Positions 1-64,000 of a DNA stretch of 64,000 nt are shown piece after piece. The notes under the pieces are model-generated. The model had not been told where the DNA came from. It worked only from the letters and a program-made list of their open reading frames with translations, and made no database searches. Position numbers and translations under genes: made by a program. Source of the DNA: Eubacterium sp. CAG:180 (lineage in GTDB: Bacteria > Bacillota > Clostridia > Oscillospirales > CAG-272); contig CAVGEJ010000002.1 in assembly GCA_963628215.1 (NCBI GenBank), positions 4,620-68,619 of the forward strand. The letters are read 5' to 3'. Position 1 is the first letter of the stretch. Each line of letters begins with the position of its first letter.

Positions 1-49
1 TTGCGCATTGGCGCACGACACCCTTTTTGATTTTTCGGGAGGACACAAG

Positions 50-1057
50 ATGGAAGAAAAAACGGTTAAGGGCTTTGCCTATCATGAAACGGGCGCACGG
101 TATGTTGCGCTCTACAGAAACGGCGCTTGGGAAGCGGGACATCTGACCGCCGACCCCAACGTGGTGCTGAACGAATCCGCCTGCGTACTCCAATACGCGC
201 AGACCTGCTTTGAAGGTCTGAAGGCATACCGCACGCCCGAAGGACACACGGTCTGCTTCCGTCCCGACCTCAACGCCGCGCGCCTGCACGATTCCTGCGT
301 GCGGATGATGATCCCGCCCCTGCCCGAGGGAATGTTCGAGGATGCGGTGCGGCAGGCGGTACACGCCAACCGTGACGCGATCCCATCGCTTGAGAGCGGC
401 GGGTCGCTCTATCTGCGCCCCTACGTGTTCGGAACAAATGCGGTGCTCGGGGTCAAACCCGCAACCGAGTTCCAGTTCCGCCTGTTCGCCTCCCCTGTCG
501 GGTCTTATTTTGCGGGCGGCGTCCGACCGCTCCGTATCCGCGTTTCCGATTTCGACCGCGCCGCGCCGCACGGAACGGGACACATCAAGGCAGGCTTGAA
601 CTATGCAATGAGCCTTTACGCAATCGCAGACGCGCATGCGCAGGGCTATGACGAGAATCTGTATGTCGATTCGGCTACGCGAACCTACATTGAGGAAACG
701 GGCGGCGCGAACGTGATCTTCATCACAAAGGACGGCGGGTTGGTTACGCCGCAGTCCCCCACCATCCTGCCCTCCATCACGCGGCGGTCGCTCCTGTATG
801 TTGCGGAGCACTATCTGCACATTTCCGCAGAGGAGCGCCCGGTTCGTCTGGACGAGATCGGAGACTTTACCGAATGCGGCTTATGCGGCACGGCGGCAGT
901 CATCTCTCCCGTCGGAACAATCGACGACCACGGAACGGAATATCACTTCGGCGCGCCCGAGAACCGCTCGGTGATTCACCGTCTTTACACCACCCTGTTG
1001 GCGATCCAACACGGCGAGATTCCCGCGCCGGACGGTTGGCTCGTGCAGGTAGACTAA
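50..1057 (+). CDS. ilvE: branched-chain amino acid aminotransferase (class IV PLP enzyme)
   Basis: ORF 8..1057 (TTG). ATG at 50 has GGGAGG about 8 nt upstream. Motifs CFEGLKAY, SLYLRPY, HIKAGLNY and EETGGANV are typical of IlvE. Confidence 0.9.
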   Translation: MEEKTVKGFAYHETGARYVALYRNGAWEAGHLTADPNVVLNESACVLQYAQTCFEGLKAYRTPEGHTVCFRPDLNAARLHDSCVRMMIPPLPEGMFEDAVRQAVHANRDAIPSLESGGSLYLRPYVFGTNAVLGVKPATEFQFRLFASPVGSYFAGGVRPLRIRVSDFDRAAPHGTGHIKAGLNYAMSLYAIADAHAQGYDENLYVDSATRTYIEETGGANVIFITKDGGLVTPQSPTILPSITRRSLLYVAEHYLHISAEERPVRLDEIGDFTECGLCGTAAVISPVGTIDDHGTEYHFGAPENRSVIHRLYTTLLAIQHGEIPAPDGWLVQVD

Positions 1058-1068
1058 GGAGGCAGAAC

Positions 1069-1980
1069 ATGAAGATTGCGGTAATCGGCGCGGGCGCAAT
1101 GGGGTGTCTCTACGGGAGCATTCTCTCGTCGCACTGCGAGGTCACGCTGTTTGATGTCGCCCCCGCGGTTGTGGATGCCATCAACGCGCACGGCATCCTT
1201 TGTACAGAACCGGACGGGCGGGAGCGCCGTTGCAAAGTTTCCGCACGGCTCACGGGCGACTGCGGCAGCGGTGGGTATGCGTTGGTGATTCTGTTTGTCA
1301 AGGATCTGTACAGCCGCGCGGCGCTGGAAGCAAACCGCGCGCTGATCGGTTCGGATACGCTCCTGCTCTCCCTGCAAAACGGTATGGGCAACGAGGAAAT
1401 CATGCGGGATTTTGCCGCGCCCGAGCGCATTCTGCTCGGCACAACCAAGCACAACTGCGTTACGCGCGAAGCGGGGGTCATTTACCATTCGGGAGCGGGC
1501 ATTACGTATATCGGCTCTCCCGTCGGCAACCATGCAGCGGCGGAAACGGTTGTCTCTCTGTTTGACGGTTGCGGTTTGGAGGCGGATGTCATTGACAGTG
1601 TAAAGCATCTGCTTTGGGAAAAGCTGTTTGTGAACATGACCATCAACCCGCTGACTGCTTTGACGGACACACCGATCAGTGCGATTGCGACCGATCCGCA
1701 TCTGCGGGAGCTTGCCCGCGCGCTGATCGACGAAGCGGTTGCCGTTGCGGCGGCGGACGGCGAGCAATTCGACGTGTCCTCGGTCTTTTCCGCGCTTCTC
1801 CAAATGGCAGAAAAACTTTCCACGGGCAAAGCCTCGATGTGTCAGGATCTCGAACGGAAGCGGCGAACCGAAATCGACTTCATCAACGGCGCTGTCGTTC
1901 GTCTCGGTCAGAAATACCACGTCCCCACCCCGCGCCACGAGGTCATTGTGTCGCTGATCCATGCGAAAGAGGGGGTGTGA
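1069..1980 (+). CDS. panE: 2-dehydropantoate 2-reductase (ketopantoate reductase, ApbA/PanE family)
   Basis: ATG at 1069 after AGGAGG. Rossmann N-terminus MKIAVIGAGAMGCLYG, and a C-terminal TEIDFINGAVV motif. The part of ORF 874..1980 upstream of 1069 overlaps ilvE. Confidence 0.85.
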   Translation: MKIAVIGAGAMGCLYGSILSSHCEVTLFDVAPAVVDAINAHGILCTEPDGRERRCKVSARLTGDCGSGGYALVILFVKDLYSRAALEANRALIGSDTLLLSLQNGMGNEEIMRDFAAPERILLGTTKHNCVTREAGVIYHSGAGITYIGSPVGNHAAAETVVSLFDGCGLEADVIDSVKHLLWEKLFVNMTINPLTALTDTPISAIATDPHLRELARALIDEAVAVAAADGEQFDVSSVFSALLQMAEKLSTGKASMCQDLERKRRTEIDFINGAVVRLGQKYHVPTPRHEVIVSLIHAKEGV

Positions 1981-2176
1981 AAAGGTCGCGGGGCGTTGCC
2001 CCACACCCCATTTAAGGGACTTTTTAAAAAAAGTCCCTTAAAAATCCCCAAAAACTTTCACCCACGGGCAGGATTCCGCAGAGAATCCTGCCCGTGGGTG
2101 AAATTCTTGAAGGTTCTTAGGAAACTTCTTATAAGAAGTTTCCTAAGTAGGGTGCGGGGCAACGCCCCGCGACCTT
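1981..2176. repeat. cluster of five perfect hairpins between convergent panE and ddl (palindromic element cluster A)
   Basis: Stems: GCGGGGC-GTT-GCCCC (1988-2004), TTAAGGGACTTTTT/AAAAAGTCCCTTAA (2013-2040), a 21-bp stem TTTCACCCACGGGCAGGATTC (2056-2103), a 16-bp stem CTTAGGAAACTTCTTA (2117-2148), and GCGGGGC-AAC-GCCCCGC (2154-2170). The outer arms are also mutually complementary. Confidence 0.8.
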
Positions 2177-3214
2177 TCACCTCCCCTTCCGCATCGACAG
2201 CATCAGAATGCGCTCGCAGAGGTCGGGGTAGGAGATGCCGACGGCGGCGGCTTCCTGCGGGAGCAGACTGGTCGGGGTCATGCCCGGGAGCGCGTTCGCT
2301 TCCAGACACCACGGCGTGCCGTTTGCATCCAGAATGAAATCGAAGCGCGCGTAACCGTCAAGGCGCAAAATCTCGAAAGCGCGCAGTGAGAGGGACGAAA
2401 CAAGAGACGTAATCTCTGCGGGAATCTCGGCGGGACAGATTTCAAGCGTTGTCCCCTGATATTTGTTTTTGTAGTCGTAAAATCCGCTCTTCGGAATAAT
2501 CTCAACGGGCGGAAGCGCGCGACCGTCCAGAACGCCGACCGTCAGTTCACGACCGACGATCTTTTTCTCCACCAGAACCCGCCGCCCCCACTTTGCCGCA
2601 TCGGACAGCGCCGCTTCCAGTGCCGCGCGGTCGGAAACGATCGAAACGCCAACGCTGGAGCCGCAGTCATTCGGCTTCACCACGCAGGGCAATCCGATCT
2701 GCGCAATCAGGTCGTCGGGGTTTCCATCCGACGTGTCGTACCATACCCACTCTGGCGTGGGAATGCCCGCGTCGCGGAACAGCCGCTTGGAAAGTTCCTT
2801 ATCCATGGCAAGCAGACAGCCTGCATAGCCCGAACCCGTGTAGCCGATGCCGCAACTGTCCAGATACGCCTGAAGCTGACCGTTCTCCCCCATCGCGCCG
2901 TGAAGCGCGAGGAACACACGGTCGGCGGCTTGGCAGACCCGCGCAACGTTCGGTCCTACCAACGCGTTGCCGATGCCGACCTCACGTCGGAGCGCCTCCA
3001 GATCGGGAACACGATCGGTCACGGTGTGCGTGTAGCGTTCCTCCCCGCGAAAGAGACTGTCAAGATTCTCGGGCAGATCCCGGATTCCGCGATAGACGTC
3101 CAGAAGCAGAACGCGGTGTCCCTTTTCCATCAACGCATTGGCAATCAGACTTCCCGAACTGAGCGACACCTCGCGCTCGGGCGAAAGTCCGCCTGCAAGA
3201 ACTGCAATTTTCAT
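2177..3214 (-). CDS. ddl: D-alanine--D-alanine ligase
   Basis: 345 aa. N-terminus MKIAVLAGGLSPEREVSLSSG, ATP-grasp core, C-terminal LEANALPGMT. Confidence 0.92.
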   Translation of the reverse strand: MKIAVLAGGLSPEREVSLSSGSLIANALMEKGHRVLLLDVYRGIRDLPENLDSLFRGEERYTHTVTDRVPDLEALRREVGIGNALVGPNVARVCQAADRVFLALHGAMGENGQLQAYLDSCGIGYTGSGYAGCLLAMDKELSKRLFRDAGIPTPEWVWYDTSDGNPDDLIAQIGLPCVVKPNDCGSSVGVSIVSDRAALEAALSDAAKWGRRVLVEKKIVGRELTVGVLDGRALPPVEIIPKSGFYDYKNKYQGTTLEICPAEIPAEITSLVSSLSLRAFEILRLDGYARFDFILDANGTPWCLEANALPGMTPTSLLPQEAAAVGISYPDLCERILMLSMRKGR

Positions 3215-3250
3215 ATATGTTCACTCCGTTTTCAATAGACTGCTATCATA

Positions 3251-4072
3251 TTATGCGCCGCGCGTCAGAACGGCAACACGATCCTGCCCGCCGAGATCCC
3301 GTTTCACCTCGCAGGCAAAGCCGTGCGACGCGGCAAGCGCGCGGATTTCCTCGCCTTGGTCGTATCCGATCTCAAACAGGCAGAAGCCGCCGTCGTTGAG
3401 GCACACCTCCGCAAGCCGCAACAGCGCGCGGTAAAAAAACAGACCGTCCGCCCCGCCGTCCAATGCCATGCGCGGCTCGTGCCGTACCTCCGCCGAGAGC
3501 GTGTCCACCACATCCGAGCGGATATATGGCGGGTTGGAAAGAATCGCGTCAAAGCGCCCGAGTTCCCCGGGGGCGGCGGTCAGCAGGTCGGCGCGGAGCA
3601 GGCGGAAACGGTCGGAAACGCCGTTCCGCACCGCATTTTCGGCGGCAATCTCCAAAGCCCCCTGCGAAAGATCCACGCCGAGGGCGCGGGTGTCGGGGCG
3701 CTCCGAGAGCGCGGCAATGCCGATACAGCCGCTTCCCGTGCAAAGATCGGCAAAGTACGCCCCGCGCGGCAGGCGGCGGATTGCTTCCTCAACCAACACC
3801 TCGGTGTCGGCGCGCGGAATGAGACAATCGGGGGAAACGCGGAACGTTCCGCGATAGAAACTCCATGACCCGAGAATGTATTGAAGCGGCTCGTGAGCGA
3901 GCCGCCGTGCAAGCGCGCGCTCCAGAGCGGCGGACGGATAATCACGATCCGGTTCGGACAGAATCCGGGAGCGATCTGCCCCGCAAAGATCCTCGAGAAG
4001 GCATTCCGCTTCGAATTCCGCCGCCTCGATTCCGCCCGCCGACAGTTGCCCGCACAGTTCCCGATATGTCAC
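3251..4072 (-). CDS. prmC: peptide chain release factor N5-glutamine methyltransferase
   Basis: SAM motif DLCTGSGCIG and catalytic NPPY (SNPPYI). A GTG start at 4072 follows GGGGTGG. The rest of ORF 3251..4210 is AT-rich promoter-like sequence. Confidence 0.85.
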   Translation of the reverse strand: MTYRELCGQLSAGGIEAAEFEAECLLEDLCGADRSRILSEPDRDYPSAALERALARRLAHEPLQYILGSWSFYRGTFRVSPDCLIPRADTEVLVEEAIRRLPRGAYFADLCTGSGCIGIAALSERPDTRALGVDLSQGALEIAAENAVRNGVSDRFRLLRADLLTAAPGELGRFDAILSNPPYIRSDVVDTLSAEVRHEPRMALDGGADGLFFYRALLRLAEVCLNDGGFCLFEIGYDQGEEIRALAASHGFACEVKRDLGGQDRVAVLTRGA

Positions 4073-4159
4073 AACGCCACCCCGCTTTCCGATTTCCTTT
4101 ATTTTATCATATTTTTTCGAAAAAATAAAGGGCTTTTGCAATTTTTTTCGGAAAAAGAC

Positions 4160-4188
4160 TTGCTTTTTTGGCGGAAGTATGGTATAAT
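4160..4188 (+). promoter_or_regulatory. sigma-A type promoter for the small-protein/rbfA/nrnA unit
   Basis: TTGCTT (4160-4165), 17-nt spacer, TATAAT (4183-4188) with TGg extended -10. Confidence 0.6.
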
Positions 4189-4236
4189 ACACCCAAGAAT
4201 GATTCCGCAAAGCGGTTTCAAACGGAGGGTTGAAGA

Positions 4237-4500
4237 ATGAAGAAGCAACAGGAAGTTATGGTCGTGAAACGGAGTCGCTCCGGATGGTGGACTGCCATTA
4301 AGACATTGCTCATCCTTGCGGGGTTGGTTTTCATTGCCGTAAAGCTCTACGATAAATTTGTGGCGAAGAAGCAGAAGGCGGTTAATCTGCCGAAGGATAC
4401 GGATTCCGACGAAGCCGGAATGGCGGCAACCGAGGACGAGGACGCGGGCTTTACCGCATCCGCTTCGGACGTTATCTCGAATCCCGAGAATATGGACTGA
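4237..4500 (+). CDS. small membrane protein, acidic C-terminus (hypothetical)
   Basis: 87 aa. GGAGGG RBS. One hydrophobic helix WWTAIKTLLILAGLVFIAV followed by a D/E-rich tail. No family recognised. Confidence 0.55.
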   Translation: MKKQQEVMVVKRSRSGWWTAIKTLLILAGLVFIAVKLYDKFVAKKQKAVNLPKDTDSDEAGMAATEDEDAGFTASASDVISNPENMD

Positions 4501-4587
4501 TTCACTCGCGTATCCGCTACGCTTTGACCGGAGGGAGAATGCCACGGCGTTTTCTCTCCGGTTTCTTCATGAAAGGAAGGAACAGAT

Positions 4588-4968
4588 ATGGCTAAATACA
4601 GGCGCGACCGCATCAACGACGAGATGCGGCGGGAAATGATGGAGATTTTAAGAAAGGTCAAAGATCCGCGCGTGCAGGACGCGTTCATCAGCGTGACGGC
4701 GGTTGACTGCACGGCAGATCTGAAGTACGCAAAAATCTATTACTCCGCCCTGCGGGGGGACGAAAAGGAACTGGCAAAGGGACTCAAGGCGGCAACGGGG
4801 TTCATCCGCCGCGAACTGGCGGCGGGGCTGAACCTGCGCATCACGCCCGAGTTGACCTTTGTGCGGGACAGTTCCATCACCTACGGCGCGCACATTTCGT
4901 CGATTCTGAACACGCTGGATATTTCGGACGAAGAAGAACCGACCGGGGACGGGCAGAGCGATGAATGA
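4588..4968 (+). CDS. rbfA: ribosome-binding factor A
   Basis: 126 aa. RINDEMRREMMEILRKVKDPRV and ISVTAVDCTADLKYAKIYYS are typical of RbfA. Confidence 0.9.
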   Translation: MAKYRRDRINDEMRREMMEILRKVKDPRVQDAFISVTAVDCTADLKYAKIYYSALRGDEKELAKGLKAATGFIRRELAAGLNLRITPELTFVRDSSITYGAHISSILNTLDISDEEEPTGDGQSDE

Positions 4969-5968
4969 CCGGCACTTCTCCCCCATCGCCTTTGAGGCGC
5001 TCTGCGAACGGCTGACCGAGCGGCGGGACACGCTCCTGCTCCTGCACCGCAATCCCGACGGCGACGCGGTCGGGTCGGCTTTCGCCCTGCGCGAACTGCT
5101 GACCTCTCTCGGCAGTCGCGCGTGGTGCATGTGCGAGAGCGAGATTCCCGAGCGCCTGCGCTTCCTCTCCGCCCCTGCGCAGGAAAGCGTTCTGCCCTCC
5201 TCGATTCCTGCCGATTTTTCCGACATGCGGATCATCTCGGCGGACGTTGCCTCCCCCGCCCAACTCGGCGCACTGCGGGAGCGTTTTGAAACGAAAACCG
5301 ATTTCATGATCGACCATCACGGAACCGGAACGCCGTTTGCCGATTTCTACACCGACCCCCGGGCGGCGGCAACCGGCGAGATCGTCTTTGACGTAATCCG
5401 CCGTCTGGAAGGGCAAAACCGTGCGCACATGACCCCGCGCATGGCGGAACTGCTCTATGCCGCCATCAGCAGCGACACGGGCTGTTTCCGCTATTCCAAC
5501 GTCACGCCCGACACGCACCGCCGCGCGGCGGATCTGGTTGCAACCGACATCGACTGCGCCGACATCAACCACCGCCTGTTCGACTCCAAACCGCTCGGAC
5601 TGCTTCGCGCCGAAGCAATGGGCGTGGAACGCCTGCGCGTCAGCCACGGCGGACGGGTGGCGCTGATCGCGATTTCTTACGCGGAACGGGTTGCGGCAGG
5701 TCTGGAGGATCACGACCTCGAAACACTGGTGGACGTCGCGCGCTCCCTTGCGGGCGTTGAGGTGGCGATCTCCCTGCGACAGCCGACCGAAGAAGGCATT
5801 TTCCGCGCGTCGGTACGCTCGTCGGGCGCTTTCAACGCCTCCGCTCTCTGCGCGGGATTCGGCGGCGGCGGGCATGAAAAGGCGGCGGGCTGTACGGTCT
5901 ACGCGCCCGATATCGAAAGCGCGGCGGCAATGCTGCTCGGCGCAATCGATTTTTCTGCGGCAAACTGA
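4961..5968 (+). CDS. nrnA: DHH/DHHA1 family phosphoesterase (NrnA-like oligoribonuclease/pAp phosphatase)
   Basis: 335 aa. HRNPDGDAVGS, MIDHHGTG (DHH) and GGGGHEKAAG (DHHA1) motifs. Overlaps the rbfA stop by 8 nt. Confidence 0.8.
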   Translation: MNDRHFSPIAFEALCERLTERRDTLLLLHRNPDGDAVGSAFALRELLTSLGSRAWCMCESEIPERLRFLSAPAQESVLPSSIPADFSDMRIISADVASPAQLGALRERFETKTDFMIDHHGTGTPFADFYTDPRAAATGEIVFDVIRRLEGQNRAHMTPRMAELLYAAISSDTGCFRYSNVTPDTHRRAADLVATDIDCADINHRLFDSKPLGLLRAEAMGVERLRVSHGGRVALIAISYAERVAAGLEDHDLETLVDVARSLAGVEVAISLRQPTEEGIFRASVRSSGAFNASALCAGFGGGGHEKAAGCTVYAPDIESAAAMLLGAIDFSAAN

Positions 5969-5972
5969 ATAA

Positions 5973-6028
5973 AGACCTCCCAAACAGTCCATGATGGTAT
6001 CATCAAAACATATGGGAGGTCTGTTTTT
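5973..6028 (+). terminator. hairpin plus T-run after nrnA whose 3' arm contains the spoIIR Shine-Dalgarno
   Basis: AGACCTCCCA (5973-5982) pairs with TGGGAGGTCT (6013-6022), followed by GTTTTT and then the ATG at 6029. Confidence 0.5.
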
Positions 6029-6637
6029 ATGCAGAAAAAAGTGATTGTGATCGTGTTGGTTCTGATGGCGGTTTTGCTTGTGGTCGGTCTGTTCCCGGTT
6101 CACGGAGAGGCAAAGATTTACGACAGCGTGGTTCGTCTCCATGTTCTGGCGAATTCCGACAGCGAGAAAGATCAGGCGCGGAAGCTGAAGGTGCGGGACG
6201 CGATTCTGACGGTCACCGCGCCGCTTCTGGAGGATTGCCCCGACCGCGACGCGGCGGAAGCGCTCCTGCGGGCGCACGAAGCCGACATCCTCGCCGCCGC
6301 GCACGAAGCGTTGATTTCGGACGGGCGGGACGAGGCGGTGTCGATCCTGTTCGGCACGGAAAGCTACCCCGAACGTTCCTATGACAGCTTCTGCTTCCCC
6401 GCAGGCGACTACCTCTCCATGCGAGTCTGCATCGGCGAGGCGGCAGGAAAGAACTGGTGGTGCTGTCTCTATCCCCCGCTCTGCCTCGGCGCGGCAAGCG
6501 TCTCGCGCGACAAAGCCGAGGAGGAATTCATTTCGGTGGGGCTGACCCCCTCGCAGTACCGCGTGATTACCGAGACCGACCGTCCCGTCTACCGCGCGCG
6601 CTTCAAACTTCTTGAACTGTTCGGCAAGCGCCGCTGA
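6029..6637 (+). CDS. spoIIR: stage II sporulation protein R
   Basis: 202 aa. N-terminal TM segment, VVRLHVLANSDSEKDQ and NWWCCLYPPLC motifs characteristic of SpoIIR. Confidence 0.88.
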   Translation: MQKKVIVIVLVLMAVLLVVGLFPVHGEAKIYDSVVRLHVLANSDSEKDQARKLKVRDAILTVTAPLLEDCPDRDAAEALLRAHEADILAAAHEALISDGRDEAVSILFGTESYPERSYDSFCFPAGDYLSMRVCIGEAAGKNWWCCLYPPLCLGAASVSRDKAEEEFISVGLTPSQYRVITETDRPVYRARFKLLELFGKRR

Positions 6638-6668
6638 CCGCCAAGCGGGAGAATTTTCCCGATTTTGC

Positions 6669-6697
6669 TTGACAAGCCGCGCAAATTGGTGTATAAT
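6669..6697 (+). promoter_or_regulatory. consensus sigma-A promoter of rnpB
   Basis: TTGACA (6669-6674), 17 nt, TATAAT (6692-6697), 4-5 nt before the RNA 5' stem. Confidence 0.75.
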
Positions 6698-6701
6698 TAA
6701 A

Positions 6702-7055
6702 GTAGCTTCGTTGAACGGTCGCGCGGTATGTTGCCGTAAGGTATTACCGTGAGGAAAGTCCGGGCTTCACAGGACAGGATAGCTGATAACGTCAGCCGCG
6801 GGTAACCGCCGGGAAAGTGCAACAGAAAGAAACCGCCGCTTTTTGCGGTAAGGATGGAAAGGCGAGGTAAAAGCTCACCCGTTCTCATGGTAACATGAGT
6901 CCGCTGTAAACCCTATCCGAAGCAACACCCCAAGGACGGCTTGTCCGGCACATCGTCAGGGGTGGCACGAAGGCTCTGCCTTCGGAGCGTTCCGGTGACG
7001 GAACGCGGAGATTGATGACCGTTCCCGACAGAACCCGGCTTACAGACGAAGCTAC
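6702..7055 (+). ncRNA. rnpB: RNase P RNA (bacterial type A)
   Basis: Universal GAGGAAAGTCCGGGC, GTGCAACAGAAA, GGTAAAAGCTCACC and ACAGAACCCGGCTTA blocks. 5' GTAGCTTCGT pairs with 3' ACGAAGCTAC (P1). Confidence 0.93.
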
Positions 7056-7077
7056 CCCCGCCGCGCGGGGGATTTTT
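7056..7077 (+). terminator. intrinsic terminator of rnpB
   Basis: CCCCGC-CGC-GCGGGG hairpin followed by ATTTTT. Confidence 0.7.
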
Positions 7078-7096
7078 CATAGAAAGGTACGAACCC

Positions 7097-7798
7097 ATGA
7101 AACCACGCCTGCTTTGCGGACTGCTTGTCGCAGCCGCGCTTCTCTGCTCGCTCCCCTCCTGCGCCAAAAAGGAGGTTCTGTATTCGGTCGAGGATGACGA
7201 CCGCATAATCGAAGTGCTCGGCGGCTCGCGCGCATCCTATCTCTCGGTGAAGAAAGACGGCGAAGAGATCTGGCAGACCCGCGTTTACTCCGACCGCACC
7301 GTCGGAAATCGGAACGGTACTTACGGTTTCCGCCTCATGGATCTCAACTTTGACGGCAGAAACGATCTGGTGATCGCCATCACGGCGGACGGCGACGAGG
7401 TAACCGAGCAGGTCTTTTTGCAGACTGCGGACGGCTTTTATCGCGCAAGCAGTGCGTTTGAAGGAAAGCACACGCTCGGCGTGGACGCGCGGCAGGAACT
7501 GGTGTTCGGGTTTACGCACACGGTGGAAACCCTGCGCGACGCGGAATCGGGCGCGACCAGTCAGGTTACAACCGACCGCGCAACCGCCTATTCGTGGCAG
7601 GGAAACGGTCTGGAACCGCGCCGCTATGTCGCGCTGACCTTCTACGGCGCGAACGAACCGAGCCGCCGCTATTGCTACTCGGTTGCCGACTTTGACGAAA
7701 CGACGGGCGCATGGGAATCGCCCTATGACCGCTGGATGTCGCAAGAGGAATACGAACAAGCCGATTTTGAAGGACTTTATTACTTCCGAAACAACTGA
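7097..7798 (+). CDS. putative lipoprotein (hypothetical)
   Basis: 233 aa. Signal peptide with lipobox-like LCSLPSC. One FG-GAP-like DLNFDGRNDLV segment. No confident family. Confidence 0.6.
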   Translation: MKPRLLCGLLVAAALLCSLPSCAKKEVLYSVEDDDRIIEVLGGSRASYLSVKKDGEEIWQTRVYSDRTVGNRNGTYGFRLMDLNFDGRNDLVIAITADGDEVTEQVFLQTADGFYRASSAFEGKHTLGVDARQELVFGFTHTVETLRDAESGATSQVTTDRATAYSWQGNGLEPRRYVALTFYGANEPSRRYCYSVADFDETTGAWESPYDRWMSQEEYEQADFEGLYYFRNN

Positions 7799-7810
7799 AA
7801 CGGCTTTCAT

Positions 7811-7962
7811 CATGGGGTAAAAGTTTTCGCCCGCCTTTTCTAAAAGGCGGCGCGGTCGAGGACGCGGAGTCCTCGTCGCCGTCCGCAGACGGCGAAACTC
7901 CCCTTACGGCGCTTTCTTTTTGCAAAGCTTTTTCTTTGCGCCTACATGGTCAAAGAAAAAGC
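7811..7962. repeat. hairpin cluster B (palindromic element cluster)
   Basis: Serial hairpins GCCCGCC-TTTTCTAAAA-GGCGGCGC, CGAGGAC-GCGGA-GTCCTCG, CGCCGTC-CGCA-GACGGCG, and GCTTTTTCTTTG (7927-7938) with CAAAGAAAAAGC (7951-7962). Begins with CATGGGGTAAAAGTTTT, related to modules in clusters A and E. Confidence 0.6.
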
Positions 7963-7994
7963 GTTAAAAGTGTTTGTACTTTTTCCATAATGTT

Positions 7995-8030
7995 AATCAA
8001 ACGCCCTGCCGCAATGCGGCAGGGCGTTCT
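7995..8030 (-). terminator. intrinsic (bidirectional-looking) terminator after pflB
   Basis: 13-bp stem AACGCCCTGCCGC/GCGGCAGGGCGTT directly after the pflB TAA, flanked by T-rich sequence on both strands. Confidence 0.75.
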
Positions 8031-8031
8031 T

Positions 8032-10290
8032 TTACATGGATTCGTGAATCGTGCGCGAGATGACCTCGTCCTGCTGTTCGCGCGTCAGTTTATTGAAGCG
8101 GACAGCATATCCGCTGACGCGGATCGTCAGCTGCGGGTACTTTTCGGGGTGCTTCTGTGCGTCAAGCAGCATTTCCCGATTGAACACGTTGATGTTCAGA
8201 TGGTATCCGCCCGAGCGGACATAACCGTCGATCATATCCACAAGGTTTTCCGTGCGCTCCGCGTCGCTCCGTCCGAGCGAGGACGGCGTTGCGCTGAAGG
8301 TATTGGAAATCCCGTCCCGCGCATACTCATACGGCAGTTTTGCAACCGATTCCAACGACGCCAACGCGCCGTGGCTGTCTCTGCCGTGCATCGGGTTCGC
8401 GCCGGGTGCTAAAGGCTCTCCCGCGTGGCGACCGTCCGGGGTTGTTCCCGTCTTTTTCCCGTACACCACATTCGAGGTGATAGTCAGGATCGACATCGTA
8501 GGAATCGAGCCGCGATAGGTCTCGTGGGATGCGATCTTCTTCATAAAGGTTCGCACCAGTTCCACCGCAATCGAATCCGCGCGGTCATCGTTGTTGCCGT
8601 ACTTCGGGAAGTCGCCCTCGATGCGGAAATCGGTTACCAGTCCCTTTTCGTTGCGGATCGGATAGACCTTTGCGTAACGGATTGCGGACAGCGAGTCAAC
8701 CGCGCAGGAAAGTCCTGCGATTCCCGTAGCGAAGAAGCGGCGCACCTGCATATCGTGCAGTGCCATTTCCAACGCTTCGTAGGAATACTTATCGTGCATA
8801 TAGTGAATCAGGTTCAGCGTGTTGACATACAGCCCCGCGAGCCAATCCATCATGCAGTCAAACTTTTTCGTGACCTCCGCGTAATCCAGAGGTCCGTCCC
8901 CTTCAATCGGGCGGTATTCGGGCGAGACCTGCAGCGGCTCTCCCGTTTTCTTATCAAGCGTCAGTTCATCCCGCCCGCCGTTGATTGCGTATAGCAGGCA
9001 CTTTGCCAGATTTGCCCGCGCGCCGAAGAACTGCATATCTTTTCCGACCCGCATGCTGCTCACACAGCAGGCAATGCAATAGTCGTCGCCCATTTCGGGG
9101 AGCATCAGATCGTCACTTTCATACTGAATTGCGGAAGTTTTGACCGAAATCTCCGCGCAGAATTTCTTGAAGTTTTCGGGCAGACGCTCGCTCCAGAGCA
9201 CGGTCATGTTCGGTTCTGGCGCAGGTCCGAGGTTGACCAGTGTGTGCAGAATCCGGAAAGAGGTTTTGGTCACAAGAGGTCTGCCGTCGCATCCCATGCC
9301 GCCGATGGACTCGGTGATCCACGTCGGGTCGCCCGAGAACAGTTCGTTGTATTCCTTGGTGCGCATGAACTTGACAATCCGCAGCTTCATCACGAACTGG
9401 TCGATCAACTCCTGCGCGCCTTCCTCGGTCAGCGTTCCGTTTTCCATATCGCGACGGATATAGATATCAAGGAAGTTGGTGTTTCTGCCGATGCTCATTG
9501 CCGCGCCGTTCTGATCCTTGACCGCGCCCAGATAGCCGAAATACAACCACTGAACCGCTTCCTGCGCGTTCTCGGCAGGTTTTGAAATGTCACAGCCGTA
9601 TGCCGCCGCCATTTCCTTGAGCGCGTTCAGCGCGCGAACCTGCTCGGCAATTTCCTCGCGGTCGCGGATCTTCTCCGGGGTCATGTTCCCGTCGATCTGC
9701 GCCTTGTCCTCTTCCTTTTTGGCAATCAGATAATCCACGCCGTACAGCGCAACGCGGCGGTAATCCCCAACGATCCGTCCTCTGCCGTAGGCGTCGGGAA
9801 GTCCGGTCAGGATATGCGCGGTGCGCGCGCGCCGCATCTCGGGCGTATATGCGTCAAACACGCCGTCATTGTGCGTTTTGCGGTAGTTCTGATAGAAGGT
9901 CTCAACCTGCGGGTCGATCTCATAGCCGTACATCTTCAGCGACTGCTCCGCCATGCGAAGTCCGCCCGACAGATGCATCGGGCGCTTGAAGGGCTTGTCC
10001 GTTTGCAGACCGACAATTTTTTCAAGCGTTCTGTCCAGATATCCCGCCGCGTGACTGTTAACCGTCGAAACGATGGTATTGTCTGCGTCGAGAACGCCGC
10101 CCGCCGCCTGTTCTTTCTCGGACAGCTCCAGAATTTCATTCCAGAGCGTGACCGTTGCCGCTGTCGGTCCTGCAAGAAAAGATCCGTCGCCCGTATACGG
10201 GGTATAATTGCGCTGAATGAAATCGCGCGTGTCAATCTCTCCGTTGCTCCATTTTCCGGGAAGAAATCCCTGCCAAGCCTTACTGTTCAT
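8032..10290 (-). CDS. pflB: formate C-acetyltransferase (pyruvate formate-lyase)
   Basis: Glycyl-radical motif RVSGYAVRF near the C-terminus and active-site CCVS. ATG at 10290 after GGAGAA. About 752 aa. Confidence 0.95.
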
Positions 10291-11042
10291 ATGTTCTCCT
10301 TTTTTCGGCTTGCCGTGGTACATCCCGGATCGCCAATGAGTATTTTTTCTGCCCGCTTTACCGCCTCCGCGTCGGGAGTCTGCGTACTTCCGAGCGGGTA
10401 CGGAAGTTGCAACGCTTCATATTTGCTCTTGCCCAAGGTGTGATACGGAAGCACCTCCACGCGTTCCACGGTGGAAAGGCTGTCGATCCACTGCCGTGTT
10501 TTCTGCAGATCCGTTTCGCGGTCTGTCCACCCGGGAACAAGAACCTGACGAATCCACATCGGAATTCCCTCACGTGAGAGCCGTTCCGCAAACGCAAGCA
10601 TGGCGGCGTTCCCATGCCCCGTCAGGCGGCGGCAGACCCCGTCGTCAATGTGCTTGATGTCAAGCAGAACCAGATCGGTCACCCCAAGCAATGCGTCATA
10701 GCGGCTGTCCCCCGCCCGGTAAGGCGCGCCCGATGTGTCAAGCGCGGTGGAGATTCCCTCCGCCTTCAGCCGACCGAACAACTCGCAAAGAAAGTCGGGT
10801 TGCAAAAGCGGTTCTCCGCCGCTCGCGGTAAAGCCCCCGCGCCTGCCGAAATAGTTGCGGTATCGGACAACCTCCCCCACAATCTCCTCTGCGGAAACGG
10901 TTCTGCCGCCGCATGGATTCCATGTATCGGGGTTGTGACAATACAGACATCTCAGCCCGCATCCCTGCAGGAACAGGACAAACCGCAAACCGGGACCGTC
11001 CGCCGCGCCGAGTGTTTCATAGGAATGAATGCGACCCGTCAT
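10287..11042 (-). CDS. pflA: pyruvate formate-lyase activating enzyme (radical SAM)
   Basis: ATG at 11042 after AAGGAGGG. CxxxCxxC cluster [15 protein letters not shown]. The stop overlaps the pflB start (ATGA). Confidence 0.93.
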
Positions 11043-11187
11043 ACCTTCGCCCTCCTTTCGCACCACGTAAATCGCTTTTTCGGTGTGCGTATAGTATACC
11101 ATATTTATGGGCTGTTGTATGTTGGGATCACAACATCTTGTGCTTTTTACGAAAAAAAGCGCGAAAATCGTCAGAACAGACAAAAAA

Positions 11188-12210
11188 TCAGCGCTGAACC
11201 CTTCCGTTTGCGTTGCCTTTGGCAAGCGCGTTGACCTCCTGAACGGTCGTGGGGTTGTAATCTCCCTCAATTGAGTGCTTCAGACAGCTTGCCGCCGCCG
11301 CAAAATGCACCGCATCGGCAGGAGTCTGCCCCTGCCGCAGGGCATAAATCAGTCCCGCCGCAAACGCGTCTCCGCCGCCCACACGGTCAACAATTTCTAT
11401 GCGGTACTTTTCGGAAGCGGAAAGCGTTTTTCCGTCCCACAGCTTCGCGCAGAAGCTGTTGACCTCCGCCGAAATTGTCCGCCGCTCGGTCAACGCAATC
11501 ATGCGCAGGTGCGGATAGAGCGCCTGCAGGCTCTGCGCCAGTGCAAGATACCCCCGGTCGGTCACATCGTCGCCGCTGATCTCCCCGGCAGGTACGCGAA
11601 CACCGAACAGGTCGCCCGCCTGATTCTCGTTTGTAATCAGCACGTCCACATACGGCAGATACCGTCCCATCGCTTCCGCCGCCGCTTCCACGCTCCACAG
11701 CTTGGCGCGGTAGTTGGGGTCGAACGAAACCGTCATGCCGCGCTTCTTCGCCTCTTTACACGCCGCAAGACTTGCCGCCGCCACACCGTCGCCCAGCGCG
11801 GGCGTGATGCCCGTCAGGTGAAACCAGTCTGCGCCGTCAAAGATGTTCGCCCAGTCAAATTCCCCCGCGCCTGCCTGCGCGATTGCCGAGTCTGCGCGGT
11901 CGTAGACCACCTTGGAGGGTCTTTGCGAAGCGCCGCGCTCCATGTAATAAGTGCCCATCCGTGCGCCGCCGCGCACGATATGTCGGGTTTCCACGCCCCA
12001 CGCGCGCAGGCTGTTGATTGCCGCCTGCGAGATGTCGTTCTCCGGCAGTTTGGTCACGAATTCCGCTTCCTCGCCCATGCAGGCAAGCGAAACCGCCACA
12101 TTCGCCTCAGCGCCGCCGAAGGTGACCTCCAACGACCTTGCCTGCACCAACCGCTCATGCGCGGGCGGGGTCAGGCGCATCATGATCTCTCCGAATGTTA
12201 CGACCTTCAT
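11188..12210 (-). CDS. kdgK: 2-dehydro-3-deoxygluconokinase (PfkB family)
   Basis: 340 aa. MKVVTFGEIMMRLTPP N-terminus and PfkB C-terminal motif DRVGGGDAFAAG. Confidence 0.85.
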   Translation of the reverse strand: MKVVTFGEIMMRLTPPAHERLVQARSLEVTFGGAEANVAVSLACMGEEAEFVTKLPENDISQAAINSLRAWGVETRHIVRGGARMGTYYMERGASQRPSKVVYDRADSAIAQAGAGEFDWANIFDGADWFHLTGITPALGDGVAAASLAACKEAKKRGMTVSFDPNYRAKLWSVEAAAEAMGRYLPYVDVLITNENQAGDLFGVRVPAGEISGDDVTDRGYLALAQSLQALYPHLRMIALTERRTISAEVNSFCAKLWDGKTLSASEKYRIEIVDRVGGGDAFAAGLIYALRQGQTPADAVHFAAAASCLKHSIEGDYNPTTVQEVNALAKGNANGRVQR

Positions 12211-12803
12211 CCGATCACCTCCCGAATCTTCCTGCAGTTTTCGCGAATGTCACCCTTCATCATGAAGCTGCCGCCAACCGCGACAATCTTATCGCACGCA
12301 AGGTATTCCGCAAGGTTGCCGAGATCCACGCCGCCCGTGGGCAGGAATTTCACCTGCGGGAACGGAGCAGACAGCGCCTTGATGCTTGCAAGCCCGCCGT
12401 AAACGTTTGCGGGGAAGAATTTCACGGTTGTAATGCCGAGTTCAAGCGCCGCCATGATTTCGGTCGGCGTCACGCACCCGGGATAATACGGGATTCCCGC
12501 CGCGCGGCAGACCTCCGCCACGCCTGCGCTCAGCCCCGGGGAAACCACAAATTCCGCCCCCGCCGCAAGCGCGGTCTTTGCCTGTTCCGCGTTGATCACA
12601 GTTCCCGCACCGATGTGCATCTCGGGAAACCGCTCCCTGCCGATGCGGATCGCCTCCGCCGCGCAGAGGGTGCGGAAAGTAATCTCCGCCGCAGGGATTC
12701 CACCGTCGCGGAGGGCTTCCAGTGTCGGGACGGTTTCCGGGATATCACGGATAACCACCACGGGAATGACCCGCACTTCATCCGTCAGATTCTGCTTTTT
12801 CAT
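12207..12803 (-). CDS. eda: KDPG / 4-hydroxy-2-oxoglutarate aldolase
   Basis: Eda family (VIPVVVIRD, GAGTVIN, KFFPA). ATG at 12803 after AGGAG. 4-nt overlap with kdgK. Confidence 0.85.
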   Translation of the reverse strand: MKKQNLTDEVRVIPVVVIRDIPETVPTLEALRDGGIPAAEITFRTLCAAEAIRIGRERFPEMHIGAGTVINAEQAKTALAAGAEFVVSPGLSAGVAEVCRAAGIPYYPGCVTPTEIMAALELGITTVKFFPANVYGGLASIKALSAPFPQVKFLPTGGVDLGNLAEYLACDKIVAVGGSFMMKGDIRENCRKIREVIG

Positions 12804-12869
12804 GTACAAAATACTCCTTTTCCGACGAAAACGGCTGTCAAAGCAGCCGTTTTCGGATATGTAATTGTT

Positions 12870-14021
12870 TCAGTTCTGATCTTCGAATTCGATCTTCATC
12901 TGCGACGCCTGCGCACTGCGATGCTTGTCCATTAGGGTCTGAATCCGCTTGACGGGGTTCAGAAGCGCGCTGATGGTTTCGTCGTTGTTGAGCGTGTCGA
13001 TCAGGTACGCCACATACTTGCACATATTGACTTCCACATACCACGGCTTGGAGGCAAGCTCGGGGCGGCGGTAGGTCAGGTTGGTGGTAAAGACCTTGTC
13101 AAACACCTTTTCGGCGGCGGCTTGGTCGAACTTGTCGCAACCGTCGGTGAACAGACCGAAGGTGGCAAAGCAGAACACGCGGTTTGCGCCCTTTTCCTTC
13201 AGCTGACGGCAGACATCGATCATGGATTCGCCGGACGAAATCATATCGTCCACCACAATCGCGTCTTTTCCGTGCAGATCCTGTCCGAGGTACTCATGTG
13301 CCTCGATCGGGTTTCTGCCGTTGATGACAATCGAATAGTTGCGGCGCTTGTAGAACATACCGATGTCCAGTCCGAGCACCGAAGAGTAGTACATACACCG
13401 CGACATTGCACCTTCGTCGGGAGAGATGATGACCATGTGATCCTTGTCGATCTGCACGTCGGGAACTGCCCGCACCAGTGCCTTAATCATCTGGTAGGTG
13501 GGCTGTACGTTGTCAAAGCCCGAAAGCGGAATCGCGTTGCAGATGCGCTGATCGTGCGCGTCGAAGGTCAGGATGTTCGAAACGCCCATATGAACCAGTT
13601 CCTGCAGCATCATCGCGCAGTCCAGAGACTCTCTGCCGCTGCGCTTGTGCTGTCTGCCCTCGTAGAGCATCGGCATGATGACCGTAATCCGTCTTGCCTT
13701 GCCCTCGATTGCCGCAATGATGCGCTTGAGGTCTGCGAAATGCTCGTCGGGACCCATCGGGACGGTCATACCGTACATCTTGTAAGTCACGCCGTAGTTA
13801 AAGGTATCGCAGATGATGAAAATGTCCTTGCCGCGCATGGACTCGTGGAGCACTGCCTTGCCCTCGCCCGAGCCGAACCGCAGGCACTCCGCGTTGATAA
13901 CGAAAGTCCCGTCTCCGCCGTGTCTGCGCCAGTCCCGCAGATAGTAGTCCACCTGCGAGGTGAACTTCTCACAGCCCTTCATTCCGATCACGCCAAGCTC
14001 TCCGCAACGATTGTCCTTCAT
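12870..14021 (-). CDS. ribose-phosphate pyrophosphokinase family protein (long paralogue)
   Basis: PRPP-binding loop AIVVDDMISSGES and Prs N-domain motifs. ATG at 14021 after GGAGG. About 383 aa, longer than classical Prs. Confidence 0.8.
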   Translation of the reverse strand: MKDNRCGELGVIGMKGCEKFTSQVDYYLRDWRRHGGDGTFVINAECLRFGSGEGKAVLHESMRGKDIFIICDTFNYGVTYKMYGMTVPMGPDEHFADLKRIIAAIEGKARRITVIMPMLYEGRQHKRSGRESLDCAMMLQELVHMGVSNILTFDAHDQRICNAIPLSGFDNVQPTYQMIKALVRAVPDVQIDKDHMVIISPDEGAMSRCMYYSSVLGLDIGMFYKRRNYSIVINGRNPIEAHEYLGQDLHGKDAIVVDDMISSGESMIDVCRQLKEKGANRVFCFATFGLFTDGCDKFDQAAAEKVFDKVFTTNLTYRRPELASKPWYVEVNMCKYVAYLIDTLNNDETISALLNPVKRIQTLMDKHRSAQASQMKIEFEDQN

Positions 14022-14162
14022 AAATGCCTCCAAAATATGTTTTTCTCTCGGAATCACCCTACAGCGATTCCTTTATGCCCTTGTATTCCGCGTGCGGCAG
14101 ACCCGTACACGGTTCGGCAGGTTTGTATTCGCCGAATCGGAAAGACCGGAGTCCTTCCGCAT

Positions 14163-15638
14163 TTACCGATAAAGTGTACAGATTCTGCCGTATGCTTCGT
14201 CCCACATATTCCGGTCGGTGGTCGGAAGATACTGTTGTCTGTCAAAGGATGCCGCCACAACGCAACGTGCGTCGGAAAGCCCCGACACCTCGCCCGCCGC
14301 CATCAGCTGCATCATCAGGTTTCCGATTGCGGTTGCCTCTTCAGGTCCTGCGCAAACGGGAATTCCGCAGGCGTCCGCGGTCATCTGGGAGAGGAAACGA
14401 TCCTTCGTTCCGCCGCCCACAACGTGAATGACCTTTGCCCGTCTGCCCATCAGCTCCATCACCCGCTCGGCAACCGAACGGTACTTGAGCGCCAGACTTT
14501 CATAGATGCAACGGACGACCTCGCCCACCGTTTCCGGTACGGGCTGACCCGTTCTGCGGCAGAAATCGCGGATCTTCTCCGGCATATTGCCGGGGGTCGC
14601 GAAATCGGGCGCGTCCACGTCGATCAGACTGCGGAACGCGGGGCTTTCCTTTGCCCACGCTTCCATCTGCGCAAAGCTGTAGTCCTTCCCCTCTCGCTTC
14701 CACTGTCTGCGGGACTCCTGAATGATCCAGAGTCCCATAATATTTTTAAGGAAGCGGATCGTGCCGCAAGCGCCGCCCTCATTGGTAAAGTTCGCCGCGC
14801 GGCTCTCGTCGCTGATGAGCGGCTCGGGCAGTTCAGTCCCCATGAGAGACCATGTTCCGCTGCTGATATACAGGAAGTCCTTTTCCTCGGTCGGAACTGC
14901 AATGACCGCGCTTGCCGTATCGTGCGAAGCAACCGTCAGCACACGGGCGTCGGTCTTTCCCGTCTCGCTCTGCACCTGCGGCAGGAGCGTTCCCATGTCC
15001 GTTCCGGGCTTGACAACCGAACCGAACAGCCGTCTCGGAATGCCGAGGCGGTCGAGCAGATCCCATGCGTAGTCGCGCTTTTTCGCGTCCAGAAGCGCGC
15101 CCGTGGAAAGGATGGTGTATTCGTTTGCCATATTTCCCGTAAGGAAGTAGTTGAGCAGATCGGGAATGTTGAGCATCCGCTCGGCAAGCGCCAACCGCTC
15201 GGGCGCTTCCGCCTGTTCCACCGCCAACTGATAGACGGTGTTGAAGTTCAGCGTCTGGATGCCCGCCGTGGCGTACAGTTCCTCTGCGGGAATCACGCGA
15301 TTGACCAACGCCTGCGCGCCGTCGGTTCTGCCGTCGCGGTAATGGACGGGATTTCCGAGAAGCCGACCGTTGCGGTCGAGCAGACCGTAGTCCACGCCCC
15401 AGGTATCAATGCCGATTGACGAGACCTTGTCCCCGTCCAGAACGGTTTTCTGAACCGAAAGCTTGATCTCGTGAAAAATTCTGAGAATATCCCAATAAAG
15501 CCTGCCGCAAAGATTGACCGGGTCGTTTGAGAACCGATGATTTTCGCGCAGGCTGAGTTTATTTCCGTCGAACGACCCGACAATTCCCCGTCCGCTTGAA
15601 GCGCCGAGGTCGATTGCGAGCATTCTGCGTTCTGCCAT
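14163..15638 (-). CDS. rhaB: FGGY-family carbohydrate kinase, rhamnulokinase-like
   Basis: ATG at 15638 after GGAGG. LAIDLGASSGRGIVG and GIDTWGVDYGLLD N-domain, HVVGGGTKD C-domain. Confidence 0.7.
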   Translation of the reverse strand: MAERRMLAIDLGASSGRGIVGSFDGNKLSLRENHRFSNDPVNLCGRLYWDILRIFHEIKLSVQKTVLDGDKVSSIGIDTWGVDYGLLDRNGRLLGNPVHYRDGRTDGAQALVNRVIPAEELYATAGIQTLNFNTVYQLAVEQAEAPERLALAERMLNIPDLLNYFLTGNMANEYTILSTGALLDAKKRDYAWDLLDRLGIPRRLFGSVVKPGTDMGTLLPQVQSETGKTDARVLTVASHDTASAVIAVPTEEKDFLYISSGTWSLMGTELPEPLISDESRAANFTNEGGACGTIRFLKNIMGLWIIQESRRQWKREGKDYSFAQMEAWAKESPAFRSLIDVDAPDFATPGNMPEKIRDFCRRTGQPVPETVGEVVRCIYESLALKYRSVAERVMELMGRRAKVIHVVGGGTKDRFLSQMTADACGIPVCAGPEEATAIGNLMMQLMAAGEVSGLSDARCVVAASFDRQQYLPTTDRNMWDEAYGRICTLYR

Positions 15639-15708
15639 AGTGTTTCCTCCGTTGTCGGATTCGTTCTCCGACGTTCTATCCATATTATATCATTCTCTGA
15701 AAATGATG

Positions 15709-16350
15709 TCAAGTGTTTTTTCTGCTTTTTTCCGCGAAAGACAGACAATATCCGACCCCGCGCACACTTTCAACCGTTGTCCCGATTCCCGCCTCGCGCA
15801 GTTTTTTTCGGATTCCGCAGATATAGACCGCAGTCCCGCCCGCCGACGGGCAGTCGGTCACGGCTTCCAGTGCGGCTTTTGTGACCGCCTTTCCTTTGGC
15901 TTCAAGCAGCAGCGCCGTCATCCGCCGCTCGGTCGGGGTCAGCGGGACTGTGACAGCCCCGCATACCAAGCCGATTTCGGTCAGCGAAAGAACCTCCCCC
16001 GCCGTTGCCTGCTCCGTCCCGCTCCCGGGCGCGGCGGCGCGCACGGACAGGTGCGCCAACACCTCCTGTCGCAACAGGCTCATGCGGAACGGGCGGCGCA
16101 GAATCATGGCGCATCGCCGTGCGTCGGCGTCTGCGGAAAGCGCGGGCAGACGGCTGAACCCGATCAGGTAGCCGTAGTTTCCCCCGGTCGGAATCTCCGC
16201 GCTGTCAAGGTCGACAATCGCGACTTCCGCGCCGTCGGAATCCGCCTTCTGTTCTGTCCGCACCGTCAGCTGCCACGCCTCAAGTTCCAACTGCAACAGC
16301 CTTGCAAAACGGTCGTCCGCCGAGAGAACGGCAACCTGCGGGCGGCTCAT
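15709..16350 (-). CDS. OmpR/PhoB-type winged-helix regulator with a short, degenerate receiver domain
   Basis: 213 aa. C-terminal Trans_reg_C-like (LTPTERRMTALLL...VRGVGYCL). N-terminal receiver-like about 95 aa. ATGA overlap with the leuS stop. Confidence 0.7.
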   Translation of the reverse strand: MSRPQVAVLSADDRFARLLQLELEAWQLTVRTEQKADSDGAEVAIVDLDSAEIPTGGNYGYLIGFSRLPALSADADARRCAMILRRPFRMSLLRQEVLAHLSVRAAAPGSGTEQATAGEVLSLTEIGLVCGAVTVPLTPTERRMTALLLEAKGKAVTKAALEAVTDCPSAGGTAVYICGIRKKLREAGIGTTVESVRGVGYCLSFAEKSRKNT

Positions 16351-18749
16351 TTCACCACAAGATTCACGATCTTGTTCGGAACGGAAATTTCCTTGATCAC
16401 CGTTTTACCTTCCAGTTGCGCCGCAATCTTCGGGTCGGCTTTCGCAAGCGCGATTGCCTCCTCCTTCGGGCAGTTGAGGGGCAGCGACACCGTTCCGCGA
16501 ACCTTGCCGTTGACCTGCACCGCCACCTCGACCGTGCTGTCAACCGTTTTCGCCTCGTCCCATTCCGGCCACGGCGCAAGCGAGCAGAAGCCCTTGCCGC
16601 CCAGTGCCGCCCACATTTCCTCCGCCAGATGCGGCGCGAACGGGCAGATCAGGCGAACCAGAGCGGAAAGCTGATCCTTTGTCAGGCTTCCAACCTCGTA
16701 GATTTCGTTCAACAGGCTCATCATCGCGGCAATCGCGGTGTTGAACTTCAGTTCCTCGATATCCTCGGAGACCTTCTTCACGGTCTTGTGGAAAGAGGTT
16801 TCCAGTTTGGCGCTTCCGCCGTCCGGGCGCACCAGATCGGTCAGATCCGCAATGCGCTCCAGAAACCGCTTACACCCCTTCATGGAGCTTTCGTTCCACG
16901 GCGCGGCGCTTGCATAGTCGCCCATAAAGAGGACGTAGGTGCGCAGAACATCCGCGCCGTAAACGTCCACCACATCGTTCGGGTCTACGACATTGCCCTT
17001 GGACTTCGACATTTTCTCGCCGTCCGGTCCGAGAATCAGCCCCTGCGCCGTCCGCTTTGCGTAAGGCTCGTCGCAAGGCACTACGCCGATGTCATAAAGG
17101 AATTTATACCAGAAGCGCGAATAGATCATGTGGCGCGTGACGTGCTCCATGCCGCCGTTGTACCAGTCAACGGGAAGCCAGTACTTCAGTTTGTCGGGAT
17201 CTGCCAGAGCCTTGTCGTTGTGCGGGTCGATATAGCGCAGGAAGTACCACGACGACCCTGCCCACTGCGGCATGGTGTCGGTCTCGCGCTTGGCGTCTCC
17301 GCCGCACTTCGGGCACTTGCAGTTGACAAACGACGGAAGCTTTGCAAGCGGACTTTCCCCGCCCTCGCCCGGCTCGAAACTGTCCATTTTCGGCAGTTTC
17401 AGCGGGAGTTCGTCATACGGCACGGGAACCATGCCGCACGTCGGGCAGTGCACAATCGGAATCGGCTCACCCCAGTAGCGCTGACGGTTGAACGCCCAGT
17501 CCTTCATCTTGTACTGCACGCCCGCCTCGCCGATGCCGTTTTCGGTCAGGTACTCCAGCATCCGCGCGATGGAATCCTTCTTATTGGTATAGCCGTTGAG
17601 GAAATCCGAGTTGACCATCTCGCCGTCGCCCGCGTAGGCGGCTTTGGTCACATCTCCGCCGCGAATGACCTCGACGATATCGATGCCGAACTTCTTCGCA
17701 AACGCCCAGTCGCGCTCGTCGTGTGCGGGAACTGCCATGATCGCGCCTGTTCCGTATCCCATCATCACGTAATCCGAGATGTAGATCGGAATCTCCGTGC
17801 CCGACACGGGATTGACCGCCGTCAGCCCCTCGATGCGCACACCCGTCTTGTCCTTGACCAGTTGCGTCCGCTCGAATTCGGTCTTTTTCGCGCAGTCCTC
17901 ACGGTAAGCGTCAAGCGCCGCAATGTTCGCGATGCGGTCGCGGTACTTCTCGATCACGGGATGCTCGGGCGCGATGACCATGAAGGTCACGCCGAACAGC
18001 GTGTCGGGACGGGTGGTATAAATGCGCAGTTTCTCTTCCGTTCCCTTCAGCGGGAAGTTGACATAAGCGCCCGTCGACTTTCCGATCCAGTTGACCTGTT
18101 GCTGCTTGATGTTGGGCAGGTAATCCACGCGATCCAGACCTTCCAACAGCTTGTCCGCATATTCGGTGATGCGCAGATACCAGACGGTCTTGGACTTCTG
18201 CACAATCTCACTGTGGCAGATGTCGCAACGCCCGCCCTGCGAATCCTCGTTCGACAGCACCACCTTACAGCTTGGACAATAGTTGACCAGCGCCGTATCG
18301 CGGAACACCAATCCCTTTTCGAACATCTTAAGGAAAATCCACTGCGTCCAACGGTAATAGTCCTCTTCCGTGGTATCGATCACGCGGTCCCAATCGAAGG
18401 AGAACCCGACTCGTTTGAGCTGAGAGGTAAATCTTGCAATGTTCTTGTCGGTTACCTGCCGCGGGTGGATGCCGGTTTTGATGGCGTAGTTCTCGGTGGG
18501 AAGCCCGTATGCGTCAAAGCCGATGGGAAACAGCACGTTGTAGCCCTGCATCCGCCGCTTGCGCGAAACGACCTCCAGCCCCGAATATGCCTTGATATGT
18601 CCGACGTGCATTCCCGCGCCCGAGGGGTACGGAAACTCGACCAGTGTGTAGTACTTGGGCTTTTCGCTGTTGCCCTCGGCATGAAAAACGTCGGCTTCTT
18701 CCCACTTCTTTTGCCATTTCGGCTCGATCTCTCTGAAATCGTATTTCAT
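16347..18749 (-). CDS. leuS: leucine--tRNA ligase
   Basis: 800 aa. HVGH (HIGH) and KMSKS motifs, with the full class Ia architecture. Confidence 0.97.
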   Translation of the reverse strand: MKYDFREIEPKWQKKWEEADVFHAEGNSEKPKYYTLVEFPYPSGAGMHVGHIKAYSGLEVVSRKRRMQGYNVLFPIGFDAYGLPTENYAIKTGIHPRQVTDKNIARFTSQLKRVGFSFDWDRVIDTTEEDYYRWTQWIFLKMFEKGLVFRDTALVNYCPSCKVVLSNEDSQGGRCDICHSEIVQKSKTVWYLRITEYADKLLEGLDRVDYLPNIKQQQVNWIGKSTGAYVNFPLKGTEEKLRIYTTRPDTLFGVTFMVIAPEHPVIEKYRDRIANIAALDAYREDCAKKTEFERTQLVKDKTGVRIEGLTAVNPVSGTEIPIYISDYVMMGYGTGAIMAVPAHDERDWAFAKKFGIDIVEVIRGGDVTKAAYAGDGEMVNSDFLNGYTNKKDSIARMLEYLTENGIGEAGVQYKMKDWAFNRQRYWGEPIPIVHCPTCGMVPVPYDELPLKLPKMDSFEPGEGGESPLAKLPSFVNCKCPKCGGDAKRETDTMPQWAGSSWYFLRYIDPHNDKALADPDKLKYWLPVDWYNGGMEHVTRHMIYSRFWYKFLYDIGVVPCDEPYAKRTAQGLILGPDGEKMSKSKGNVVDPNDVVDVYGADVLRTYVLFMGDYASAAPWNESSMKGCKRFLERIADLTDLVRPDGGSAKLETSFHKTVKKVSEDIEELKFNTAIAAMMSLLNEIYEVGSLTKDQLSALVRLICPFAPHLAEEMWAALGGKGFCSLAPWPEWDEAKTVDSTVEVAVQVNGKVRGTVSLPLNCPKEEAIALAKADPKIAAQLEGKTVIKEISVPNKIVNLVVK

Positions 18750-19189
18750 TTTTCGGTTTTCTCCTCTTCAGATTGTTCCGCCTTCTCGTCAATGCCGATG
18801 TAGTGAATCTCTTCCGCATCGCCATAGAGTTTTTCCAGTTTGTAAAACTCGCGCGATTCCCTGCTGAAGATGTGCAGAATCACCGTGCCGTAGTCCACCA
18901 CGACCCAGTTGTTATTGTCGCGCCCCTCAAAATGCTGCGGGTCAACGCCGCGCAACCCGAGTTTGTATTCCACCTCGCCGCCGAGCGCCTTGATCTGCGT
19001 ATTGGACTGCCCCGTGCAGATCACGAAATAATCGGTCAGCACGGTCTGCTCCCGCACACGCAGAACCCGGATGTCCTTCGCCTTCTTCGCGTCCAGCACG
19101 TCGAAGATCGCGTGCGCCAGTTCCTCCGACGAGGCGTTTGCAAGCGACGGAAGCTGTTCCGTCAGCTGTTCGGTCTTGTTTTCTTCCAT
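18746..19189 (-). CDS. rsfS: ribosome silencing factor RsfS (iojap)
   Basis: 147 aa. DYFVICTGQSNTQIKAL and WVVVDYGTVILHIF motifs. Overlaps the leuS start. Confidence 0.9.
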   Translation of the reverse strand: MEENKTEQLTEQLPSLANASSEELAHAIFDVLDAKKAKDIRVLRVREQTVLTDYFVICTGQSNTQIKALGGEVEYKLGLRGVDPQHFEGRDNNNWVVVDYGTVILHIFSRESREFYKLEKLYGDAEEIHYIGIDEKAEQSEEEKTEK

Positions 19190-19200
19190 ATGCTTCCTCC

Positions 19201-20172
19201 TTACGGCGCCGCTCGGGTCGCCGTGTATATTCTGTGAAACTCCGGATGTTCGGGGCGGTCAAATACCCGATCCGGGTCAAATTCCGTACAGGAAAATTCC
19301 GTCATGTCCGAGATTGCACGCGCCGCTGCCTCGCGGTTCAGGATATAGTACCACGCGCCGCTGACCCCTTTCGCCGCGTCTCCCGGGGCGGTCTCGGTCG
19401 TAAGCGAGGGCGCTTCCGCCCGCAGGAGCGCGAACGCCAATCGCAGAACCTCTGCGGTCGGCATATCGGTACGCACGTGCGGCAGAACCGTCAGGCAGAC
19501 GCCCGATAGCCTTGCGGGCGAGAGCGACCTGCAGGCGCGCAGAAACGCTTCCAGAAACAGCTTCTGCGCGTCCAACCGCCCTAGATCGGCGTTCGAATAC
19601 CCCGCGCGGAATCGGACGAACTGCTCTGCCGCCGCGCCGTCCAACCGCTGTTTTCCTGCGGCAAGGTCGATTTCCAATCCCTGAACCGGGTCGCTGTACC
19701 GCATGGCTTGCGGAATGTCGACCTCCACGCCGCCAACCGCGTCAACCGCCGCACGGACAACATCCAGATCGTAAACCGCCGTGTAATCAATCCGAACGCC
19801 GAGCGCATGGCTGAGAAACTCCCGCGTACCGTCCGCACCGAGCGTATTGTATGCCCCGTTGAGTTTCCTGTAGTCGCGGTCGGTGTAATTTGCATAGGTG
19901 TCGCGCGGCAACTGCAGAATGCGCACCTGTCCCGTCCGCAGGGTCACGGACAGAAGCAGAATGCTGTCGGTCAGCGACGCGGCGCGGTCACAGCCGAGCA
20001 TCAGAATCCGCAGATCCCGATCCTCCGACTCCGACGGCGCAGTAGCGTCCGCCCCGCGCGCTCCGTCCGGGTCGACTCCCTCCGCTCCCATGCAGGAAGC
20101 AAAAGAAACAAGCGAAAACAGAATGCAAAGCAACGCCGCAACCGCGCATAACCGTTTGATGGCAACCGACAT
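19201..20172 (-). CDS. LytR-CpsA-Psr (LCP) family cell-envelope transferase
   Basis: 323 aa. N-terminal TM segment, LMLGCDRAASLTDSILLLSV and LQLPRDTY LCP motifs. Confidence 0.85.
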   Translation of the reverse strand: MSVAIKRLCAVAALLCILFSLVSFASCMGAEGVDPDGARGADATAPSESEDRDLRILMLGCDRAASLTDSILLLSVTLRTGQVRILQLPRDTYANYTDRDYRKLNGAYNTLGADGTREFLSHALGVRIDYTAVYDLDVVRAAVDAVGGVEVDIPQAMRYSDPVQGLEIDLAAGKQRLDGAAAEQFVRFRAGYSNADLGRLDAQKLFLEAFLRACRSLSPARLSGVCLTVLPHVRTDMPTAEVLRLAFALLRAEAPSLTTETAPGDAAKGVSGAWYYILNREAAARAISDMTEFSCTEFDPDRVFDRPEHPEFHRIYTATRAAP

Positions 20173-20270
20173 CCCGACACCTCACCTTCCGAGGTTGCAA
20201 AACCTCTTGATGTAAGGTTGGGAATTTTTGATGTGTTCAGAGCAAAAAATGCGAAAGTCGGGACTAAGAT

Positions 20271-20460
20271 ATCCCCCTCATCAGTCGCTTACGCGACAGC
20301 TTCCCCCCGAGGGGAAGCCTCTTTGCGGGATGCCTTTCGTGTCTCATATCAACATAAGCGAGTGGATAGCCGATACACTTTCCCGGCAGAACCAACCGCC
20401 CGTTACAACAGGCTTCCCCTTGGGGGGAAGCTGTCGCGTAAGCGACTGATGAGGGGGGAT
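20271..20460. repeat. MITE-like unit: ~49-bp terminal inverted repeats flanking 91 bp
   Basis: The left arm 20271-20319 and right arm 20411-20460 are reverse complements apart from one indel and one substitution. Each arm also contains its own hairpins (GTCGC-TTAC-GCGAC; CTTCCCC..GGGGAAG). Confidence 0.75.
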
Positions 20461-20485
20461 CAATCCAAACTCCCGAAACGGGAAA

Positions 20486-21115
20486 TTATCCCTTTCCCCG
20501 CAACAACTCGTTTCTTGCTTCAATCGTATCAACGGCAACGGGTGTGCCCTCATCGAGCAGATCCCGCACGGTCATGTCATACGAAAGCAGAAGCGTGTCG
20601 CGAAGCAGTGCTTCCCGCGCCTGCGCCGTCATCGACTGCGGATCAGCGCCCCAGAAGTAGCGGCGCAGGATCACGCAATTGCGGAATGTGCGCGAATCGT
20701 CGATGTAATCGGCAAGATAGAGCAGTTTTTCGGTGAGCGTCATTTCCGCATGCCCCGTGGTGTGCCAACGAACCGCCGAAACGATGGTCGGATCGTCGAA
20801 TTCGGGATACTCCACGGGAATCTGCGCCGCCGCAGTCCGCGCGTGCAGCGTCTTGGGCGCGAGCAGATCGTCCACACAGATCGGAATGCCGTATGCGTGG
20901 CAGAGCACCACCTGCTCGGAAACCGACAGTTCCTTTGTAATATCGTGGAGCAATGCCGCCGCCCGCAACTTTTCGGTCTCTTCGGGGCAGTACAGCGCGC
21001 AAAGCCACGCCGCCATGTCCTCCACCGCCAGCGTATGGCGGCAACGTTTTTCGGAAAGCCGCGCCCGCACGGTTTCGCGCAGTCGGTTCAGTCTTTCCTC
21101 CCCACTCTCTGTCAT
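20486..21115 (-). CDS. yqeK: HD-domain bis(5'-nucleosyl)-tetraphosphatase YqeK
   Basis: 209 aa. RHTLAVEDMA and LLHDITKE HD motifs. Conserved position after nadD. Confidence 0.85.
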   Translation of the reverse strand: MTESGEERLNRLRETVRARLSEKRCRHTLAVEDMAAWLCALYCPEETEKLRAAALLHDITKELSVSEQVVLCHAYGIPICVDDLLAPKTLHARTAAAQIPVEYPEFDDPTIVSAVRWHTTGHAEMTLTEKLLYLADYIDDSRTFRNCVILRRYFWGADPQSMTAQAREALLRDTLLLSYDMTVRDLLDEGTPVAVDTIEARNELLRGKG

Positions 21116-21136
21116 GATACCCCACCTGACCTTTCT

Positions 21137-21739
21137 TCAAACATATAAATGTTTGTCACGAATGTATGCTTCCACCGCAGGAGGAAGCAAATCCCCGACC
21201 GATTCGCCCGCGCGCAGTTTCTTGCGGATTTCGGAGGAAGAAATTGCCAACGGCTCGGTGACAATCCGCCGCACGACCTTCCCGTACTTTTCCTGATAGT
21301 CCGCAATTTTCCGGATCAGCAGACCGTCCAGAGACGGGTCTGCCTCGCGGCGGATATAGACGGGATAGCACAGGCGGAAGATTTCCGCAGGCTCGCGCCA
21401 TTCGTCAAGCGTCAGCACCATGTCCGTTCCGCACAGGAGAAAGAGCCGCCGATCCTCCCCCGCGAGTTCCCGCAGGGTGTCCACCGTGTAACTCTTTCCG
21501 CCGCGACGGATTTCCATATCGCTGACATACACGCCCTCCATGCCGCCGAATGCCAGACGGCACATTTCCAACCGATCGGCGGCGGAAACGGGGTCTACCA
21601 TTTCCTTATGCGGCGGGAGCGCGTCGGGAATCACATAGAGGATGTCCAGCCACATCTGCTCCATGAACGCCCGCGCCGCCGCCAAATGTCCGTTGTGCGG
21701 CGGCGAAAAAGTCCCGCCGTAAATACCGATCCGCGTCAT
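21137..21739 (-). CDS. nadD: nicotinate-nucleotide adenylyltransferase
   Basis: ATG at 21739. IGIYGGTFSPPHNGH signature. The longer ORF to 22081 overlaps yhbY. Confidence 0.9.
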   Translation of the reverse strand: MTRIGIYGGTFSPPHNGHLAAARAFMEQMWLDILYVIPDALPPHKEMVDPVSAADRLEMCRLAFGGMEGVYVSDMEIRRGGKSYTVDTLRELAGEDRRLFLLCGTDMVLTLDEWREPAEIFRLCYPVYIRREADPSLDGLLIRKIADYQEKYGKVVRRIVTEPLAISSSEIRKKLRAGESVGDLLPPAVEAYIRDKHLYV

Positions 21740-22029
21740 CGGGGCAGTTCGATCACGGGCTTTTTGGAGGATCGGCGGTACAGCACCACCTTTTTCCCCG
21801 TCACCGCCACAACATCGGCACGCAGCGCTTCCGCCAGCGCGTCCGCCACACTTCTTGCGGTCTCTCCGCTGTTTTCCAGAACATTGAATTTCACCAGTTC
21901 CCGCGCCTCGAGCGCGTCGGAAAAGGTCTTGGTCAGATTCTCGGAAAGTCCGCCCTTCCCCACCTGCATAATGGCGGGAATATCGTTTGCCAGTCCGCGC
22001 AGATAAGCGCGCTGTTTGGATGTGATCAT
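21736..22029 (-). CDS. yhbY: ribosome assembly RNA-binding protein YhbY (CRS1/YhbY domain)
   Basis: ATG at 22029 after AAGGAG. ITSKQRAYLRGLANDIPAIMQVGKGGL is the typical N-terminus. Confidence 0.85.
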   Translation of the reverse strand: MITSKQRAYLRGLANDIPAIMQVGKGGLSENLTKTFSDALEARELVKFNVLENSGETARSVADALAEALRADVVAVTGKKVVLYRRSSKKPVIELPR

Positions 22030-22046
22030 GCTTGTATTCTCCTTGG

Positions 22047-22538
22047 TCAGTCTTTCGCGGTATGCCACCCCTGCGAAGCAAGGGATTCGAAAATTTCTTC
22101 CGCCACCCCGCAGAGAATGCAGATATACTGCGTTTCGTTCAGAAACACCCGCAGGGTGTTGCCGTCGTCCAGATGCACCGACCGCACGTCCTCGCGGGTC
22201 AGCTCCATGCAGGTCTTATCCCTGCCGCGCGTCATCAGAACCATGCTTCCGTCGGTCAGAATGAAATATCCGCCGAACGCCCCCTTCGGCGAGCGGAAGA
22301 GCACCTGCTCGTCAAAGAGGAACGGACCTTTGATTTTCGCCTTGAGCCGCTCGATGGGCAGATTCTGCAGGTACATCACGAACGGCAGGATCAACGTTAC
22401 CAATACCGCAACGGTCACACCGCCGATCACGCCGTACTCCCAACGCGTGAACATCCATGTCAGCGATCCGCTGAGAAGTCCCGCGCAGGTGGCGATCCAC
22501 CGCGTTGCGGGAGAGAGAAAGTAATCGGAATACTTCAT
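22047..22538 (-). CDS. membrane protein with PH/GRAM-like C-terminal domain (hypothetical)
   Basis: 163 aa, two predicted TM helices followed by a soluble domain. No confident family. Confidence 0.5.
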   Translation of the reverse strand: MKYSDYFLSPATRWIATCAGLLSGSLTWMFTRWEYGVIGGVTVAVLVTLILPFVMYLQNLPIERLKAKIKGPFLFDEQVLFRSPKGAFGGYFILTDGSMVLMTRGRDKTCMELTREDVRSVHLDDGNTLRVFLNETQYICILCGVAEEIFESLASQGWHTAKD

Positions 22539-23164
22539 TTTTCCGCGCCGCCTTCCGCAAGCCGCCGTTTCAGTTCCGCCGCAAACAGCCGCATGGCTTG
22601 CCCGCGGTGCGAAACGGCGTTCTTTTCCCCGGCGGAGAGTTCCGCAAAGGTCTTATTCAGAGGCGGATAGAAGAACAGCGGGTCGTAGCCGAAGCCGCCG
22701 TTTCCGTGATACTCCCGCAGGAGTCTGCCGCGCGCCTCGCCGCGAACCGTGAATTCGCTCCCGTCCGGAAGCACGCAGGCAATCGCGCAGACGAATGCCG
22801 CGCCGCGCGCTTCATCGGGAACGGTTTCCAACTTCCGCAGAACCAGACGGTTGTTCGCCTCGTCGTCGTGGTCGCTGTCAACGCCGCACCGCGCGGCATA
22901 TCTTGCCGACCAGATTCCCGGCTCGCCGCCCAACGCGTCCACCGTCAGTCCCGAATCGTCCGCCACGCCGATTCTGCCGCCGCGCGCCGCAACCCGCGCC
23001 TTGATGAGCGCGTTTTCCTCAAAAGTCGCGCCGTCCTCGACGATGTCTCCGATCACACCCACGTCGTCAAGCGACAGAACCTCCACTCCGGGCAACAGTT
23101 CTGCCATCAACGTGCGCATTTCGGCAATCTTTTTGGCGTTTCGGGATGCCAATACCATTGTCAT
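22535..23164 (-). CDS. rdgB: XTP/dITP diphosphatase (RdgB/HAM1 family)
   Basis: 209 aa. LASRNAKKIAEM, GFGYDPLF and FAELSAGEKNAVSHRGQA motifs. Confidence 0.9.
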   Translation of the reverse strand: MTMVLASRNAKKIAEMRTLMAELLPGVEVLSLDDVGVIGDIVEDGATFEENALIKARVAARGGRIGVADDSGLTVDALGGEPGIWSARYAARCGVDSDHDDEANNRLVLRKLETVPDEARGAAFVCAIACVLPDGSEFTVRGEARGRLLREYHGNGGFGYDPLFFYPPLNKTFAELSAGEKNAVSHRGQAMRLFAAELKRRLAEGGAEK

Positions 23165-23173
23165 CGCTTCACC

Positions 23174-24685
23174 TCATCCCTCAAACAGCGCGCGGACGAA
23201 CTCGGTGCGGTCGAACTCCTGCATATCGTCCAGTTTCTCTCCAACGCCGATGAATTTAACGGGAATGTTCAGCTCCTTGCGGATGGAAATGATGATGCCG
23301 CCCTTTGCAGTCCCGTCCAGTTTGTTGAGAATCAGACCCGTCAGCGCCGCCGCATTCTTGAATTCCTTTGCCTGAATGATGGCGTTCTGACCCGTGGTCG
23401 CGTCCAGAACCAACAGGTTCTCGCGGCTCACCCCGGGCAGTTCGCGGTCGATCACGCGGTTGATTTTCGCCAATTCGTTCATCAGGTTGGTCTTGTTGTG
23501 AAGCCGTCCCGCCGTGTCGATAATCAGCACGTCGGCGTTTTTGTTCTTCGCCGCGTGGCAGGCGTCAAAGACCACCGCCGCAGGGTCGCTCCCCTCGTTC
23601 TGGCGCACCAGATCGACCTTTGCCCGCTCGCACCAGACCGCCAACTGGTCAATCGCCGCCGCGCGGAAGGTATCCGCCGCCGCCACAATGACCTTTTTGC
23701 CTTCCTTGCGCAAACGGTTCGCAATCTTCCCGATGGAAGTCGTTTTTCCGACACCGTTGACTCCGATGACCAGAATCACCGACGGCACGGTATCCAGTTT
23801 CAGCGGTTCGCCCTCGCCGATCATCCGTTCCAGAATGCTCTGCAGAGCGCCCATCACCTGATCATTTTCCTTGAGTCTGCCGTCCTTGATCTGCTCGCGA
23901 AGTTCCCCGATGATCTCCTCGGACGCATTCACGCCGACATCCGCGCAGATCAGCAGTTCTTCCAACTCTTCCAACAGATCCTCGTCCACCTTGACGAAGT
24001 TCTTCAGCAGGTCGTTGATCTGCCCGAACAGCGCGTTTTTGGTCTTGCTCAGCCCCGCCTTCACGCGACTCCAGAAGGACTTTTTCTCCTTCTTCTTTTC
24101 CTCGCCCGTCAGCGGCGCTTCTTCGGATTCCGCAACTTCTTCCGCTTTCTCCGCTTCCTCTGCCGCCTTCTCCGGTTCGGTAACAGTTTCGGTTTCCGTT
24201 TCAGTTTCGGCTTCCGCTTCCGTCTCCGGCTCGAATGTAGCCCCGGAGACCTCCTCCGGGACGGGGTTCTGTTCCTCTGCCTTTTCTTCCGGTTCTGCCT
24301 CGGGGGTCAGTTCCGGTTCGGTGACGGGAATCACCTCGGGCACAGGGGTCTCCCCGATTCCCTTATCGGGTTGCGGGTCGGGCTTCTCCGGCACTTCGGG
24401 AAGCGGCTCGGAAACCGCTTCGTCGGGGTCGGGAATAATCGGTTGCAGGGGCGCTTCCGGCGCGGCAGGCTCGGTGGGCGCAACGGGGACTTCGGGCACG
24501 ATTTCGGGCTTCGGCGTCTCCGTCTCCCGCTTCGGCTCATCCGCTTTCTCCGCCTCCGCAGCTTCCGCAACTTCCGCTACCGCAGTTTCTTCCGCTTCCT
24601 TTTTTTCTTCGGTTACAACAGGCTCTTCAACTGCGGCTTCCTCTTTTTTCTTTTTTCTGCCGAACAGTTTATCCAAAAATCCCAT
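23174..24685 (-). CDS. ftsY: signal recognition particle receptor FtsY with long acidic N-terminal domain
   Basis: 503 aa. NG domain ([23 protein letters not shown]-like [11 protein letters not shown]). About 200 aa of E/P/T-rich A domain including an ETETETET run. Confidence 0.95.
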
Positions 24686-27600
24686 CCCAGTCTTCTCCTT
24701 CCTTCTTCGAAATATCGTTGATATTCAACATCAGCACCTTGGAAATGCCGTGTTCGGGCATCGTCACACCGTAGAGTCTGTCCGCCGCCGCCATCGTTCC
24801 GCGACGGTGGGTAATCATGATGAACTGCGTTCCGTGTGAATAGCGCTTGATGTACTGCGCCAGACGTTCGACGTTCACCTCGTCGAGCGCGGCTTCGATC
24901 TCATCCAGAATGCAGAACGGCGTGGGGTTGACCTGCAGGATTGCAAAGAACAGCGCAACGCCGATGAACGCCTGCTCGCCGCCGGAAAGCTGCATCAGGT
25001 TCTTGATGATCTTTCCGGGAGGCGCGGCTTTGATCTCGATGCCGCTTTCGAGCACGTTTTCGGGATCGGAGAGCGAAAGTTCCGCCGAACCGCCGCCGAA
25101 CAGCTCCGAGAACACGCGCCCGAAGTTTTCGTTGATCCGGTTAAAGGATTCCACAAAAGCGGTTTTCATATCCGTTTCGAGATCCGCAATGACAAGAATT
25201 GTCTTTTTGCGGCTTTCTTCCAGATCGTCCAGGTCGGCTTTCATCTTCTCGTAACGGGTTCGCACGTCCTCGTATTTATTCACCGCGTCAAGGTCAACGC
25301 TACCCATCGCGCGTAACTTGTTCTTGCATTCGGTCTGGAGCACGAGCATTTCGGGTCTGGTCTCTTTGGTCAGAGGCGGATATCCGAGCGCCAACGCGTC
25401 GTTGCGCGTCATCTCGTATTCCTCCCACAGCTTGCCCGCCAGTTTGTCCTGCGAATCGCGCAGACCGTTCAGCTTTGCCTCGCACTTGGTGTATTCGCGC
25501 AGAATCAGTTCCTTCTGGTTCTGCTTGTCGCGCAGGCGGGTGTTGACGTCGGTCAGCTTGCGCTCAAACTCCGCGCCGCCCTGCTCGATTGCGGTACGGC
25601 TCTCGGTGATTTCCGCAAGCGTTGTTTTTGCCGTTTCCAGTTCCTCGCCCTCGCGACGGATCTCTTCCTCGGTCTGTGCAATCTGCTCTTCGCGAGCGCG
25701 GATCTTTTCGGTCAGCGCGTCGCGCTCCTGCGTTAGAGCGGCAATGCGATCCTCGCAATCCTGCCGCAGGGTGTTCTCGGTTTCAATGTCTTTCTGCGCC
25801 TCGCTGATCTGAATGTAGAGATCGGTCATCCGCCGCGTGTTGCAGTCCTTTTCCAGAACCGTGTCGCCGTGCTCGGATTCCTTTTCCTTGCGGAAATCGC
25901 GGATTTCGGAGATGCGGTGCGCAAGGCTTTCCCGCTCAGCGCCAAGCCGCGTCAGATCTTCCTCATAGCGTGCGCGCGCCTCCTCGAGTTGCTTCATGTC
26001 GTTCTTCAGCTTATCGAGAAGCGTGTTGTTCGCGTCCAGCTTTGCGCGCAACTGCTCCAGTTGCGCCGCCTCGGTGTTCCGCAGAACGCCGATCAGTTCG
26101 CGGCGATCCTCGGCGGAATTGCGGCGCTCTTCCAACTCTTCCGCTTCGCGCGTCAGTTCGCCGAGTTGCTTTTCCAGTTTGGCAACGGTCGCCTTCTTTT
26201 CGTTCAGTTCCGCCTCGAGCCGCTTGACCTCGCTCCCGCGGGAGAGAATACCGTTCCCCGTGCGAACAGAGCCGCCCGTAAACGAACCGCCGACGTTGAT
26301 CTGCTGTCCGTCCAACGTCACCGCCCGAACGCGGTAATGCGTGGCGCGCGCCATCACGTTGGCGTTGTCGATATTGTCAAAAACCACCGTTCTGCCAAGC
26401 AGTGAGGACAGCACGTCGCGGAATTTTCCGTCACAGGAAACCAGGCTGTCGGCAACGCCGATGTAGCCGCGGTAACCCGCCGCCTCGGTCATCTCGCGCG
26501 TGGGTTGGGAAGCCTTCATAGAGGTCAGCGGGAAGAAGGTTGCCCGTCCCGCTTCCCCGCGCTTGAGGGCGTACATCGCCGCCTTTGCGGTCGCTTCGTC
26601 CTCCACCACGATGTTCTGCAGATTTGCGCCGAGCGCGATTTCGATTGCGGTCACATAGCGATCCTCAACCGAAATGACCTTCGAAAGCGGTCCGTAAATC
26701 TTCCCGCAGGGCGCGCCGTGCGTATCGGTGACCTTTCCCTCGTCATATTGCTTCATGACGTAGCGAACCGCGCCCGAATAGCCCTCGAAATGCTCTTCCA
26801 TGGAGCGGATGGTCGCAATCCGCTGCGCCAGAGAATCCTGACGGAATTTTGCGTCGTTGCAGTCCTTTTCCGCCGCGCGAACCAACACCGCAACGCGCCC
26901 CGCCTTGGTTTCGGCGTCGGCGATCTCCCCGTCGATGGAAGCCAGTTCCGCATCGTATTTCGCCACGGTCTCTTCCTTCGATTTGCACTGCCCGCCGAGC
27001 GTTTCCGAAATCTTCCGGTAACCGTCCATTTCCTGCAGGGCGGAACTGTTCTTGTCGAAATCGGTGGTTTTGGCGTTGTCCAGAACCGAAATGCGGATCT
27101 CCACATCCTTTTCCTCGGCTTCCAGATCGCGGATATCGGCAAGCGCCTGCGCAATCGCCGCCGAGAGGTCGGCTTCCTTTTTGCCGAGCACCGCCTGCGC
27201 GGCGTTCAGCTTGTCCTGCTCTGCGCCGAGATCGGCAACGCGGTTTTCCAATTCGCCGATCTTCTGCGCGTGCGCCGCGCTCGAGGCGGTCTCCGCCGCA
27301 ATGGACTTCTCTGTTCCAGCCAACGACCCCTGTGTTGCCGCGATCAGGTCGCGCGCGTGCGCGATATTGTTCTGCGCAACCGTGCGCCGCCGCTCCAACT
27401 CATGGCAACGGTCGGTCTGCTCGCGGATGCGCTCAAACAGTTCCTCGCTCTTCTGACGGCTTGACTGCGCCGCCTCGGACAGCTTGGCGTACTGCGTATC
27501 CAACGCCTGAATGCTGTCCTCCGCCGTTTGCAGGTCGAAGGAGGCGCGCGACATGGCTTCCTCCGCCGCATTCAGTTCGTCGCGGATTTTTTCGGTATCA

Positions 27601-28337
27601 TAAAGCCACAGACTCACGTCCGCGCGCTTTTTGCTGTCGTGCAACTCAATCGCCTTTTTCGCGCGTTCCGCTTCCTTTTTCAGCGGCTCGACGCGTGAGG
27701 CAACCTCGGAAAAGATGTCGGACAGGCGGCTGATGTTGTCCTCCGCCTCCGCCAGTTTCCGCTCGGCTTCGGTTTTCTGATGGCGGTATTTCGCAATTCC
27801 CGAAGCGTCCTCGAACACACTGCGGCGCTCCTCGCTCTTGCGGGACACCATCTCGGCAATTTTACCCTGCCCGATGATGGAGTAACCGTCGCGCCCGATA
27901 CCCGTGTTCATGAACAGCTCGTAGATATCCTTCAGACGAACCGCCTTGCGGTTGATGAAGTATTCGCTGTCCCCCGCGCGGTAGTAACGTCTGGTAACGG
28001 TCACTTCGTCGAACGGACAGTCCAGTTTTGCAAAATCGCCCCGATTGTCAAAGGTGACCGACACCTCGGCATATCCCATCGGACGGCGGCTGTCCGCGCC
28101 GCCGAAAATGACGTCTTCCATCTTGCTTCCGCGCAGGCTCTTGGAAGAGATTTCACCCAGAACCCAACGCATGGCATCGGCAATATTGGATTTTCCGGAC
28201 CCGTTCGGTCCGACAATGACCGTAACGCCCTGTCCCTCATCGGCGGCAACATTCACGTCCACGCCGCGGTCAAACAGCAGTCTCGTCTTGTCGGGAAAGG
28301 ACTTGAAGCCCTGCATTTCCAGTGATTTCAGATACAC
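24669..28337 (-). CDS. smc: chromosome segregation protein SMC
   Basis: 1222 aa. Walker A GPNGSGKSN, coiled coils, hinge, signature LSGGE and Walker B ILDEIEAALD. Confidence 0.97.
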   Translation of the reverse strand: MYLKSLEMQGFKSFPDKTRLLFDRGVDVNVAADEGQGVTVIVGPNGSGKSNIADAMRWVLGEISSKSLRGSKMEDVIFGGADSRRPMGYAEVSVTFDNRGDFAKLDCPFDEVTVTRRYYRAGDSEYFINRKAVRLKDIYELFMNTGIGRDGYSIIGQGKIAEMVSRKSEERRSVFEDASGIAKYRHQKTEAERKLAEAEDNISRLSDIFSEVASRVEPLKKEAERAKKAIELHDSKKRADVSLWLYDTEKIRDELNAAEEAMSRASFDLQTAEDSIQALDTQYAKLSEAAQSSRQKSEELFERIREQTDRCHELERRRTVAQNNIAHARDLIAATQGSLAGTEKSIAAETASSAAHAQKIGELENRVADLGAEQDKLNAAQAVLGKKEADLSAAIAQALADIRDLEAEEKDVEIRISVLDNAKTTDFDKNSSALQEMDGYRKISETLGGQCKSKEETVAKYDAELASIDGEIADAETKAGRVAVLVRAAEKDCNDAKFRQDSLAQRIATIRSMEEHFEGYSGAVRYVMKQYDEGKVTDTHGAPCGKIYGPLSKVISVEDRYVTAIEIALGANLQNIVVEDEATAKAAMYALKRGEAGRATFFPLTSMKASQPTREMTEAAGYRGYIGVADSLVSCDGKFRDVLSSLLGRTVVFDNIDNANVMARATHYRVRAVTLDGQQINVGGSFTGGSVRTGNGILSRGSEVKRLEAELNEKKATVAKLEKQLGELTREAEELEERRNSAEDRRELIGVLRNTEAAQLEQLRAKLDANNTLLDKLKNDMKQLEEARARYEEDLTRLGAERESLAHRISEIRDFRKEKESEHGDTVLEKDCNTRRMTDLYIQISEAQKDIETENTLRQDCEDRIAALTQERDALTEKIRAREEQIAQTEEEIRREGEELETAKTTLAEITESRTAIEQGGAEFERKLTDVNTRLRDKQNQKELILREYTKCEAKLNGLRDSQDKLAGKLWEEYEMTRNDALALGYPPLTKETRPEMLVLQTECKNKLRAMGSVDLDAVNKYEDVRTRYEKMKADLDDLEESRKKTILVIADLETDMKTAFVESFNRINENFGRVFSELFGGGSAELSLSDPENVLESGIEIKAAPPGKIIKNLMQLSGGEQAFIGVALFFAILQVNPTPFCILDEIEAALDEVNVERLAQYIKRYSHGTQFIMITHRRGTMAAADRLYGVTMPEHGISKVLMLNINDISKKEGEDWDGIFG

Positions 28338-28357
28338 AGCAGATGTTCTCCTTCTTT

Positions 28358-29383
28358 TTATTCCATCGGTTCAAGGCGGGATTCCGACAGGCGCGCGTCC
28401 TCCCCAACCGAACCGATCACAGTTCCGTACTCCTTTTCCAACCGCGCAAGGTTTCGTCTCCCTTGCCCGACCGTTTGCGAGATCCGCCCCGCAGGCACGG
28501 TCAGCGCAACGCGCCGCCCGACCAATCCGGTCGCCGTCACGGCGCACGCCAGTTCACGGTAGCGAACCTCGCCAAGCACCAGTTCGCCGAGCGCCGGGTG
28601 ATTCGGTCCTGCCACAGCACAGCGCGGGTCGGTCAACTCTTCCGAGGCGCACAGCCCGATGCGCAGGCAGCGCACACCGCCCGCATTCAGAATTTCATAA
28701 GCGTCGGCGGAACGCGCCACGGCTTCGTCAAGCGACAGCGGGCGATACGTCCCCTGCGCGGTCATGGCTTCCAATTGCGTTCCCGCAAAAACGACCGTCG
28801 GATAAATTCTCGCCGCCTCTGCGCCGAACGCCACAAGATCGCGCGCGGTTTGCTTTTCGCGTTCCGCGTCCGACAGCGGCAGACCGATCATCATCTGTCC
28901 CACCAATTCAAAGCCCGCCTCGCGCACCAATCGGCAGGCGCGTTCGGAAACGGCGGCGGTATGTCCCCGCCCCGACGCCGCGAGAACCGCGTCGGAAGTG
29001 CTCTGAATGCCCAGTTCCACCGTCCGCACGTGGTAGCGGGACAGAATCTCCAACACCTCGCGGTCGATGAAATCGGGTCTGGTTGAAAGACGGACGGAGG
29101 ACACCCGCCCGCTCCGCACAAATCCCGCCGCCGTTTCCAACAGGCGGAGCATCAGCCCGCGGTCAATGCCCGTAAAAGAGCCGCCGAAAAAGGCGATCTG
29201 GCAGTCGCAGTCCTGCGGAATCGTGACAAGCGCCCGTTCGATGAGAACAGGAACTGCCGCTTCGTCAAATTCCGCGCATCCCGAAATGGTTCTCTGGTTG
29301 CAGAACACGCAGGCGTGCGGGCATCCGAGGTGCGGGATGAACACGGGAATGCTTCGGTGTCCTCGCGTTTTTGCGGTCAGCAT
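28358..29383 (-). CDS. radical SAM protein (ELP3-like family)
   Basis: 341 aa. IPHLGCPHACVFCNQ CxxxCxxC cluster. Sits between rnc and smc. Confidence 0.8.
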   Translation of the reverse strand: MLTAKTRGHRSIPVFIPHLGCPHACVFCNQRTISGCAEFDEAAVPVLIERALVTIPQDCDCQIAFFGGSFTGIDRGLMLRLLETAAGFVRSGRVSSVRLSTRPDFIDREVLEILSRYHVRTVELGIQSTSDAVLAASGRGHTAAVSERACRLVREAGFELVGQMMIGLPLSDAEREKQTARDLVAFGAEAARIYPTVVFAGTQLEAMTAQGTYRPLSLDEAVARSADAYEILNAGGVRCLRIGLCASEELTDPRCAVAGPNHPALGELVLGEVRYRELACAVTATGLVGRRVALTVPAGRISQTVGQGRRNLARLEKEYGTVIGSVGEDARLSESRLEPME

Positions 29384-30087
29384 TCCACGCCGAACAGCTT
29401 CAGGGCATCTGCGGCGGCATGCTGTTCCGCCGACCGCTTGGAAGATCCGCTCCCCCGCCCGATGCGATTGGAGTCGAGATACAACTCCACTTCAAAATGT
29501 TTGTCATGGTCGGGACCCGTTTCGCTGACCACGCGATATTCGAGCCGTTGTGGTCCGTCCATCTGCAAAAAGCGCAGGAGCGCGGTTTTCGGGTCAGTCC
29601 CGCCTCCGGGAGGAAGCGTGTCCACCGTCCACCGAATGAACGGGAGCAGGAATTCCCGCACACGGGTCAGTCCGTCCTCGCCCGCGTCAAGATAGATCGC
29701 CGCCAACAGGGCTTCGAATGCGTCGGCAAGCAGGGCGGGATTGTTCGCGCCGCCGCTGTTGAGCACGCCGCGCCCCAATCGGAGATACTCCCGCAGACCG
29801 ATCTTTTCCGCGTAGGAGGCAAGCGCCCCTTCGCAGACCGCCGCCGCGCGGATTCTCGTCAGGTCACCCTCCGTTCCGTTCGGAAAACGGTGATAGAGGT
29901 ATTCCCCCGTCAGAACCGACAGCACCGCGTCGCCGAGGAACTCCAACCGCTCGTTGCAAAGCAGGTGGTGGTTCTTCGCGCCCGTCTCGTTTGCATAGGA
30001 GGAATGCGTAACCGCACGCAACAGCAAATCCGGGTCGCGAAACCGATATCCGATTTTCTCCTGTAACTGCAAGGTATCCGTAAACAC
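29377..30087 (-). CDS. rnc: ribonuclease III
   Basis: 236 aa. NERLEFLGDAVL signature plus a C-terminal dsRBD. The GTG start at 30087 lies very close to AAGGAGG, so the exact start is uncertain. Confidence 0.92.
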   Translation of the reverse strand: MFTDTLQLQEKIGYRFRDPDLLLRAVTHSSYANETGAKNHHLLCNERLEFLGDAVLSVLTGEYLYHRFPNGTEGDLTRIRAAAVCEGALASYAEKIGLREYLRLGRGVLNSGGANNPALLADAFEALLAAIYLDAGEDGLTRVREFLLPFIRWTVDTLPPGGGTDPKTALLRFLQMDGPQRLEYRVVSETGPDHDKHFEVELYLDSNRIGRGSGSSKRSAEQHAAADALKLFGVEC

Positions 30088-30135
30088 TCCTCCTTTCTAA
30101 GGCTAAGAATGAGACCTCGGGCGTTGCCCAAGGGC

Positions 30136-31170
30136 TTACTCCCCTGTCTTTTCCTTTTCCCGTTCGGCGCGCTTCCGCTCGGCGAAGGCGCGGGCACTGT
30201 CGGCGAGGTCGTAGATCGCCTCGGAGCGCTTGTAATCCATTGCCTGACGGATCGCGTTCATAATCGCGCGGTCATCGGACGAACCGTGCGCCTTGATAAC
30301 CGGTTTGGAAATGCCGAGAATCGGCGCGCCGCCGCGCTCGGACGGGTCGTATTCCTTTTTCATCTCGTACAAAGGCTTTTTCAGAGCCAGCGCCGCCAGT
30401 TTTGCGGGCGTGGAACTCATGAAAACGCCCTTCACCCGCTTGAGCAGGAATTTTCCGACGCCCTCCACGCTCTTGAGATAGATGTTCCCCGTAAAACCGT
30501 CCGCCACCAGAACGTCGCAGACGTCAAACGGCGCAGTTCCGCCCTCCACGTTTCCGACGAAGTTGATCTCTTCATTCGCGGAAAGCAGACGGTATGCCGC
30601 CTGTTGCAACTCCGTGCCCTTGCACGCTTCTGTTCCGTTGTTGAGAAGTCCCACGCGCGGGCGCGCAATGCCGTACATCTTCCGCATATACGCCGACCCC
30701 ATCGCGCCGAACTGCTCCAGATTTTCCGGCGTGACCGTCACGTTCGCCCCCGTGTCGAGAAGCAACACGGGATTCTGGAACGGCAGAACCGTCCCGATTC
30801 CCGCCCGCAGAATGCCCTTGACCTTGCGGACAATCAACGTCGCGCCCGTAAAGAGCGCGCCCGTGTTGCCCGAGGAAACGAACGCGTCGCCCTTTCCCTC
30901 GGCAAGCATCCGCAGTCCCACCGCCATCGAGCTGTCCCCTTTGGCGCGAACCACCGACAGCGGGTCGTCCTCCATCGTCATGTACGATTCGGTGTGCACG
31001 ATGTCAAAACGGCGGATATCCAGTCTCGCTTCCGCCGCGATCCGCTCGATCTGCCGACGGTCGCCGACCATGATATAGGTCGCATGCCACTGCTCCGCCG
31101 CCATGCAAACGCCTCTGACAGCGGCTTCCGGGCAGTTATCTCCGCCCATTACATCAACAATTATTCTCAT
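30136..31170 (-). CDS. plsX: phosphate acyltransferase PlsX
   Basis: 344 aa. MRIIVDVMGGDN N-terminus and PlsX family throughout. Confidence 0.93.
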   Translation of the reverse strand: MRIIVDVMGGDNCPEAAVRGVCMAAEQWHATYIMVGDRRQIERIAAEARLDIRRFDIVHTESYMTMEDDPLSVVRAKGDSSMAVGLRMLAEGKGDAFVSSGNTGALFTGATLIVRKVKGILRAGIGTVLPFQNPVLLLDTGANVTVTPENLEQFGAMGSAYMRKMYGIARPRVGLLNNGTEACKGTELQQAAYRLLSANEEINFVGNVEGGTAPFDVCDVLVADGFTGNIYLKSVEGVGKFLLKRVKGVFMSSTPAKLAALALKKPLYEMKKEYDPSERGGAPILGISKPVIKAHGSSDDRAIMNAIRQAMDYKRSEAIYDLADSARAFAERKRAEREKEKTGE

Positions 31171-31182
31171 AGGCTCGGTCCT

Positions 31183-32508
31183 TTATATACAGTGCGTTTG
31201 TGCGAGCGCCGCAAGCGCCCGCTCCGCTAATTTCTCGTTTCTTGCCGACTTGCCGCCCTTGACCCTTGCGTCAAGCGGTCTGACGATTCCGAAGTTGGCG
31301 TTCATCGGAACAAATTTTCCGATTCCGCCGCGGCTGACATATGCCGCCATCGCGCCAAGCATCGTTTCCTCGGGGAATACCAAAGCCGTCTCCCCCCGGG
31401 CGCGCCGCGCCGCGTTGATTCCCGCGACCAGACCGCTTCCCGCCGACTCCACATAGCCTTCCACGCCGGTCATCTGTCCCGCGAAAAAGACGTCGGGGCG
31501 GGTTTCCATCGCGTAGGTCGGGGTCAGAAGCCCCGGAGAATTGAGGTAGGTGTTGCGGTGCATCACGCCGTAGCGCAGGAATTCCGCGTTTTCCAGTCCC
31601 GGAATCATGCGGAACACCCGCCGCTGTTCGGGAAAGGTCAGGTGGGTCTGGAAGCCGACCAGATTGAACATCGTTCCCGCTTCGTTCTCCTTGCGGAGTT
31701 GCACCACCGCATATGCCTCTTTGCCGGTTCTCGGGTCGGGAAGCCCCACGGGCTTCATCGGTCCGAAACGCAGGGTGTCGTACCCCCGCCTTGCCATGAC
31801 TTCAACCGGCATACAGCCTTCAAAAACCGTAATTTCCTTTTGCGATTCGCGGTCGAACTCCTTCAGCGCCGCTTCCTCAGCCGAGGTCAGCGCCTGCCAG
31901 AATGCGTCGTACTGCTCGCGCGACATCGGGCAGTTGAGGTAGTCCGCGTCGCCCTTGCCGTAGCGGGACGCGAAGAACGCAATCCCGGTGTCCACCGACG
32001 CGAAATCCACAATCGGCGCTGCCGCGTCAAAGAAATGCAGACTGCCGCACCCGAGGTCCTGCGCGATATAGTCCGCCATCGCGTCGGAGGTCAGCGGTCC
32101 TGTTGCAATCACGGTCACGCCGTCGGGCGCGACCCCGGTCGCCTCGCGTTCCTCCACGGTGATCTGCGGGCAGGAACGGATTTTCTCGGTAATATAGCGC
32201 GAAAACTTCTCTCTGTCAACCGCAAGCGCCGATCCCGCCGGAACGCGCGTTGCGTCCGCCGCTTCCATGATGAGCGACCCGCACCGCCGCAGTTCCTCCT
32301 TGAGCAGTCCCACCGCGTTGGAGAGACTGTCCGAGCGGAGCGAATTGGAGCAGACCAGTTCCGCAAACTCCGCCGTGTGGTGCGCGGGCGTCATTTTCTG
32401 CGGCTTCATTTCAACCAGACGAACCTTCTCCGCTCCCGCGCGCACCGCCTGCCATGCCGCTTCACAGCCCGCAAGCCCCGCGCCGAGAATTGTCACATCG
32501 CGCGTCAT
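31183..32508 (-). CDS. trmFO: methylenetetrahydrofolate--tRNA-(uracil-5-)-methyltransferase
   Basis: 441 aa. [19 protein letters not shown] motif and TrmFO/Gid family body. Confidence 0.93.
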
Positions 32509-34805
32509 GATTCCTCTTTTTCCTCCGAGGTCTCCCCTTCGGGAAGCTCACGGCTGTAACCGCAATCCTTGTTGTGGCAGACCAACAGGTTCTTGCCCTT
32601 CTTGCGGAAGAGCAGTCCGCCGCATTGCGGGCATTTCTCGTTCACGGGCATATCCCACGACGAGAAATCGCATTCGGGATAGCGCTCGCAGCTGTAAAAC
32701 ACCGTATGATTCTTGCCGAATTTGGTCACAATCTTCGCGCCGCACAACGGGCAGGCAATGCCCGTATCGCGAACCCGCGGCTTGGTGAATTTGCACTCCG
32801 GATACCGACTGCATGCCCAGAAACTGCCGTATCTGCCCGAACGCAGGATCATCGGCGCGCCGCATTTCTCGCACTTCATGTCGGTCTCAACCGCTTCCTT
32901 TTTGTCCTCTTCCGCGGTCTTTTCCTCGCCGTTTGCCGTCAGCGGCTTGGTGTTACGGCAGGTGGGATAGTTCGGGCAGGCGGCAAACTTGCCGAAGCGC
33001 CCGTTGCGGATAACCATTCTGCTCCCGCATTTTTCGCAAATGATGTCGGTCTCCTCGGGCGGAACTTCAATGCTGTTCTGCCCGATGGTTTCCTCGGCAT
33101 GTTCCAGTTCCTTGGAGAAATCCGCCCAGAAGTTGCTCAGAACCGCCTGCATCGTCGCTTTTCCCGCTTCGATTTCGTCCAGTTCGTTTTCCATCTCCGC
33201 CGTAAAGCCGTAGTCCACGATATCCGCGAAATACTCCTTCATCAGCTTGTTCGTCACCTCGCCCAGCGGAGTCGGAACAAACGCCTTGCCCTCCCGCTTG
33301 ACATAGTTGCGGGACAGGATTGTGGTAATGATCGTTGCATAGGTACTCGGTCTGCCGAGTCCCTGCTCTTCCAGCATTTTGATGAGCGACGCGTCGTTGT
33401 AACGCACGGGCGGCTCGGTAAAGTGCTTGGCGGGAACTGCGTCGTCCGCGTCCATCAACTCGCCCTCCGAAAGATCAGGCAGACGGATGTTCTTAACCTC
33501 CGCCACATCGTCCGCCGCGCGCGCGGAATCCTCTTCGGTTTCCTCATAAACCGCCATATAGCCGGGGAACGCGACCGAATAGCCGCTGGTGCGAAAGATA
33601 TAGCCCGCACAGGTGAAGTCCACCGACACCGTATCCAGTACCGCCGATTCCATCTGGCTTGCGATGAAGCGCTCCCAGATCAGCTTGTAAAGTTTGTACT
33701 GGTCGTTCGAGAGCAGTTTGCGGATCTTGGTTGGCTCGAGATCCACTCTTGCGGGGCGGATGGCTTCGTGCGCGTCCTGCGCGCCCGCCTTGGTCTTGTA
33801 AATTCTCGGGGTCTCGGGATAGTATTTCTCGCCGTATTTGCCCGTGATAAAGGTCTTTGCCGCCTCCTGCGCGTCCGCCGAAACGCGGAGCGAGTCAGTA
33901 CGCATATAGGTAATCAGACCCTGCGTGCCGCCGAATTCCGTGCCGAGGTTCACGCCTTCGTACAGTTCCTGCGCCACTTTCATGATCTTCTGCGACTGGA
34001 AGCCCAGTTTCTTCGAAGCCTCCTGCTGCATGGTCGAGGTGGTGAACGGCGGCGCGGGCGCTTTATGCCGCGACGCGCGCTTGACCGACGAAACAGTATA
34101 CCGTTTCCCGTTGACCGCATTCACCACGGTCATGGCTTCCGCCTCGGAATTCAGCCGGACTTTCCCGGAAGCGTCCCCCCAGAAATGAACGGGAATCGTC
34201 TTGCCCGCCGTGTGCAGAACCGCGTCGATCGTCCAGTATTCGACCGGAACGAACGCGCGGATCTCTTCCTCGCGCTCCACAATGATGCGGGTTGCAACCG
34301 ACTGCACCCGTCCCGCGCTCAGACCGCTCTTGACATTCTTCCAGAGCAGCGGGCTGAGTTTGTAACCGACGATACGGTCGAGAATCCGACGGGTCTGCTG
34401 CGAGTTGACCAGATTCATGTCGATGGTTCTCGGCGCTTTGATTGCCGCCTTGACCGCCGTTTTGGTCACCTCGTTGAAGCAGATGCGTTGGGTCTGCTCC
34501 ACGGGAATGCCGAGCGTTGCCGCCAGATGCCACGAGATGGCTTCTCCCTCGCGGTCAGGGTCGGTTGCGAGAAAGACTTTGTTTGCCGCTTTCGCTTCCT
34601 TGCGGATTTCCTTGATAAGATCGCCTTTGCCGCGGATGCTGATATAATGCGCGTCAAAGCCGTTTTCGATATCCACGCCGAGCGAGCTTTTCGGTAAGTC
34701 TCTGACATGACCGATCGACGCGATGACTTTATAGTTACTGCCGAGATACCCCTTGATGGTCGTTGCCTTCGACGGGGACTCCACGATTACCAGATTACTT
34801 GCCAT
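32505..34805 (-). CDS. topA: DNA topoisomerase I with C-terminal zinc ribbons
   Basis: ATG at 34805 ([14 protein letters not shown]). TOPRIM plus Topo IA core. At least three CxxC...CxxC ribbons at the C-terminus. Confidence 0.96.
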
Positions 34806-34821
34806 GTTCTTTGTTTCCTTT

Positions 34822-36132
34822 TCAGATTTTTCGGTACAACCCGCCGGGTTGCTTTGCAACGCATCCGCGCAGTTCGAGCAGAGTCAACTCCGAGAGCGCC
34901 TGCCCATAGGAGACCTCCGCGTCCACCAGTTCGTCCAGCGAAACCGCTTTCCCCGCTTCCGCGAGTTTTGCCATCAGAAGTTTTCCGACGGCGGAAAGCC
35001 CCTCCGGCAGGTCTGTCTGCGGAATCGGCTTCCGGTTTGCCGCCTCGGGTTCGGTTTTCGCCGCCTCGCGCGGCTTTGGCTTTTCGGGAACGACCTTTGC
35101 GCGTGTGCCGATGGGTTCGGCGTCCGACGCGTCGTCCCGCCGCTTCAGAATCACCGTCCGACCGCCGAGCACACCGTACCGCTCGAGCGCGGCGGTGTCG
35201 ACTGCCGAATGCGCTTCCGCACGGCGGAGCAGATCCGGGCGCAAACGATCCGCGAACGAGTAGAGGTAACGGTTCAGAATGTCCTCGGTACAGGAGGCAA
35301 AATGCGCGCCGTCCCGCAACAGGCTCTCCGCGCCCGCTTCTCCGATTCCTTCAGCGCCCGACGGAATCGCAAAGACCTCTTTGCCCTGCAGAACCGCTTC
35401 CTTCGCGGTAATCAGCGACCCGCTCCCGAGTCCCGCTTCCACAACCACAACGCCTTGCGACAGCGCGCTGATGAGGCGGTTGCGAACCGGGAAATGGTAG
35501 GAAATCGGGCGCGATCCGGGCGGATATTCCGAGAGAAGCAATCCGTGCCGCCCGATTGCCGTCATCAGCGGTGCATGCTGGGTCGGATAGGCTCTGTCCA
35601 AGCCGCATCCGAGCACCGCAATCGGAAATCCGCCCGCTTCGAGCGTTGCCGCCGCGCAAACGCCGTCGATTCCCGCCGCCATGCCGCTGATAACCGTCAT
35701 GCCGACCGCCGACAGCTCATAGGCTATTTTATACGCGGTGCGCATTCCGTATGCACTCATTCTGCGCGTGCCGACCATCGCGATCCCGGGGATGCGGTCG
35801 AGTTTCGGAATCGTCCCCGCGCAATAGAGCAGAAGCGGCGGATTCTTGATCTCGCGCAACAGCTGTGGGTAAAGCGGCGAAGAAAAAGTCAGAATTCCGA
35901 TATTCATCTGCTCGCAGGTCTCTGCAATCCGCGTGGCTTCCCGCAGGTCTTTGTTCGACAGCGCAATTCTGACCCGCTCGGGAATGCAGGTCAGGCGGTC
36001 GAGTTCCTCCGCCGGAGCGGAAAAGATGTTGTACGGCGTATCGTACATTCCAAGCAGGGTTCGGAACTCCCCGTTCCCCGCGCCGAACGCTTCGGCAAGC
36101 CAGATCCAGAACAGGGATTCATCGCTTTTCAT
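34822..36132 (-). CDS. dprA: DNA processing protein DprA (Smf)
   Basis: 436 aa. Rossmann-like core (VISGMAAGIDG, VVVEAGLGSGSLITA) with a C-terminal winged-helix-like extension. Confidence 0.9.
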   Translation of the reverse strand: MKSDESLFWIWLAEAFGAGNGEFRTLLGMYDTPYNIFSAPAEELDRLTCIPERVRIALSNKDLREATRIAETCEQMNIGILTFSSPLYPQLLREIKNPPLLLYCAGTIPKLDRIPGIAMVGTRRMSAYGMRTAYKIAYELSAVGMTVISGMAAGIDGVCAAATLEAGGFPIAVLGCGLDRAYPTQHAPLMTAIGRHGLLLSEYPPGSRPISYHFPVRNRLISALSQGVVVVEAGLGSGSLITAKEAVLQGKEVFAIPSGAEGIGEAGAESLLRDGAHFASCTEDILNRYLYSFADRLRPDLLRRAEAHSAVDTAALERYGVLGGRTVILKRRDDASDAEPIGTRAKVVPEKPKPREAAKTEPEAANRKPIPQTDLPEGLSAVGKLLMAKLAEAGKAVSLDELVDAEVSYGQALSELTLLELRGCVAKQPGGLYRKI

Positions 36133-36136
36133 TCCG

Positions 36137-36988
36137 TTATGTCCTCCGTCCCGTTTTCTTTGCGAATTCCCACATCAGAACCGACGCGGCAACCGCGGCA
36201 TTCAAAGATTCCGCACGCCCGCTCATCGGAATGAACACCCGCTCGTCCGCCGCATCCAACACCGCCGCCGACAGCCCGTGTCCCTCGTTTCCGATGACCA
36301 CGCAGTCCCCCGCGCGCACATCGAATTCGCCCAGTCTCTGCGCCCGTTCGTCGAGCGCCGCCGCAAACACGCGCCTGCCGCTCGCCCGCAACTGCCCGAT
36401 CACCCCGCACAGATCACCCACGCGGTCAACCGTCTGACCGAACAGCGTTCCCATGGAGGCGCGAACCGCCTTTGCGTTGTAAACGTCGGCGCAGTCCTCG
36501 CTGAGAATCAGACGATCCACGCCGAACGCCGCCGCACTGCGGATGATCGCCCCCACGTTTGCGGGATCTCTGACCGATTCGAGCAGAACAACCGTTTCTC
36601 CCGCACCCGGAATTTTTCCGTCACTATATATTGTAGCGATTTTTTTGCATTTGTCAAGATATTTCGCAACACATATCACGCCCTCGGGCGATTTTTCTTC
36701 GGAAATTTTGTCAAACACCCCGTCCGACAGGGTCAGAACCCGATCCGCGCAGGCGGAAACAGACCGCCCGGTCTCCCGCGCAAGTCTCTCCCGAACGGTT
36801 TCCGCATTGCTTTCCCGCAGGAGCATCAGCGGCATGGAAAGCCCGTTTTCTACCGCTTCCGCCGCCAGTTTGACACCGTCAAAACGGAAGCAACCGCTCC
36901 CGTCGCGCGCCCGACGGTCGGTCAGTTTCCCGACCTCAACCACCGTCCGGTTCTGCCTGGATGTGATGACCTCTGAGGCTTCTTCCAT
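36137..36988 (-). CDS. TrmH/SpoU family RNA 2'-O-methyltransferase
   Basis: 283 aa. SpoU methylase motifs (DPANVGAIIRSAAAFG, VIGNEGHGL, IPMSGRAESLNAAVA). Confidence 0.8.
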   Translation of the reverse strand: MEEASEVITSRQNRTVVEVGKLTDRRARDGSGCFRFDGVKLAAEAVENGLSMPLMLLRESNAETVRERLARETGRSVSACADRVLTLSDGVFDKISEEKSPEGVICVAKYLDKCKKIATIYSDGKIPGAGETVVLLESVRDPANVGAIIRSAAAFGVDRLILSEDCADVYNAKAVRASMGTLFGQTVDRVGDLCGVIGQLRASGRRVFAAALDERAQRLGEFDVRAGDCVVIGNEGHGLSAAVLDAADERVFIPMSGRAESLNAAVAASVLMWEFAKKTGRRT

Positions 36989-37046
36989 GTTTTTCTCCCC
37001 CTTCCGACGTGATTTTCGGCTCTTTTCGAACCGCTCTATCTACGAC

Positions 37047-37074
37047 AAAAACCCGATGATATCATCGGGTTTTT
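37047..37074 (-). terminator. intrinsic terminator after rplT
   Basis: AAAAACCCGATGAT/ATCATCGGGTTTTT perfect palindrome flanked by A/T runs. Confidence 0.75.
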
Positions 37075-37087
37075 GTGTTGCAAAAGC

Positions 37088-37441
37088 TCAGAGAGCCGCT
37101 TTTGCCTGTGCGGCGAGTGCCGCGAACGCTTCCTTATCGGAAACCGCGATCTCAGCCAGCATCTTGCGGTTGAGGTCAACGCCCGCCTTCTTCAGACCGT
37201 GCATCAGCGTGGAGTAGTTCATGCCGTTCACCTTCGCCTCTGCGGAGATTCTGGTGATCCAGAGAGAACGGAAGTCTCTCTTCTTCATCTTTCTGCCCGC
37301 AAATGCGTAGTTGCCGCTCTTCATGACGGCTTCCTTCGCCATCTTGAAGTGCTTCGACTTTGCGCCCCAGTATCCCTTCGCCGCCTTCAGCGTTGCTTTT
37401 CTTCTCTTGCGCGTCATCAGCGCACCCTTGATTCTTGCCAT
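37088..37441 (-). CDS. rplT: 50S ribosomal protein L20
   Basis: 117 aa. [15 protein letters not shown] and [17 protein letters not shown]. Confidence 0.97.
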
Positions 37442-37463
37442 TTTTCAATTCCTCCGTTTCGAC

Positions 37464-37655
37464 TTACTTAACCAATGCCTTGATGTTGTCCGCCATCTGT
37501 CCCTGCACCATCACGCTCGAGCGCAGATGTCTGATGCGCTTCGCGCTCTTCTGACCGGTCTTGTGCCGATGCGAGCTGTGGAACATTTTTACCTTGCCGT
37601 TAGCTGTAACGGAGAATCTTTTGGCAGAAGCCTTATGCGTCTTGATCTTTCCCAT
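37464..37655 (-). CDS. rpmI: 50S ribosomal protein L35
   Basis: ATG at 37655 after AAGGAG. MGKIKTHKASAKRF. Confidence 0.95.
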   Translation of the reverse strand: MGKIKTHKASAKRFSVTANGKVKMFHSSHRHKTGQKSAKRIRHLRSSVMVQGQMADNIKALVK

Positions 37656-37751
37656 TTTGAAAACTCCTTTTCTTCTGTTTCCGTCCCCGACGGAAGCTGA
37701 TTTCATACAATTCCGTGCCGCAGCACAGAGAGAATGAACATTCCGACTGTC

Positions 37752-38276
37752 TTATTTTGCCTTGACGGGCGAGATAATCATACTCAGAAACCGTCCGTCC
37801 TGCACCGGCGCTTTGTCAACCGTGCCATAGTCCGCGCAGGCAGCCTGAAATCTGCCCAGCACCTCGCGCCCGATTTCGGTATGGCTCATTTCGCGACCCT
37901 TGAACTTCATCACGACCCGAACCTTGTTCCCGTCTCCGAGAAAGCGTTGCGCGTGTCTGACCTTGGTCTCGAAGTCGTGCGTATCGATCCGGCAGGAAAG
38001 CTGAATTTCCTTCAGTTCCACCGTCGCCTGCTTCTTCCGCGCTTCCTTTTCGCGCTTGTCGCGCTCGAAGCAGAACTTTCCGTAGTCCATGATTTTACAC
38101 ACGGGCGGGACAGCCTGAGCAGACATCATGACCAGATCCATGCCGCGGTCGTAAGCCTGTTCGAGAGCGCGCGACGCACTCATGATACCAAGCGTTTCTC
38201 CGGCAGGACCGATCAGACGGACTTCCTTCGCAGTGATCTCCTCGTTGAGCAGGGTCTCTTTTTCTTTCGCGCTAAT
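37752..38276 (-). CDS. infC: translation initiation factor IF-3 (ATT start codon)
   Basis: IF-3 N- and C-domains (EEITAKEVRLIGPAGETLGI, KIMDYGKF). ATT at 38274-38276 lies 9 nt after GGAGG. There is no in-frame ATG or GTG at the expected N-terminus. Confidence 0.93.
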   Translation of the reverse strand: MSAKEKETLLNEEITAKEVRLIGPAGETLGIMSASRALEQAYDRGMDLVMMSAQAVPPVCKIMDYGKFCFERDKREKEARKKQATVELKEIQLSCRIDTHDFETKVRHAQRFLGDGNKVRVVMKFKGREMSHTEIGREVLGRFQAACADYGTVDKAPVQDGRFLSMIISPVKAK

Positions 38277-38290
38277 GGTGCAACACCTCC

Positions 38291-38420
38291 ATGCAAAAAA
38301 TAAGCCGTACAAAGACCGGAGTCTCCGCACGGACTTCTCCCGCACACTGCGGGAAATGCACCTATCAACCCACGGTCACAACCGATGCCGGGGTGAGAGC
38401 GGAGCGCTCTACTTTGTTTT
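38291..38420 (-). promoter_or_regulatory. structured 5' leader of infC-rpmI-rplT (candidate L20-responsive attenuator)
   Basis: About 130-nt leader with hairpin CCCGCAGTGTGCGGG and a stem (CGGAG-A-CTCCG core, CCGT...ACGG outer) followed by CTTATTTTTT just before the infC SD. Confidence 0.45.
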
Positions 38421-38428
38421 ACCCGTAT

Positions 38429-38457
38429 ATCATACCACACAACCGCCCGTTTGTCAA
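38429..38457 (-). promoter_or_regulatory. sigma-A promoter of the infC operon
   Basis: TTGACA (38452-38457), 17 nt, TATGAT (38429-38434) with TGg extended -10, read on the minus strand. Confidence 0.65.
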
Positions 38458-38678
38458 GAGGTTTTCGAAAAAAACTCCGATTTTTCTTTTTCCGCCCTTC
38501 CCCTCGTTTCTTCAACAATCCTGATTTTTCCTTTTCTTGCATTTTCGGGGATTCTTGGTGGGTACGACACGGATGTCTATCGGGAAAAGCAACAAAAAAT
38601 CGCACCGAAACGGTCGGAAAATTCTCCCATGTATGCTTTTACACAAAAATTCGTGCTGAAGTTTGTCAGAATTCCTAA

Positions 38679-38707
38679 TTTACAAAACGGTCGGTTTGCG
38701 GTATAAT
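38679..38707 (+). promoter_or_regulatory. sigma-A type promoter with no ORF behind it
   Basis: TTTACA (38679-38684), 17 nt, TATAAT (38702-38707). Confidence 0.55.
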
Positions 38708-38714
38708 AGTTATG

Positions 38715-38832
38715 CTGTCGGCAATAGCCGGCAGGTTCCCTTTGTTGCACACTGCAAACTCCGTTTTCTGCGAAATGTCAAGCTTATGACATCCCTGCGC
38801 GGATTCGGTTCGTCGGTGTGCAATTTTATTTT
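38715..38832 (+). ncRNA. candidate ~118-nt small RNA (promoter-to-terminator unit), family unknown
   Basis: Starts about 7 nt after the TATAAT. Hairpin CTGTCGGC-AATA-GCCGGCAG, hairpin ATGTCA/TGACAT, and closing stem TTGCACAC (38745-38752) with GTGTGCAA (38816-38823) followed by TTTTATTTT. Confidence 0.3.
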
Positions 38833-38974
38833 CTCATTTTCCATCAGGATTCAGTTTCCGGCAGAAGAAAAAGTTGCGTTTGCACGGACTTTTTTCGCCA
38901 AACCTATGGAAATCCGGAGGAAATTGTGGTATAATACTATATAATTGATGTTAAGTTACCCGAAAGGATGCGAA

Positions 38975-41389
38975 ATGTCCTCTTTTATCGAAACCGCTGA
39001 ACAACTCACGCTCCCCGTCGTTGCCCTGCACGGCGCGGTGTGCTATCCGTCCCTGCCCGTCAACTTCGAGGCTTGCGACGACGCCTCCGCCGCGGCTCTG
39101 CGCCAATCGGCGGCAAAGGGCGGAATGCTTTTTCTGGTGTGCACTTCGGAAACCGTTCCCGCAAGCGTCACGCCCGAACTTTCCCAATTCTATAAAGTCG
39201 GAACGGTTGCCCGGGTCAAGCAGATGCTCCGCACGCCCGAGGGCGTGACCCGCGTCATCGCGGAAGGCGTCTCCCGTGCGGTTGTAACCGAATACCGCAA
39301 AAATGCCGATATCATCGAAGCGACTCTGGTCTGCAAAAGCGTTGCGATAGGCGAAAAGAATGCGCGGACGGAAGGCTATGTGCGCGAACTTCTGGACGCA
39401 CTGGACGAAAATCTCAACTACCTCCCCGCAGGCTCTGACGACCTGATGACAACCGCCGAAGGAATCGACGACCCGGGACTTCTTGCCGATTTCATTGCGG
39501 CAGGCGTTCTCTCCTGCCCCGCCGACCGGCAGGCGGTTCTGGAATGCTTCGATCCGATGGTTCGCGCCGAGCGCCTGTTGCTGATTCTCGCGCAGGAATC
39601 CGTGATCCTCGAAGAGGAGTCCCGCCTGCGCCGCAAGGTCAACGCGCGGATGAACCGCAACCAACGCGAGTACTATCTGCGCGAGCAGATCAAAGTCATC
39701 GAGGAGGAACTCGGCGAAGGCTCTGATTACGAGGAGTACACCGCGAAGATCAAAAAAGCGGGACTGCCCGAGGAAGTCGAAAAGAAGCTGACAAAGGAGA
39801 CCGAGCGGCTCTCCAAAGCCCCCTTCGGCTCTGCCGAGGCAACCGTCATCGCCAACTATCTGGACGTCTGCCTTGACATTCCGTGGACAAAAACCACCAA
39901 GGACCGTTTGCAGTTCACCGCCGTGCAGAAGACTCTGGACGCGGATCACTACGGGTTGGAAAAGGTCAAGGAGCGCATTGTCGAATACATCGCCGCCAAG
40001 CAGCAAAGCCCCGAATTGCGCGGACAGATTCTCTGTCTGGTCGGACCTCCCGGAGTCGGAAAGACCTCGGTCGCCGCGTCGGTCGCACGGGCGCTCAACC
40101 GCAAGTACGTCCGCATTTCTCTGGGCGGCGTGCGGGACGAAGCGGATATCCGCGGACACCGCAAGACCTACATCGGTGCAATGCCGGGGCGGATTATCAA
40201 CGCGCTGACGCAGGCGGGTGTGCGCAATCCCCTGATTCTTCTGGACGAAATCGACAAAATGAGCCGCGACGGGCACGGCGACCCGACCTCCGCCATGTTG
40301 GAGGTACTGGACAGCGAGCAGAACAAGAGTTTCCGCGACCACTTCGTCGAGTTGCCTTTCGACCTCTCCGACTGTATGTTTATCGCAACGGCAAACGACC
40401 TCGGCTCGATCCCCCGCCCGCTGATTGACCGGATGGAGATCATCGAACTGGGCATCTACACCAAGCGGGAGAAGCTGGAGATTGCGAAGTCGCACCTGAT
40501 TCCGAAACAGCTGGCGCGGCACAACCTGCAAAAGCGGGTTCTGAAGTTCACCGACGCGGCAATTCTTGAAATCATCGATTATTACACCCACGAGGCGGGC
40601 GTGCGCAATCTGGAACGGACGATTGCAAAGATCTGCCGCAAGGCGATCCGCAAACTTCTTTCCGATCCGGAAATCAGGCACATCATGGTCGACGCCCCCG
40701 ACGTAAAAGACTACCTCGGCGCGCGTAAACTCCTGCCCGAAACGGTGGACAGCGAGGACGAGGTGGGATGCGTCAACGGTCTGGCATATACCGAACTCGG
40801 CGGAACGCTGCTCCGCGTGGAGGTCGCAGTCCCCGAGGGCACGGGCAAGATTGAAACAACCGGTTCGCTCGGAGACGTGATGAAGGAATCGGCGCACATC
40901 GCGGTCAGCTATGTGCGGACGGTTGCAAAGCAATACGGCATTCCGACCGACTTCTATAAAACGAGAGACATTCATATTCACTTCCCCGACGGCGCGACCC
41001 CAAAAGACGGTCCTTCCGCAGGCGTGACGATGGTCACGGCACTGGTCAGCGCCCTTACGGGCAGAGCGGTTCGCCATGACGTTGCCATGACGGGCGAAAT
41101 CAGCCTGCGCGGCAAGGTTCTGCCGATCGGCGGACTGAAGGAAAAGACCATGGCGGCATACTCCGCAGGGGCTAAAACCGTGCTGATTCCCGCCGAAAAT
41201 CTGCGCGATATGGAGGATCTCGATCCGATGGCGCGCGAAGGGTTGGTCTTTGTCCCCTGCCGCACGGCGGAGGAAGTCCTGCAAAACGCGCTGATTCCCG
41301 AATCCGGAGCAGCCAAGGAGACGGTTGCCGCAGGAATTTACGTCCCGACCGCACAGCCCGCTCCGCAGTTGCATTTTTCACAGAATTGA
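38975..41389 (+). CDS. lon: ATP-dependent Lon protease (endopeptidase La)
   Basis: ATG at 38975. LON N-domain, AAA+ Walker A GPPGVGKTS, and protease active site PKDGPSAGVTM. Confidence 0.96.
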   Translation: MSSFIETAEQLTLPVVALHGAVCYPSLPVNFEACDDASAAALRQSAAKGGMLFLVCTSETVPASVTPELSQFYKVGTVARVKQMLRTPEGVTRVIAEGVSRAVVTEYRKNADIIEATLVCKSVAIGEKNARTEGYVRELLDALDENLNYLPAGSDDLMTTAEGIDDPGLLADFIAAGVLSCPADRQAVLECFDPMVRAERLLLILAQESVILEEESRLRRKVNARMNRNQREYYLREQIKVIEEELGEGSDYEEYTAKIKKAGLPEEVEKKLTKETERLSKAPFGSAEATVIANYLDVCLDIPWTKTTKDRLQFTAVQKTLDADHYGLEKVKERIVEYIAAKQQSPELRGQILCLVGPPGVGKTSVAASVARALNRKYVRISLGGVRDEADIRGHRKTYIGAMPGRIINALTQAGVRNPLILLDEIDKMSRDGHGDPTSAMLEVLDSEQNKSFRDHFVELPFDLSDCMFIATANDLGSIPRPLIDRMEIIELGIYTKREKLEIAKSHLIPKQLARHNLQKRVLKFTDAAILEIIDYYTHEAGVRNLERTIAKICRKAIRKLLSDPEIRHIMVDAPDVKDYLGARKLLPETVDSEDEVGCVNGLAYTELGGTLLRVEVAVPEGTGKIETTGSLGDVMKESAHIAVSYVRTVAKQYGIPTDFYKTRDIHIHFPDGATPKDGPSAGVTMVTALVSALTGRAVRHDVAMTGEISLRGKVLPIGGLKEKTMAAYSAGAKTVLIPAENLRDMEDLDPMAREGLVFVPCRTAEEVLQNALIPESGAAKETVAAGIYVPTAQPAPQLHFSQN

Positions 41390-41398
41390 GGAATTCTC

Positions 41399-42007
41399 AT
41401 GTCGATCAACCTCAACAAAACAACCCTGCGCATCAGCGCGGGGACTCCCCGGCAGTTTCCTGCCGATCCGATTCCGCAGGTTGCCTTTTCGGGGCGTTCC
41501 AACGTTGGAAAAAGTTCGCTGATCAACTGCCTGCTCGGGCGCAAATCGCTCGCGCGGGTCAGTTCCGCGCCCGGAAAAACCGTAACCGTCAACTTCTACG
41601 ACCTTGACGGCAAGCTGTTCTTCGTCGATCTGCCGGGTTACGGCTTTGCAAAGCGCCGCCCCGAAGAGAAAGCGCAATGGTCGGCGCTGACCGACGGCTA
41701 TTTTACCAATAACAAAAACGCGGATCTTGTGAAACTGGTGGTTCAGCTTCTCGACAGCCGCGTAGGACCGACAAAAGATGATGAAATGATGCTCGGATAC
41801 CTGCGCGAAACGGGAACTCCGTTCGTGGTGGTCGCAACCAAAGCCGACAAGCTGAACGCAACCGAACGCCGCGCGTCCGAAGCGCTTCTGCACAGCCATC
41901 CCGCGATTCCAACCGATACGCCGATCCTCTTCACCTCCTCCGAAAAAGGAGAAGGCAGAGCAGACCTCTGGCGGTTGATTTCGGATCGAACGGGCGTAAA
42001 ATTGTAA
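41399..42007 (+). CDS. engB: ribosome biogenesis GTPase YsxC/EngB
   Basis: 202 aa. GRSNVGKSSLIN (G1) and DLPGYGFA (G3). Conserved position downstream of lon. Confidence 0.92.
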   Translation: MSINLNKTTLRISAGTPRQFPADPIPQVAFSGRSNVGKSSLINCLLGRKSLARVSSAPGKTVTVNFYDLDGKLFFVDLPGYGFAKRRPEEKAQWSALTDGYFTNNKNADLVKLVVQLLDSRVGPTKDDEMMLGYLRETGTPFVVVATKADKLNATERRASEALLHSHPAIPTDTPILFTSSEKGEGRADLWRLISDRTGVKL

Positions 42008-42042
42008 GCTGTTAATCTTCTCAAACGAAAGGATTCTTGCGA

Positions 42043-42753
42043 ATGCTCTTTTCGATTCTTCACAGCGGCGATCCGCTCTCGGCACTCCTGTCCCTGCTTC
42101 TCACACTCCCCATCATGCTTCTGGCGCTCTCGCTCCACGAGACCGCGCACGGTTGGGTCGCGTGGCGTTGCGGCGACCCCACGGCGCGCAACCTCGGGCG
42201 GCTGACCCTGAACCCCCTGAAGCATCTTGACCCGATGGGTCTGATCTTTCTGATGATCTTCGGTTACGGTTGGGCAAAGCCCGTGCCGATCAACACCCGC
42301 TATTTCCGCAAGCCGAAGCGCGACATGGCGCTGACTGCGGCGGCAGGTCCTGCGGCAAACCTGTTGCTCGGACTGGTCAACGCGGTGCTGTTCGGACTGT
42401 TCTGGGGACTGTACAGTGCGCAAGCCTATCTCGGACTGACGGGAATGTTGCTCACCTTCCTTTCCATTCTGAGCGAGACGTTCTTCTACGCGGCGGCGAT
42501 CAACTTCATGTTCATGCTCTTTAACCTGATTCCGATTCCGCCCTTTGACGGCTCGCGCATCGCGCTGGCGTTCCTGCCCGACCGCATCTATTTCGGCGTC
42601 ATGCGCTACGAGCGGCAGATCATGATCGGGCTTCTGATCGTGATGTTGGTGCTCTCCAATTTCGGCTACTCCCCCATCGGATACGTCGCAACCGAATTGC
42701 CGAATCTGATCGGAAACCCGATCGCACAGGGCATTTTCAATCTGTTAGTCTGA
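42043..42753 (+). CDS. site-2 protease family (peptidase M50) membrane metalloprotease
   Basis: HETAHGW zinc motif, multiple TM helices, NLIPIPPFDGS motif. ATG at 42043 (TTG at 42037 is an alternative). Confidence 0.8.
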   Translation: MLFSILHSGDPLSALLSLLLTLPIMLLALSLHETAHGWVAWRCGDPTARNLGRLTLNPLKHLDPMGLIFLMIFGYGWAKPVPINTRYFRKPKRDMALTAAAGPAANLLLGLVNAVLFGLFWGLYSAQAYLGLTGMLLTFLSILSETFFYAAAINFMFMLFNLIPIPPFDGSRIALAFLPDRIYFGVMRYERQIMIGLLIVMLVLSNFGYSPIGYVATELPNLIGNPIAQGIFNLLV

Positions 42754-42772
42754 TTTTCTCCGAGGTACACAC

Positions 42773-43945
42773 ATGGAAAGCGTCACATACAGACTGGAGC
42801 AGTTCGATTTTGAGGGACCGCTTGATCTCTTGCTCGCGCTGATTCAGAAAAACAAAGTGAATATCACCGACATTCCGATCTCTCTGATCTGTGACCAGTA
42901 CCTCGCTTATATTGAAGCGGCGCAGGATCTGAACATGGAGCTGACGGGCGATTTCATCGTCATGGCAAGCGAGTTGGTTCGCATCAAGAGCAAAATGCTG
43001 CTCCCCCGTCCGCAGGAAGAGGAAAAAGATCCGCGCATGGATCTGCAGGAAGCCCTGCGGCGCTATCAGCAGGCAAAGGAAGCCGCCGAGAAAATGGCGG
43101 AACGTTACAAGATCTACAGCGGGCGGATGGTCAAGGACACCGATGAAGTGACGGTTGACACCACCTATGTTGCCGACCAACAGGTTACAAGCCTGTGTCT
43201 TGCGGTTCGCCGCATCATTGCCGCCAACGAAAGCCGACCGAAGGCGGAAAAAGCGGTTTTCGCACCGATGATCGCAGCGCCGATCGTCCCCGTGGAAATC
43301 AAGATCGTCGGCATTCTCCACCACATGGAGAAGAAAAAAGAAACGAGCATGAAGGAATTGCTCTCGGACGCGGTCTCGCTTCCCGACCTGATTGCCATTT
43401 TCCTCGGCATTCTGGAGCTGGTGAAGGTTCGCAGGATTCTGATCGACGAGGGCGAGTATCTCGACGCGGTGCACGGAACAAACACCTGTTTCTCGGTCAA
43501 CGAAAAAACGCCCGAGGAAGAGGAGGAAGAGCGCAAAAAGCGCCCGTCTCTGGCACTCTCCAAAGATCCGATTCCCCTCTCTTCCAAAGCGGAAATGCAC
43601 CGCGAACAGCGCCGCATCATCCGCGAGCGGAAACTCGAGGAAAAGAAGCGGTTGCGGGCGGAGGAACGCGCCAGACGCGCCGAAGAACGCAGGCTTGCCG
43701 CAGAGGAAGCCACACGGCTCGGAGAGAATGCGGACGATCTGTTGCCGCGCGAGGAAGCGCTCCCCGCCGACGACAGCGACCTTGACGCGGAAGAACGCGT
43801 GGAGGCAATGCTGGAGGATCGCCTTTCCGAAGAGGACGAGGATATGCTCGACGACCTCGGGTTGGATATGAACGAGATTGTCGATCATATGGCAAAGGAA
43901 GCCGTCCGCATGGATCGCGACAAGCATACCGAGGAGGGACAATAA
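42773..43945 (+). CDS. scpA: segregation and condensation protein A with ~140-aa charged C-terminal extension
   Basis: FEGPLDLLLALIQKNKVNITDIPIS N-terminus and ScpA core to about residue 245, then an E/R/K/D-rich tail. Confidence 0.88.
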   Translation: MESVTYRLEQFDFEGPLDLLLALIQKNKVNITDIPISLICDQYLAYIEAAQDLNMELTGDFIVMASELVRIKSKMLLPRPQEEEKDPRMDLQEALRRYQQAKEAAEKMAERYKIYSGRMVKDTDEVTVDTTYVADQQVTSLCLAVRRIIAANESRPKAEKAVFAPMIAAPIVPVEIKIVGILHHMEKKKETSMKELLSDAVSLPDLIAIFLGILELVKVRRILIDEGEYLDAVHGTNTCFSVNEKTPEEEEEERKKRPSLALSKDPIPLSSKAEMHREQRRIIRERKLEEKKRLRAEERARRAEERRLAAEEATRLGENADDLLPREEALPADDSDLDAEERVEAMLEDRLSEEDEDMLDDLGLDMNEIVDHMAKEAVRMDRDKHTEEGQ

Positions 43946-43950
43946 TATAT

Positions 43951-44706
43951 ATGGAAGAAAAAAAGCAGACCGAACCGGTGCTCGAACCGCTCGGCAGCGC
44001 GCAGGAAGTTGAGCAGGCAATCGAAGCCATCCTCTTCGCGGCGGGTCATCCGATGCGCTACGACAAGTTGGCGGAAGTGCTTTCCCTGACGGTCAAGGAC
44101 GTGCGCGCAATGGTGCGGGAGATCGGGAAGAAATTCGAAGCCGAGGACACCTTCCACGGAATTCAGCTTCTGCAATTCCCCACCGCCTGCCAACTGGCAA
44201 CCAAGGAAAAGTACGCCCCCTACATCCGAGAAGCGCTCGGCATCCGCCGGGGCGGAAACCTCTCCGCCTCCACGATGGAAGCCTTGGCGGTGGTCGCCTA
44301 CAATCAGCCCGTAACGCGAACCTTTGTGGACGATGTGCGCGGCGTGGACAGTTCCTATGCGGTCACCTCTCTGATTGACAAGGGCTTGATTGAAGCCGCC
44401 GGGCGACTGGAAGCCCCGGGGCGACCGATGCTCTATGTTACAACCGATAAATTCCTGCGGGTATTCGGAATCAACTCTCTGGACGAGTTGCCGCAGACCG
44501 AAGCGCTCAGCGTTTCGGCGGCGGCGCAAAGTCAGGCGGAAAACGCCGGGCAGATCGAAATGGATCTCGGAAGCGAGACGCTTCCCGACAGCGACGAGCC
44601 GCTTTCCCCCGACGCGCAGGACTACCGCCCCGTTGAGGAAGACGATGACGGCAATGTGATTTTTGAGGACGGAAACGCCGACGGCGACCGTCCGGAAGGA
44701 GCGTGA
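43951..44706 (+). CDS. scpB: segregation and condensation protein B
   Basis: 251 aa. EAILFAAGHPM and two winged-helix repeats (LSASTMEALAVVAYNQPVTR). Confidence 0.9.
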   Translation: MEEKKQTEPVLEPLGSAQEVEQAIEAILFAAGHPMRYDKLAEVLSLTVKDVRAMVREIGKKFEAEDTFHGIQLLQFPTACQLATKEKYAPYIREALGIRRGGNLSASTMEALAVVAYNQPVTRTFVDDVRGVDSSYAVTSLIDKGLIEAAGRLEAPGRPMLYVTTDKFLRVFGINSLDELPQTEALSVSAAAQSQAENAGQIEMDLGSETLPDSDEPLSPDAQDYRPVEEDDDGNVIFEDGNADGDRPEGA

Positions 44707-44710
44707 TGGC

Positions 44711-45463
44711 ATGAGCGGATGGTTGATCGCACTGATTGCGGTCGGCGGTATTCTTCTGTTGCTTCTCCTGCTTCTGCTGTTCGGCATGGCGCGCCTGCGC
44801 GTGACCTGCCGCGAGGACGTATGGGTCAGCCTGCGGATTCTCGGATTGCGTTTCCGCCTGTACCCGCGGGACGACGGATCGGGCGAGCCGAAGCGCTTCT
44901 GCCGGAATCCGAACCGCGCACTGGCGCGCGAGTTGCGGCGACAGCGAAAAGCAATCAAACGGGCAGAGAAAAAGCGGCTGAAGAAGCAGAAAAAAGCGGC
45001 TGAAACCGCGAATCTCCCCAAGCTCAACCTGCCGGAGAATCTTTCGATGATCCTTGCCCTGCTCAAGGACTTCTACCGCGTGGCAAACGGGAAACTCCGT
45101 CTCCGCACTCTGCGGATGCACATTGTGGTAGCAACCGACGACGCGGCGCAGACCGCGCTGATCTGGGGTAGCGTCACCGCAAGCGCGTCTCTTCTCCTGA
45201 ACTGGATGGACGAGCATTTCCTCCCGATCGAGCACTACCGCGGCGAGGTGGACATCCGCCCCGATTTTGCGGGCGGCGACGCGGGCGCGGACATTGATCT
45301 TGTGCTGTCGGTTCGCCTGTGGTCGGCTCTGCGCATCGCAATGGCAATGCGGGGGCGCTACACCGAGGAAAAAGAAAAAGCACAGAAGAAAGCAATTCGT
45401 CGAATCCGGCGCAAAGCCGAACGGAAAGCCAAAAAAGCCAATCAAAAATCATCTCAGATGTGA
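44711..45463 (+). CDS. DUF2953-like membrane protein (YtfI-like, sporulation associated)
   Basis: ATG at 44711. N-terminal TM segment followed by RLRVTCREDVWVSLRILGLRFRLYP. Sits upstream of a ytfJ/gerW homologue, as in Bacillus. Confidence 0.65.
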   Translation: MSGWLIALIAVGGILLLLLLLLLFGMARLRVTCREDVWVSLRILGLRFRLYPRDDGSGEPKRFCRNPNRALARELRRQRKAIKRAEKKRLKKQKKAAETANLPKLNLPENLSMILALLKDFYRVANGKLRLRTLRMHIVVATDDAAQTALIWGSVTASASLLLNWMDEHFLPIEHYRGEVDIRPDFAGGDAGADIDLVLSVRLWSALRIAMAMRGRYTEEKEKAQKKAIRRIRRKAERKAKKANQKSSQM

Positions 45464-45478
45464 AAGGATACAATTATC

Positions 45479-45892
45479 ATGGAAAACGAAAGCTCTATCA
45501 AGCAGATGATCCACAATTCTATGCAGCAGATCCGCGAAATCATGGACGCGGACACCGTAACGGGGCAGCCGATCAAACTTGACAACGGCGTTACCATCAT
45601 CCCCTTCTCCAAAGTCTCGCTCGGTTTCGCTTCGGGCGGACTGGATCTCCCCGCAAAGCAGGAGAAGGTGCGCAAGAACTTCGGCGGCGCGGGCGGAACG
45701 GGCGTGACCGTCAACCCCATCGGCTTCCTTGTCACCTATCCGGACGGCAAAGTGGAAATGCTTCCGGTTACAGGTCCTGAAGAAGTCGGTCCGCTGGAAC
45801 AGATTGCGGAAATTCTCAACCGTGCGCCCGAGGTGGTCGGCAGACTCAAGGAACTGTTTGACGATGTAGACGCCGCGCGCAACGAAAACTGA
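45479..45892 (+). CDS. ytfJ: GerW/YtfJ family sporulation protein
   Basis: 137 aa. VTIIPFSKVSLGFASGG and GGAGGTGVTVNPIGFLV motifs. Confidence 0.85.
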   Translation: MENESSIKQMIHNSMQQIREIMDADTVTGQPIKLDNGVTIIPFSKVSLGFASGGLDLPAKQEKVRKNFGGAGGTGVTVNPIGFLVTYPDGKVEMLPVTGPEEVGPLEQIAEILNRAPEVVGRLKELFDDVDAARNEN

Positions 45893-45913
45893 TTCCGCAA
45901 GACATAAAACGAA

Positions 45914-45957
45914 CTCCGGAAAAATATACATGAATGAATCAGTATGTTTTTCCGGAG
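45914..45957 (+). terminator. 16-bp hairpin plus T-run after ytfJ whose 3' arm contains the SD of the next gene
   Basis: CTCCGGAAAAATATAC (45914-45929) pairs with GTATGTTTTTCCGGAG (45942-45957) with one mismatch, then GTTTTATC and the ATG at 45966. Confidence 0.5.
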
Positions 45958-45965
45958 GTTTTATC

Positions 45966-47141
45966 ATGCGCAAAAAAGTCCTTGCCGTTCTGCTTGTCAT
46001 GACCCTGTCTCTCTCCCTTTTCCCGCTTTCCGCCGCGGCAGAGCCGACGAAAAACGTCAGCCCGCCAACCGTTTCGGCAGAGAGCGCGGTGCTGATGGAT
46101 GCCGAGCATGGGCTTGTGTGCTATGAAAAGGACGCAGACAAGCGACTCCCGATGGCAAGCACAACCAAGATCATGACCGCGCTGACGGCGCTTGCAAACG
46201 CCGAACCGGATCGCGTGATCTGCATACCGCGCGAGGCGGTTGGCGTGGAGGGTTCTTCGGTCTACCTTACCGAGGGCGAGGAACTGACGCTTTGCGACCT
46301 GCTGTATGCCCTGCTGTTGCAATCGGCAAACGACGCCGCGGCGGCAATCGCCATTGACATCGGCGGGAGCATTGCGGGCTTTGCCGACCTCATGAACGCC
46401 GAGGCGGAAAAGCTGGGGCTGACCGACACGCACTTCTGCAACCCGCACGGTCTGGACGACGAGGCACATTACACCACGGCGCGCGAACTGGCAACCGTCA
46501 CCCGCGCGGCGCTTGCCGACCCGCTGATCCGCAAAATCGTGGGAACGGTCAAAGCAACGATCCCGCAGGGCGACGATCCGGACGCGCGCCTGCTCGTCAA
46601 TCACAATCGCCTTCTGCGATCCTACAGCGGCGCAATCGGGGTCAAAACCGGCTTTACCAAACGGAGCGGGCGCTGTCTGGTCTCCGCCGCCGAGCGGAAC
46701 GGGGTCACGCTCATTGCCGTAACGCTGAACGCACCCGACGACTGGCGCGACCATGCCGCCATGCTGGATTACGGATTTTCGCGCTACCGGAACGTCACGC
46801 TCTGCGGCACGGGAGACCGCGCCTGTGACCTGCCCGTTACGGGCGGAACGGCGGATTCGGTTGCCCTGCACTATGCCGCCGACCTGACCGTCGCACTGCC
46901 GATCGGTCACGCGCCGCTGAACTGTACCGTTGAAGCCCCGCACTTTCTCTATGCCCCCGTCCTGCCCGACAGGGAGGTTGGCTATGCCGTGTTCACCTGC
47001 GACCTCGACGGCGACGGCAAGCAGGAGGAAATCGGGCGCGTCCCGCTTGTCACGGGAGAAAAAGCAGACCGCAAACCGTCGCAAAAACGCGGTTTTTTCG
47101 CGTGGCTCTGCGGAATTTTCAAAAGGAACAAACAGGAATGA
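45966..47141 (+). CDS. serine-type D-Ala-D-Ala carboxypeptidase (PBP5/DacB-like)
   Basis: Signal peptide, SxxK motif (ASTTK), SAND (SxN) and KTGFT (KTG) motifs, C-terminal PBP5 domain. Confidence 0.88.
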   Translation: MRKKVLAVLLVMTLSLSLFPLSAAAEPTKNVSPPTVSAESAVLMDAEHGLVCYEKDADKRLPMASTTKIMTALTALANAEPDRVICIPREAVGVEGSSVYLTEGEELTLCDLLYALLLQSANDAAAAIAIDIGGSIAGFADLMNAEAEKLGLTDTHFCNPHGLDDEAHYTTARELATVTRAALADPLIRKIVGTVKATIPQGDDPDARLLVNHNRLLRSYSGAIGVKTGFTKRSGRCLVSAAERNGVTLIAVTLNAPDDWRDHAAMLDYGFSRYRNVTLCGTGDRACDLPVTGGTADSVALHYAADLTVALPIGHAPLNCTVEAPHFLYAPVLPDREVGYAVFTCDLDGDGKQEEIGRVPLVTGEKADRKPSQKRGFFAWLCGIFKRNKQE

Positions 47142-47145
47142 AACC

Positions 47146-47862
47146 ATGACGGAAGCCATCAGACTGCAAAAATATTTTTCGGACTGCGGCGTCCTTTCCC
47201 GTCGCGCCGCCGAGGCGGAAATCCTCGCGGGGCACGTGCGGGTCAACGGATGCCGCGCCGCCCTCGGGGATCGCGTGATTCCCGGAATCGACCGCGTGGA
47301 GTGGAACGGCAAACCCATCCTCCCCCGCGTGGACAAGCCCTACCGCTATATCCTCCTTAATAAACCGCGCGGCTACGTCTGCACGGCAAAGGACGAAAAG
47401 GGACGGCGGAACGTGACCGAACTGGTTCGGATCGCCGATACCCGCCTCTACCCCGTCGGACGGCTCGATATGGATTCGGACGGACTTCTGCTTCTGACCG
47501 ATGACGGCGCGTTCGCCAATCACCTGACCCACCCGCGCCATGAAATCGCCAAACGATACCGCGTGACCGTCTCCCCCGCCCCCACCAACACGCAATTGGA
47601 AGCCCTCCGCGCCCCTATGGTACTGGACGGCTACCGACTGCTTCCCGTCGGCGTGCGCCGCCTTGACAACGCCGTGTTGGAAATGGAACTGCACGAGGGC
47701 AGAAACCGTCAGATCCGACGGATGTGCGAAGCCGTTGGTCTGCGCGTAACCGAACTGACCCGCATTGCCATCGGTTCTCTTACCCTGACAGACCTCCCCA
47801 CCGGAAAGTGGCGCGACCTGACCCCCGAAGAGGTTCAATATTTGGTGCAGGAGAAAGACTGA
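47146..47862 (+). CDS. rluB: pseudouridine synthase (RsuA/RluB family)
   Basis: ATG at 47146. S4 domain (IRLQKYFSDCGVLSRR) and catalytic YPVGRLDMDSDGLLLLTDD. Confidence 0.85.
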   Translation: MTEAIRLQKYFSDCGVLSRRAAEAEILAGHVRVNGCRAALGDRVIPGIDRVEWNGKPILPRVDKPYRYILLNKPRGYVCTAKDEKGRRNVTELVRIADTRLYPVGRLDMDSDGLLLLTDDGAFANHLTHPRHEIAKRYRVTVSPAPTNTQLEALRAPMVLDGYRLLPVGVRRLDNAVLEMELHEGRNRQIRRMCEAVGLRVTELTRIAIGSLTLTDLPTGKWRDLTPEEVQYLVQEKD

Positions 47863-47880
47863 CACTGACGGATTGATTCG

Positions 47881-48295
47881 CTACCATTTCTTTCACCCGA
47901 AACGGAACGACACATGGGTCGTTCCCTACAACATCTCATTCTTAACGGAGTACGCACTCTACAGGGGCGCAATCCGCAGGGAGCGCCCCGCATTCCAATC
48001 CGCCCCCGTTAACAACTAACTTCCTACCATTTCTATCCGGTAGCGGGAGCAAGGCGTAAGCCGTCCCAATCCCGCTGGACGGGATTGGGTGCGGGAGCAG
48101 CCGGAAATAGCAGCACGGCAAACGGCTACGCCAAAATCTGCACAACGTAAAAATAGACACATAAATCCCCTTAGTTGAAGGTCTTGAAGGTTCTTAGGGG
48201 TGGCGGTTGCTTTGCAACCGCCAGTAGCGAAGCGTTACTTCTTCCTTAAGAAGTCCCCTAAGCAGAGCTTGGGACAGAGTCCCAAGGTCTTAAAA
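47881..48295. repeat. hairpin cluster D (long structured intergenic region)
   Basis: Hairpins GGAACGAC-ACAT-GGGTCGTTCC, GGGGCGC...GCGCCCC, CCCAATCCCG-CTGGA-CGGGATTGGG, GGCGGTTGC-TTTG-CAACCGCC, CTTGGGAC-AGAG-TCCCAAG. Direct repeat CTACCATTTCT at 47881 and 48024. Shares a 17-mer with cluster A. Confidence 0.6.
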
Positions 48296-48311
48296 AAGAA
48301 AGGAAGCACCT

Positions 48312-48707
48312 ATGCTGGAAGTATTGCCGATACAAACGAAAGCCGAGCAGGAAGCGCTGTGCGCGAGATGCGGAGTCCCGTTCAAAACCGAAATGCTCGC
48401 CTATCAGGCATTGGTGGACGGCGACCTGCGCGGCATCTGCCAGTTCACCATGGGAGCGGAAGGCGGCAGAATCGTCGACTTCGCCCCCCTCGGAACGCCC
48501 GAATTCGAGCCGCTGTTCGTCATGGGACGAGCCGCTCTGAATTTTATCGACCTTTGCGGCGTCCACCGCGCATTTTTTGACGCGGAATTTGAAAATGAGA
48601 CGCTCATCAAAGCCGTCGGATTTGAGCGAAACGCGCAAGGAAGATGGGAAATGGATCTCACCGATTTCTTCAAAGAGCCCTGCAAGCATTCCAAAGCAAG
48701 CAAATAA
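48312..48707 (+). CDS. hypothetical protein (131 aa)
   Basis: GC-rich third-position codon pattern and AAAGGAAG RBS. No family recognised. Confidence 0.5.
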   Translation: MLEVLPIQTKAEQEALCARCGVPFKTEMLAYQALVDGDLRGICQFTMGAEGGRIVDFAPLGTPEFEPLFVMGRAALNFIDLCGVHRAFFDAEFENETLIKAVGFERNAQGRWEMDLTDFFKEPCKHSKASK

Positions 48708-48776
48708 AGGAAAAATTTGTAAAAAGTGCACATCTTTTCGCCGTTATTTTTGTATACCATTTTTTAGGAAAAGTAC

Positions 48777-48805
48777 TTGCAAATTCTTACAAAATATGGT
48801 AAAAT
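48777..48805 (+). promoter_or_regulatory. sigma-A type promoter upstream of spo0A
   Basis: TTGCAA (48777-48782), 17 nt, TAAAAT (48800-48805) with TGg extended -10. Confidence 0.55.
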
Positions 48806-48851
48806 ATTACTGTACAGAAAATGACAACAAACCGATACGGAGGAAAAGAAT

Positions 48852-49634
48852 ATGGAGTACACAACAAAGCTGTTGATTGCCGACGAGAGCCCTGCAAGCC
48901 GCTCGAATCTGCGCGAGGGACTGGTTCGGATGGGATACAGGAACGTGGACGAAGCGGTGAACGGCGAGGAAGCGTTGCAGAAGATCAATCGGAATCGCCC
49001 CGACGTGGTGCTGATGGACGTCTGGCTGTCGAAGCTCGATGGCATCGGCGTTCTGCGAAGCTGCCGAAGCGCGGGCATCGGTAAAGACGGCACGCCGATC
49101 TTCATTATTGTATCGTCGGTGTCGAACCAGAACCTGTTCATTCAGGCAACCGAGGCGGGCGCGGAACTGTGCCTGCTGAAACCGGTCAACCTCAACAGCC
49201 TTTGCGAGCACATTCAGAGCATTCTGTCAAGACGAAGCCGCGAAGCTTCTGTGGCGGTCATGAAAGCCGAAGAGAAAACGCCCGACATTGAGTCGCAGGT
49301 AACGCAGATCATTCACCAAATCGGCGTTCCCGCGCACATCAAAGGGTATCAGTACCTGCGGACGGCAATTCTGCTGACGGTGCAGGACAGCGACATCATC
49401 AATTCGGTGACGAAGGTGCTTTACCCGTCGGTTGCAAAGAAGTACAGCACAACAACTAGCCGCGTGGAACGTGCAATCCGCCACGCGATTGAGGTTGCGT
49501 GGGATCGCGGCGACGTGGACACGCTGAACAGCTATTTCGGCTACACGATTCAGCAAGGCAGGGGCAAGCCGACCAACAGCGAGTTCATTGCGATGATTGC
49601 CGACAACCTCCGTTTGAAGTACAAATTGTTTTGA
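48852..49634 (+). CDS. spo0A: sporulation master regulator Spo0A
   Basis: Receiver domain plus Spo0A-specific C-domain blocks [28 protein letters not shown] and KPTNSEFIA. Confidence 0.96.
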
Positions 49635-49639
49635 GGGTG

Positions 49640-49800
49640 AGGAAAAGACCTTGGAGGCGCAGGAGACCCTCTTTCGGAGAGGGTCCCCTACCCTCCAAGC
49701 CTCCCTGACCCTCCCAGAACTTTCCCCATGACCCCGCCATTTACAAAATAAAAATTTGATTCGCTTTGAATAATGGCGGGGTCATGGGGAAAGTTTTTGG
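49640..49800. repeat. hairpin cluster E after spo0A
   Basis: Nested hairpin CTTGGAGG (49650-49657) with CCTCCAAG (49692-49699) around GACCCTC/GAGGGTC. 21-bp perfect stem CTTTCCCCATGACCCCGCCAT (49720-49740) with ATGGCGGGGTCATGGGGAAAG (49773-49793) and a 32-nt AT-rich loop. Confidence 0.6.
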
Positions 49801-49909
49801 TCGTTTGGAAGGTACGGATTTTGAAAAAAAGTACGGCTATCGCGCTTTTTCGGGGAGCAGAAATTCGGACGGTGGCAAACAATCGTATTTTTGAAAGGTG
49901 GAGAAGAGC

Positions 49910-50152
49910 ATGCGAACAAAAGACGCGGTAGCGATCCGGATTCAACAGTTATGTGCGGAAAAAGGAATCGCGGTGCATGAGTTGGCAATGCTTTCGGGCG
50001 TTGCGCCGTCAACCGTTTACAGTATGCTGAACCGTAAAAGCCAAAATCCGGGAGTGGTATCGCTCAAAAAGCTATGCGACGAGCTTGGAATTACGATCCG
50101 CCAATTCTTTGATTGCGAACTGTTTGATGACACGGAGCAGGAAATCCAATAA
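49910..50152 (+). CDS. XRE-family helix-turn-helix transcriptional regulator
   Basis: 80 aa from the ATG at 49910 (GGTGGAG RBS). HTH LAMLSGVAPSTVYSML. Confidence 0.8.
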   Translation: MRTKDAVAIRIQQLCAEKGIAVHELAMLSGVAPSTVYSMLNRKSQNPGVVSLKKLCDELGITIRQFFDCELFDDTEQEIQ

Positions 50153-50162
50153 TACAAAATGC

Positions 50163-50201
50163 CCCGCGCCCGAACGGTTTCCGTTCGGGCGCGGGTGTTT
50201 T
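50163..50201. terminator. bidirectional intrinsic terminator between the XRE gene and the amidase-domain gene
   Basis: 15-bp stem CCCGCGCCCGAACGG/CCGTTCGGGCGCGGG with T-rich flanks on both strands. Confidence 0.75.
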
Positions 50202-50901
50202 ATGAGCCTTCCACAACATCGGGGCGGTCAAAATCCGATGGCGGCGCGGGCGTCGGTTCAGGCTCTGGCGTTGGCTCGGGTGTTGGTTCGGGCGTTGGTT
50301 CGGGCTCGGGTTCTTGCGGCAAATCCGGCGCGGGCGGGGTGGGAAGTTCCTCTCCGCCGCTGATGAGATAGTCAAAGCAATCGTCGTCGGTCACCTCAAA
50401 GCGAACGCCGAGGAAATGCAGGAAACGCGCGGTTGCGAAATTATAGGAGGAAAGCGGGCGGTCGAGCGCGTTGTCCGACTGCGCGCAGACGTAAATCTCC
50501 CCGTTTTCGATCTTGCTGATGATAACGGTATGATACCAGTCGCCCTCGTCGTTGGCGTACTGCACCGCGTCCCCTACCCTTGCCATTCTGCGCGGAACTT
50601 CTGCGGCATAAGGACCTACTCCGCCGTTGCGCGAGGCAAACTCGGGTGTCCCCATCATAAAGTCGTAAAAATACTCCACGCCGCTCCATGCGGGCGCGCG
50701 ATCCGCATCCGAAACATAGTACCACCCATAATCGGGGGTTCGGTTCATCACGCAACTGCCCGCCAGCACGCACTGGGAGACAAAATTCGTGCAGTTGCCG
50801 CCCCTTCCCGTGAAGTCCACAAACAGCGGATTGCGGTCAAGCGCCCAACGTCTCGCATACGCCACCGCGCGTTCCGCGTCATACGGCTTTGTCAATAACA
50901 T
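50200..50901 (-). CDS. putative amidase-domain protein (Amidase_6-like) with Pro/Glu/Thr-rich tail
   Basis: 233 aa. AVAYARRWALDRNPLFVDF and GGNCTNFVSQCVLAG. C-terminal PEPEPTPEPTPEPTPEPEPTP repeat. Confidence 0.75.
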   Translation of the reverse strand: MLLTKPYDAERAVAYARRWALDRNPLFVDFTGRGGNCTNFVSQCVLAGSCVMNRTPDYGWYYVSDADRAPAWSGVEYFYDFMMGTPEFASRNGGVGPYAAEVPRRMARVGDAVQYANDEGDWYHTVIISKIENGEIYVCAQSDNALDRPLSSYNFATARFLHFLGVRFEVTDDDCFDYLISGGEELPTPPAPDLPQEPEPEPTPEPTPEPTPEPEPTPAPPSDFDRPDVVEGS

Positions 50902-50959
50902 AACCTCTAAACTCTCTCCTTTCGACGCTTACTCCCCAACAGTATATGCGAAAGAGAGA

Positions 50960-50996
50960 AAACCGCCGCAGGATTTTTCCCGCGGCGGCTTTTTCG
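50960..50996 (-). terminator. intrinsic terminator after the 51002..52270 carboxypeptidase gene
   Basis: GCCGCCGC...GCGGCGG hairpin followed (on the minus strand) by TTTTCTCTCTTT. Confidence 0.6.
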
Positions 50997-51001
50997 TTTT
51001 T

Positions 51002-52270
51002 TCAGTTGATGTAATTGTCGTAGATCGTTTTTGCGTCCTTCATGACTTCCGCCCCGCCGCTTGTTTCTCCCGTCACGCAAATGTAGGTTTTGCTTTTATC
51101 TGCGGTCTGGGCAAAGCTGACAAGCGAATACACGTAATTCGAACCTGAGCCGAGCGTTCCGGTCTTTCCGCCGCCGAGCGACAGCGAAGCAAGCTTGAAC
51201 GTTCCGTACTTTTTCTCGTATGCGGCAATCCGTCCCGATCCGTTCACATTGAACAGCGTACTGTAAAAATGACTGTTATACGCCGGGACAAAATCTCCGT
51301 TCTTATTATAGCCAAACGCGCTGAAATCGCGCGACGGGGTGGAAAGAATCTGGCGGATCAGTTCGCATTGCAGGGCGCGCATCATGATTGCCGCCATGTC
51401 CGAAGCGGTTGAATAGTTGTTTTCGCTGTCATATCCGACCGGATTGTCAAAATGCGTGTTCTGCAATCCCATTTTCTCAACCTCGGCGTTCATCAGGTCA
51501 ACAAAAGCGGCTTCGTTCTCGGCTGGCGTAGCCTTTTTACAGATGTAGGAAGCCACCATCATCACGCAGTCCGCCGCCGAGACCACGCCGATCCCGTACA
51601 ACTGCTCCAACAGATCCGCGCCGTCTCCGACATCCGCCCAGTGTATCGTCAGACCGCGGTATTTCCCCGCACGGACATAGTTATGAATTTCTTCCGTGTT
51701 GGTCACGTCCTGCGTCAGATCGCCTGTTTTCAGATTTTCGCAAGCCACCAACAGGGTCATGACCTTTGTCATGGAAGCGGGAGAGAAACGCTTGTCCGCG
51801 TCCTTCCCTGCGAGGATTTCTCCTGTTTCCGCGTCGATCAGAACCGCATAACCTGAACTGATTTCACCGATACTCTTTGTGTTCGAACCGCTCTTCGGCA
51901 AAACAGCCGCGCCGGGGGTGAACAGAATTGCGCCCGGGTCGGACGGGGTCGGCTCGGTTGTCCCCGCGTTCGTCCCGTCCGGCTTGGCGTTTCCGTGCGA
52001 CGGCAACGCCGTCCGAACGGTCATCACCGCCACCAACAGGCAGACCAACAGCGCAACCGCCGCAACGGTTACGGAAAATACAACGGTCGCAATTCCCGCG
52101 CGCCGCTCTTCCTCCGCCAACGATTCGGGGCGGCGGCGCAGCTGCGGCTCTTCGGGAATATCGTCGACCCGCCCCATATAGATCGACTGCCTGTCCTGCG
52201 GCGGCGCGTTCCCCGTGCGCGGCTTGGTATTCCGGTCGCGCTCCGGAGTCATCGGATTTTTTTGGTTCAT
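51002..52270 (-). CDS. serine-type D-Ala-D-Ala carboxypeptidase (S11) with Pro-rich cytoplasmic N-terminus and TM anchor
   Basis: 422 aa. SxxK (SPASMTK), S11 body, GGKTGT (KTG). Confidence 0.85.
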   Translation of the reverse strand: MNQKNPMTPERDRNTKPRTGNAPPQDRQSIYMGRVDDIPEEPQLRRRPESLAEEERRAGIATVVFSVTVAAVALLVCLLVAVMTVRTALPSHGNAKPDGTNAGTTEPTPSDPGAILFTPGAAVLPKSGSNTKSIGEISSGYAVLIDAETGEILAGKDADKRFSPASMTKVMTLLVACENLKTGDLTQDVTNTEEIHNYVRAGKYRGLTIHWADVGDGADLLEQLYGIGVVSAADCVMMVASYICKKATPAENEAAFVDLMNAEVEKMGLQNTHFDNPVGYDSENNYSTASDMAAIMMRALQCELIRQILSTPSRDFSAFGYNKNGDFVPAYNSHFYSTLFNVNGSGRIAAYEKKYGTFKLASLSLGGGKTGTLGSGSNYVYSLVSFAQTADKSKTYICVTGETSGGAEVMKDAKTIYDNYIN

Positions 52271-52386
52271 GGACTTCCTCCGTGAAAAAATGCTCTACCT
52301 ATATTTTACCGCAAAAACCGCTTCCTGTCAACCGCTTTTCACGAAATTCTCCCACAAAAATTTTTTCGGAAATTTTCAAAAAGTTA

Positions 52387-52415
52387 TTGACATATGACGG
52401 AAACCGTGCTATAAT
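52387..52415 (+). promoter_or_regulatory. consensus sigma-A promoter for the DUF134-rubrerythrin unit
   Basis: TTGACA (52387-52392), 17 nt, TATAAT (52410-52415) with TGc extended -10. Confidence 0.7.
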
Positions 52416-52448
52416 AAAAGCGTCAAAGGAAAGGAGGCAGAACAGACA

Positions 52449-52868
52449 ATGGCAAGACCGAAAAAGGAACGCGTCATCTGCGCCCTGCCCTGCTTCCGCG
52501 ACTTCTCACCGACCGAACAGGCGGAAGCCGACGCGCAGGTGATGTGCTTTGACGAATACGAAGTCATCCGTCTGCACGATCTGGAGCACTTCTCGCAGGA
52601 GGAGACGGCAAGACAAATGCTGATCTCCCGCCCCACCGTTACCGAACTGCTTGCCTCGGCGCACGAAAAGCTTGCGCGGATGTTGGTAAACGGCAACCGG
52701 TTGGAGTTGCGCGGAAGCAGTTGCGTGGTTTGTGAGATCGGAAAAAACTGTCCCAAATCAGCCGGGAACGACTGCCCCACCAAGCATTGCTGCCGTGCGG
52801 AATGTCGGAAGCGCTGTCAAAATCAAAAACAAAAAGAATCTGAAAGTAGAAAGGAAACACTGTCATGA
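52449..52868 (+). CDS. DUF134 (UPF0251) DNA-binding protein with Cys-rich C-terminus
   Basis: [21 protein letters not shown] and sigma-70 region-4-like HTH ([24 protein letters not shown]). Eight Cys in the last ~35 structured residues. Confidence 0.8.
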
Positions 52869-53413
52869 AAAAATGGAGATGCACAATTTGCGGAGAAATC
52901 GTTGAATCCGAAACCAGACCCGAGAGCTGCCCGCTCTGCCATGCGTCGGGCGATAAGTTCGAAGAAGTTGTGGAAGAGGGCGTGACTTGGGCTACCGAAC
53001 ACGTTGTGGGCATTGCAAAGGACGCGCCCGCAGAAATCGTTGAGGGTCTGCGCGCAAACTTCCAGGGCGAGTGCACCGAAGTTGGTATGTACCTTGCCAT
53101 GTCCCGCGTTGCGGCAAGAGAGGGCTACCCCGAGATCGCGCATTACTGGAAGGAAGCCGCACTGGAAGAGGCGGAGCACGCGGCAAAGTTTGCGGAACTG
53201 CTCGGCGAATGCGTCAGTGATTCCACCGAAAAGAATCTGTCCGTCCGCGTTGCGGCAGAGAACGGCGCAACCGCCGGCAAGTTTGAACTTGCAAAGATGG
53301 CGAAGGCGGCAAATCTGGACGCGATCCACGACACCGTGCATGAAATGGCAAAGGACGAGGCGCGCCACGGCAGAGCGTTTGCGGGTCTGCTGAAGCGCTA
53401 TTTCGGAAAATAA
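52865..53413 (+). CDS. reverse rubrerythrin (N-terminal rubredoxin-like domain plus ferritin-like di-iron domain)
   Basis: CTICG...CPLC at the N-terminus, then ExxH pairs ([18 protein letters not shown]). ATGA overlap with the DUF134 gene. Confidence 0.88.
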
Positions 53414-53428
53414 GGAAACAAAGGAAAA

Positions 53429-53452
53429 GTGGGGGCAATCCCCCGCTTTTTC
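53429..53452 (+). terminator. intrinsic terminator after the rubrerythrin gene
   Basis: GTGGGGG-CAAT-CCCCCGC followed by TTTTTC. Confidence 0.7.
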
Positions 53453-53484
53453 TGCTTTTCGGGCAAGAAAATTCCACAAAACGG

Positions 53485-53513
53485 TTGACAAAACGCAAAA
53501 ATTGTGCTACAAT
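53485..53513 (+). promoter_or_regulatory. sigma-A type promoter for the DUF1508 gene
   Basis: TTGACA (53485-53490), 17 nt, TACAAT (53508-53513) with TGc extended -10. Confidence 0.65.
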
Positions 53514-53547
53514 TAAAGCAGAATGTTTATTGCATGGAGGGTGTATT

Positions 53548-54840
53548 ATGGGATTGTTCAAGCTGTTCAGAAAAGACAAGAAAAAGAATGAGCAGGCATC
53601 GTCTGCCGAGCCGGTAACACCGGAGGTCAAGAAGGAAGAGCCTGTCGCCCAACCGCCCGAGGCAGTTGCCGAAGCACCGAAAACCGCTCCTGCCGTATCC
53701 GCGACGGTAGCGGAAAAGGCGTCCGAAAAAGCGCCCGAAAAGGCGGCTAAAAAGCCTGCGACGAAGCCTGCCGCAAAGAAGCCGACCGCCGCAAAACCCG
53801 CCGCAAAAGCGCCTGCCAAGTCGACCTCTGCGGAAACTATCGTTCCGAAGAAGCCGACCGCCGCGCCTGCAACTGCAGCAAAGAAAACGACTGCCGCGCC
53901 CAAAACGACCGCCGCAAAGCCTGCCGCTTCCAAAGCGCCCGCCGCAGTCCGTACATCGTCTACCCCTGTCCGTCAGGTCGGTCGCCCCTTCTTTGTGACC
54001 ACCGAAGAGGACATCCGCATCGCGTTTGACGAAGCCATTGCCGCCGCAGAAGCCGAGATCGCCGCAAACGGCGCAAAGGCTGTCGGTAAATACGAGTTCA
54101 ATCTGGAAGTTGACGGCTATCACTTCTATCTGATTGCCAACAACGGGCAGGTTCTGTTCGACAGCCCCAGTTTTACCACCCTGCTCGGCGCGCTCAACGG
54201 CATCAAGACCTTCAAGAAAATGGTTGCGAACACCGAATTCGCCATCAAAAAGGACAAATACGGTCGTTTCCGCTTCATCCTTGCCAACAAGTACTACGGC
54301 GAGAACTACAGCACCAAGGATCAGTGTCTGAAATGCGCGGAATCGGTCAAGAACTTTGCAAACAACTCCCGCATCACGCGCTATAAGCCCGACAGCGAGT
54401 CCATCGCCGCGTTTGAAGCCGCCAAGAGCACCAAGCGCACACCGGACAACCTGAACTGGGAACAGATTGCCAAGGCGGAAGCCGCCGCAGTCAAAATGGG
54501 CAAATTCGAAATCGTCAAGGAAGAGGACGGCGAATACAGCTTCTACCTTCTTGCCAACAACGGGCAGATTCTCTACTCCAGCCGCTACTATGCAAGCGAG
54601 GTTGCCTGCCGCAAGGGTGTGGAATCCTTCAAGCGCGCCGCTTATGTCGGAAACTTCTTTGTTGACCGCGATAAGTTCGGCAACTATCGGTATGTATTGA
54701 AGAACATCGGCTCTGCGCCGAGCTTCATCGGGGAATCCTATGACAACAAGCCCCAATGCGAAAAGGTCATCGACTCCGTCAAGAACTTCATCGTCACCGC
54801 GACGATTGAGGTTGAGGGCGCCGATACCGCTGAAAACTGA
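53548..54840 (+). CDS. K/A/P-rich (histone H1-like) N-terminal tail fused to four DUF1508 (YegP) repeats
   Basis: ATG at 53548 after GGAGGG. About 130 aa of AKKPA/AAKP repeats, then four units of the F..DG.Y.F.L.A.NGQ.L..S..Y.....C..G..S.K type. Confidence 0.8.
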   Translation: MGLFKLFRKDKKKNEQASSAEPVTPEVKKEEPVAQPPEAVAEAPKTAPAVSATVAEKASEKAPEKAAKKPATKPAAKKPTAAKPAAKAPAKSTSAETIVPKKPTAAPATAAKKTTAAPKTTAAKPAASKAPAAVRTSSTPVRQVGRPFFVTTEEDIRIAFDEAIAAAEAEIAANGAKAVGKYEFNLEVDGYHFYLIANNGQVLFDSPSFTTLLGALNGIKTFKKMVANTEFAIKKDKYGRFRFILANKYYGENYSTKDQCLKCAESVKNFANNSRITRYKPDSESIAAFEAAKSTKRTPDNLNWEQIAKAEAAAVKMGKFEIVKEEDGEYSFYLLANNGQILYSSRYYASEVACRKGVESFKRAAYVGNFFVDRDKFGNYRYVLKNIGSAPSFIGESYDNKPQCEKVIDSVKNFIVTATIEVEGADTAEN

Positions 54841-54855
54841 TTTCTTCTCCTTTCT

Positions 54856-54887
54856 CCCCGTTGCCGTTTGGCAGCGGGGCTTTTTTC
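54856..54887 (+). terminator. intrinsic terminator after the DUF1508 gene
   Basis: CCCCGTTGCC-GTTT-GGCAGCGGGG followed by CTTTTTT. Confidence 0.75.
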
Positions 54888-54962
54888 GACGTATTCACAT
54901 CTTTTCCGACGTCGAATACACTGGTATCAGCGGCAAGAACCGCAAGAGGAAAGGAAAACGGT

Positions 54963-55220
54963 ATGAACAGAGGTTATCTGAACAACACCTACCGGGCGGG
55001 CTACCGAGCGCCCGTCGGTCAGGCAATTCCAACCATGTCGGGCGGCGCATCCTGTCCGTGCAGGAAACCCGAACCCGACAAAACGCTGTCCCCCGCGTTG
55101 GCAATCGCGTATGTACCGAGCCAACGCTTTGAAAATCTGTATGCGGCGGGAGAGGCGCTGCGGCACGGCACGCTGTTTGCCGACCTCGATCTCCCCTACT
55201 GCGCGGGAGGCGGAAGATGA
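54963..55220 (+). CDS. cotJA: spore coat-associated protein CotJA
   Basis: ATG at 54963. LAIAYVPSQRFENLY..ALRHGTLFADLDLPY matches the CotJA family pattern. Confidence 0.8.
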   Translation: MNRGYLNNTYRAGYRAPVGQAIPTMSGGASCPCRKPEPDKTLSPALAIAYVPSQRFENLYAAGEALRHGTLFADLDLPYCAGGGR

Positions 55221-55501
55221 TGGGCAATCTGTACAACGCGGGCAACCGCGACGAACGCTCCGCACTGTTCGGGCAAATCGGAGAGGTCAGCTTCGTAATG
55301 GATGAACTTCGCCTCTTTCTTGACACGCACCCCGACTGTCGGGAAGCGCTTGCAATGTACGAAACGAACCGCGCACGGCGGCGGGAACTGATCGACAGCT
55401 ATACGGCAAAATACGGTCCGATTGAAGCATACAGCGCGGGCGGCGAAACCGAGTGGAACTGGACCGACGCGCCGATGCCGTGGGAAAGCGAGGCAAACTG
55501 A
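55217..55501 (+). CDS. cotJB: spore coat protein CotJB
   Basis: 94 aa. SFVMDELRLFLDTHPDCREALAMYE and YGPI motifs. 4-nt overlap with cotJA. Confidence 0.88.
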   Translation: MMGNLYNAGNRDERSALFGQIGEVSFVMDELRLFLDTHPDCREALAMYETNRARRRELIDSYTAKYGPIEAYSAGGETEWNWTDAPMPWESEAN

Positions 55502-55752
55502 TGTGGGAATATGAAAAGAGACTGCAATTTCCGGTTAAAATCAAAAACCCGGACGCGCGGGCGGCAAAGATCATCATCAGCCAGTACGGCGGTCCGGACG
55601 GCGAGTTGGGCGCGTCACTGCGCTATCTCTCCCAACGGTTTGCCATGCCCTACAACCGCGTTGCGGGGTTTCTGACCGATATCGGCACGGAGGTCTCAAC
55701 AATGCCGCAATCGGCGACTTCTGCGGTCTCGGATGCCTTTGCAATGGCATAA
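55501..55752 (+). pseudogene. cotJC: cotJC 5' fragment (codons 1-64 authentic, then read-through into inserted DNA)
   Basis: MWEYEKRLQFPVKIK...QYGGPDGELGASLRYLSQRF...FLTDIGTE aligns with the CotJC N-terminus. The conserved E-x-x-A-H-x-E helix that should follow is replaced by unrelated sequence from about 55693. Confidence 0.85.
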
Positions 55753-57335
55753 CTCCACTTCTCCGGAAGAAATTTCAGGTAGACATCCACATGGTTTCGG
55801 TCATGAATGACCATTTTGTCAAGCAACTGCCGGTAAAACGCGTCCTCATATTCAACGCCGTCTATCAGTTCCTCTACCGCCCGACGAATCTCCGCCGCAA
55901 GTTCCCGTTGCTTTTCCGCAAGTTCCCGCTGCTTTTCAAGACTTTCGGATCTCGCCTGCAATTCCGCAATTTCCGCGTCATATTTTGCCCGAAGTGCGGC
56001 AAACTCCTCCCGACTGATGTCACCGCCTGTATACAACTCAATCAACCCGATGCGCTTTTTCTGAAGAGCATCGCTTTTTTCTGCAATCCCTGCGGCATCC
56101 GGACCGGACCGCTCCGCAGAAATGACCGACAGGACCTGATTCGTGAGATTTTCCGCAATCCTATGGCGGTCAATCTTCAGTTGCCGGCATACGAGGTACA
56201 TCAGATGCACCGCGTCATCATTCCGGATGCTGACACCGGAACAGCCAACGGAATTCCCTGCCCGATCGGTGTGTGGACTGCCGTTTCTTGCCCCCTCCAG
56301 ACACCGCCATGCTTTGTAGATACTGCCGTCCTTTCGGGTTTTGTACCGTGCCACATAACTCGAACCGCAGATTCCGCATTTCAATTTTCCGGAAAAAAGA
56401 TAGCGGTTGCTGTGTTTCGCCTTTCCCTGCGGAGACAGCGCCTTTGCCCTCAGAATCCGATTGGCGCGTTCGTATAACTCACGGGAAATGATAGGCTCAT
56501 GGTGGTCCCGAACGATAACAAACTCCTCCTGCCCATGATTGTACTTTTTTTCGTGAGAAAGGAAATCCGGCGTGTAGGTCTTTTTCTGGACCAAATCCCC
56601 GCAATATTTCTCATTTCGGATGACCCGAAGAATCACGGTATTGCTCCACTCCTTGATTCGCATCGGAAGAATCCCCTCTTCGCGCAGTTCCCTTGCAATG
56701 ACGTGCGTCCCTTTCCCCTCGTCAACGAATTTATGGTAAATCAGGCGAACCGTCTTGGCGCCCTCCTCATTCACCGTCATCTTTCCGTCTTTCACGTCGT
56801 ACCCCAGCATACTCCGACCGAATACAACGCCCTGCTCCATCTGCCGCTTCTGCCCCCATTTCACGCGTTCCGAGGTCTTTCGGCTCTCCTCCTGTGCAAT
56901 GGACGACATAATGGCAAGCCGAAGTTCGGCATCTCCATCCAGCGTGTTGATGTTATCATTCATGAAAATCACGCCAACGCCATGCTTTTTCAAATCCCGC
57001 GTGTAGAAGATGCTGTCAAGCGTATTCCGCGCAAAGCGGGAGATTTCCTTGGTCACAATCAAATCAAAATCTCCGTTCTTGGCACATTCAATCATGCGGT
57101 TGAACTCTTTTCGCTTTTTCGTGTTGGTTCCGGAAATGCCCTCATCCGCAAACACTTCAAACAGTTCCCAGTCCGGATGCCGCTCGATATACTGTCGGAA
57201 ATACCGTTGCTGATTTTCAAACGAGTTCGCCTGATCCTCATGGTCGGTGGAAACGCGGCAGTAGGCGGCAACGCGCAGTTTGTTTTTCGGAATCTTTCGT
57301 TCCTGATTGAGTCGTTCATAATCTGATACAGGCAT
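55650..57335 (-). CDS. large serine recombinase
   Basis: 561 aa. Resolvase catalytic domain (AAYCRVSTDHEDQ, VTKEISRFARN), recombinase domain, zinc ribbon (KCGICGSSY...WRC), coiled coil. The 3' end crosses into antisense cotJC. Confidence 0.93.
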   Translation of the reverse strand: MPVSDYERLNQERKIPKNKLRVAAYCRVSTDHEDQANSFENQQRYFRQYIERHPDWELFEVFADEGISGTNTKKRKEFNRMIECAKNGDFDLIVTKEISRFARNTLDSIFYTRDLKKHGVGVIFMNDNINTLDGDAELRLAIMSSIAQEESRKTSERVKWGQKRQMEQGVVFGRSMLGYDVKDGKMTVNEEGAKTVRLIYHKFVDEGKGTHVIARELREEGILPMRIKEWSNTVILRVIRNEKYCGDLVQKKTYTPDFLSHEKKYNHGQEEFVIVRDHHEPIISRELYERANRILRAKALSPQGKAKHSNRYLFSGKLKCGICGSSYVARYKTRKDGSIYKAWRCLEGARNGSPHTDRAGNSVGCSGVSIRNDDAVHLMYLVCRQLKIDRHRIAENLTNQVLSVISAERSGPDAAGIAEKSDALQKKRIGLIELYTGGDISREEFAALRAKYDAEIAELQARSESLEKQRELAEKQRELAAEIRRAVEELIDGVEYEDAFYRQLLDKMVIHDRNHVDVYLKFLPEKWSYAIAKASETAEVADCGIVETSVPISVRNPATRL

Positions 57336-57376
57336 ATTGGATTCTCCTTTCCCGGCAGTCCGTTTGCCGTACTGTC

Positions 57377-57405
57377 AGTATAGCAAAATACAGAAAGAAT
57401 GTCAA
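57377..57405 (-). promoter_or_regulatory. near-consensus sigma-A promoter in front of the recombinase gene
   Basis: On the minus strand: TTGACA (57400-57405), 17 nt, TATACT (57377-57382) with TGc extended -10. Confidence 0.6.
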
Positions 57406-57599
57406 CCGTGCGAACTCTTCCGCGTCCCTTGCCGCTCGACAGACTCCACACAGCGGTCATATTGCGACCGATTGATTAAGCCCCTTTCCAATAAAGAGGA
57501 CAGAATCGCAATCTGATATTGGATAATAAACGCCGCGTGGCTCTGCTCCGTGATTTCGGATGTCATACCTCCCAAATCGATAAAATTTCGTTTCTTCAT
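57402..57599 (-). CDS. small hypothetical protein (65 aa) immediately upstream of the recombinase
   Basis: ATG at 57599 after GGGAGGGAGG. MKKRNFIDLGGMTSEI... No family recognised. Confidence 0.5.
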   Translation of the reverse strand: MKKRNFIDLGGMTSEITEQSHAAFIIQYQIAILSSLLERGLINRSQYDRCVESVERQGTRKSSHG

Positions 57600-57672
57600 T
57601 CTGTCCTCCCTCCCATCTGTAATAATGTATTCCGCAGGGGCTGTACGGTACCACAGTTGCCGCGCAAAATAA

Positions 57673-58023
57673 TCAGGTATCAATTCCGACGCTGACTAAT
57701 AATGCCATTTCCACCTTTCTCATTGTTTCTGCGTCTACTATTCCCACCCGCCATCGGATGCGGGATTTATCTATCGTGCGGATCTGCTCCAACAGCACCG
57801 TCGAACAGGCAAACAACCCGTCACAAACAATCGGCACATGGGTTGGTTGGTGCGATTTCTTTCCGACTTTACTGGTAACCGGTGCGACAACCGTAGTCGG
57901 GCTGTATTTATTTCCGATGTCATTCTGGATAATCAGAACCGGACGAAGCCCGCGTTGCTCCGAACCAACGGTCACTCCGAGGTCTGCGTAGTAGATTTCA
58001 CCCCTTTTGATTCTTCTCATCAT
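57673..58023 (-). CDS. mazF: type II toxin, MazF/PemK family endoribonuclease
   Basis: 116 aa. RGEIYYADLG, GSEQRGLRPVLIIQND and LLEQIRTIDKSR are typical of MazF/PemK. Confidence 0.88.
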   Translation of the reverse strand: MMRRIKRGEIYYADLGVTVGSEQRGLRPVLIIQNDIGNKYSPTTVVAPVTSKVGKKSHQPTHVPIVCDGLFACSTVLLEQIRTIDKSRIRWRVGIVDAETMRKVEMALLVSVGIDT

Positions 58024-58306
58024 TCGCTACCTCTGTACCATGCGGTAAGCCATCAATCGGAGTCGGGTTTACGAACAATTCCTGTAGCCGTCTCCCAATC
58101 TCACGGATTTCCGGATTGTCAAATCGGTTCAGTCGTTGCAGGATCAGATAAAATTCCGCTCGCGGTGCCGGTTTCGGGACAAAGCCTTTGATGAGCATCC
58201 GTAAGTAATCCGAACAATACATCCCTGCGGCTCTGGCATTCGCGTGAAGCATTCGGTTCTCCGAACGGCTCAATCGGAGTTCAAAGTGATGCTGTTTCTT
58301 TTCCAT
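57998..58306 (-). CDS. ribbon-helix-helix / MobC-like small protein, candidate cognate antitoxin
   Basis: 102 aa. FELRLSRSENRMLHANARAAGMYCSDYLRMLI fits a beta-alpha-alpha RHH. The 3' end overlaps the mazF start by 26 nt. Confidence 0.6.
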   Translation of the reverse strand: MEKKQHHFELRLSRSENRMLHANARAAGMYCSDYLRMLIKGFVPKPAPRAEFYLILQRLNRFDNPEIREIGRRLQELFVNPTPIDGLPHGTEVANDEKNQKG

Positions 58307-58720
58307 GCCACAATCCTCCTTGCGTTTTTATGTATCCGGATTTCCGGAAGGTTTCCTCTATGTTTGGGTGAGGTGTGCCTTTTGCCCCGGAAATCCGGCT
58401 GACACCGTATTTGTCCGCGACGCCCCCGGTATCAGGGAAGTTCATCAGCGGCGGATTGCGAATCCGCTCCATAGGAATCTCACCTCCGCCGGGTACTCCG
58501 CCGGTTGCGCCTTTCGGCTACAAAAGTATCATTGTCCCGCGTCCCTGTTATCGCCCTCCACGGAGTGCAGCTCCGTTTCACCCGAAGTATCGCTGAATCG
58601 CTCCCTCCATTGTAGCAAGGGAGATCATGGCGCGCCTTTCGGACTTGGCTTGTCCGCTCATCGCAGACAGGACCGGTAATGTGCTGATGAAATGGTATTC
58701 AGTTTTGGAATGGCTTTTCG

Positions 58721-59050
58721 TTACGCAGTCGGTCGCCTGAATGTTTTCAGAATCCCCTGCATGGTAGCAAGATCATCCCCGCACAGCGTCTCGGAAAGTC
58801 TTTCAAGCAAGTCAGTTTGGATGTCGGTCAGGTATTTCATGCCCAAACGGTAGCCGTCAGCGATGTACACTCCACCGCCAGGACCGGTTACCGTAAAAAT
58901 CGGATGGACAATCGACAATACCCGAATGTCACGCATGACCGCAAAGCGTGAAACATGAAATTCGTTTGCCAAAGCTGAAGTTGTTGTCTTTCGTTTGGCA
59001 AGCAATACATCCAAAACCTGTATTCTGCGCTCTGCGGCTGTCATCGCCAT
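58721..59050 (-). CDS. HTH domain protein (DeoR/HTH_11-like N-terminus)
   Basis: 109 aa. RRIQVLDVLLAKRKTTTSALANEFHVSRFAVMRDIRVL. Confidence 0.7.
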   Translation of the reverse strand: MAMTAAERRIQVLDVLLAKRKTTTSALANEFHVSRFAVMRDIRVLSIVHPIFTVTGPGGGVYIADGYRLGMKYLTDIQTDLLERLSETLCGDDLATMQGILKTFRRPTA

Positions 59051-59199
59051 CCTCCTTTCCTGTTTGATGGCAACATTGTAACATTTATCTGTTGTACTTC
59101 ACGCAACAAATTCCAAAAATATTTTTCGTCATTTCCAATAATATTTTTGTGTCTCGCTCCACCGTTCTTATCAATTAGGGTAATCCATTTGCTTTTCAC
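59041..59199 (-). CDS. possible 52-aa ORF in the low-GC island (GTG start), coupled to the HTH gene
   Basis: AAGGAG 7 nt before the GTG at 59199. The stop TGA overlaps the ATG of the HTH gene. AT-rich codons, no family. Below the ORF-track size cut-off and translated by hand. Confidence 0.3.
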   Translation of the reverse strand: MKSKWITLIDKNGGARHKNIIGNDEKYFWNLLREVQQINVTMLPSNRKGGWR

Positions 59200-59424
59200 G
59201 CTGTAATCTCCTTTTTTGATTTATAAAAGCACCAAAAGCGGAGATTACGGGTATTTTGCTATATAGGTCAGCCAATAGTCAGATTACATAAAAAGCCCAT
59301 TCCGCAAAGCCGGAACAGGCTTGTATGTGTGTATGGCAGGTAAGGCAATCAGAACAGGACTTTGGTAGAGCTATTCCGGATTTGCTTATCATTCATAATT
59401 ATAGGAAGATAACCGGCTGAAAAA

Positions 59425-59472
59425 GGCACAAAAATAGTGGCTGTGAAAATCCATTCGGAAATTCACAGCCAC
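59425..59472 (-). terminator. intrinsic terminator ending the EEP-lipoprotein operon
   Basis: 11-bp stem GTGGCTGTGAA (59437-59447) with TTCACAGCCAC (59462-59472), followed on the minus strand by TATTTTTGT. Confidence 0.7.
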
Positions 59473-59617
59473 ATCTGTTAGCTGAAACAATAGAATATTA
59501 TTCTAAATCGGTGCAACAATCGCCCCTCATCCATTGCACCGCACTTCCTTTTTGAACGGAAGAAAAACGATGCAACAGATGAAAACTCCAACTATGTCAG
59601 GCAGGAATAAACCAATC

Positions 59618-61444
59618 TCACGGCAGCGTCACATCTACAAAATGTGGGGCGTGATCGGATGTGAGAAGCGCGTAGCGGTCAAGAATACGGTGATAGTTGT
59701 TGACGGTCACATCGCCCATCACCAGCGCATGGTCAATGGCTCTGCCGGCAAAATAGGTATTGCCCGGCTTTTTCCACACGGTATATGCCTGATAGGTTTC
59801 GTCAAAGACCTGCGGATAACCGATGCGTGCGGCGCGGTCATCCTTACGTTTTGCCACCTTGAAGGCATGGGAAAAGCCCTTCTGCTCCAGCAGATACACC
59901 GGGTTGCCCTCGGCTTCCACATAGTCGTGATTAAGGTCACCACCGGCAATCACGGCAATATCCGGATACTTCTCACGGATCTGCATCGTTGTATCGTATA
60001 GCTCCAGGGAGTTGTTCTGACGAACCACCGTGTCCTGCGAGTCGTTCCACTCCCACCAATAGTGCGTGGTAATCACGGCGAACCGCTTTCCGGTTTCCTT
60101 GTTCTCCAGCACCGCCCAAGTCAAGCCCTTGGAACTGGCATCGTTTTTGCCCTTATAAAGCCGGTAGCCACTGTCGAGGCAGACATAGCGGGACGCCAAA
60201 TAATAGATGGGTGCATAATTGTTATTGCGCGTGTTCTCCTTTGGCAGGACGAACGGTGCCGCAACATAGCCAAGCCCCGCCAATCCGCTTTCAAAACCGT
60301 TGGAATGCGAGATCGGATGGAATTCCTGAAATCCCAGCACACCGGGACGGTAAGAACGGAAAATTTCCAGTTGGAGCCGCAAGCGGGTTGCGGTTTCGAT
60401 TCTGGGATTATGCCCTGAGACATTGTAGAACATCACGCGTTCATCGCCATCCAGCGGAACCGACGATGCGTCATCGGCAGATTCCATCGCATCCCCGGTG
60501 TGGGTCAGCGTATCGGGAAGCCGATAAACGCCTTCCTCCTCTGTTTTCGCGGCGGGAAAAACCGTGTCGCGCAGGTAGTTCCATGCAGAGTCAAAGCCGA
60601 ACATTCCGTCTGCCTCCACCGTAATCTTTCCTTCCGCAATCGACACCGTGTATTTCGTGCTGTCCGTGCTCTTGGTGATGAGAATTTCGTGCTCCTGCCG
60701 CGCATCGGTGTCCTTGACCAGCTTCAGCGCGTAGCCATACTGGTAGGCAAAATAGCACCGGATGTCATGGGCGGCATAGTCCTCCGATATGGTGGCATTT
60801 GCAGGCTCAACAATCTGAAAATCGCGCAGCTCCGCGCCACCGCAGGTAATGGTATCCATAGTAAAATCCCCCAAGCCCCAATGGGCAAGCGACAGCGCAA
60901 CGCGCAGATTGCCCTTGTCCTTCCATTGCGGGCTGATAATTTTGTTTGTAAAATAGGAAAGCGCTTTGACAACCGCTTCCGGCTTCTCGCCGTAGAGCAG
61001 GATATTCTGCCCCCGCACACCGACCCAGTATTTTCCCTCGCGCATAGAGGCTTTGAGGTCGGAGGTATCCGCCAGGGACGTATCCCCGACCAGAATCAGC
61101 GGTTTGTCCGCACTCCCCTGCCACACGGCATCGTTGTAGACCGGCAGCTCTGCGCCATGGTCAGTCTTGACCCGCGTGCGCAGAGCCTCCACTGCCGCCG
61201 AAACATCGGCAGAGGACATCAGCGACCGCGCAAGAACAATGGTGTAGTCGCTTTTCCCATTCCGCACAAGCTCCAGTGCAGGCTCGGCGGGCGCAGGCTC
61301 GGTGTTTGCGCCGGTTTCGGATTCACTTTCGGTTTCGGAACCGTCCGTTCCGCTGTCCGACGGTGTAATCGGATCGTTTTTACAGCTACTCGCCGTGCCG
61401 AGAAGACTCAGCACGGCGAGCAGGCAAAGAATCAGGCGTTTCAA
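59618..61444 (-). CDS. lipoprotein with C-terminal endonuclease/exonuclease/phosphatase (EEP) domain
   Basis: 608 aa. Signal peptide with ..GTASSC. EEP motifs (VLGFQEF, IAGGDLN, LTSDHAPHFVD). TTG start at 61444. Confidence 0.8.
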   Translation of the reverse strand: MKRLILCLLAVLSLLGTASSCKNDPITPSDSGTDGSETESESETGANTEPAPAEPALELVRNGKSDYTIVLARSLMSSADVSAAVEALRTRVKTDHGAELPVYNDAVWQGSADKPLILVGDTSLADTSDLKASMREGKYWVGVRGQNILLYGEKPEAVVKALSYFTNKIISPQWKDKGNLRVALSLAHWGLGDFTMDTITCGGAELRDFQIVEPANATISEDYAAHDIRCYFAYQYGYALKLVKDTDARQEHEILITKSTDSTKYTVSIAEGKITVEADGMFGFDSAWNYLRDTVFPAAKTEEEGVYRLPDTLTHTGDAMESADDASSVPLDGDERVMFYNVSGHNPRIETATRLRLQLEIFRSYRPGVLGFQEFHPISHSNGFESGLAGLGYVAAPFVLPKENTRNNNYAPIYYLASRYVCLDSGYRLYKGKNDASSKGLTWAVLENKETGKRFAVITTHYWWEWNDSQDTVVRQNNSLELYDTTMQIREKYPDIAVIAGGDLNHDYVEAEGNPVYLLEQKGFSHAFKVAKRKDDRAARIGYPQVFDETYQAYTVWKKPGNTYFAGRAIDHALVMGDVTVNNYHRILDRYALLTSDHAPHFVDVTLP

Positions 61445-61581
61445 GAAATCTGATCCTCAAATTCCGAAATGTTGAACGTATCTCCCCAACCCTTGGCGGC
61501 GTGCTGTACGGAGGCGGTCAAAACATCGGCAAATTCCATTGTAACCATGGTCATGGCAGGATTCTGATAGCTTTTTTTCAT
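61441..61581 (-). CDS. possible 46-aa small ORF translationally coupled to the EEP lipoprotein gene
   Basis: Hand-translated: MKKSYQNPAMTMVTMEFADVLTASVQHAAKGWGDTFNISEFEDQIS. AAAGGA RBS. Its TGA overlaps the TTG start of the next gene. Confidence 0.4.
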   Translation of the reverse strand: MKKSYQNPAMTMVTMEFADVLTASVQHAAKGWGDTFNISEFEDQIS

Positions 61582-61600
61582 TACTTTCTACCGTCCTTTC

Positions 61601-62827
61601 TCAGTTTGCGGCAACCGACGTGGCGCTGACGAACACGCCATCCGTGTAAACAACCGTATAAGCCGTTCCGTAAACCTTTTCCGCTCCCTCGCCCTTGGCA
61701 AGCGTCCAGGGCGTCACGGTAAAGGTGTAGGTTCCGGTCTTGGCGAGCCCTTCAATCGTGCAGGCATAGATGTAGTTTGCGCCGTGGTCCTTTGCAGTCA
61801 CCATAGTTGCGCCGTAATCGGCGGTCACGGAATCATAAACGAATTCGCAGGGCTTTTCCACCTTTTTGGTCTTGCCCGCCAGAGTGAAGTCAAAGCCGAC
61901 CGATTCATAGGCGCTGTAATCGGTTTTGTTATCGGTGGTAGCCAGGAAGCGAATACCGTAAGTTTCATCCATGTCTGCCGTCTGTGTACCGAGCAGTTGA
62001 CCAACCGATGCGCTGGTGCAGGGAAGAATGACATCGGGAAGGAGTGCGGGCTCCAGAACTTCCGTTGTACCGTTTCCGTCTTTATTCGGGAAGGTTCCAT
62101 GCACCGCCGTATCATGCTGTGTATGATTCCAGCCCCAGCAGTACGCACCTCCCGCACCAATGGTATAGGTACCGTCCTTTAAACCATCACGAATATACTG
62201 TGGCAGATCAATCTTAAACTCTACAATCGCACAATCATTGGAAACGAGTTTCCAGTCGTCTGTCCGGTCTCTCAAAAAGCTGTACCCATTGGAAGGATCA
62301 ATAGAACCTTCTTCAAAGGCTGCCCTCTTATATTGCCGCGCTGTATAGCATGCTTCCTCCTTAACCTTAAGATCAAACTGCAACCATGCGGATTTTGCGC
62401 CGGTCAGCTCTTTGCCAAGCATCTGGCGGTAGGTATCCTTCGTCCATTTTGCCGTACCATCCTCATTGGTTTCATCGTGCGAATTGACAAAATCAAACTG
62501 CGCCTCCAGAAGTCTGCGATCGCTGGTTTTCCCGTGCTGAATTTCCATGTATGCATACAGGCTGGTTCCGTCCGTTCCGAGCCACATTTTCAGTGCCCCG
62601 ACATTTTTTACGGAATCAATTGTCAGGGTCGGTTCTGCCGTCCAGCCCTCGTCCTCGCCGCGCACGCCGTCAATGGTGACGGTCTTGCCGACAAGGTTTG
62701 CCGCAACAGGTGCCACGGATGCTGTATCCGCCTCGCCCTCGGCGTGTACCGCAACCATTGCGGGGAGTGACAAAACCGCGGTCAGTCCGAGCGCGATCAG
62801 TCGTTTGAACAGGGTCTTGCGTTTCAT
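61601..62827 (-). CDS. secreted hypothetical protein (408 aa)
   Basis: AAGGAG RBS and a signal peptide ending VHAEGE. Beta-rich and Trp/Tyr-rich, so possibly carbohydrate-binding. No family recognised. Confidence 0.6.
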   Translation of the reverse strand: MKRKTLFKRLIALGLTAVLSLPAMVAVHAEGEADTASVAPVAANLVGKTVTIDGVRGEDEGWTAEPTLTIDSVKNVGALKMWLGTDGTSLYAYMEIQHGKTSDRRLLEAQFDFVNSHDETNEDGTAKWTKDTYRQMLGKELTGAKSAWLQFDLKVKEEACYTARQYKRAAFEEGSIDPSNGYSFLRDRTDDWKLVSNDCAIVEFKIDLPQYIRDGLKDGTYTIGAGGAYCWGWNHTQHDTAVHGTFPNKDGNGTTEVLEPALLPDVILPCTSASVGQLLGTQTADMDETYGIRFLATTDNKTDYSAYESVGFDFTLAGKTKKVEKPCEFVYDSVTADYGATMVTAKDHGANYIYACTIEGLAKTGTYTFTVTPWTLAKGEGAEKVYGTAYTVVYTDGVFVSATSVAAN

Positions 62828-62881
62828 TTCGTTTGTCTCCTTTTTGTTTTTATTTCCGGCGGTAAACGCTACCGCATCGGT

Positions 62882-64000
62882 TCAGATGCCGTCAAACAGG
62901 GTTGCGATTTTCTCCTCCACAGCGGGGATTTTTTTATCGATGTAAATCTTCCACGGCGTGTTGTCGCGCATGGCGTAGCCGGGCTGGTCGCAGATACCGT
63001 TTAGGGATTTGCCAAATACTCTGCCAATGTCAAAATACGCGGTGTCACGAATCAGGTTCAGCATATCCATCATTTCCGGGGAGGTGGACTTCGCCGCCTT
63101 CATGGTTGTCTCAAAAATCACCGGCGTAGAGGTACGGTAGCAGGCACTTGCAAGCGCCTCTAAGACCGCAGTATCCATCATAATCCGATTCTCCGGCGTG
63201 TTGTTCATAATACCGTACATGGTAATCGGCTGGCGGACAGCGCCGTAATAGGAGGCCTGGTCGCTGTCGTATTTCGGGCAGGGAACAACGCCAAAAGTAA
63301 ATGTCGCATCTGCGAACATCTTAATCGCAGCGCCGCTCTGTGCAACAGTAAAGAGTGACCGCCCGCTAACAAAGGAACCGGTGAAATTCGCGTCGCCCCA
63401 TTTGCTCTCATCCCCAATGAACGAGCTCTGGTGAATCTTTGCGGAAATATAGTCGATAATATCCTGTGCGCGCTGTCCCTTGAACGCCGAGGAAACCACC
63501 ATCTTTCCAACCTCATTCTTTTCGATAATCGAAACGCCGCATCCGTGCAGGAGTGCCGGAACGTCATAATAATAGGATACCAGCCCCAACTGATCGCCGG
63601 AGGAAACCCCCACCTTGTCATCAACGTTCTCGGTATCCGTATACGCGTCTACGCACATCTCCATCATTTTGGTAATCGTCCACTCATTCCGCTCTACCAG
63701 TTCATAAGGAGATGTCAGCCCTTCAATGTCATCGATCAGCTTCTGATTAAACCACACACTGTAGATCATCTGCACCAGGTTGGTGGAAATATCGCCGGTC
63801 ATGAAGAAAAGCTTGTTGTTGATTTCAATCTTTTCCACCAGTTGCTGCGACCACCACGGCGCTGCGGGATCAATATAGCTGTTCTGAATCTGATTCAAGG
63901 GAAGAAAATGTCCGTCAGTTGTAGCAATTGAGGCATTCTGCGTCTTTGCCGCAATCACATCCCAGTAGATACCGCCCATTTTAGAGGTATCCAGCGTTTG
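62882..64000 (-). CDS. ABC transporter extracellular solute-binding protein (partial; 5' end beyond the window)
   Basis: The reading frame stays open to position 64000. Large family-1 SBP-like sequence (NNKLFFMTGDIS, FGVVPCPKYD). Confidence 0.75.
   Translation of the reverse strand, partial: QTLDTSKMGGIYWDVIAAKTQNASIATTDGHFLPLNQIQNSYIDPAAPWWSQQLVEKIEINNKLFFMTGDISTNLVQMIYSVWFNQKLIDDIEGLTSPYELVERNEWTITKMMEMCVDAYTDTENVDDKVGVSSGDQLGLVSYYYDVPALLHGCGVSIIEKNEVGKMVVSSAFKGQRAQDIIDYISAKIHQSSFIGDESKWGDANFTGSFVSGRSLFTVAQSGAAIKMFADATFTFGVVPCPKYDSDQASYYGAVRQPITMYGIMNNTPENRIMMDTAVLEALASACYRTSTPVIFETTMKAAKSTSPEMMDMLNLIRDTAYFDIGRVFGKSLNGICDQPGYAMRDNTPWKIYIDKKIPAVEEKIATLFDGI

Follow-up and report, generated by a model that had tools for sequence, protein, structure and literature searches.

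The cotJ operon ends in an interrupted cotJC

The window, by which we mean the whole 64-kb stretch of DNA analyzed here, carries a cotJABC operon whose last gene is interrupted by an element with a large serine recombinase (LSR). On the host side of the junction lie the following features.

54897–54922, + strand: promoter-like element 5' of cotJA, AC-N16-AATACACT, with a −10 of the mother-cell sigma-E/K type (pattern match)
54963–55220, + strand: cotJA (Pfam PF11007, CotJA, E 1.7e-14)
55217–55501, + strand: cotJB (Pfam PF12652, CotJB, E 5.8e-27)
55501–55685, + strand: 5' fragment of cotJC, host-derived, codons 1 to ~62 (Pfam Mn_catalase; 95% nucleotide identity to loci L002/L003)

The start of cotJB overlaps the stop of cotJA (ATGA), and its stop overlaps the start of cotJC (TGATG). 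The first-pass annotation had described cotJA, cotJB, and codons 1–64 of cotJC as intact and joined through this TGATG, which both the Pfam matches and the sequence bear out. In B. subtilis, cotJ is expressed in the mother cell under sigma-E, and the promoter-like match upstream of cotJA, where relatives have a −10 of CATAC(T/A)AT, suggests that the insertion in cotJC of this operon likewise targets a mother-cell gene.

In the open reading frame at 55501–55752, only residues 1–64 match Mn_catalase in Pfam (positions 1–65 of 284, E 1.5e-17). Past residue 64 the cotJC frame runs through element DNA as VSTMPQSATSAVSDAFAMA to a stop codon at 55750–55752, whereas the uninterrupted alleles of two near-identical strains (L002 and L003, 95% nucleotide identity) align with the window up to 55693 and then continue as ELAHLEMIGAIV. 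The domain match and the intact alleles thus agree with the earlier observation that the CotJC continuation is missing after codon 64. The break falls exactly before ELAHLEM, and the ferritin-like fold with its ExxH metal-binding helices is absent from the 83-residue product. Lacking any metal ligands, this truncated protein can be no working CotJC and is a fragment only.

It is very improbable that the junction reflects a chimeric assembly or that CotJC of this clade naturally ends near residue 83. Our first homology search did return short proteins only, but it was a word-indexed protein search that apparently favors targets of query-like length, and for this reason we do not count the uniformly short close homologues as evidence of prevalence. 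A naturally short CotJC, raised in the first-pass annotation as what would undo its reading, is contradicted by full-length clade proteins of ~200 residues and by the uninterrupted gene in the near-identical strains. Furthermore, the tails beyond residue 64 are the antisense of recombinase 3' ends and differ by element family. The identical junction was also assembled independently from SRR13434610 (L001, L273), in which the exact protein matches are 6.3-kb and 2.5-kb Logan contigs, and in a close relative from SRR25572014 (L274). A breakpoint peak at residue 77 was discarded as an alignment artifact arising from chance similarity in the element-derived tail.

A serine recombinase at the break and a small, predicted helical protein upstream of it

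The element side of the junction opens with a two-gene module on the opposite strand.

55650–57335, − strand: LSR, 561 residues (Pfam PF00239, PF07508, PF13408; PHROG 95)
57353–57369, − strand: hairpin CGGCA...TGCCG in the 5' UTR of the LSR, just upstream of the ribosome-binding site GGAAAGGAG
57377–57405, − strand: predicted LSR promoter of the sigma-70/sigma-A type, TTGACA-N17-TATACT with TG before the −10 (11/12 consensus matches)
57402–57599, − strand: small ORF, 65 residues, predicted helical hairpin, candidate recombination directionality factor (RDF)
57624–57649, − strand: promoter-like element 5' of the small ORF, AC-N16-AATACATT, resembling that of cotJA (pattern match)

The recombinase comprises a catalytic domain at residues 22–170 (PF00239, Resolvase, E 2.9e-33), with the catalytic-serine motif AAYCRVS(29)TDHEDQ visible in the translation, as well as matches to PF07508 (Recombinase, E 2.7e-22) and PF13408 (Zn_ribbon_recom, E 4e-08). 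It matches the PHROG 95 integrase at E 2e-132, SPbeta integrase 9dxh is the PDB entry that gives the best full-length match (residues 68–510 aligned), and its best match among GTDB species representatives stands at 77%. The last ~11 codons and the stop codon (55650–55652) fall within host cotJC DNA, so that the LSR and cotJC reading frames overlap by ~100 nt; this overlap corrects the arrangement first described, which placed the recombinase directly at the break and on the opposite strand. Promoters were assigned throughout by consensus matching. A sigma-A-type site similar to that of the window lies near the LSR in 55 of 69 related loci, and the stem of the 5' UTR hairpin is kept across relatives by compensatory changes (CGGCAA/TTGTCG, CAGTAA/TTACTG, CGGTAA/TTACCG).

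The TGA stop of the small ORF falls inside the −35 hexamer of the LSR promoter. Homologues of the small ORF, 53–75 residues long across the family, sit immediately upstream of the LSR in ~69 related loci and are present even in elements of ~3.3–3.8 kb; blastp gave no match to it in the ~3.0-kb element L259. The 3.3-kb element L240 holds, besides the small ORF and LSR, only a toxin–antitoxin pair, and L259 has the same pair. AlphaFold2 models the small protein as two helices (residues 9–38 and 44–62, mean pLDDT 79), and neither Pfam, NCBIfam, a PDB profile search, nor Foldseek on this model returned anything significant, be it an RDF already described or a member of another family.

The promoter-like element upstream of the small ORF resembles that of the cotJ operon. 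The pattern AC-N16-MATAYAYT, defined post hoc from the two sites themselves, matches twice in the whole window, against 0.19 matches expected; these AC-N16-AATACAyT elements lie upstream of cotJA and of the small ORF only. At the same position, 43 of the 69 relatives carry a sigma-E-like ATA-N15-18-CATA(C/T)AnT (background 0.03 per kb). The window's copy is weaker than most, with no −35 ATA and an A for C at the first −10 position. A conserved GGTACAA in the promoter spacer was considered as a SpoIIID box and rejected, being a mere near match to the published consensus. The order of the module is conserved: a mother-cell-type (sigma-E/K-like) promoter and the small helical protein, then a sigma-A promoter and the LSR.

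Cargo and extent of the element

Beyond this module, the visible part of the element encodes the following.

57673–58306, − strand: toxin–antitoxin cargo, MazF/PemK at 57673–58023 (PF02452, E 2.8e-32) and a ribbon-helix-helix antitoxin-like protein at 57998–58306 (PF21983, E 1.4e-06)
58721–59050, − strand: helix-turn-helix (HTH_11) protein inside the element (PF08279, E 1.6e-06)
59618–64000, − strand: probable cargo, comprising a 608-residue lipoprotein-like protein of the endonuclease/exonuclease/phosphatase (EEP) fold, a 408-residue secreted protein, and a partial ORF of 365 residues

The window MazF has 45 tblastn matches over all fetched loci, several of which adjoin a small ORF–LSR module (L221, L223, L231), and relatives of the EEP-fold gene directly adjoin the module in L274 and L275. 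The stretch from 61.4 to 64.0 kb probably belongs to the element as well. A PHROGs search of the eight ORFs between 55.6 and 64.0 kb found no phage genes for structure or packaging (terminase, portal, capsid, tail) in the visible 8.3 kb; the annotated matches were the integrase and MazF, and the helix-turn-helix protein matched one PHROG of unknown function. We likewise found no relaxase, coupling protein, or type IV secretion genes in the visible part, where a weak NikA-like ribbon-helix-helix match is more likely an antitoxin.

No 3' portion of cotJC was detected anywhere in the 64-kb window by tblastn with B. subtilis CotJC and clade-specific CotJC 3' probes (three in all), which upholds and widens the earlier statement that 55.7–64.0 kb holds no counterpart of CotJC residues 65–189. 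Two DNA patterns for attR also gave no match in the window. The element is therefore longer than 8.3 kb, with its right end beyond 64000; what the window contains of this integrative mobile element is its left end. Because elements of this family reach ~42 kb, a right end outside the window is unremarkable.

The missing right end, together with the degenerate small-ORF promoter and the 6 of the 80 closest related loci in which cotJC is missing beside the LSR, would also be expected of a dead remnant, in which the 3' cotJC fragment and attR were deleted or rearranged in this genome, leaving the element unable to excise and cotJC a pseudogene for good. We consider this unlikely. The LSR is full length and has its catalytic motif, and attL is undamaged, as are the small ORF and the two promoter-like sites; independent samples show an identical junction, and the size of the family's larger members readily accommodates a distant right end. 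The 3' fragment would then lie elsewhere in this genome.

Attachment sites, and in-frame restoration of cotJC in relatives

Comparison with attB in L003, together with analogy to the attL, attR, and attP sites of relatives, places the left attachment site as follows.

55660–55710, no strand: attL

The crossover dinucleotide is most likely the GG at 55684–55685, by analogy with relatives, in which the attL and attR copies differ to the right of the GG and the attP dyad is centered on it. The element-side arm of attL reads CACGGAGGTCTCAACAATGCCG, and bases 55686–55693 (CACGGAGG) are most likely the element's own arm, mimicking the Thr-Glu codons of the host. The break originally placed after codon 64 accordingly holds as the end of homology, at 55693, but not as the probable point of crossover. 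The proposed alignment of both att sites with an uninterrupted cotJC yielded attB from L003 and the probable GG crossover for a window that is itself without attR. The attB junction is expected to read GATATCGGCACNGAGGAACTGGCGCACC, an intact attR to read GG-CACGGAGG-AACTGGCGCACC..., joined to CotJC codons 65 to ~200, and the attP junction to consist of the element's right end joined to GGCACGGAGGTCTCAACAATGCCG.

In relatives, attP is a site of 48 bp with perfect 10-bp outer inverted repeats (GGAACATTTC/GAAATGTTCC) and GG at its center, that is, a short, dyad-symmetric site whose central dinucleotide is non-palindromic, of which the window shows the attL half only. This attP was reconstructed from relatives and also occurs as real DNA in 10 metagenome contigs, where it adjoins the 3' end of the LSR and cotJC is absent. 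None of these contigs has the terminal overlap that marks circularity, and two attP patterns gave 0 matches in IMG/VR. At least some of the attP forms found belong to elements resembling integrative and conjugative elements (ICEs), which would excise for transfer whatever the sporulation state.

Joining attL to attR restores cotJC in frame in L241, L259, L267, and the same-sample pair L008+L011. In a ~42-kb element (L024+L129), the 3' cotJC fragment is uninterrupted to its natural stop. The LSR of this family is specific for the part of cotJC that encodes DIGTEE, where the first metal-binding helix begins, and integrates there with a GG crossover.

Related elements share the target across gut Clostridia

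Of the 80 closest LSR loci in species-representative genomes, 65 have the LSR directly against cotJC, which is antisense to it and broken at codon ~64, and LSR relatives in IMG/VR, down to 47% identity, adjoin cotJC at the same position. Related elements hit this spot in hundreds of species of gut Clostridia. They range from ~3.0 to ~42 kb, and the same LSR module is found in ICE-like elements, IMG/VR-predicted proviruses, and minimal toxin–antitoxin islands. Identity between LSRs shows no correlation with that between hosts, recombinases of 98% identity or more lying beside CotJB plus CotJC 5' portions that are ~57% identical, which indicates that insertions are recent and that the module has spread horizontally across families. 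Intact gene halves consequently do not prove selection for excision or function, and we rejected them as evidence of purifying selection. Insertions fall on three or more distinct hotspots of cotJC, at codons ~29, 64, and 136, used by unrelated elements; some genomes have two insertions in one cotJC, which is thereby cut into three pieces.

Several of these observations are also compatible with plain insertional inactivation, in which an ordinary integrative, mobilizable, or conjugative element or prophage lands safely in a conserved part of cotJC, comes out only to transfer itself, and leaves cotJC broken. The phenotypes reported for cotJC mutants are mild in both B. subtilis and C. difficile (PMC11222575), and carriers may simply do without the gene. 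The spread of the module across families and element types, the occurrence of attP forms with no link to sporulation, and the repeated hits on cotJC by unrelated elements, as for a dispensable gene, point the same way. We regard this as a possible but less probable explanation. It leaves unexplained the fixed sigma-E/K-like promoter of the small ORF beside a separate sigma-A promoter for the LSR, as well as the persistence of ~3-kb elements that have no transfer genes. Nor does it explain why every hotspot lies in a mother-cell gene, which is the pattern of the intervening elements already shown to be functional in sigK, spsM, spoVFB, spoVR, and gerE.

Comparison with known intervening elements

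Among programmed DNA rearrangements in bacteria, the developmental excision of intervening elements is a classic case, and to our knowledge, every such element characterized is from Bacillus, C. difficile, or C. botulinum. The first-pass annotation had left open whether cotJC was a reported target, and it is: two surveys mention it, one by Abe et al. 2013 (cited in bioRxiv 10.1101/2021.11.22.469490) and one by Galperin et al. 2022 for Laceyella sacchari (bioRxiv 10.1101/2022.02.25.481979). The insertions listed there concern the same gene and a skin-like, phage-related, or transposon-related element, and they are one-line mentions from Bacilli, whereas the present family belongs to gut Clostridia. 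In the literature searched we found no experimental study of cotJC as a target, nor any account of an LSR family dedicated to it, of the wide horizontal spread of that family, or of the three or more cotJC hotspots.

The closest parallel is skinCd, which splits sigK of C. difficile with an LSR at the element's edge. There the LSR CD1231 is constitutively expressed from a sigma-A promoter, and the 72-residue RDF CD1234 requires sigma-E and SpoIIID (PMC5025042). The cotJC element shares with it a mother-cell sporulation gene as target, a recombinase with a sigma-A-type promoter and inverted repeats near the ribosome-binding site, and a small protein, acidic or helical and encoded separately, of ~60–70 residues behind a sigma-E-type promoter, here a consensus match (PMC5025042). 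The two systems differ in that cotJC encodes a non-regulatory coat protein and sigK a sigma factor, and apart from the LSR fold, no relationship of the LSR and small protein to CD1231 and CD1234 is detectable. Moreover, the cotJC module, known here from sequence, is in horizontal spread and is common to elements that are ICE-like, prophage-like, or ~3 kb in size.

With SPbeta, which interrupts spsM in B. subtilis and encodes SprA and SprB, the element has in common an LSR, an att core within coding sequence, and, as its relatives indicate, the potential for in-frame reconstitution. A constitutive integrase and an RDF with a mother-cell promoter, which sprB has (PMC4191935), would be a further shared trait. 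In contrast, SPbeta is an active phage of 134 kb, whereas the visible 8.3 kb here has no phage genes and the small ORF lies directly beside the LSR. The gin element in gerE of B. cereus ATCC 10987, with GirC and GirX, is a non-phage example, so that an intervening element can be something other than a prophage, and it likewise combines serine recombinase(s) with an accessory factor (PMC5595907); however, it measures 28.6 kb, has three recombinases, and targets another gene, in contrast to the single LSR of a family whose members go down to ~3.0 kb. The skin/SPbeta-like layout proposed at first reading, with an LSR element inserted in cotJC at codon 64, is correct as to structure and gains strong backing from relatives with both ends, in-frame restoration, free attP, and a regulatory layout like that of skinCd.

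Discussion

We favor, by a modest degree over even odds, the explanation that sporulation-timed excision in the mother cell rebuilds cotJC, as with the C. difficile skin element or SPbeta. The recombinase would be made constitutively from its sigma-A promoter and, alone, would only integrate. The conserved 65-residue helical protein may serve as the RDF, transcribed from a mother-cell (sigma-E/K-type) promoter resembling that of the cotJ operon itself. During sporulation, attL and attR would recombine in the mother cell, the element would leave as a circle, and cotJC would be rebuilt in frame, while the forespore chromosome would retain the element.

If the family behaves in this way, the phenomenon would reach the dominant spore-forming gut commensals, namely Lachnospiraceae, Oscillospiraceae, Ruminococcaceae, and Acutalibacteraceae, and its recombination unit, with attB and attP defined, would be very compact at ~2.2 kb. 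Carrier strains that can be cultured exist for a direct test of excision: Bacterium D16-51, Lachnospiraceae bacterium JLR.KK009 (CP143549), Yeguia hominis NSJ-40, Hominenteromicrobium mulieris CLA-AA-H250, Parablautia muri D42-62, and Dorea sp. 5-2 all carry family members. For annotation, attL/attR pairs should be checked before such cotJC genes are labeled pseudogenes, and the LSR with its att sites is a candidate for genome-engineering toolkits.

More tentatively, cotJC could serve mobile elements of gut Clostridia as a dedicated docking gene, with at least three independent, recombinase-specific hotspots on invariant motifs and, at codon ~64 (site 1), a module that acts as a portable cassette for sporulation-timed excision. 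Such a cassette would combine a small RDF driven by sigma-E/K, an LSR driven by sigma-A, and an attP within the recombinase's own 3' end, and would be exchanged among prophages, ICEs, and ~3-kb toxin–antitoxin islands. A cotJC in three pieces would need two different LSR/RDF systems firing in the mother cell. If this is true, the composition of the spore coat, and perhaps the resistance of spores to oxidative stress, would vary with the status of the mobile element in hundreds of gut species.

Interruption of cotJC at codon 64

The plus strand of the window carries a compact cotJ operon whose third gene breaks off at a large serine recombinase (LSR) gene on the opposite strand:

54963-55220, plus strand, cotJA (PF11007)
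55217-55501, plus strand, cotJB (PF12652)
from 55501, plus strand, cotJC 5' ORF, with the first 64 residues matching positions 1-65 of PF05067 (manganese-catalase/CotJC; E 1.5e-17)
55650-57335, opposite strand to cotJ, 561-aa LSR with Resolvase, Recombinase, and zinc-ribbon domains

After residue 64, the cotJC frame reads VSTMPQSATSAVSDAFAMA and then stops. The LSR has the catalytic motif YCRVS(29)T. Three probes (B. subtilis CotJC and two clade-specific sequences) detected nothing similar to CotJC residues 65-200 in the whole 64 kb, nor was an attR-like site (element-host junction) found in the window. The domains, the ORFs, and these searches bear out the first-pass annotation, which had described a cotJC broken after codon 64, an opposite-strand LSR at the break, and no CotJC 3' ORF between 55.7 and 64.0 kb. 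Such a locus might also be a trapped remnant without attR in its source genome, which we consider unlikely. Just upstream of cotJA (53485-54840) lies a gene for a 451-aa protein whose long N-terminal half is rich in Ala, Lys, Pro, and Thr and which has DUF1508 repeats.

Empty site, crossover, and att sites

Uninterrupted cotJC occurs in near-identical strains, on metagenome contigs L002 and L003 (95% nucleotide identity over cotJB and cotJC), indicating that the insertion site is polymorphic within essentially one species. Their alignment to the window ends at base 55693, after which the intact alleles read AACTGGCGCACCTTGAAATG, encoding ELAHLEM. In L003, an in-frame TGA (840-848; VDFTT*VYPQS) stands in place of a glycine codon conserved among relatives; the gene is otherwise intact, and the TGA could reflect a sequencing error or a nonsense polymorphism. 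The filled junction was assembled independently in SRR13434610 (contigs L001 and L273) and, with a 91%-related element, in SRR25572014 (L274), which excludes a chimeric assembly. An artefact or a naturally short CotJC is hardly credible given these independent assemblies, the intact alleles, and tails that are element-specific; a natural end near residue 83 was among the outcomes that the first-pass annotation named as refuting its reading.

That annotation had also suggested a comparison with uninterrupted cotJC of a close relative, which gave the empty site (attB) in L002 and L003 and, from relatives showing both ends, a crossover at a GG dinucleotide, positions 55684-55685 in the window. 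Differences between the attL and attR cores fall to the right of GG (in locus L198, attL GGTAGAGAAG and attR GGTACGGAAG), and GG is the dyad centre of the reconstructed attP, the excised form. The eight bases after GG in the window (CACGGAGG) are the element's arm, imitating host Thr-Glu codons. Because the LSR stop codon (55650-55652) sits within host cotJC DNA, the last ~11 LSR codons are cotJC antisense and would change on excision; for the relative L241, the computed tail goes from ASVP-ISVRSALHSAYGIV-stop when integrated to ASVP-TEALEMFHILKNALLIYVMTIQFEEV-stop when excised (equivalent to window region 55650-55693).

When attL is joined to attR, LTDIGTEELAHLEM is again read in frame in L241, L259, and L267, as it is in L008 plus L011, two contigs of one sample with similar coverage. 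The reconstructed attP is a 48-bp sequence whose outer inverted repeats match perfectly over 10 bp (GGAACATTTC / GAAATGTTCC), and this configuration was found as real DNA on 10 metagenome contigs, adjoining the LSR 3' end and without cotJC. Two of the 10 look ICE-like because they carry pilin/sortase, CHAP-lysozyme, and MacB genes. From these comparisons, the insertion in cotJC is very probably LSR-mediated and precisely reversible.

An inverted variant (L019:1091-2968 and L263:4006-6054) has its LSR (71-73% identical) at the element's right end on the cotJC strand, and the LSR ORF stays in frame across the att core and goes on into cotJC, taking in codons 62-136. The two attP arms, each read towards the centre, encode the same peptide (R/W)NIS(G/D)AS, so that the LSR 3' coding end is its own putative binding half-site, on either arm.

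A recombinase family at cotJC

Scanning species-representative genomes with the window LSR returned 251 relatives, the best 80 of which, at 68-77% identity, belong to Lachnospiraceae, Oscillospiraceae, Ruminococcaceae, Acutalibacteraceae, and others, including the isolates Bacterium D16-51, Lachnospiraceae bacterium JLR.KK009, Yeguia hominis, Hominenteromicrobium mulieris, Parablautia muri, and Dorea sp. 5-2. The LSR 3' end directly adjoins an antisense cotJC ending at codon ~64, with cotJB beside it, in 65 of these 80 loci; the cotJC 5' fragment lies >200 nt further downstream in six, the arrangement is inverted in one, cotJC is missing beside the LSR in six, and the context could not be judged in two. 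The same adjacency holds in IMG/VR relatives down to 47% identity. Deposited phages yielded no close relative, the best match (47.7%) being an unannotated faecal fragment. Two or three tandem LSR genes lie upstream of the cotJC-type LSR in L022, L023, L029, L031 (IMG/VR), and L234, recalling the gin element with its three recombinases.

LSR and host identities are uncorrelated (Spearman 0.09), and in 46 LSR pairs that are ≥98% identical, the neighbouring CotJB plus CotJC 5' sequences are only about 57% identical. These values indicate that the recombination module moves horizontally and is common to different element kinds. Word-indexed protein searches seem biased towards targets of about query length, the only ones they returned (64-112 aa with a 64-aa query and 44-95 aa with one of 54 aa); their hit lists were therefore left out of prevalence estimates, and no biological signal is to be read from hit-length distributions.

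Element size and cargo

In 14 genomes, the 3' and 5' cotJC fragments share a strand and lie ≤10 kb apart; in 12 of these, both ends are visible and the elements measure about 3.0 to 10 kb. A ~42 kb element on the IMG/VR contig L024+L129 is followed by a 3' cotJC fragment uninterrupted to its natural stop. Beyond the LSR, no similarity was found between the window and relatives' elements. The element in the window carries:

65-aa ORF
57673-58306, MazF toxin and ribbon-helix-helix partner
HTH protein
608-aa lipoprotein-like EEP-fold protein, 408-aa secreted protein, and a partial ORF

PHROGs identified no phage structural genes in it. Relatives of the EEP gene directly adjoin, in L274 and L275, the module of the LSR and a small ORF directly upstream, which makes the EEP gene cargo and extends the element at least as far as position 61.4 kb of the window. 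The smallest family members add to the LSR and the small ORF nothing but a toxin-antitoxin pair (L240) or one or two further genes (Fic, ParA, or AAA ATPase). The ~3.0 kb L259 has a pair as in L240, and its small ORF gave no blastp match.

The module's most frequent neighbours are toxin-antitoxin pairs (MazF/PemK, or RelE-like plus Phd-like), seen in the window, L198, L221, L223, L231, L245, L004, L259, and L240; ~3 kb elements have them as their sole cargo. The pairs may be addiction modules that prevent loss of the element from the germ line. At the right end of a codon-64 element (L011:133-9970), a fructan-utilisation cluster (GH32, GH172, ROK regulator) is carried as cargo.

Other cut points in cotJC

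Other elements cut cotJC at other fixed points, and the hotspots all fall on invariant motifs of the protein. At codon ~29 (SQY|GGPDGELGA), the break lies beside a different LSR, 28-31% identical to that of the window, which reads towards the junction on the cotJC strand with its 3' end upstream of the break. The cotJC matches start at about residues 20-31 in the majority of 80 listed IMG/VR loci, and many of these sit on 30-50 kb contigs. At codon 136 (EDLAA[D/E]|QKAR), in the second metal-binding helix, >55 protein sequences (P0121-P0188) are broken, with many different tails, and the break is followed on its right by ICE-like DNA (TraG/VirD4, DUF6017, Maff2) or an IMG/VR-predicted provirus.

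Loci at the two further cut points

Codon ~29: L016:2499-2609, L017:4144-4248, L018:1641-1760, L025, L027, L028, most of L035-L114
Codon 136: L011:10001-10279, L013:10001-10285, L019:2753-2968

A fourth cut point possibly lies near codon ~176 (QRFGEA|L). Some genomes have a three-piece cotJC (L198, L011, L013), with double cuts at site 1 (codon ~64) and site 2 in some genes and at site 0 and site 1 in L198.

Whether cotJC had been reported as a target, a question left by the first-pass annotation, is answered by Abe et al. 2013, as cited for cotJC, gerE, yaaH, and yhbH in bioRxiv 10.1101/2021.11.22.469490, and by a skin-like element in Laceyella sacchari cotJC mentioned by Galperin et al. (bioRxiv 10.1101/2022.02.25.481979). 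Our literature search found no experimental work on the insertion and no account of the LSR family, its att sites, its regulation, or the spread of cotJC elements in gut Clostridia.

Regulatory order and a candidate directionality factor

About 69 loci share one order: a promoter-like site, the small ORF (53-75 aa), usually a terminator hairpin, a sigma-A-type promoter, a hairpin, and the LSR. The window's LSR promoter, TTGACA-N17-TATACT, has 11 of 12 consensus matches and a TG before the -10, and the TGA stop of the small ORF falls within its -35 hexamer. At the start of the LSR 5' UTR, immediately ahead of the ribosome-binding site, is a 5-6 bp hairpin (57353-57369, minus strand), kept by compensatory changes at the corresponding place in L193-L272.

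ATA-N15-18-CATA(C/T)AnT precedes the small ORF in 43 of the 69 loci (background 0.03 per kb), a figure that measures conservation among homologous loci rather than independent occurrence. We take this pattern to fit the mother-cell sigma-E consensus of Helmann and Moran. In these genomes, -10 elements of the CATAC(T/A)AT type belong to the cotJ operons as well. The window's own site is weaker than those of its relatives (AC-N16-AATACATT), and the same arrangement precedes cotJA (AC-N16-AATACACT); AC-N16-MATAYAYT, a pattern derived post hoc from this pair, has the two matches and no others in the 64 kb (0.19 expected). The small protein matched no families, PDB entries, or folds; its predicted structure is a helical hairpin.

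Intervening elements of this kind are well established (skin, SPbeta, vfbin, vrin, gin, yin). In skinCd, sigma-A drives constitutive expression of the LSR CD1231, whose gene has inverted repeats close to the ribosome-binding site, and the 72-aa recombination directionality factor (RDF) CD1234 requires sigma-E and SpoIIID, limiting excision to the mother cell (PMC5025042). The cotJC family has a comparable hairpin and would share the division between a sigma-A-type LSR promoter and a separate sigma-E-like site for the small ORF. The latter also resembles SPbeta, in which sprB is expressed from a mother-cell promoter of its own (PMC4191935). On these parallels, we propose the small protein as the RDF.

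The main competing explanation, in which cotJC is dispensable and is inactivated by an ordinary mobile element excising for transfer only, accommodates the horizontal spread of the module, the ICE-like attP forms, the repeated hits on one gene, and the mild phenotypes of cotJC mutants, but leaves the split promoter logic unexplained; we regard it as possible, though doubtful. Somewhat more probable than otherwise, judging from sequence comparison, on which all our functional statements are based, is the full developmental model, in which sporulation-specific synthesis of the putative RDF would trigger excision of the element, and excision would rebuild cotJC.
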